A DNA stretch of 27,896 nucleotides, from the IMG/VR virus record IMGVR_UViG_3300032081_000130, positions 1 through 27,896 of that record; one strand, given 5' to 3'. Below the pieces are notes generated by a model that did not search any database, had not been told where the DNA came from, and was given only the letters and a program-made list of their open reading frames with translations. A program made the translations under genes and the position numbers. Numbering within the stretch: position 1 is the first letter of the stretch; each line of letters opens with the position of its first letter. Shown piece after piece: positions 1 through 27,896 of this stretch. The DNA comes from a virus. Its lineage: Duplodnaviria > Caudoviricetes.

Positions 1-2
1 GT

Positions 3-2021
3 TTATTAGACCGCATTGAGTTTATTAACGAAGATTCCACTGCCCGTACAGATGCTGGCGTTGACGATGATGGTAATAGACCACAACCAGAGCCAGAACC
101 TGAGCCTGAGCCAGAGCCTGAACCACCGTCAGATGATACTGTTGACGACACCACCGACGATACTGCTGACGATACTGTTGACGATACTGTTGACGATACT
201 GTTGACGATACTGTTGACGATACTGTTGACGATACTGTTGACGACACCACCGACGATACTGTTGACGACACCACCGACGATACTGTTGACGATACTGTTG
301 ACGATACTGTTGACGATACTGTTGACGATACTGTTGACGATACTGTTGACGATACTGTTGACGACACCACCGACGATACTGTTGACGATACTGTTGACGA
401 TACTGTTGACGATACTGTTGACGACACCACCGACGATACCACCGACGATACCACCGACGATACCACCGACGACACTACTGACGACACTACTGACGACACT
501 ACTGACGATGATACCGAGTCTGAACTCCCCGTCGATACTGACAATGACGGCGTACCTGACGATTCTGACGCTTTCCCTGATGACCCAGATGAGACTACTG
601 ACACAGATGATGACGGTGTAGGTGACAACACAGATGCGTTCCCCGATGACCCAGACGAATCGGCGGACACGGATGGTGACGGTGTAGGTGACAATACGGA
701 TGCGTTTCCTGATAACCCAGATGAAACTACTGACACCGATGGCGACGGTATAGGCGATAACGAGTCAGGCGTACTGCTAGATCAAATAGCAGGTTCTGAA
801 CAACGTCTTACTGACCGTATAGACCAGCTACAAAGAGAAGGTAAGACTCGTGATGAGGCGTTAGCGCAAGCGATAGAAGAGCTTGCTGGTGATTTAGGTA
901 CAACAAAAGAAGACTTATTAGATGCTATAGCGGACTCTGAGCTTTCTATACGAGAAGATTTTGCTAATGAGCTAGACAATTTAAAAGAAGAATTAACAGA
1001 TGAAATAGCTAGTTCAGAAGATCGTATCTTAGAGAAAATGGCCGAGTACGAGGAGGCAGGGCTTTCTCGTGATGAAGCATTAGCTAAAGCCATAGAAGAT
1101 GTAGCTGAAGATTTAAACCTTAGTGTAGAAGAGTTAAGTGATCTAGTAACTGAGGTAGCTGAAGATTTATCTGGCGATATTGATACCGCCAAACGTGACC
1201 TTTTAAACAAGATTGACGAAGCAGAGCAAGCGGGTGCCGACAGAGATGCTGCACTAGGCGATGCAATTTCTGACCTTGCTGAAGAGCTTGGCATCACAGA
1301 AGAAGCCTTGCTTGAGCGTATTGGTGAGTCTGAAGAGTCTTTACGCACAGCAATCGGTGAAACAGAAGCCGACCTTCTACGTGCCATTAGTGACACCGAA
1401 GGTGCGTTGACTGAAGAAATACAAGCCGTCGCTGATCTTGTAGGTAAGCCTGCTTCAGAGGTAACTGACACTGACATAGATTTTGTTGCAGATCTTATAG
1501 CGCAACAAGAAACCTTAGAAGAAGGGGCTGCGTTTGACTTCACACAAGAACAACTACTGTATGACGTAACAGGCGATCAGGTAGTTGACCAAGCTGACTT
1601 GGATCTTTTGCAACAAGCGCAACAAGACCCTAATGTACTGTTTGACTTAGAAAGTAAGTTTGCCCCTACTGGTATATACGCTACACAACAAGAGCTAGCA
1701 CAACAGCAAGCGTTAGACACCCAAAGACAGTTAGAATTGCAGCAACAGACGCAGCAACAGATTAAGACAGAAGCCACAAAAGATGCAGCTAGGGACTTTT
1801 TTGGAGAGCTACTAGGCGCTGCCGATTTAACAGGGCAAAAGGTAGATGTAGGCGAATCGCCGCTTGCTAAGATAGATTATCTGTATGATTTTGGTAGTAT
1901 TTTTGGAACACCTCAACAAAGTGCGCTATTTCCAACCCCCTATGGCAATATAGGTGGGCGCAAACAAGGCGGTCTAATAGAACGTAATAAAGAATTACTG
2001 CGTGTTATCGGAGAAGACTAA
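3..2021 (+). CDS. Large acidic repeat-containing putative virion protein (5' end outside window)
   Basis: Frame 3 is open from base 3 (LLDRIEFINEDS...) without a stop and runs into the listed 1038..2021 ORF. It contains (PE)6, 31 DDT[V/T/A] units, TSP3-like repeats DTDxDGVGDNxDAFPDDP, three helical RDxALxxAIxxLAxxL repeats and a Q-rich tail. The stop overlaps the next ATG (TAATG). Confidence 0.85.
   Translation, partial: LLDRIEFINEDSTARTDAGVDDDGNRPQPEPEPEPEPEPEPPSDDTVDDTTDDTADDTVDDTVDDTVDDTVDDTVDDTVDDTTDDTVDDTTDDTVDDTVDDTVDDTVDDTVDDTVDDTVDDTTDDTVDDTVDDTVDDTVDDTTDDTTDDTTDDTTDDTTDDTTDDTTDDDTESELPVDTDNDGVPDDSDAFPDDPDETTDTDDDGVGDNTDAFPDDPDESADTDGDGVGDNTDAFPDNPDETTDTDGDGIGDNESGVLLDQIAGSEQRLTDRIDQLQREGKTRDEALAQAIEELAGDLGTTKEDLLDAIADSELSIREDFANELDNLKEELTDEIASSEDRILEKMAEYEEAGLSRDEALAKAIEDVAEDLNLSVEELSDLVTEVAEDLSGDIDTAKRDLLNKIDEAEQAGADRDAALGDAISDLAEELGITEEALLERIGESEESLRTAIGETEADLLRAISDTEGALTEEIQAVADLVGKPASEVTDTDIDFVADLIAQQETLEEGAAFDFTQEQLLYDVTGDQVVDQADLDLLQQAQQDPNVLFDLESKFAPTGIYATQQELAQQQALDTQRQLELQQQTQQQIKTEATKDAARDFFGELLGAADLTGQKVDVGESPLAKIDYLYDFGSIFGTPQQSALFPTPYGNIGGRKQGGLIERNKELLRVIGED
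81..128 (+). repeat. Pro-Glu dipeptide repeat, PQ(PE)6PP linker
   Basis: CC[AT]GA[AG] hexamers in frame 3. Confidence 0.9.
132..503 (+). repeat. 12-bp coding tandem repeat, 31 units (GACGATACTGTT and variants) encoding DDTV/DDTT
   Basis: Directly visible: 372 nt = 31 x 12. Variants include GACGACACCACC, GACGATACCACC and GACGACACTACT. No spacers. Confidence 0.95.
534..761 (+). repeat. Thrombospondin type-3-like Ca2+-binding repeats (three full 22-aa units plus one partial)
   Basis: DTDNDGVPDDSDAFPDDPDETT / DTDDDGVGDNTDAFPDDPDESA / DTDGDGVGDNTDAFPDNPDETT / DTDGDGIGDN; 66-nt period. Confidence 0.85.
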
Positions 2022-2638
2022 TGAGTAGTTGGTGGACTAATCTTACAGACACTATAGGAAAAGCGTTAGAAAATCCTGCAACAATGGGGCTAGCAAGTCT
2101 AGGAACTTCGGCACTAGCAAAAGAATTTGGTTTTTCGGATCCAGACGTACCTGTAGTAGGCTATCAAGGCAGTATACCAAAGTACGAAGCTGTACGAGAG
2201 CGCGTGCCCATGCCAGCAGACCCTAATCGTAGGCCCGGATCGGGCGGTAGACGGTATTTTAGTGACGTTATTTACGCAGATCGACCAGAGCGTCAACCTA
2301 TGTCTGTAGCACAGGCAAGAGAGCAGGCGGGGCAGCAAGCACAAGGGTTAGCTGCGCTCAATCAACCACCTAAAATGGCTGGTGGTGGGCGGTATCTTGA
2401 TGGCGCAACTGATGGTATGGCTGACGTTGTACCTGCTAGAATATCAGGCGGGCAAGAAGCAAGACTGAGTGATGGCGAGTTTGTTGTACCTGCTGACGTA
2501 GTAAGTCATCTTGGTAATGGTAACTCTGACGCTGGTGCAAAACAGTTACACGCAATGATGACTAGAATACGCAAAGAACGCACAGGCAACCCAAAACAGG
2601 GTAAACAAATAAAACCGCAAACAATGCTACCAGCATAG
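2021..2638 (+). CDS. Putative virion protein with AxGG...D.VPA.LSDGEFVVPA motif
   Basis: 205-aa ORF. The C-terminal half MAGGG...DGMADVVPARI...RLSDGEFVVPADVV resembles the FAxGG..SDSIPAxLSxGEFV motif seen in phage tape-measure/internal proteins. Translationally coupled to the upstream gene. Confidence 0.7.
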   Translation: MSSWWTNLTDTIGKALENPATMGLASLGTSALAKEFGFSDPDVPVVGYQGSIPKYEAVRERVPMPADPNRRPGSGGRRYFSDVIYADRPERQPMSVAQAREQAGQQAQGLAALNQPPKMAGGGRYLDGATDGMADVVPARISGGQEARLSDGEFVVPADVVSHLGNGNSDAGAKQLHAMMTRIRKERTGNPKQGKQIKPQTMLPA

Positions 2639-2648
2639 GACTGTAAAT

Positions 2649-3506
2649 ATGTATTACTTTGAAGAGGGCGGCGATGTAACTGTACCTAAAGACCCTGATG
2701 TAGGTGAAGTTGCAGGAGTGTCTGGTGCGTTAGCTGAGTTTGCTGGCGATTATGTTACCGACATGCTTGGTAGAGGCGAGGCTCTTTCGCAACAACCTTA
2801 TCAAGCCTATACAGGGCCACTCACTGCCGGTACTTCAGGGTTACAAGATACAGCGTTTACAGGTCTAGCTAATCTAGCACTTCCTACTACTGCCGCTAAT
2901 TTTGATGCTACTACCGCTCAAAATTTAATGAACCCGTTCATACAGTCCGCACTAAACCCACAGCTTCAGGCTGCAAGAGATGAAGCAGAACGACAAAGAC
3001 TTGCTAATGCAGCTAGGTTACAGCAGGCGGGTGCGTTTGGTGGTAGTCGCCAAGCAATCATGGAGTCAGAGGGACAACGCAATTTAAATCAAAACCTTGC
3101 AGATATACGCGCTAAAGGCTACGCACAAGCCTACGATCAAGCTATGAATCAATTTGGCAGGGACAGAGCGTATGGGCTAGATGCGTTAACAGCGCAACGT
3201 GCAGGTGGCGCAGAACAACGAGCCATAGAAGGTGAAGGCGTAGCTGCTGATTTTGCACAGTTCCGCGAAGAACGAGATTTCCCATACAAACAAGTACAGT
3301 ACGCACAGTCTTTACTACAGGGACTGCCAATAGCAGCTAGAGCGTATTCGTACAACCAACCAAGCACACTTTCTACCGTATTAGGTAGTGCAGGCGGTAT
3401 ATCTAGCCTTCTTGAGGGTTTGTTTGGTATTGGTGGTGGTGAAGATAAATCTTATGTAGATGATATGATAAATGACGCTATAGCAGCGGGTGGAGGTGGC
3501 ACCTAA
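2649..3506 (+). CDS. Putative DNA ejection/pilot-like internal virion protein
   Basis: 285 aa, A/Q/G-rich, with motifs YQAYTG, MNPF and AGAFGGSRQA and a Gly-rich hydrophobic C-terminus. TAGGA lies upstream. It sits ahead of a giant internal protein, as in podovirus ejection clusters. Confidence 0.6.
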   Translation: MYYFEEGGDVTVPKDPDVGEVAGVSGALAEFAGDYVTDMLGRGEALSQQPYQAYTGPLTAGTSGLQDTAFTGLANLALPTTAANFDATTAQNLMNPFIQSALNPQLQAARDEAERQRLANAARLQQAGAFGGSRQAIMESEGQRNLNQNLADIRAKGYAQAYDQAMNQFGRDRAYGLDALTAQRAGGAEQRAIEGEGVAADFAQFREERDFPYKQVQYAQSLLQGLPIAARAYSYNQPSTLSTVLGSAGGISSLLEGLFGIGGGEDKSYVDDMINDAIAAGGGGT

Positions 3507-5302
3507 TGTTATCAGGAGTCGGCATAGGCCAAGAGATAGAGCGTAAAAAAGAGGCTTATAGAGGCAATCCTCAAGCCCTGCAAAAACGCTATCAGCAAAA
3601 CAAACAGTTAGTGGATCTTCTTGCACTGCAACAACTCAAGAGCGAGAAAGAAACCGCTGTTCGTAACATGCAAGCCCAGATGCAACAAAATCCTGCGACG
3701 ATTGCACAGCAGCGTGAGCAAGAACTTCTTGCCATGATTAAGCAGGAGCAAGGCCAGAAGCTGGGTGACGTTGCAAAACGCACTGCCGGTACACTCGGTC
3801 AAATTAACAAACGCGCTCAACAAAACATGCAACGCACTGCCAAGCGTGGCCTACCTTCTATGGGTGGCCTACAAGGTATGCGTGGCCCTCAACGCAGAAT
3901 GGCAGAGGGCGGTATTATTGGGTTTCAAGAAGGTAGTGTTGTTGCCGATGTTGAAATTGACGAATTCTTAACTCGGTTTAATTTACCAAATAGCCCTAGA
4001 AATAGAGAACTAGCTAATAGAGAGATTATTGAGCTTAGAGCAAAAGAAGCCAAATCCGCTGCTAGAACACGAGCGTTAGCGGGTAAAGCGCCTGGAGCCG
4101 CATCACGTCGGGCACAACGTCAATTTGCAAAGGAATATGACCCCGCTATTAGTGCTGATGAAGGTGCATTCAAATTCACCCCAGAACAATCAGCAATGTT
4201 TGATGACATAATGAGACCCGGTTCTGATAGGCCACAAGAAGGTTTGCCCGCTGTAACTACAGAAATTAAAGATGGCGAAAATGTAAAAAACACGGGATTA
4301 GACGGTCTATTTGAGAATCTTAAATCTCCTACAGTGGTGCAACCAGAGTTTGGCACGGAACGACAAGAAGCTGTTCAAAGTATTATAGAAAAATCTGGTG
4401 TTGGTAATGTAGAAGCAAGAAGAAGAGAAAGAGAAGCCGCCGAAAAACGCAGCCGAGGTATATTAGAAGAAGCCGCTGGAATTAGAAGAAGTGACGATGG
4501 AGACCTTATATTTGATCCAAAACAAGATCAATTAGATAGACTTACAGCACTCCAACGTCAACAATCAGACCCTAACAAGTTACGTAGACAACGACTTACA
4601 GCGGGTCTTCTAGGTGCTGCTGGGCGTGGTAGCACAGCGTTGGCTGGTCTTGGCGCAGGAATGTTTAATGAACGAGTAAGACAAGAAGCGAAAGCTGAAA
4701 AAGACCTCGCAGCTCAATTTGGTATTGAAAACGAAAGAACAAAATTAAACTTTGATATTGCCAACGCCACAATAACATCTGGGCAAGATGCTGTTAACGT
4801 GTTGTCTAAAGACCAACAGGCAAAACTAGCTGCACTTTCTTCGGCTGCGGGCAAAGACGCAGATGCTGCTATTGCACTAGCTAATCAAGCATTTCAAGCA
4901 GACTTACAAGGCGTTAAAACCAAAGTCGAACTAATGAAACAAAGCTTGGAGGATGCTCGCGCAAGAGCAGAACAAGCAGCCGATAAAGAATTGGCTTACG
5001 CCGAATTAACAAAAGAATTTTTACTACGACAAGATGAGATTAGAAAAATAATTGCAGATGCTATTATTGATCGTGCGCCTTTAGGCAGTTTACAAGATGC
5101 AGAGTCGGCAACTAACTATTTAAATGATAGTAATTTAATAGACGTTATGCTCACACAAATTCTTGAAAATGGAGATCTTAATAATTTTCAAACTGAAATT
5201 ATGAAAAAGGCCGGTGGAGGCGCTAATCCACCAAATCCTCAACGCAATACACTTAATGTAGAAAGTCCAGAACTTTTAAACGCTATAGAAAGACTTGAGT
5301 AG
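3506..5302 (+). CDS. Putative internal virion (ejection) protein, helical/coiled-coil
   Basis: 598 aa with a Q-rich N-terminus, MAEGG motif and Gly/Ala hydrophobic stretch LTAGLLGAAGRGSTALAGLGAG. TAATG overlap with the previous gene. Confidence 0.6.
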   Translation: MLSGVGIGQEIERKKEAYRGNPQALQKRYQQNKQLVDLLALQQLKSEKETAVRNMQAQMQQNPATIAQQREQELLAMIKQEQGQKLGDVAKRTAGTLGQINKRAQQNMQRTAKRGLPSMGGLQGMRGPQRRMAEGGIIGFQEGSVVADVEIDEFLTRFNLPNSPRNRELANREIIELRAKEAKSAARTRALAGKAPGAASRRAQRQFAKEYDPAISADEGAFKFTPEQSAMFDDIMRPGSDRPQEGLPAVTTEIKDGENVKNTGLDGLFENLKSPTVVQPEFGTERQEAVQSIIEKSGVGNVEARRREREAAEKRSRGILEEAAGIRRSDDGDLIFDPKQDQLDRLTALQRQQSDPNKLRRQRLTAGLLGAAGRGSTALAGLGAGMFNERVRQEAKAEKDLAAQFGIENERTKLNFDIANATITSGQDAVNVLSKDQQAKLAALSSAAGKDADAAIALANQAFQADLQGVKTKVELMKQSLEDARARAEQAADKELAYAELTKEFLLRQDEIRKIIADAIIDRAPLGSLQDAESATNYLNDSNLIDVMLTQILENGDLNNFQTEIMKKAGGGANPPNPQRNTLNVESPELLNAIERLE

Positions 5303-5308
5303 CGTTAC

Positions 5309-8300
5309 ATGGTAGCTGTGGCTAAGGAAAGAATCCGGCGGGCTTATTTTAATGCTATAGCGGCTGGAGAGACTGATGTTGCAGAAAAATTAGGTGATCT
5401 GCTAACTGGTCGAGGAGATATTCGCGCCCAACTCCCCGCTGCCACCCCCAGAGAAACCGGCATATTTGAGGACATTACCTCTGGATTCGGTGCAGGTGTT
5501 GTTGGTGTGGGTGAGATGGCTGCGCTTGGCCTTGCTGCCCCACTGGAAGAAGAAAGCGAACTTGCTGCAAGAAAAAAGATACAGTCTATTGCTGAGTCTT
5601 TTCGTCCTGAAGGCGGCGATCCTGAATCACCTACATATAAAGTAGCTTCCGGTATTGGCTCTATAGTCGGACTTGCGGGTATACCTATTGCTGCTGGAAT
5701 AGCCGGTGCCCCCGGTGCGGCTGCTTTAGGTATTGGTGCGTTAGCCGCCGGTGCTGCGGGCGCTGGAGAAGCAAGTGAACGTGCTCGTGCTGCGGATGCA
5801 ACAGAAGAAGAACGTGGGTCTGCAACTTTTCGCGGTTTAGGTATCGGGCTATTAGATATTATACCCGTCGCAAAAGTAGTTAAATTTGCCGATCTGCCTA
5901 CTCTTAACAGACTTATCGACAAGATACCTCCCGAAAAAGTCGAGACTATAGGTGAGCGCATCTACAGCGCAGGTGTGACAGGTGGACTTGAGGGTGCACA
6001 AGAAGCTGCGTCTAACATACTGCAAAATCTTAACGAACAAGAATATAACGCTGCCGCAGAAACATTTGGAGGCACGGCAGAAGAAGCCGCAGTTGGTGGT
6101 GCCGCAGGTGCCATACTCCAAGGGTTTGTTGATCTTTTTGCTCCACGAAAAGCTGGTAAGACTATTGGCGATGTTGCGGTAGAAAGAGAGTCGCTAGGCG
6201 AAATAGATTTAGAAGCAGAAGAAGTAGCACAAGAAGCGGCCCGTGAACGGGCGGGAGAAAGACAGGCTGACATGTTTGCCCTTGAAAAAGAGCAAGCAGA
6301 ACGACGTTTGGGGCCAGCTATGCGCCCCGAATCCGAAGCTGCACTACAAGCTGAGAGAGACAGGCTGTTCTCCGAAGAAACGCCAACCGAAGCCTCCGTC
6401 GCACAGCGTGACATCATAGATGAACTAGAAACGGTTGAAATTGAAGCCGCTATAGATGCAGAAGAAACCGCAGATATTGAAGCCTTAGTTGCGGCTGACA
6501 CTGATGCTGCGGATAAAGCTAAAACAGAGCAAGAGAGAATACGTACCGCATCTGAAAGAGAAGCACTCACAGGTGAATTGGATACTGCACAAGCTAAAAA
6601 GTCTGAACAGCGGCGTCGTGACATCTTATTAGACGTAATAGAAAACCAACCCACGCGGCAGTACAACACGTTGCGAAAAAGGTTTTCTCGTGCGCTAACG
6701 GCAGCGGGTATAACAAACACGCAACCAACAGAATCTGAATCCGCCACCATAGGACGAGCTATAGATGTTGCTCGTGCAGAACAAGATCCGCTTCCTGCCG
6801 CGTCTGATGTTTCAGAAATGGAAGCACAAATACCCGAAAAACGCACAGCTACTGAAACTCGCAAAATTGATCCAACAGGAGTACCTAGTGAGCAACGTCG
6901 TATACCCGATAGAGTTTTGGCACCGCGAAAAACAGGAGCTGTCGCAGAGCGAGATAGAGCAGGCGATGAAGCTGGTGTGTCAAGCGTGGATTCAGTGGGA
7001 GAGCGTGAAGATACCGGCGAGGTTGTTGCACTTGACGGACGAGCAGTGGGAGATGCTGGAAGAGACGCTGATGCAGTTGATGTTGGAAAAGGAAAACAGC
7101 GTGGTGCACTAGCTCGTAAGGTCAAAGCTAAGGTAGGTCGTAAACGTACAAAAGTTAGTATGTCTAAAATTGACCCTACCACGGGCGATGCAGAGGTTGT
7201 GTTCCCTGATGGCAGCGTGGAACGTGTTAGAAGAGAAGTATCTGTAGATCCCGACACTGGGAAAAAAGAGTTTAGCTTCATATCGCTTGATCGCCCTGAT
7301 CCCGACTTCCCTGCCGATGTAGGAGCACCGCTGATATTAGGTTCTACCAAAGAAACGGCTATTAGGAGACTAACAAAGGTTCGTGAAGCTCCACCTGTAA
7401 AACCTGTAAGAAGGATTACACCAGAAGAATTAGCAGAAAGACGTGTGGCTGAACGTGAGGCTAGTGAAATTGGAAAGATACGCACCGCTCAAAGAAATGT
7501 AAAAAGAAAAAGACAAGTTGCCAAAGGCGAAAAGGCTAGAGCAGAGCAGCGAGAACGCATAAAAACAGCCGACCCTAGGAAAATTAGGGCTGCACAACGT
7601 GAGGTTGCTGATAGGCTAGAAGAAATAGCTAAATCAAAAGAAGCAAGACGAGCAAGGAAGGAAGATGATGGGGTGCTTTACGCCCCTACACGTACGGAAA
7701 TCGAATTAGATTCGCCTATGCCGGAACAGGTGCAGAAAGCGCTACGTAATAATGAGTTACGACGTGCGTTATTAGGGTTAGCAGAATCTTCAAACAATAA
7801 GTTTATTAAGCGTGCAGCTAGAAAACTTGCCGACTATACAGGCGACACGCGAGTGCAGGTTGTACCACAAACAAGATTAGGTATGCGTGACGGTGTAAAT
7901 GTCGATGGTGTATTTGTTACTAAAGATAATACGATACTTCTTAGTGAAGATTACCAAGACACTTATATGTTCTTGCACGAGATGACACATGCCGCCACCA
8001 TTAACACATTACAAAATGGTGCACATCCAACGACCAAACGGTTGAGGAAACTATACGAAGATACAAAAGACTCTTTATCTTCTTACTACGGCTCTGAAAA
8101 CCTTGCCGAATTTGTAGCGGAGGCATTTTCTAATCCCAGATTCCAACACGAGTTAGGGCGTATAAATCCCGAAGGTAAAGAACTTAGCGCATGGCAGCGA
8201 TTCCTTAAAACGATTATGGACTTTATTGGGCTTGGCGGACTTGGCCCCAAGACAGCGCAGCGCGAAGCGGATCGTATGGTACAAGAGATATTGGCCCCTG

Positions 8301-11272
8301 CCGCCAAGCACCGTTATGGCCCTAATTTAGCGGCTACATCTGATAGACGCGGTATCGAAGAAACAGCTAGAACTATAAAAGCAAACACTAGAAACGTAAG
8401 AACCCAAGAGGGTAGAGAAAAAATAACCCGAGATTTTACGGCTCTTTTCGATAGAGAGGGGCCAGCTATCCAGAATGCAGAAAATGTGGCGTTGGGCTTG
8501 CTTCCTAATCAGTCAGTGCAAGATGTTGCAGAAGCAAAAGGCTTTGTTGGCGCAAAAGATGTACTAGAAGCTATAGAGTTCCAACGTGGAGATTTAACTT
8601 TTTCAGAGGCAAATACTCGTAAGCGTTTAGACCCTATATTCAGATGGGCCAACAACGCATCTGAAAAAACAATGAAGGCTTGGAACAATCTAATCTATGA
8701 CAGCACTTTGGACGAAGTAGATCCCGCTCTTACTCCTAAACAGGCTAAAGATAAGTATAAAAACCAAACTGTAGAAGGCACTGATCAGCTAAAAGTAGAC
8801 CGCCACAAAGAACTTCACGCTATATATAACAGTGGGGTGGTTGGCAAAGATGGTAGAAAAGCCTACGATGATTTGCGGCAGTTTTACAAAGATCAGTACA
8901 ACGAGTTAATCAACGCACTAAACGGTAGGATTGACAATTCTAACTTAGCGGACGATCAAAAAAGTACGTTAAAAAATGAACTCCTTGCAAGACTACTAGA
9001 ACGATCTAACGTAGAACCCTACTTCCCATTAACACGTTCTGGCACATACTGGCTATCAGTAAAAAATCCTGAACAACTGTCTGATTCGGCGGTGTTTGCT
9101 TTTGAATCGGCTGGCGACAGGGTAGCAGCGGCAGAAGAGTATAAAGCGCAAGGGCTTGAAGTTGAGACTTTTGATCCCGATTCTTCTAACACTTATGAAA
9201 ATCCTCCACCGGGAAAATTTGTATCTCAGGTACTGAACGTATTGAATGTAAGTGGCGCTGATCCTGTGGTGGTAGAGCAAGTAATGCGATTGTTTCTTGA
9301 ATCCTTACCTGAGTCTTCTTTTGCTAAAGCCTTAATAAGAAGAAAGAAAACAGCAGGTTATGACGTTGATGCAGTAGAAGCAGCGAGAACAAAAGCATAT
9401 GACTTAGCACGGCAGACGGAGCGAATAAAAAATACAAACAATATCCAACGCCTAAAAGATCAATTTTTAGAGGCTCACAAAGAACGTGGTGATGACCCTG
9501 TTGTTAGAGAAATAGCAACTCGCGCTGATTTTGCCACCAGTCCACCTAAAGACAGCCTTGCAAAAAATGCAAACCGCATGGCGTTCCTATGGACTATTGG
9601 ATTTAACCCATCTTCTGCAATAGTAAACCTGTCTCAAATACCGTTGTTTGCTTTCCCGATGTTGGGTGGGAAGCATGGGTTTAAAGAAACTGGTGCGGCA
9701 ATCAAAGACGCAACAAAACTATTTATGGGTTCACCCACTAGCAGAACCGCAGAAACTTTGTTCGGTGATGCTCGTACACCCGCTTCTATTAGAGAAGCCT
9801 TACGTAGTAGTGAGCCGGGAGCATTACTTGAGGCCGTTAGAGATAAAGCGTTACCGTCATTAGATAATTATTATACGCTCACTAGAGATAAAGACGGTGC
9901 GTTTATAGCAACGGTTCGGAAAGATCTGGACATACCTAAAGATAAAAGAGCAGAGTTAGATAGTCTCAAACCCTTGCTAGAACTTGCAGCGCGGCGAGGC
10001 CAACTTAATTCTTCTTTCATAGCCGATACTCTTAATGTCGATCAGTCGGGCCGAAAGCTGACTTTTATGGACAGAATAACCAACGCTTCTGCGTTAATGT
10101 TTCATGAAGCGGAAGTCATGAACCGTCAAGTTACATTAGTCTCGGCGTATAATCTTGCACTGAACAAATTAACAGGTGGTAAGAAACCTACATTAAAACA
10201 ACAGCAACAAGCCGCAGAAGAAGCAATATACGAAACACAGCAGATTAACGGCGGTGCAACCCTAGAAACTGGCCCACGCTTTGCGCGAGAAAGCATTGGT
10301 CGCGTAGCTCTGATGTATAAGAACTACGGCATTCAGATGTACTACACGATGTTAAAAACTGGCAAACAGCTAGCCGATAACATGTTCCCCGGTGATGACG
10401 TTAGAAGCAGAGAACTGCGTAACGAAGCATTTAAGCAGCTTGCAGGAGTTCACTTATCCGCATTGTTCTTCGCAGGGGTGCAAGGATTGCCGTTATACGG
10501 CGCGGCGTCAATGTTGTATGACCTGTTTACAGAAGAGTACGAAGAAGATGCCGATATTGTGGTGCGTCGCTACCTAGATAATGAAATGCTGTACAAAGGA
10601 GTTTTATCAGAGGTATCAGGGTTAGATGTATCGCAGCGCGTAAAATTAACCGACCTGCTGTTTGAAGCTGACAGATTCAACAGTGATCCTTCACCCGAAG
10701 AAGAGTTCGCTCATTTGTTTGGTGGCCCTGCGTGGAGTGTGTATTCCAGAGGTAGAAAAGGCATAGATAAACTTGCAGAGGGTGATGTATTACGAGGTAT
10801 TGAAGATCTACTACCGGGTGCCGTAAGAAACGCTACTCAAGCATTGATTAGATACCCACTAGAAGGCGGTATCCGCACTCGACGTGGAGACCCAATATAT
10901 GACGATATAACGACGGGCGACTTACTTACCAAACTGCTTGGGTTTCCGCCAAATGAATACACTAAGCAGATGGATGAGACTTCTGCCGCAAAGCGATTGC
11001 AAGATGCTACCAGAGCTAAACGCTCGCAGTTACTGAAGAAGTATTACATAGCAGGGCGTTTTGGCGATACAGAAGGTCAAAAAGATGCGTTACGTGAGAT
11101 GGACGAATTTAATGAGTTATCTGTTATACGTGTTGATCCCAAGCTGTTTATAAAAGGAAGCACAATAGATAAGTCTCGCGCTAGACATGAGACAACAAGT
11201 GCAGAAGTGCATAACGGCGTACTATTGTCTCCAAACTTCAAAAAACTTGTACAAGAGGCGGGTTTCTTATAG
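5309..11272 (+). CDS. Giant polyvalent-type internal virion protein with zincin metallopeptidase (MPTase-like) and PLxRFG-like domains
   Basis: 1987 aa. N-terminal Gly/Ala hydrophobic segments; FLHEMTH (HExxH, 7976-7990) with downstream EFVAEAF; YFPLTRSGTYW (9020-9052); long helical C-terminus. Last gene of the + arm. Confidence 0.75.
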   Translation: MVAVAKERIRRAYFNAIAAGETDVAEKLGDLLTGRGDIRAQLPAATPRETGIFEDITSGFGAGVVGVGEMAALGLAAPLEEESELAARKKIQSIAESFRPEGGDPESPTYKVASGIGSIVGLAGIPIAAGIAGAPGAAALGIGALAAGAAGAGEASERARAADATEEERGSATFRGLGIGLLDIIPVAKVVKFADLPTLNRLIDKIPPEKVETIGERIYSAGVTGGLEGAQEAASNILQNLNEQEYNAAAETFGGTAEEAAVGGAAGAILQGFVDLFAPRKAGKTIGDVAVERESLGEIDLEAEEVAQEAARERAGERQADMFALEKEQAERRLGPAMRPESEAALQAERDRLFSEETPTEASVAQRDIIDELETVEIEAAIDAEETADIEALVAADTDAADKAKTEQERIRTASEREALTGELDTAQAKKSEQRRRDILLDVIENQPTRQYNTLRKRFSRALTAAGITNTQPTESESATIGRAIDVARAEQDPLPAASDVSEMEAQIPEKRTATETRKIDPTGVPSEQRRIPDRVLAPRKTGAVAERDRAGDEAGVSSVDSVGEREDTGEVVALDGRAVGDAGRDADAVDVGKGKQRGALARKVKAKVGRKRTKVSMSKIDPTTGDAEVVFPDGSVERVRREVSVDPDTGKKEFSFISLDRPDPDFPADVGAPLILGSTKETAIRRLTKVREAPPVKPVRRITPEELAERRVAEREASEIGKIRTAQRNVKRKRQVAKGEKARAEQRERIKTADPRKIRAAQREVADRLEEIAKSKEARRARKEDDGVLYAPTRTEIELDSPMPEQVQKALRNNELRRALLGLAESSNNKFIKRAARKLADYTGDTRVQVVPQTRLGMRDGVNVDGVFVTKDNTILLSEDYQDTYMFLHEMTHAATINTLQNGAHPTTKRLRKLYEDTKDSLSSYYGSENLAEFVAEAFSNPRFQHELGRINPEGKELSAWQRFLKTIMDFIGLGGLGPKTAQREADRMVQEILAPAAKHRYGPNLAATSDRRGIEETARTIKANTRNVRTQEGREKITRDFTALFDREGPAIQNAENVALGLLPNQSVQDVAEAKGFVGAKDVLEAIEFQRGDLTFSEANTRKRLDPIFRWANNASEKTMKAWNNLIYDSTLDEVDPALTPKQAKDKYKNQTVEGTDQLKVDRHKELHAIYNSGVVGKDGRKAYDDLRQFYKDQYNELINALNGRIDNSNLADDQKSTLKNELLARLLERSNVEPYFPLTRSGTYWLSVKNPEQLSDSAVFAFESAGDRVAAAEEYKAQGLEVETFDPDSSNTYENPPPGKFVSQVLNVLNVSGADPVVVEQVMRLFLESLPESSFAKALIRRKKTAGYDVDAVEAARTKAYDLARQTERIKNTNNIQRLKDQFLEAHKERGDDPVVREIATRADFATSPPKDSLAKNANRMAFLWTIGFNPSSAIVNLSQIPLFAFPMLGGKHGFKETGAAIKDATKLFMGSPTSRTAETLFGDARTPASIREALRSSEPGALLEAVRDKALPSLDNYYTLTRDKDGAFIATVRKDLDIPKDKRAELDSLKPLLELAARRGQLNSSFIADTLNVDQSGRKLTFMDRITNASALMFHEAEVMNRQVTLVSAYNLALNKLTGGKKPTLKQQQQAAEEAIYETQQINGGATLETGPRFARESIGRVALMYKNYGIQMYYTMLKTGKQLADNMFPGDDVRSRELRNEAFKQLAGVHLSALFFAGVQGLPLYGAASMLYDLFTEEYEEDADIVVRRYLDNEMLYKGVLSEVSGLDVSQRVKLTDLLFEADRFNSDPSPEEEFAHLFGGPAWSVYSRGRKGIDKLAEGDVLRGIEDLLPGAVRNATQALIRYPLEGGIRTRRGDPIYDDITTGDLLTKLLGFPPNEYTKQMDETSAAKRLQDATRAKRSQLLKKYYIAGRFGDTEGQKDALREMDEFNELSVIRVDPKLFIKGSTIDKSRARHETTSAEVHNGVLLSPNFKKLVQEAGFL

Positions 11273-11275
11273 AGG

Positions 11276-11349
11276 CCCTCTACTGCGTGTGGAAGGGGAG
11301 AACGCAGTAGAGGGGACAAGTTCTATTGGAGGAGACCATCAACCTTGTC
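11276..11349 (-). ncRNA. Candidate two-hairpin small RNA or terminator structure between convergent arms
   Basis: Perfect 13-bp inverted repeat CCCTCTACTGCGT (11276-11288) / ACGCAGTAGAGGG (11302-11314) abuts a second stem GACAAG (11315-11320) / CTTGTC (11344-11349). Minus-strand loops contain UCUCC. Confidence 0.5.
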
Positions 11350-11356
11350 GGGCGAG

Positions 11357-11365
11357 ATCCTATCA
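11357..11365 (-). promoter_or_regulatory. Possible extended -10 element (TGATAGGAT)
   Basis: Matches TGnTAnnAT, 7 nt upstream of the first base of the minus-strand hairpin. The -35 region is poor. Confidence 0.35.
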
Positions 11366-11587
11366 TAAGATTCTCCAAACACGAACACCCACATGTGGAT
11401 TTTCTATCACCCCTTTAGCTCTTATATCCCATCCTTTCCTGTTAACACAAATGGTCTTTAGTTGTTGTATCGCTTTATCAGTATTGATACATGGTATAAA
11501 CACAGAGCTACCGACAACCATATCCTCCCATTTGACCACTATATGCACGCCATCAGGGTTGAGATCGTCTAGTTTTACTACAGACAT
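11363..11587 (-). CDS. Small conserved phage protein (VGxS.F...RVWR type)
   Basis: 74 aa; WEDMVVGSSVF...GVRVWRI; start overlaps the upstream stop (TGATG). Confidence 0.75.
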   Translation of the reverse strand: MSVVKLDDLNPDGVHIVVKWEDMVVGSSVFIPCINTDKAIQQLKTICVNRKGWDIRAKGVIENPHVGVRVWRIL

Positions 11588-11883
11588 CAGGAACCGTGAG
11601 TGCGTACCAACCTGTGTATTTCGTTTCCTTTGCGGTAAAACCGCCGTGTGATATTGCTTATCTTGGATGGCGACACTTGCAACATATCTGCTATCCCCGA
11701 TCTAGGCACACCCTTCGCTTGTAAATCCAACACTCGCTCCGCAAGTTTTATATCAATCAATTTACTGGTGGGTTTCTTCTTAACGTCCTGCGGTAGTAAC
11801 CCGTTCCGATTTTTCTTATTCTTCCACAGCTCCTTCACTTTCTCCTGTGCTTGTATTGCTTGCAGAAACATCCCGCTCATCAT
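11587..11883 (-). CDS. Putative helix-turn-helix DNA-binding protein
   Basis: Basic ~98 aa; GVPRSGIADMLQVSPSKISNITRR fits an HTH pattern. SD GGAGGAG lies just upstream, so the start may be the second or third Met. Confidence 0.7.
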   Translation of the reverse strand: MMSGMFLQAIQAQEKVKELWKNKKNRNGLLPQDVKKKPTSKLIDIKLAERVLDLQAKGVPRSGIADMLQVSPSKISNITRRFYRKGNEIHRLVRTHGS

Positions 11884-14677
11884 CTCCTCCGATTTTCATT
11901 TTTACTATCAGTACATGCTGGGCATCAGTCCTAAACTGTGTGCCCTTGGTCAAACGCATTTTTCCGCGCTTGGCCCCCATCTTTTTAATTAGGTCGTTAA
12001 CAAACGAGCTATAGTTCACCTGCTGTGCACCACACCACACCTTGAGCGGTTTTGGCGCGAGGTAAACCTGCTGTATGTCTGTCTCGTATCGCGCCACAAG
12101 TTTCCCCTTCGGTAGCGCATCTGGTATGACCAATGAGTCCAACCCGTTTGCTTGCTTACGCAAGTCATCGGTGCTTTTTATCATCAGTATGTTGTTGAAG
12201 TTTTCATTCAAGTATTCATTTAGTGTTTGCCTGACTGATACTCCCATGTTGTTAACCGAGTCCATATTGTGTTTTAAGAGGCTGATAGCCCATCTAAACA
12301 ACGCTTTCGTGTCGTATTCTATGAGACCCAACTGCTTCGCAATGATCGCTCCGGTCAATGTGCAAGCAACCCCCGCAGACCAAAACCTGTTCTCAGACGT
12401 TAACCCTGCCTCTGTGTCTACACGCTGCTGTACTTCTTTCAGTTTGACCTTTACTTCATCCAGATTCTGCATAACGTGCTGTATGAATATGATTCCAGCG
12501 TGCCCGTAGTTAGCCTCTACCGCTTCATCAAACAAATCAGTGTCACGCTTCTCCGCAGTGCTGCCGAACACCTTTTGGGCAGGCCACTCCATCATGCGTT
12601 GGGCCTCTGCTTTCGGTGCTTGTTTTTCCAGTGCAATGCGCTCTATAACGCTAGCGTTACCTGTAGTAACCGTAAGGAACTTCCAAGGCTCCCCGCGCAC
12701 CCGTTCAAGATTAGACCCGCCCGACATACGCCCACGCTGTTGCCCCGAAGATAGCTGGTAGGCTAAATTACTGAGCTTTTCACTCTTGTGGTTAGTCAGT
12801 TCGTCCACGTAGAACGGCAGATTGTGCAGCACCTCTGCACGATTAAACTTCATAGCGTCCGTGTCGTTTTCTTCGACCATTAGAGCTTTGTCAAACCCCC
12901 ACACCGAAGCTGCTACGCGCATGGCTGCGGTCTTACCACACCCGCTAATCTCACTGTGGAGGTGTAGCGCACAAGCGTTTTGTGGGAAGAAGTGCATGAG
13001 AGGTGAACCGAATGCGGTGCAAACCACATACTGGTGCATAGCTAACTCAGGTCGGGTTGTGTAGAAGTTAGCCATCGACTTCCATCCGTCTAGTGTGCCT
13101 TTCGGCTCAAATCTGGCTATTAGTGACGCGGTGGGTGTTGATGGAGGGTTGTATTTTATTTTGTCGGCACGTATTTCCTTATCACCTACCACAAACGCCG
13201 AACATTTTTCATCTACCCAACCAAACTGGCGGTGTGCAACATCTGCTGTAGTAGATGCTTGCAACTCATTTACCCAAGTAGTCATGTACTGTATTAGATC
13301 CTCTGGTCTTGTGACTGCAACGCCCTGCATGGACATTGTTTTTCTAAACTCTTCACGAGATGTTACCGCCGTAAGCGGCATCGTAAATTCTCTCACACCG
13401 TCCTTGGGTAAGTGTAGCCTGCACACCACTGACTCACCTGCTTCTATATCTACGAGTCGTTTGGTGATGTATAGATCATTGTGGTAGATAGCTCTTTCGT
13501 CTATCTCACCGTCCGACCCAACGCTACGGACATAGATCCCACCACTTGCCCCTCGAAAGTATGGGCGTGGGTAACTTGGGATAACATGTTCTGACAAAGT
13601 AGTCTCTTTGCCAACTGTAGTATCGGAGAAAAGAGTATCTGGATCAGGTGTTGCAGGCGTTGCAGGAGCAAACCTAGCGCCAAGAGATATAGGTGATTTG
13701 ATCTTGCCCCAGTTCGGGCAGTGGATGCAGACATCAGGACGCAGCTCATCAAACGTGCCACAACGATACGGCCCTTGAATGAGGTCTAATTTCTGCTTAG
13801 TAAGCTCTGGAGTATATTCGGCGTGGTTTTGTGAAATGTTGTGTGCGTGCCGGTCTGCATTCTCGCAGTATTTGACTATCGAAAGCCCTGCCCTCCACAA
13901 GGGTTCTTCTGTGCCTTCTTGATGAAGCACGATGCTACGTAGTTGCTCACACCCTTTACCCGCCTGCGTCTTGGCTAAGATATTTTTGAAGCTGAAGATC
14001 CTATCCTTCGGCGGCTCGTATACCGCTTCCGCTATTTTAGGAACTGGTATCAGATTAACGCCGAGCTTATCTGCGAGAAAATCGAAATCAACGGCGGGTG
14101 CATCCTGTAACAGCTTTACAGGAGTAGGGGTATCGAACTTGTAGTTATGTGTACCTAATATGCGTAGCACTCTTGCCGCATCCGCAGGCACTGCTGTATC
14201 TATCTGAAACTTATGTTCCGCACACAGTGCCTTAAATTTGTCTGCAACGGGTTTCCAATCAGTGACGCTGACGCTATCAGTAAAACTCCAATAGGTATGT
14301 ATGCCGCCACCAGAGTCCAACAACATAGGCTTTGGTAGCTCTAACACGCTGCAAAACCGCTTTAACTCACGCAGGGCATGAGCTTTATTTGTGTGCGGTT
14401 TGTCCTCTCCAACATCAATATCAAGGAACAGAGCTTTGATATACGAAGCATCTGCTGCCTTACGAGTACCTTCTTCTTTGAACGTACTTAATGCGAAATA
14501 GGCATCCCAACCTTGCTTGTCGTACTCCGTCGCCTGCGCTGCTAACTCGTCTATATCCTCAAATGACAGTGTTCGTGTGTATCTATTGAGTTCGGGGTTA
14601 TTGCACCAGAGAACGTATACTCCTTGTCTAGGCAGAATCTTCCGCAAGAAAATTCTTGTATCCATAATTGCACCCAT
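11816..14677 (-). CDS. Primase-helicase (AEP-type primase, DUF927-like domain, P-loop helicase)
   Basis: ALFLDID, SGGGIHTYW, ARVLRILGTHN (AEP motifs); Cys cluster PYRC...CIHC; Walker A-like SGCGKT; Walker B FYVDE. Confidence 0.85.
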   Translation of the reverse strand: MGAIMDTRIFLRKILPRQGVYVLWCNNPELNRYTRTLSFEDIDELAAQATEYDKQGWDAYFALSTFKEEGTRKAADASYIKALFLDIDVGEDKPHTNKAHALRELKRFCSVLELPKPMLLDSGGGIHTYWSFTDSVSVTDWKPVADKFKALCAEHKFQIDTAVPADAARVLRILGTHNYKFDTPTPVKLLQDAPAVDFDFLADKLGVNLIPVPKIAEAVYEPPKDRIFSFKNILAKTQAGKGCEQLRSIVLHQEGTEEPLWRAGLSIVKYCENADRHAHNISQNHAEYTPELTKQKLDLIQGPYRCGTFDELRPDVCIHCPNWGKIKSPISLGARFAPATPATPDPDTLFSDTTVGKETTLSEHVIPSYPRPYFRGASGGIYVRSVGSDGEIDERAIYHNDLYITKRLVDIEAGESVVCRLHLPKDGVREFTMPLTAVTSREEFRKTMSMQGVAVTRPEDLIQYMTTWVNELQASTTADVAHRQFGWVDEKCSAFVVGDKEIRADKIKYNPPSTPTASLIARFEPKGTLDGWKSMANFYTTRPELAMHQYVVCTAFGSPLMHFFPQNACALHLHSEISGCGKTAAMRVAASVWGFDKALMVEENDTDAMKFNRAEVLHNLPFYVDELTNHKSEKLSNLAYQLSSGQQRGRMSGGSNLERVRGEPWKFLTVTTGNASVIERIALEKQAPKAEAQRMMEWPAQKVFGSTAEKRDTDLFDEAVEANYGHAGIIFIQHVMQNLDEVKVKLKEVQQRVDTEAGLTSENRFWSAGVACTLTGAIIAKQLGLIEYDTKALFRWAISLLKHNMDSVNNMGVSVRQTLNEYLNENFNNILMIKSTDDLRKQANGLDSLVIPDALPKGKLVARYETDIQQVYLAPKPLKVWCGAQQVNYSSFVNDLIKKMGAKRGKMRLTKGTQFRTDAQHVLIVKMKIGGDDERDVSASNTSTGESEGAVEE

Positions 14678-14679
14678 GA

Positions 14680-14701
14680 GAGTTCTAACATGTTAGAACT
14701 C
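14680..14701. promoter_or_regulatory. 22-bp perfect palindrome GAGTTCTAACATGTTAGAACTC (copy 1, putative operator)
   Basis: Equals its own reverse complement; lies 2 nt upstream of the primase-helicase ATG. Confidence 0.75.
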
Positions 14702-14714
14702 CTTCGACTAAAGA

Positions 14715-14766
14715 CACTACGGCAGAGGTGTCGATACACCCTTTTCGGTCTAGCCTAGCCGTAGTG
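14715..14766 (-). ncRNA. Candidate structured leader RNA (three-way junction) upstream of primase-helicase
   Basis: 9-bp outer stem CACTACGGC/GCCGTAGTG encloses the inner hairpin GGTGT-ATCG-ACACC and a GACCGAAAA segment. Confidence 0.45.
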
Positions 14767-14781
14767 GAAATTCTGTTGCGA

Positions 14782-15522
14782 TCAGTCGTCCCAATCTTCA
14801 ATCACAGAACTAAGGTCATCGTCGTCTGTGGGTGCAGGGGCAGACTTTTTGACAACCTTCTTCGGTTCTTGTGAAGCTGGAGCTTCTTCCTCAACAGAAT
14901 TAAAAATGTCATCGGAGTCATCGTCTTCATCTAACTCGACAACGGGTGCAGTGGTGTCACTAAACGGGTTATCAGGTTCTGCTACGAACCCACCGTCAAC
15001 AACACCAAAGGGTGAACGTGATTGCATTGGTTTATATTCAATCACCTGTACGCCGTTAAGACGTAGACTAACGCCAGTACCACTCAGATTGTACGGCACA
15101 AAAGTAAACGCAAGGTTCACGATGCTGCCGGTAGTCAACTGAAAGTCTTCTGGTAACTTATTATTCTTAGCGTCAACTTGCAGTGGAGGCGTGGTCTTGT
15201 CTGTACCATACGCCCCCTTCAGTTTGGCCTTGCCCAAGTACCTACCATCTTCCTGCTTCTTGAATGGTAGTGGGAACTTGTCAGGCCAACCGTCCTCCTT
15301 CTTCTTGGTGTAAGCCGCCTTCATTGCTTTGTACAGCGTCTTTGCTTCTGGCTCAGTCATCAAAAACGATATGGTGTATTCAGCACCATCGTCCAACGCA
15401 CTGCATTTCACAGAGCCGCCCTTACCACCGTTAGCTCGGTTATCGAACTTATAGGTGGTATCCAGTTTTGGGTACATCGCTTCTACGTTAGCGATCTGGT
15501 AGTACATATATTCTTCAGCCAT
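14782..15522 (-). CDS. ssb: Single-stranded DNA-binding protein (T7 gp2.5/DUF2815-like OB fold)
   Basis: TTGSIVNLAF, GVSLRLNGVQVIE, long acidic tail ending EDWDD; SD AGGAGA; adjacent to primase. Confidence 0.75.
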   Translation of the reverse strand: MAEEYMYYQIANVEAMYPKLDTTYKFDNRANGGKGGSVKCSALDDGAEYTISFLMTEPEAKTLYKAMKAAYTKKKEDGWPDKFPLPFKKQEDGRYLGKAKLKGAYGTDKTTPPLQVDAKNNKLPEDFQLTTGSIVNLAFTFVPYNLSGTGVSLRLNGVQVIEYKPMQSRSPFGVVDGGFVAEPDNPFSDTTAPVVELDEDDDSDDIFNSVEEEAPASQEPKKVVKKSAPAPTDDDDLSSVIEDWDD

Positions 15523-16177
15523 TTTGGTCTCCTGATTGGCTATTTATATCGAACCCTTCCGTCGTATCGAACAGTGTGTCTGATGTGGTCGTTTGACTAA
15601 TCGCCTCTAGCGCATCATCGTGATCTACCATCAAACTCACTTTCTCTAACTCATCTTCTTCCAACGGTCTGCGTGGGTAGAAGAACAGCTTTGGGTAAGG
15701 ACTCCCTACGTCAAAACTGATTCTAGTGACAACCGCAATGGACGGTGTGCCATGCCCACTTAAAAATTTGGCGTAGGCTTGCAACGGCATACAGCTATTG
15801 TTTACCTCCTTACCAAATATACTGCTGGCGGGAACCTGTAGTTGGTAGACCGTACTTAGGTCTTGCTCCTCCACGACTGCTAGCCGCTGATGAAATCTAC
15901 AAGCTCTGCCACCTCCCGAACTAGAACCCCGAATGTTATGCACACAATCCATACATCGCGTACTTTGTCGTTGTTCTTCTGGCACCTCGGGTGCCGGTCT
16001 TTGTGTATCAGCCGACCAGCATGTTGGTGCTTGCCGTAACTGTGGGTCAAAGACTCCCTCAAAGTATGAACGTGAGACAGGCCCAGCGTTCACAATAACA
16101 ACATCTACCTCATCGCTAGATTCGGCGTGATGTAGGAACCCCGAAAACTTGGCCCCTTGAATACTTATTCGACGCAT
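15515..16177 (-). CDS. Conserved Cys-rich phage replication protein (possible Zn-binding ssDNA-binding protein)
   Basis: PTCWSAD...CMDC..NIRGS...GRAC four-Cys pattern and acidic C-terminus. ATG at 16177 overlaps the upstream TGA. Confidence 0.65.
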   Translation of the reverse strand: MRRISIQGAKFSGFLHHAESSDEVDVVIVNAGPVSRSYFEGVFDPQLRQAPTCWSADTQRPAPEVPEEQRQSTRCMDCVHNIRGSSSGGGRACRFHQRLAVVEEQDLSTVYQLQVPASSIFGKEVNNSCMPLQAYAKFLSGHGTPSIAVVTRISFDVGSPYPKLFFYPRRPLEEDELEKVSLMVDHDDALEAISQTTTSDTLFDTTEGFDINSQSGDQNG

Positions 16178-16392
16178 CAAACATCATCGTCAAGGTCTAA
16201 ACTTTCTGGTTTTTTCTTTTCGTCGTAACGCATTAGTGCATCAGCCACACGCTCAAGAGCAAATCTCTGGGTGTGCCCTACCTTCACATACATGTTGTCT
16301 GGTATTACACCGTCACGTATCCACTTTCTGACTGTGGATAGACTGACACTGAAGTGTCTAGCTACGTCTTCAATCGGCACAAGAGTGTTCAT
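16177..16392 (-). CDS. Excisionase/MerR-like HTH DNA-binding protein
   Basis: 71 aa; IEDVARHFSVSLSTVRKWIRDGVIP...KVG...RF. Confidence 0.8.
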   Translation of the reverse strand: MNTLVPIEDVARHFSVSLSTVRKWIRDGVIPDNMYVKVGHTQRFALERVADALMRYDEKKKPESLDLDDDV

Positions 16393-16808
16393 TTAGCTTT
16401 CCTCATGGTCAGGACATACTCCGAATCTACGTTTAGTCCCTTTGGTAACTTATCTGGATTGTCTTCAAGGAATTGCTTGATAGCACCCTGATGTAGGCGC
16501 TTCTCAAAAAACTCAGGGACTTGTTCTTCCAACACGAACTTGTGCATGGACTCCCAATCGTTAGTCCAATAGCGTTGTTTTACTGTGCGATAGAAAGTAC
16601 CGAAGTCAGTCTTACCACTCTTCTGTCCTGTAGACTTCAAGTGGTCAAGCAAGACTGTTTTTATCTTGTTTTGTTTTCGCTCTAGCACACCGTCCGCTTC
16701 TTCAAACTCTCTCTTTAACGCATCGCGTTTAGTTTTGAGACTAAAAAATACGGAGGTCAGCTTATCTACAGGTAGATCAGTGCCGCTACAATCCGAATCC
16801 ATATACAT
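16389..16808 (-). CDS. Conserved phage protein (coiled-coil N-terminus, KTDFGT and DWE motifs)
   Basis: 139-aa ORF with SD GAGGA (true start probably the second Met at 16802); ATGA overlap with the next gene. Confidence 0.7.
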   Translation of the reverse strand: MYMDSDCSGTDLPVDKLTSVFFSLKTKRDALKREFEEADGVLERKQNKIKTVLLDHLKSTGQKSGKTDFGTFYRTVKQRYWTNDWESMHKFVLEEQVPEFFEKRLHQGAIKQFLEDNPDKLPKGLNVDSEYVLTMRKAK

Positions 16809-16838
16809 CCTCGTGTTGTGTACGATGGTGAGGACTGC

Positions 16839-16867
16839 ATGGTAGTGGTAGGCTATGACTTATGCAA
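16839..16867 (-). promoter_or_regulatory. Putative sigma70-type promoter TTGCAT-N17-TACCAT
   Basis: Exact 17-nt spacer. It lies in the only gap between the helicase stop and the HTH/SSB/primase gene run. Confidence 0.5.
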
Positions 16868-18395
16868 GTATTTCTTTGTATAAATCAATAATTTTTGTGT
16901 GCGTATCTATCTTATTATCTAGTAATGAGTAAACACGCTTTTCGATGTGCGATCCCTGCAACTGCACAACTGTGCACTTGTGATCTTGCCCCGCTCTGTG
17001 CACACGCGCATTGGCCTGTGCATACGTTTCGACTGAGCTTGTTGGCCCCCACCATACCACAGTATTTGCAGCGGTCAGTGTAACTCCATGCGCTGCGGCT
17101 TGGGGTTGAATCACTAAGACTCTGGGGGCATCCGAGGTTTGGAATGCTTTGAATATATCAGTGCGTTGCGAAGCAGAAACAGCACCGCTAATTACTTCAG
17201 TAGTGATACCGTCTTTACGTAGCTTATCGGCAAGCAGCTTAATCGTGTGTTTGAACGGAACGAACACCAGCACTTTCTTACTCGACTCATCTATAACCTC
17301 ACGCAACACTTTGTATCGGTGCTTGATGTCGAACTCCAATGTCTCGCCGCCATCTGTATAGACCGCACCAGAACTTATTTGCAGGAGCTTGTTCATGTTT
17401 ACGGCTGCGGTATTGGTGGTAATCTCCTCACCAGCCGCCTGCATAATCATTTTGTCTTTCAGTTCTTTGTAGTATTTCTGCTGCTGCCGAGTCAACTCAA
17501 CCTCTCGTTTGGTATATACGATCTCAGGCAGGTCGAGGCATTCTTCTTTTGTAAATCGAATCGCAGGTTGCAATGCTTTGAAGACAGTTTCAGTAGCGTC
17601 GGGCTTGGGTATCCACTTAAAGTTAGTCACCTTGTACATGACCATATCTCTGAACGACCCAAAGAACCGAGGCACAGATTTGGGATTAACAAGTTTTGCT
17701 AGGCCATAGGCATCGACAGGACTCTGGGCGGCTGGTGTACCTGTTAACATCCAAAGCCATTTGTCGGAGCCAAGCAATCTGTTCAGTGTCTTCCATCGTT
17801 TCGTCTGTGCGTTCTTGTAGTGAGTTGCCTCATCAACAATTATCAAATCGAACCCACCGTCTGCTACAGCGTCCGCCACAATCTCTACTCCGTCATAATT
17901 TATTATGACGAACTTGGCATCTCCACCAACTATTTCTTCACGTTTCTTAGCAGAACCGTAGGCAATATCTACGGTACGGTGCATCGCAAAGGTAAACAGA
18001 TCTTCTTTCCATGCAGAATCCATGATCGACAACGGGCAGATGATAAGCACCCGATTGATCTTACCTTGGTTCATTAAAAAATCTGCTGCCCATATCGCAC
18101 TGGCTGTCTTGCCAGTGCCCTGTTCGTTAAAACAAAAGGCTCTCTTGTTGAGCGTGAGAAAAGATGAAGTAGTCTTTTGGTGGGCAAACGGTTTGTGCTT
18201 ACCCGTCCACTGGTACTTACCTTCGATAGGCGACGGTGCCTTGATACCAAGATTCTTTAGTACATGCGTTTCATCAATACCCCAATTAACCACTACCTTG
18301 TTATCAGGTAGTGCTTTACTTTTTGGTATGACCTGCGTGACTTTCTCTTGATTGCGGAGCCTGAGTAATAAGGCTTTGTTGTCTATGACTCTCAC
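16860..18395 (-). CDS. SNF2-family (SF2) helicase
   Basis: NEQGTGKT (I), IIVDEATH (II), LTGTP (III), GVTLT (V), QANARVHRAGQ (VI). The GTG start overlaps the upstream TAG. Confidence 0.92.
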   Translation of the reverse strand: MRVIDNKALLLRLRNQEKVTQVIPKSKALPDNKVVVNWGIDETHVLKNLGIKAPSPIEGKYQWTGKHKPFAHQKTTSSFLTLNKRAFCFNEQGTGKTASAIWAADFLMNQGKINRVLIICPLSIMDSAWKEDLFTFAMHRTVDIAYGSAKKREEIVGGDAKFVIINYDGVEIVADAVADGGFDLIIVDEATHYKNAQTKRWKTLNRLLGSDKWLWMLTGTPAAQSPVDAYGLAKLVNPKSVPRFFGSFRDMVMYKVTNFKWIPKPDATETVFKALQPAIRFTKEECLDLPEIVYTKREVELTRQQQKYYKELKDKMIMQAAGEEITTNTAAVNMNKLLQISSGAVYTDGGETLEFDIKHRYKVLREVIDESSKKVLVFVPFKHTIKLLADKLRKDGITTEVISGAVSASQRTDIFKAFQTSDAPRVLVIQPQAAAHGVTLTAANTVVWWGPTSSVETYAQANARVHRAGQDHKCTVVQLQGSHIEKRVYSLLDNKIDTHTKIIDLYKEILA

Positions 18396-18706
18396 TACTG
18401 TGATTCCGACTTAAACAAAACAAGATGGTGTCTGGCTAAGGCGTTCAAGAGTTCAAAGAAAGAATCGATGCCGAGTCCATCTATTGCGTATATCTCTTTT
18501 ACAGTCCACTCAACTAAGTCTTTCACGTATAAAATGCCTGCACCGCGCAAGCAGTTTTGTGTGCGACTATTGAGATTTAGCTCTCGTATGTGCATCTCTG
18601 TTTTAATTGAATCCATATCCCTTCCAATAAAAAGTGTGGTGGTTGGTGGAATTGACGCCTTCAACTCATCGCATTCTCGGACGATGCGTGGGGGGGCGTG
18701 CTTCAT
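18395..18706 (-). CDS. Stand-alone RNA polymerase alpha subunit C-terminal domain (alpha-CTD)-like protein
   Basis: IRELNLNSRTQNCLRGAGILYVKDLVEWTVKEIYAIDGLGIDSFFELLNALARHHLVL aligns without gaps to E. coli RpoA [58 protein letters not shown] (recalled sequence). Alternative start at 18616. Confidence 0.85.
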   Translation of the reverse strand: MKHAPPRIVRECDELKASIPPTTTLFIGRDMDSIKTEMHIRELNLNSRTQNCLRGAGILYVKDLVEWTVKEIYAIDGLGIDSFFELLNALARHHLVLFKSESQ

Positions 18707-18791
18707 TCCACCCTTTCTTTAACAAGGCTCAAGGATAACGCCTCGGAGAGAAGTCGGATGCCACCACTCACCCGACTCGTATGCCCCCACT

Positions 18792-18830
18792 AAAAAAGTC
18801 CCGTCTTCGGTCACACGGACGGGAACGTGC
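18792..18830 (-). terminator. Hairpin plus U6 tract (intrinsic terminator/attenuator), alternatively an H-type pseudoknot
   Basis: Minus strand reads GCACG-T-TCCCGTC-CGTGT-GACCGAA-GACGGGA-C-TTTTTT: a 7-bp stem followed by six T. Confidence 0.55.
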
Positions 18831-18943
18831 TAACTAGGAGAAAGGATACCCCCTGACCTAAGCCATTAAATACAAAATATACGCTACGAGATATATACCA
18901 GCAGCGACACCAACTCCAGCCAAAATACCTTTGACCTCTTCGC

Positions 18944-19246
18944 TCACTGCCTACGCCGTGGTCGGGCAGATGCTTTCTTCAAGGGCTTCTTACCATTACG
19001 ACTACGGTTGGCGCTTTTACTTTCCACACGCACGCCGTCTTTATTTGAACCACCACGGCTTAACGGCTTATTGTGACTTACGTCTTTGCCTTCACGTTTG
19101 TCTGCTCTACCATCTCCGTTGGCATCGCGGCTTGTTCTGTCCATAGCTCTACGCGCACGTTGTCTTTCCATACGTGCTTCATGCGCCCTGCTACCCACAG
19201 GCGGATTCTTTTGTTTCTTACGATCTTTTGGATTCTTGTACGGCAT
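18944..19246 (-). CDS. Small basic HNH-like protein
   Basis: GKDVSHNKPLSRGGSN...VESKSANRSRN resembles an HNH beta-beta-alpha core. Start re-assigned to MPYKNPK, which overlaps the exonuclease stop (TGATG). Confidence 0.7.
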   Translation of the reverse strand: MPYKNPKDRKKQKNPPVGSRAHEARMERQRARRAMDRTSRDANGDGRADKREGKDVSHNKPLSRGGSNKDGVRVESKSANRSRNGKKPLKKASARPRRRQ

Positions 19247-19917
19247 CAGTTCCTTCCATTGTGTGGGCATTCCGTGACAGGACAGTGCCGTTTGCACAAT
19301 CCACTAGGGCTTGGGTTCCATACGTCAGCATCAAACGATGATTGCATATCCCCATACCTAGCTAGCCATTTAACCCATAAATTACTTTCTTCTTGTCGTG
19401 TAAAAGTTTCCTTTATAAGGTCACTACTTACCACGAACAATAAGCCTGCCCGAACAGTCTCCACTTCGGGGTAGTGCTTAAACATAGCTAAGGTCATCAA
19501 TTCTAGCTGGCCTTTGTCTGCATATCTTGCGGACTTACCTGTCTTGTAATCAACAACCCACGCTAACTTGTCCTCACGATCCAGTATCACAAGATCTGCA
19601 ATGCCTCTGAACCACACATCCTTAGCAAAGAAACCGCATGGCTCTAAGTCCTTAGTCAGACCCATCTTAATCTCACACAGCTTCTCACCTTTCTTGGCGT
19701 TCAGCGCGTCAAGTGTATTCTTCGCATAACTAAACCTAGGGTCTAGTTCACCACCATCACGTACGTAAGTCTCCGCAGCTTCGTGAAAAGCTGTTCCATA
19801 CAACGTGGCCTCAGTCTCCTTGAACGGGTACTGCTTGAGCACCTTCTCATGGTAGAACTGCTTGGGGCATTGTTGGAATGCCTTGATCTTACTGAATGAC
19901 CACGGTGCTACGCTCAT
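19246..19917 (-). CDS. PD-(D/E)xK exonuclease, Cas4/RecB-like
   Basis: WSFS...QCP, GTAFH, RGIADL, VVDYKTGK, QL, and C-terminal CKRHCPVTEC (1+3 Cys cluster). Confidence 0.9.
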   Translation of the reverse strand: MSVAPWSFSKIKAFQQCPKQFYHEKVLKQYPFKETEATLYGTAFHEAAETYVRDGGELDPRFSYAKNTLDALNAKKGEKLCEIKMGLTKDLEPCGFFAKDVWFRGIADLVILDREDKLAWVVDYKTGKSARYADKGQLELMTLAMFKHYPEVETVRAGLLFVVSSDLIKETFTRQEESNLWVKWLARYGDMQSSFDADVWNPSPSGLCKRHCPVTECPHNGRN

Positions 19918-20111
19918 TCGATTGGAAGATCAAATGTCAGCTTAAAGTCACGTAACTCAGATACAAGTAGTGCCATGAGAGCTTGGTCAAATGTTATATC
20001 TCTATTGCTCAGACTCTGTAAACGTGTCGCATCGTCTATGACATCATTAGCGTTTTCACGCCGCAGAAACTCATCTAGCGTTTGTTCCTCTTCCTGTTCG
20101 CGGTAACTCAT
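19914..20111 (-). CDS. Hypothetical protein (65 aa)
   Basis: MSYREQ... start overlaps the polymerase stop (TAATG); the stop overlaps the exonuclease start (ATGA). Confidence 0.65.
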   Translation of the reverse strand: MSYREQEEEQTLDEFLRRENANDVIDDATRLQSLSNRDITFDQALMALLVSELRDFKLTFDLPIE

Positions 20112-21940
20112 TACTCGCAATCTCCATACGCTTTTGCTACACCACTCTCGCAGTCCAACGGCAAACCATCTGCCCATGTAGGAACACGGCGCATACACGC
20201 TTCGATGTACGCCTGCCCTTCATCAATCTCGTCTTCTGGTACACATGCTACAACAGAATCATGCACTGTCAATACTGGACGATACTTTTTAGCTATATCT
20301 AACATCTGTTCTGCAATGATACAACGAGCTAATGCCTGACACACGTTCTCAATAATTTTGCCACCGTATATCTTGGTTCGGCCCCGCCGTGTTTTGTATG
20401 TGTAGTCAGTGCCTTCTTCGTTAGAACTTCCCTCCAGCTCCTCGTATCGCATAAGCAGACCAGAGGGTAACTTAATAGCCTGTGCATCACCGACAATCTC
20501 TATAGCCCCATCCCTACCAAACGGTAGCGACTCCCCGTTGTACATGTACTTTAGTGCATAGTTGGCGTCTGCCCACACGTTAGCTATTTTCCAGTTCGTA
20601 TCACGATAGATGCTTATGATACGTCTTGCTTCATTCAACTCTATGTCTGTGCCAAATGATTTCAACTGTGCTTGGAACTTGACTGCACCCATGCCGTACC
20701 CAGCACCGAGGATCGTAGTCTTGCCAACAAACCTCTGCTCTGGTGTTACCTCATGCTCACCTACGCCGTAAATACGCGAAGCCATTTTTATGTAAACGTC
20801 TTCTTTATCACTAAACGCTTGAGTCAAATCATCTTGCTCTGCAAACCACGCCAGCACTCTTGCTTCTATCTGTGATGAGTCGCAGTCCACTAGCATGTAC
20901 CCATCTGGTGCAACGATGCTGCGCTTGAGTTTCTTCGCATTCGGCCCACGGCTAGGTAGATTCTGTACGTTGATCTTGTCATCACCGCCCCACCTGCCGG
21001 TGTGTGCCGCGTAGTATTTTGTTGGAACCGGGAAAGAACCACGTTTTGCTATTTCTATAAACCTCTCAGTGCGTGTTTCTTCCAAGGTACTTTTCAAGCC
21101 CAAACGTGCACTAACAAGTGCCTGCACATGGGGGTTCTCATGCTCTACTAAGCACTTGAATTCCTCATCTGTTTTTGCGAATGCGTAGGTATCTTCGCCA
21201 GTGGTAGGGCTGACCTTCATCGGGGGTTCTACACCTAGACTTCTCAGTGCATCGGCAAACTTCGGGTTGCTCATCAGCGTTTCTTTATCGACTCCAGCTT
21301 CTGATAACAACTTATCTTTAGACTGTTTGATGTCGTACAGATTATCCTCAAGTAAACACGAATCTAGTTCTAACAGCGGATGTATAAACATACGCAGTGT
21401 GCAGTCGATAACCCGCAACTCTTTCTTAGGAAACCCTGCGTTGAGAAAGATATTAAACAGTTTGTAGGTAAGCTCCACATCATTGATGCAGTAGTCACCG
21501 TAGCTGTCTAGCTCATCATCGGTGAAGTCTTCTCGACGTTTACCCAACGCATCTAAGACCTCTGTCCCTTTCTCTCCAATGCTATAGCGTTCAGCTAACG
21601 CTTTGAGACTTCCACTAGCCTCCACCCCATGTAGAGAACGGGCAATGCAAAGAGTGTCAGCCCAAACCCTAGGACGAATATCAAAGAGCCAAGATAATAT
21701 AGCACCGTCGAACATACAGTTATGGGCGAGCACCATACTGTCGGCCCAGTTAAATTCGTGAAGATACTCTTTAAGTTCTTCATGCGTTCCACTCGCCCAC
21801 TCCGTAGCACCATTGTTTACTTTTACTCCTACACCCACGACCTCAAATCTGGGGTCGCGGATGTATTCTTCTGTTGTTAACTTATCAAGAGAAAACTTCT
21901 TATCGTAGTATGTCTCAAAGTCCAAGGTGATAAGATCCAC
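20111..21940 (-). CDS. polA: Family A DNA polymerase with 3'-5' exonuclease
   Basis: Exo I LDFETY, Exo II AHNCMFDG, Exo III YCINDV; motif A DSSQIEARVLA, motif B RFVGKTTILGAGYG, motif C VHDS. Confidence 0.95.
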   Translation of the reverse strand: MDLITLDFETYYDKKFSLDKLTTEEYIRDPRFEVVGVGVKVNNGATEWASGTHEELKEYLHEFNWADSMVLAHNCMFDGAILSWLFDIRPRVWADTLCIARSLHGVEASGSLKALAERYSIGEKGTEVLDALGKRREDFTDDELDSYGDYCINDVELTYKLFNIFLNAGFPKKELRVIDCTLRMFIHPLLELDSCLLEDNLYDIKQSKDKLLSEAGVDKETLMSNPKFADALRSLGVEPPMKVSPTTGEDTYAFAKTDEEFKCLVEHENPHVQALVSARLGLKSTLEETRTERFIEIAKRGSFPVPTKYYAAHTGRWGGDDKINVQNLPSRGPNAKKLKRSIVAPDGYMLVDCDSSQIEARVLAWFAEQDDLTQAFSDKEDVYIKMASRIYGVGEHEVTPEQRFVGKTTILGAGYGMGAVKFQAQLKSFGTDIELNEARRIISIYRDTNWKIANVWADANYALKYMYNGESLPFGRDGAIEIVGDAQAIKLPSGLLMRYEELEGSSNEEGTDYTYKTRRGRTKIYGGKIIENVCQALARCIIAEQMLDIAKKYRPVLTVHDSVVACVPEDEIDEGQAYIEACMRRVPTWADGLPLDCESGVAKAYGDCE

Positions 21941-22131
21941 TACACTCGCTCCCTCTCAGATATGGCTGTAACAACCACACCTGTAGTGAGAGGCATACGG
22001 ACGGTAGTGCCGCAGTCATCTATGGCTTGGTATCGCGCTTCTTCTTCGTTCTTTGCTTCCACCACCACTTGCCTTGAAATGGTTTTCTCAATGGTCACAT
22101 AGAACACTTTAAGATCTGCACCCTCATCCAT
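21940..22131 (-). CDS. Hypothetical small protein (63 aa)
   Basis: MDEGADLKVFYVTIE...VEAKNEEEA, a common small phage beta-alpha pattern. The stop overlaps the polA GTG. Confidence 0.65.
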   Translation of the reverse strand: MDEGADLKVFYVTIEKTISRQVVVEAKNEEEARYQAIDDCGTTVRMPLTTGVVVTAISERERV

Positions 22132-22132
22132 A

Positions 22133-22669
22133 TCAACCCCCCAACCGCTTGATCTCGGCATCTATATAGAACCGAATCTTTTTAGCGTCACGTAGCTTGT
22201 CACTGTGAGAGGACTGTCCGTAACGGTATGTAGCGCGGAATATCTCACCGATCTGAGCATTCATGTCTTTATAAGAGATAAGATCTTGAAGTTCTTTTGC
22301 TTCAGTAGGCAGTTCGTAGTAAGACGCAGTGCTACCGTCGCTAGTTACAGGTTCGTGTTTGTCGTCCTGTACCAGTGTTTGTGGTAACTCGTTTATAAGA
22401 TCCTGCCTGCTATCGTTTGCATATTTGGGTGTGGGAGGGTGTGAAAGCTCAATCTTAGTAGCCCCAGTATCGTCCACCACATGTTTGAATGTACGAGCAT
22501 TGGGAAAATCAAAATCCGTACCCGTCACTGCTTTCTTGCAAAACTCCTGCTTAATACTCCACGCATTGCCGTAGCTACACTTCGCCCACGCCGCAGCTTC
22601 CTTAGTTGTCGCTTCGGGGTTATTCTTGAAATACTTACGCAGCTTCGCTGCCTTGGTTCCATTTGCCAT
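22133..22669 (-). CDS. DUF3310-like (T7 gp1.7-related) protein with N-terminal HTH-like segment
   Basis: C-terminus SYYELP...LQDLI...GEIFRATYRYG...DAKKIRFY; N-terminus NPEATTKEAAAWAKCSYGNAW; SD AGGAGA. Confidence 0.55.
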   Translation of the reverse strand: MANGTKAAKLRKYFKNNPEATTKEAAAWAKCSYGNAWSIKQEFCKKAVTGTDFDFPNARTFKHVVDDTGATKIELSHPPTPKYANDSRQDLINELPQTLVQDDKHEPVTSDGSTASYYELPTEAKELQDLISYKDMNAQIGEIFRATYRYGQSSHSDKLRDAKKIRFYIDAEIKRLGG

Positions 22670-22678
22670 TGTGGTCTC

Positions 22679-23002
22679 CTAAAAATCAAACGCCATTTGG
22701 CGTTCATCAGTTTCTCTTTGGTTGAGAATGTCCGCGACTGTGTGCACGTTGTCCTCGTTTACTACCGCAGCGATGCCATCGCATGAGCGGATTTCTTGTA
22801 GGTTCTTAGTCTGTAGCGTAGTGAGTTTTCCCTTCCCCGCCTTGCATTCAATACCAAAGAACTTACCTTGATAGCACCCAACAATGTCGGGCACACCGCT
22901 GCGCCCATACCCACCCGATACGGGGTAGAAGTAGTACGCACCGATACTTTTAAGGACAGACGTTACCTTGTCCTTCACTTTCTTTTCTGGCGTCTTTGTC
23001 AT
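22679..23002 (-). CDS. VRR-NUC nuclease (Holliday junction resolvase-like)
   Basis: TPEKKVK, GVPDIV, FFGIECKAG, LQ. Start re-assigned to MTKTPE with SD GGAAGGG. Confidence 0.88.
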   Translation of the reverse strand: MTKTPEKKVKDKVTSVLKSIGAYYFYPVSGGYGRSGVPDIVGCYQGKFFGIECKAGKGKLTTLQTKNLQEIRSCDGIAAVVNEDNVHTVADILNQRETDERQMAFDF

Positions 23003-23012
23003 GTTTCCCTTC

Positions 23013-23363
23013 CTATCCGAACACCCAATAGGTCTCGGGGCCAGACCTAAGTCCAACCCCTGCCACCTGTGGCGTTTGTGGTTCCAACACCGAAAGTCTG
23101 AGTACCTTGTCTCTCAGTTCTTCCGGCAGTTTGTCTATTGAATAGTAGACACCACGATATGGACTGTCAACACATTCCATACCAACGCACAATACTTTCC
23201 AACAGTCTATCTTACTATCTACTTTTATGTGATAGATAGGGCCATCATGTGATAACTTGTTCTGTTTAGCTAGTGTTGTTGTTATTGCCTCCACCATAGC
23301 TAAGTTATCGTAATAGTTGGCCCAGTATCTAGTCAGTTCTTTCTTACCAGTTGTCGTGGACAT
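23013..23363 (-). CDS. Hypothetical protein
   Basis: 116-aa ORF filling the gap on the coding strand; SD GAGGA. Confidence 0.7.
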   Translation of the reverse strand: MSTTTGKKELTRYWANYYDNLAMVEAITTTLAKQNKLSHDGPIYHIKVDSKIDCWKVLCVGMECVDSPYRGVYYSIDKLPEELRDKVLRLSVLEPQTPQVAGVGLRSGPETYWVFG

Positions 23364-24261
23364 AGAACATATCCTCTGTGAGCTTCATCCCCACACCCCG
23401 CACATATGTCTGATCCTCCAACACTGTCAGTCGGTTGACGTACGCCGCAAGCTCCTCGTACCTGTCCTTGGTGTCACCTATGGGACTGAGGATCTTAGAC
23501 TCAAAGTAGTTACTGTGGTGGCTGTCCCAATGCTCATCTCCGTTCACCACTGCTTTCGGCACCGGCACCGTAAACAATAGATGATCGTCACCGTACTGAC
23601 TTTTCTTGATGCAGATGAACGTAGCGTTTGTGTTCATGTTTTTGTCTTCAAACAGATCCCATTCGATCTGTGTTGCTTCTCGAACACCCTGTTGAAATGC
23701 ACCTTCTGGTAACTCGTCAACCATTGCTCTGCACGTAGTCCACGCATTAGTAGCACCAGAACTCACTTGTGCAGTGTGGTGTGCGTTGTGTTGAAAGCCC
23801 AAACTGACCATCTTCTCACGTAACTCAGTGTCCAGATTTCTGGTACTACTCGCTCGGGCCTGACGTAACGTATTCATACCCGCCTCTGCGATTCTGCCTG
23901 TCACCCAAGGTTGTAAGTACCTGCAAGCGTTGCTGACCGCAGTCTTCAACCGTTTGCTCATCAGCATGGACTGCTGTTCACTGTAGCTGGCGTACTTGTT
24001 GTTACAGATACTGTGAGCGCAAACAACGTACTGCTTTGTTTCGCCTGTGTCTGTGAACACACCGTAACTGATCCACCCTAGTGGGAACGGGCTATCGTCA
24101 AAGACAAACACTTTATTAGAGCTATAATGCTTTATCTGACGGAAATGTACCCAAGACATCTTGCGTTGCAGTTCCAGCATGAAGTCTCTTATGTGTTCGT
24201 CTGAGATAGACTCGACGGTGACTTCTGCCGTTTCGTTCTTGTGTGTGTATTCGTTTCTCAT
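23344..24261 (-). CDS. Hypothetical protein
   Basis: 305-aa ORF with AAGGAAACAGGA upstream. Confidence 0.8.
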   Translation of the reverse strand: MRNEYTHKNETAEVTVESISDEHIRDFMLELQRKMSWVHFRQIKHYSSNKVFVFDDSPFPLGWISYGVFTDTGETKQYVVCAHSICNNKYASYSEQQSMLMSKRLKTAVSNACRYLQPWVTGRIAEAGMNTLRQARASSTRNLDTELREKMVSLGFQHNAHHTAQVSSGATNAWTTCRAMVDELPEGAFQQGVREATQIEWDLFEDKNMNTNATFICIKKSQYGDDHLLFTVPVPKAVVNGDEHWDSHHSNYFESKILSPIGDTKDRYEELAAYVNRLTVLEDQTYVRGVGMKLTEDMFYVHDNW

Positions 24262-24286
24262 CGTTCCTGTTTCCTTATTTTAGTTT

Positions 24287-24304
24287 GTTCTAACATGTTA
24301 GAAC
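24287..24304. promoter_or_regulatory. 18-bp perfect palindrome GTTCTAACATGTTAGAAC (copy 2)
   Basis: Intergenic, 3 nt after the VWA gene stop and 25 nt before the next ATG. Confidence 0.75.
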
Positions 24305-24307
24305 TCA

Positions 24308-25561
24308 TTACAGTTTGCTGCTGTCTAAGTGGACAGTGCTGCCTACACTTGGTTGCGTGCGTTTGTTATCCAAGATCAACCACAGTAAGGGACTGTTCCA
24401 TCGCCCCCAGTCACCACCCAAGTATCCGTCCGTGAACACGATAACTGCTTGTGGGTTGATGCCGTTCTCTTGAATGTATCGAGTCACACAGGTGACATCC
24501 GTACCACCGCCGCCTTCTGGCTTGGTTGACTTGCGTAAGTCTGCGATCTCATGCTGCTCGTAGACTTCTTCACGGCACACCTGCGTATCCCAGTAAAGCA
24601 CTCGTATCTTCTTAGGCTTCACTGTCTCACAGATGTGCGCGACCTCGGATAGAAACACGGTCAACTCTCTCTGCCCGATAGACCCTGACGTATCGCACGC
24701 AAGCACCAGTTCATCAACGGTCTCGGTGATGCCGCTCGGCATGTACACACCCGCCCCGATGTATCTTCGGTTTGGACGTTTCCATGTGGAGTAGTCACTG
24801 CCTTTACATGTGTCGTTAACGAACTCACGCAATACATCTCGCCAGTTGACCTGCGGAGCCAGCAGTTCATCTATTGATCTGTTACCACCTGACCCCATCT
24901 TGCCTGCGGCGAGCACACCCTGACGTAGTGCTTCGTCAATCTCGCGCTCGTTCTTGCGCTGCTCTTCTGCGGGTATCTCTTGTGCGCCTTCCCAGTCGTG
25001 CTCGTCAAAGCCTTGTGGTAACTCGTTACTAGGTTGACCATTTGTTGGGGAGTCGTTTGGGCTTGATACGTTCCCAGTACCTTTACCATCTTCTTGCAGT
25101 GCTTTGAAGATAGCAGCCGAGTCCATCCACCCGCCCTTGATCCTGTACTTCTCGTCATACAGCCCAATGATCTTGCCCTCATCATCGACGGGCATCGTGG
25201 CGAACTTGTCTGGCTTGTTCTCGTCTACCAACTTTCCGTTGATGTTGTAGTCACAAGCAGCATTAGCCAGTGGCCCGTCCTTGTCATACATCCACCGCCA
25301 TGTGGTCAGGTGTTTGTATATCTTGTGATACAACTCATGCAGCAGAACAAAACGTAGCTCTGCATCGGTCAGCGATTGTGCAAACGCACGCCCGAACTTT
25401 ATGTCGATGCCGTTTGTCTGAGCGGTTGGTATGTCTTCAACCACTTCGATCTTACCCAGCATCAGCGCACCAGCAGCCCACATGTATCGGTCATGCCGCA
25501 TGATGTCCACAACACACTTCTGTAGGCGCTGTTCTTCCGTTAGTTTTGTTGCTAGTAACAT
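24308..25561 (-). CDS. Metallopeptidase-VWA protein (DUF2201-like)
   Basis: IPTAQTNG, LLHELYH (HExxH), ANAACD..IN; VWA MIDAS DTSGS, GGGT, FTDG. Confidence 0.9.
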   Translation of the reverse strand: MLLATKLTEEQRLQKCVVDIMRHDRYMWAAGALMLGKIEVVEDIPTAQTNGIDIKFGRAFAQSLTDAELRFVLLHELYHKIYKHLTTWRWMYDKDGPLANAACDYNINGKLVDENKPDKFATMPVDDEGKIIGLYDEKYRIKGGWMDSAAIFKALQEDGKGTGNVSSPNDSPTNGQPSNELPQGFDEHDWEGAQEIPAEEQRKNEREIDEALRQGVLAAGKMGSGGNRSIDELLAPQVNWRDVLREFVNDTCKGSDYSTWKRPNRRYIGAGVYMPSGITETVDELVLACDTSGSIGQRELTVFLSEVAHICETVKPKKIRVLYWDTQVCREEVYEQHEIADLRKSTKPEGGGGTDVTCVTRYIQENGINPQAVIVFTDGYLGGDWGRWNSPLLWLILDNKRTQPSVGSTVHLDSSKL

Positions 25562-25567
25562 GTTACT
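25554..25567. promoter_or_regulatory. 14-bp palindrome AGTAACATGTTACT (variant copy, shared core TAACATGTTA)
   Basis: Perfect palindrome centred on the VWA gene ATG and the upstream stop. Confidence 0.4.
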
Positions 25568-25823
25568 CCACCCTCCATATTTGTATTGCTGAGTTTTCTA
25601 CGTTGCGCCTTACCGTTACCTTTTGATTAGCCCTTTTTGCTATGGCAGTTAGGGAGCTAGCGCGACTGCTTATTCCTCTGCCGCTCTCATTTTTTCTGTC
25701 CAAATCAAATACAACGGAGTCGCCTACTTCCCACATCTCCACAAGATCATATAAATCTTGATGTTTTATACGGGGGCCAACACCACGTTGAGGTAACGGT
25801 GCGTTCTTTATTATTTTTATCAT
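25563..25823 (-). CDS. Small conserved phage protein (VGDS.VF...IWR type)
   Basis: Start re-assigned to MIKIIKNAPLP (86 aa), just after the AAA stop; WEVGDSVVF...IQIWRV. Confidence 0.7.
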   Translation of the reverse strand: MIKIIKNAPLPQRGVGPRIKHQDLYDLVEMWEVGDSVVFDLDRKNESGRGISSRASSLTAIAKRANQKVTVRRNVENSAIQIWRVE

Positions 25824-25827
25824 CTGC

Positions 25828-26940
25828 TTACACCTTGTCCGCTGCGAACATGTATGAATTCTGCATGGCCCACTCGCCATACTTGGCATCTTGCACCACG
25901 GCCTCGCGTCGTTTGTGATCGAACTTCTCAGCACGAATACCGTTGACGAACAGACCTTGTGCTTCCTTATCAAGACGCGATAGGTACGTCATCCATGCCG
26001 GAACCCAAGACCTTTCGATAGAGCCAAGCGTTCTGAACACCACCATGCACATAGCCGATGGAGTCTTGGGTATCATCGCCGTGTCTGGATTCTGTTTGAT
26101 CGACTCCAACGTGGGCAGATCGTTTGCCAGCTTGACGAATGCCATCATGTCCATCGCGGCCTGCTCACCGATGATGCCCATGAGCAAACCCGTTATGACA
26201 TGGGGGGTTAGCTGTTCGCGTTTCTTGACGATGTGACTCGCCTTCTCCAATGATCGGGGTGTCACAAACGCAGTCCGTTCTTTGGCACTGGGGTGGTAGA
26301 TGTATGGATTGTCGCGTGGGTCAGGCACCTCATCAAATGTCTGAAACAACTGCGGGGTCTCTTTGACCCAACCCAGCAGGATAGGATCGACACCGTTGTT
26401 CAGCCCCCACTCTATCCACTCCATGTTAGTGGGCTTGCGTACTCGCATCCGCACTATCCGATTACACGCATGTGCTGGTAACAAGTCACCCACACCTTCG
26501 GCACCTAGGTTAGTCGTCGCAAAGACAATTGAGTCAGGGTGCAGCTTGCGTCCTGCTAGCATCCGTTCTTGTATCAAACCCAGCAGTGCCAGCTTGACCG
26601 ATGGGTTGGCTTTACCGAACTCGTCAAGACACAACACAACTGGCTCATTGAGATGCAGCCCCAGTTCTTCGTTGGTTGCGAATGTCACGGATGACACCTC
26701 ATCGTTGAGCTTGATGTTGGGGATCATCAGATCACCCAAGTCCTTGGTAGTGCAGTCGAACAAGATATGTCGGTGCTTCGGGAACTTCTGCATTAACATC
26801 TTTAGGATAGATGTCTTGCCTGTACCCATGTGCCCCTCGGCTAAGTACACAATCCCACCGTCCTGTTCTCTACCAGTTTCGGCAATGGCTTCTGCGGATT
26901 CGTCCAGCGATACCGCGTACATGTTTAGAGCTTGGCTCAT
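25828..26940 (-). CDS. MoxR-type AAA+ ATPase
   Basis: Walker A GHMGTGKT, Walker B LCLDE, sensor-1 ATTN, NR finger, TPRS; SD AAGGAGA; upstream of a VWA gene. Confidence 0.9.
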   Translation of the reverse strand: MSQALNMYAVSLDESAEAIAETGREQDGGIVYLAEGHMGTGKTSILKMLMQKFPKHRHILFDCTTKDLGDLMIPNIKLNDEVSSVTFATNEELGLHLNEPVVLCLDEFGKANPSVKLALLGLIQERMLAGRKLHPDSIVFATTNLGAEGVGDLLPAHACNRIVRMRVRKPTNMEWIEWGLNNGVDPILLGWVKETPQLFQTFDEVPDPRDNPYIYHPSAKERTAFVTPRSLEKASHIVKKREQLTPHVITGLLMGIIGEQAAMDMMAFVKLANDLPTLESIKQNPDTAMIPKTPSAMCMVVFRTLGSIERSWVPAWMTYLSRLDKEAQGLFVNGIRAEKFDHKRREAVVQDAKYGEWAMQNSYMFAADKV

Positions 26941-26961
26941 TATGGTCTCCTTAGTTTCTTG

Positions 26962-27870
26962 TTAGATTTCCAATGATGGAAGGTTATCAATGACGTTCTG
27001 TGTCATGGATTTGGTTTGCGCTCTCAGGTACGGACTGTCTCTGAGTGCTTCGGGTGTGACGCGCAGCAGTTCATTTTCTAGCCTGTCACACAACGCGCTA
27101 ATCTGAGTGTTACCAATGACGTTACATGACCTAACCAGTTTGGTTGCGTCGAGTACGTTACTGATAAGCGTGTTACGGAAGATGGCCTGTTCCCCGTCAG
27201 GCGTTTCACCTAGCCGATCAACCATCTTTCCTAGATAGTCTTTCAGTTCACCCAGCACCCTGTTCATGCCAGTGGCGTAGGTTTCTTGGATGAATTTGTC
27301 GTAGCCTTCTTTGGCGACCTGCAATGCCTGAGTACCTATGTCCACTCTGAAATCGTCACCTGAAGGTACGGGATGTGTCAGCACTTCCAGTGAGAACTTA
27401 TCCTGTAGTACCGATCTGTCTGGGTATTCGTGAGCACGAAACATATCGCCAAGCACTGCTTGCTGCTCGGACACATAGAAGTCATACGAGTCTAGGAACT
27501 CATGGACTTTCTTATCGAACATCTGCTTTTTGGCAGTCACTTTGTTTATGTAGTCTGGGTACACTGCTTGAGGGCAGAGGCGTGGGCCGCGATCTATCCA
27601 CGGCATGGTAGTGCGATAGTGAATGTGGTTGCGGGTCTCACCAATGATTGACTTGATGCTTGCGAGTAACTTGTTACCAGCGAACAGATTCTTGGTGTAT
27701 GTCCCCGCCTGAGACTCGGCATTGTTGTCGTGAGCGACCTGCTGCGAGATGTCCTCGTCAGTCACCTTACCGTCCCAACAAGACGTTTTTAATTCGACCA
27801 GCACCGCAGCACTGGAGATAGAGGGTACGTTGATCTCAGAGAGACTCGGTAGCTCTGTCTGTTCTAACAT
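26962..27870 (-). CDS. Conserved phage early protein (possibly DUF3150-like); may start beyond the window
   Basis: 302+ aa; ISSAAVLVEL...W.G...D, G.Y.K.L, PW...G.R, YP. The frame stays open upstream of 27870 to the window edge (..ISEPTGSN-M). Confidence 0.7.
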   Translation of the reverse strand: MLEQTELPSLSEINVPSISSAAVLVELKTSCWDGKVTDEDISQQVAHDNNAESQAGTYTKNLFAGNKLLASIKSIIGETRNHIHYRTTMPWIDRGPRLCPQAVYPDYINKVTAKKQMFDKKVHEFLDSYDFYVSEQQAVLGDMFRAHEYPDRSVLQDKFSLEVLTHPVPSGDDFRVDIGTQALQVAKEGYDKFIQETYATGMNRVLGELKDYLGKMVDRLGETPDGEQAIFRNTLISNVLDATKLVRSCNVIGNTQISALCDRLENELLRVTPEALRDSPYLRAQTKSMTQNVIDNLPSLEI

Positions 27871-27878
27871 GTTAGAAC
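27861..27878. promoter_or_regulatory. 18-bp perfect palindrome GTTCTAACATGTTAGAAC (copy 3)
   Basis: Identical to copy 2; centred on the listed ATG of 26962..27870. Confidence 0.75.
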
Positions 27879-27896
27879 CTGTTGGTTCAGAGATGT

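Follow-up and report, generated by a model that had tools for sequence, protein, structure and literature searches.

A free-standing RNA polymerase alpha-CTD encoded as an optional cassette before the SNF2 helicase gene of an uncultured tailed phage

To our knowledge the phage factors known to act on the C-terminal domain (alpha-CTD) of the alpha subunit in host RNA polymerase modify it or block it. One of these, gp67 of the staphylococcal phage G1, reportedly targets alpha-CTD-dependent host transcription. The gene described here would share that attack point with G1 gp67 and with T4 Alt/ModA, but whereas those factors modify or block the domain of the host, here the phage gene encodes a copy of the domain itself. 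In T4 infection residue R265 of alpha is ADP-ribosylated, as given in the part of PMC9638938 drawn on here.

Detached alpha-CTDs are already an annotated class in phages, of which the present family is a minimal new member. In BFVD 'RNA polymerase alpha subunit C-terminal' is the name given to entries from uncultured phages and from Rhodococcus phage Finch and Mycobacterium phage Mithril, and fused copies occur in the cultured Microbacterium phage Atraxi (gp24), Ruegeria phage V16 (gp23) and Bacillus phage Goe8 (c00050). The latter three contain a detached alpha-CTD with R265, N268 and G296 kept (E. coli numbering is used throughout) and a drifted 297/298 hairpin, and Atraxi gp24 has a W at 284 as does the present family, but they are fusions of 139-288 aa whereas here the domain is bare, at 66-73 aa. 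V16 gp23 (L236:2423-3289) joins an alpha-CTD with an intact 265 determinant to a RefSeq-annotated pyrophosphatase domain. Goe8 c00050 (L238:1959-2591), found twice in its record among small genes near the left genome end, joins an N-terminal region of 150 residues to a well-conserved alpha-CTD, and Goe8 offers a culturable system for the function of a phage alpha-CTD. Similar bare clusters of 72-78 aa are present in the ESM Atlas, 50-60% viral among their few labelled members. Bacterial proteins with tandem or sigma-region-4-fused alpha-CTDs resemble the phage ones in that the domain is detached and its positions are kept or drift in the same way, but they are multi-copy, range from 119 to about 1300 aa and often contain Sigma70_r4, with the RpoA N-terminal domain in 2 of the 56 scanned. 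Up to about 10 tandem alpha-CTD-like domains, without the alpha N-terminal domain, are seen in P0015, P0016, P0018 and P0020. Two PHROGs families, phrog_34844 and phrog_1660, match a tandem alpha-CTD protein, one of them being labelled PmgS-like; alpha-CTD-like domains may sit unnamed in that collection. A search of the open-access literature, judged at title and abstract level, found no functional study of a phage-encoded free alpha-CTD.

The window, by which is meant the whole stretch of 27,896 nucleotides analysed (IMG/VR record IMGVR_UViG_3300032081_000130, Caudoviricetes), is a fragment, the virus record being about 45% complete. Its minus strand encodes a replication module of an AAA ATPase, a VWA protein, a family A polymerase, a PD-(D/E)XK nuclease, the SNF2 helicase, SSB and a DUF927 primase, and its plus strand ejection-type genes. 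A 1987-aa LPD39/DarB-like protein is found at 5309-11272, and the plus strand at 3-2021 encodes a highly acidic protein containing extended D/T repeats and recurrent motifs of the D-x-D-G-D-G type. Where a sequencing run containing the stretch gives a habitat, it is marine. Among isolates the nearest are phages of the proteobacteria Pseudomonas, Rhizobium and Acinetobacter, with only 36-42% identity (polymerase, helicase), and the one match to a genome contig is a helicase fragment, without upstream DNA, on a contig of a Parvibaculum MAG. The features that matter for what follows are these:

16860..18395, minus strand: SNF2-family helicase with a GTG start (PF00176, PF00271, phrog_62)
18395..18616, minus strand: stand-alone alpha-CTD gene of 73 aa, start corrected (PF03118, AlphaFold2, presence/absence unit)
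18617..18706, minus strand: 30 extra N-terminal codons of the original prediction, likely untranslated leader that is open in frame by chance
18619..18625, minus strand: Shine-Dalgarno sequence GGAAGGG, from alignment with L008 and L010; it precedes the helicase ATG in gene-less relatives
18800..18830, minus strand: H-type RNA pseudoknot of 31 nt with 5-bp and 6-bp stems (covariation, 71 distinct copies)
18944..19246, minus strand: small basic protein, phrog_4590, the upstream boundary of the variable slot

By profile and by predicted fold the product of 18395..18616 is a true alpha-CTD. In the minus-strand reading frame 18706-18395 PF03118 (RNA_pol_A_CTD) is the sole Pfam family, over 58 residues (E 8.2e-12, 45.1 bits, cut-off 23.8), and the 73-aa form gives 46 bits (E 4.4e-12) against that curated cut-off; all 12 aligned alleles of the gene match the family. 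The alignment to RpoA of E. coli K-12 is ungapped, with 21 identities over 60, and so the alpha-CTD likeness originally described over about 58 residues was sound. An AlphaFold2 model of the 73-aa form (pLDDT 88.5) superposes on the B. subtilis alpha-CTD 1z3e_B with a VIA Z of 12.6 and an rmsd of 1.2 over 67 residues, that model having been searched against 48,161 chains, and among the matches listed in a Foldseek search of the PDB every one was an RpoA chain. A generic HhH or SAM domain had been named beforehand as the identity that would refute the prediction; this was rejected on the PF03118 profile and on structure, the best non-alpha-CTD chain in the same search, the N-terminal HhH domain of RAD51C, reaching Z 7.6 and SAM domains at most 5.3. 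HHH_5 gives a weak match in 7 of 12 alleles, and in PHROGs neither the window protein nor two further alleles have a family. Compared with the alpha-CTD of RpoA (PF03118; E. coli RpoA 249-329; 1z3e_B, 1lb2, 2jzb) the phage protein shares the predicted fold and R265, N268, G296 and S299, but differs in an unrelated C-terminal loop after about residue 314 and in having neither linker nor assembly domain. Neither RNA_pol_L nor RNA_pol_A_bac was found among 27 ORFs scanned in this about 45% complete record, in which the gene is the sole PF03118 match. With linker and assembly domain absent from the 73-aa ORF the protein is unable to join the polymerase, as had been claimed.

The gene had been given as 103 codons, 18395..18706, and is better placed at 73, 18616-18395. 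In the relatives L002, L003, L005 and L006 shifts of frame and an indel of 82 nt disrupt its first 30 supposed codons, while the frame that starts behind GGAAGGG, at the 18616 ATG, is unbroken. Those codons (18617..18706) are also present in the gene-less L008 and L010, whose helicases are 91% identical and in which the GGAAGGG site leads directly into the helicase ATG, and the unit missing from gene-less contigs is 18395-18617. The ATG at 18616 is therefore very likely the start, and the 103-aa frame was rejected because its first 30 codons are broken in relatives and the absence unit ends at 18617. From the frame breaks, the L008 and L010 site and the contigs that skip the unit it seems that a 73-codon cassette uses the helicase ribosome-binding site, which it captures on insertion so as to leave the helicase on an overlapping GTG. 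That overlap (TAGTG, alpha-CTD stop and helicase start) is plain in the DNA, as first reported, and because the two codons overlap translational coupling to the helicase may be supposed.

A profile search recovered the gene from 20 viral loci in three lineages, namely A (85-100% identical to the window), A' (about 72%) and B (35-44%, 66-68 aa). As originally described, the window allele keeps R265, N268, C269, G296 and S299 of E. coli RpoA, reads G-L-G-I-D at 294-298 and has R/E/N in place of the D258/D259/E261 sigma-contact patch. Across the family R265, N268, G296 and S299 hold in 10/10 alleles tabulated but C269 is a lineage trait, and the altered hairpin (N294G, K298D) belongs to A and A' (12/20 loci), lineage B having N294, K298 and G269 (8/20). 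K298D as a family signature was rejected on these counts, and the protein allele P0006 has A at 298. The residue at 297 varies (I, T, A, G or W) but is never basic in the family, whose net charge is -2 to +1.

Determinants were taken from the part of PMC10853779 drawn on here, which lists R265, N268, N294, G296, K298, S299 and E302 as the 265 (DNA-binding) determinant, with R265, N294, G296 and K298 as DNA-contact residues. The baseline was 7 RpoA sequences, 2 of 9 rows having been dropped (Fusobacterium, misaligned in the ungapped comparison, and Priestia, an unannotated possible paralogue). On that definition the 265 determinant is invariant in 7/7 RpoA and is kept at 5/7 positions in A and A' and at 6/7 in B, where E302 is changed. 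The 261 determinant, defined from the same part, is kept at 0/4 in the window allele (I-R-E-N against V-D-D-E) and is partly acidic in other alleles; in RpoA 259 and 261 are acidic in 7/7 and 258 in 6/7. Of the eight E. coli residues given there for the 287 (CRP-contact) determinant two are kept, and every allele has K at 287 (V287K), never seen in the 7 RpoA although 287 varies among them. The R265 face thus appears the best-kept surface, with the acidic sigma-4 (261) patch and the CRP (287) patch of RpoA gone. Titration of CRP-type class I activators, part of the original prediction, is unlikely given the state of the 287 determinant and K287 throughout, an E. coli-like host being assumed.

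How unusual these changes are can be judged from detached domains elsewhere. A representative search gave 543 matches at E<=0.001, of which the best 150 were listed and 149 analysed to give 405 domains, a set chosen by likeness to the query that includes a few RpoA with duplicated CTDs (2/56 scanned). In these 405 domains from the best 149 of 543, R265 is kept in 84%, N268 in 75% and G296 in 88%, whereas K298 is seen in 46%, D298 in 3%, E261 in 15% and G294 in 30%. Judged by these frequencies detached copies typically drift at such sites, and only K298D is unusual (298 is K in 7/7 RpoA compared and D in two phage lineages). The rewiring of hairpin and patch, put forward as special, is at 261, 294, 297 and 298 normal among detached alpha-CTDs.

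The reading preferred, to which we give a probability of roughly 0.45, is that the 73-residue free alpha-CTD acts in trans as a decoy that binds host transcription factors via its R265 face. It would be made from the helicase's own ribosome-binding site, probably during the replication phase, would not enter RNA polymerase for want of linker and assembly domain, and with sigma-4 and CRP patches lost would be unlikely to bridge a promoter complex, at least in an E. coli-like host. The 265 face takes proteins as well as DNA. Factors that use this face off DNA, SoxS/MarA-type activators with NusA-AR2 or Spx-type factors as candidates, would be soaked up and the host response dampened. In the parts of the sources used, SoxS attaches to the 265 determinant and engages polymerase ahead of DNA (PMC9638938), and NusA-AR2 binds the alpha-CTD (PMC5842316). 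With R265 kept and the lysine hairpin weakened, a free domain would be better suited to sponging up proteins than to binding DNA. Lineages A and A' have both retained K298D and N294G although their synonymous divergence is near 1.2, and this, like the net charge, fits reduced DNA binding. Against a decoy, the invariant residues are those best kept in any detached alpha-CTD and may reflect fold rather than partner, and lineage B, with N294, G296 and K298, could bind DNA.

Lineage B leads to the rival in which the product is a small DNA-binding protein whose HhH face competes at A/T-rich promoter-upstream DNA or coats phage DNA. The DNA-binding determinant being the best-kept surface speaks for this, as do the weak HHH_5 matches, the annotation of the Atraxi homologue as 'DNA binding protein' and the retention in B of all four contact residues as defined in the part of PMC10853779 used. 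The acidic 298 of A and A', a 297 that is never basic and a net charge near zero speak against it. A single untethered alpha-CTD moreover binds DNA weakly, and overall this account is unlikely.

Whether the protein matters at all is partly answered by selection, and purifying selection among homologues, the absence of which would have told against the original prediction, was found. Between A and A' dN/dS is 0.13-0.17 (about 0.15; 4 pairs), A against B being near synonymous saturation. Within lineages A and B pooled there are 29 non-synonymous to 17 synonymous changes, a dN/dS of about 0.5 (p 0.019 against neutrality), with far stronger constraint on the helicase at 0.03-0.06. Between the window and L005 the alpha-CTD gene has 10 non-synonymous to 3 synonymous differences, a neutral ratio, against 4:20 in the helicase (Fisher p 8e-4). 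All 12 distinct full-length alleles are open, a count that left out two truncated loci and L090 with its duplicates; the L090 allele and its duplicates have a 4-residue deletion just before R265, and the database protein P0014 has a frameshifted tail. The protein is then under purifying selection between lineages and under weak selection within them, with surface change that is either relaxed or diversifying.

Presence of the gene is sporadic. The 80 best helicase relatives were returned and the 71 with enough upstream DNA surveyed; four carry the gene and 67 do not, and by helicase identity it is present in 2/2 at >=99%, 1/5 at 90-99%, 1/19 at 79.5-90% and 0/45 below. It lies directly before the helicase in 19/20 viral loci, the other having an intervening 61-codon gene, and wherever the flank of a surveyed locus was long enough phrog_4590 lies upstream of the helicase. 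Contigs in three of the four runs examined (X1, X8 and X9, from two studies) skip 18395-18617 with near-identical flanks, both forms coexisting in X8, and mapping presence onto a helicase tree of 34 chosen rows takes 7 changes, of which well-supported branches force at least 5. Between the window and L002 dS is 0.046 for the alpha-CTD gene and 0.92 for the helicases, and therefore the cassette moves by recombination. In other relatives the same slot holds an HTH-like gene, short orphans or, one position further up, an HNH-like gene. The alpha-CTD gene is thus an optional, dispensable cassette in a slot common to unrelated small genes, not the core host-takeover factor proposed, and its adjacency to the helicase, once read as a functional link, is no sign of one in a slot of this kind.

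The slot has other occupants worth recording. The HTH-like gene, of 88-95 aa, is just before the helicase in L020, L050-L053, L055 and L060, and a similar-looking small HTH gene follows the primase in the window (11587-11883, minus strand). A second 61-codon orphan (L002:4163-4348; P0008) also fills the slot, and in L002 its first eight bases are those of the helicase start, which suggests cassette exchange via start/stop micro-homology. In L065 and L066, gene-less lineage-B backgrounds, the HNH endonuclease-like gene lies upstream of the pseudoknot, about 540-130 nt before the helicase, and could drive exchange in the region.

Such turnover is what a nearly neutral passenger might show, a domain of old acquisition that is passed around by recombination at this slot, under selection for its fold only and of little current benefit. 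The forced gains and losses, the coexisting forms in X8, the near-neutral recent divergence in some pairs, the two damaged alleles (L090, P0014) and a slot that also accepts unrelated genes are all as this predicts. Set against them are the A to A' dN/dS, a fold motif that survives between A and B at about 42% identity and the open state of every distinct full-length allele, and near-identical alleles in diverged helicase backgrounds fit selection as well as drift. A passenger is not a likely account. The decoy reading too has counted against it the 10:3 ratio of window and L005, the damaged alleles and the absence of the gene from most relatives.

The DNA ahead of the gene bears on a further proposal. 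It had been described as a structured leader, yet as a whole its 346 nt fold no better than shuffles (z -0.32), and whole-leader structure was rejected; what stands is a conserved 31-nt pseudoknot about 180 nt upstream of the true start. In its 71 distinct copies 98.6% of cells are paired with 19 double-sided changes, as against 0/500 shuffles and at most 57% in slid controls, counts that lean favourable since the seed search fixed much sequence and structure was read from the same copies. Stem 2 has one double-sided change only. A seventh stem-2 pair forms in 47/71 copies; in the CPK-1-type compact pseudoknot used for comparison, a one-nucleotide loop 1 lies over a stem 2 of 6-7 bp. G-U pairs point to RNA. 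An exact 18-mer from the motif occurs in 109 viral stretches (L094-L202), with one to three copies per locus, three each in L014, L016, L060, L062, L099 and L188 and one in the window. The motif is often 15-30 nt before a start codon, the downstream phage genes being varied, and a Shine-Dalgarno-like word plus start codon follows within 35 nt in 46/67 distinct contexts (by regex, some spurious). Rfam gave no motif match in window 17500-20000 (E<=5) or in 8 motif loci (E<=1). It is likely to be a movable 5' unit that serves the stability or translation of mRNA, and since loci with and without the alpha-CTD gene both have it, it is a separate element. Between it and phrog_4590 a 30-codon hydrophobic ORF (18850-18944, minus strand) overlaps the stop of the basic protein and keeps frame in several aligned relatives, a possible small membrane peptide. 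A sigma-70 promoter scan of 18300-19100 gave 0 sites, and the lone terminator-like match there, inside the alpha-CTD gene, is at chance level. All runs being contigs, the RNA-library run X1 has none over the alpha-CTD gene, because its population lacks the gene, and X2 contigs cover the leader only.

That the protein regulates the phage's own replication operon, via helicase, leader RNA or a phage activator, would fit its place directly before the helicase and the stop/start overlap, but in most relatives that operon works in the absence of the gene, alleles pass between diverged helicases without co-variation, and the pseudoknot does not depend on the presence of the gene and precedes many unrelated ones; the proposal is very improbable, the complex prediction of the protein with the helicase (score 0.00) being uninformative either way. 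Most improbable is a conflict decoy absorbing R265-directed ADP-ribosyltransferases or alpha-CTD-dependent prophage activators, for although R265 is invariant and is the residue that T4 ADP-ribosylates (PMC9638938), lambda CI activation uses alpha-CTD (PMC1874639, both as far as the parts used go) and surface positions, 297 among them, change rapidly, the two patches that CI uses, 261 and 287, are lost and no such enzyme, host or competitor is tied to the phage.

Overall a decoy for host factors that dock on the R265 face is the preferred reading, and how far it pays would depend on the host, in keeping with the repeated gain, loss and allele turnover. The anti-defence role once suggested gains no support from the analysis. 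A stronger version, in which phages use bare alpha-CTD copies as swappable decoys and this family, its sigma and CRP patches gone and in two lineages its DNA contact as well, is a pure protein sponge whose rapidly changing surface tracks a host stress activator or NusA, seems doubtful. If that version held, host takeover would involve a protein that directly imitates a core domain of RNA polymerase, and comparing natural alleles with D298 and with K298 would tell a protein decoy from a DNA binder. The class not being new and the gene being dispensable, the surprise is limited. The family is nevertheless a minimal test case, one domain of 66-73 aa having alleles with and without the DNA-contact lysine, to which near-identical phage populations with and without the gene add value, and a demonstrated function, if found, would serve a recurring unstudied class.
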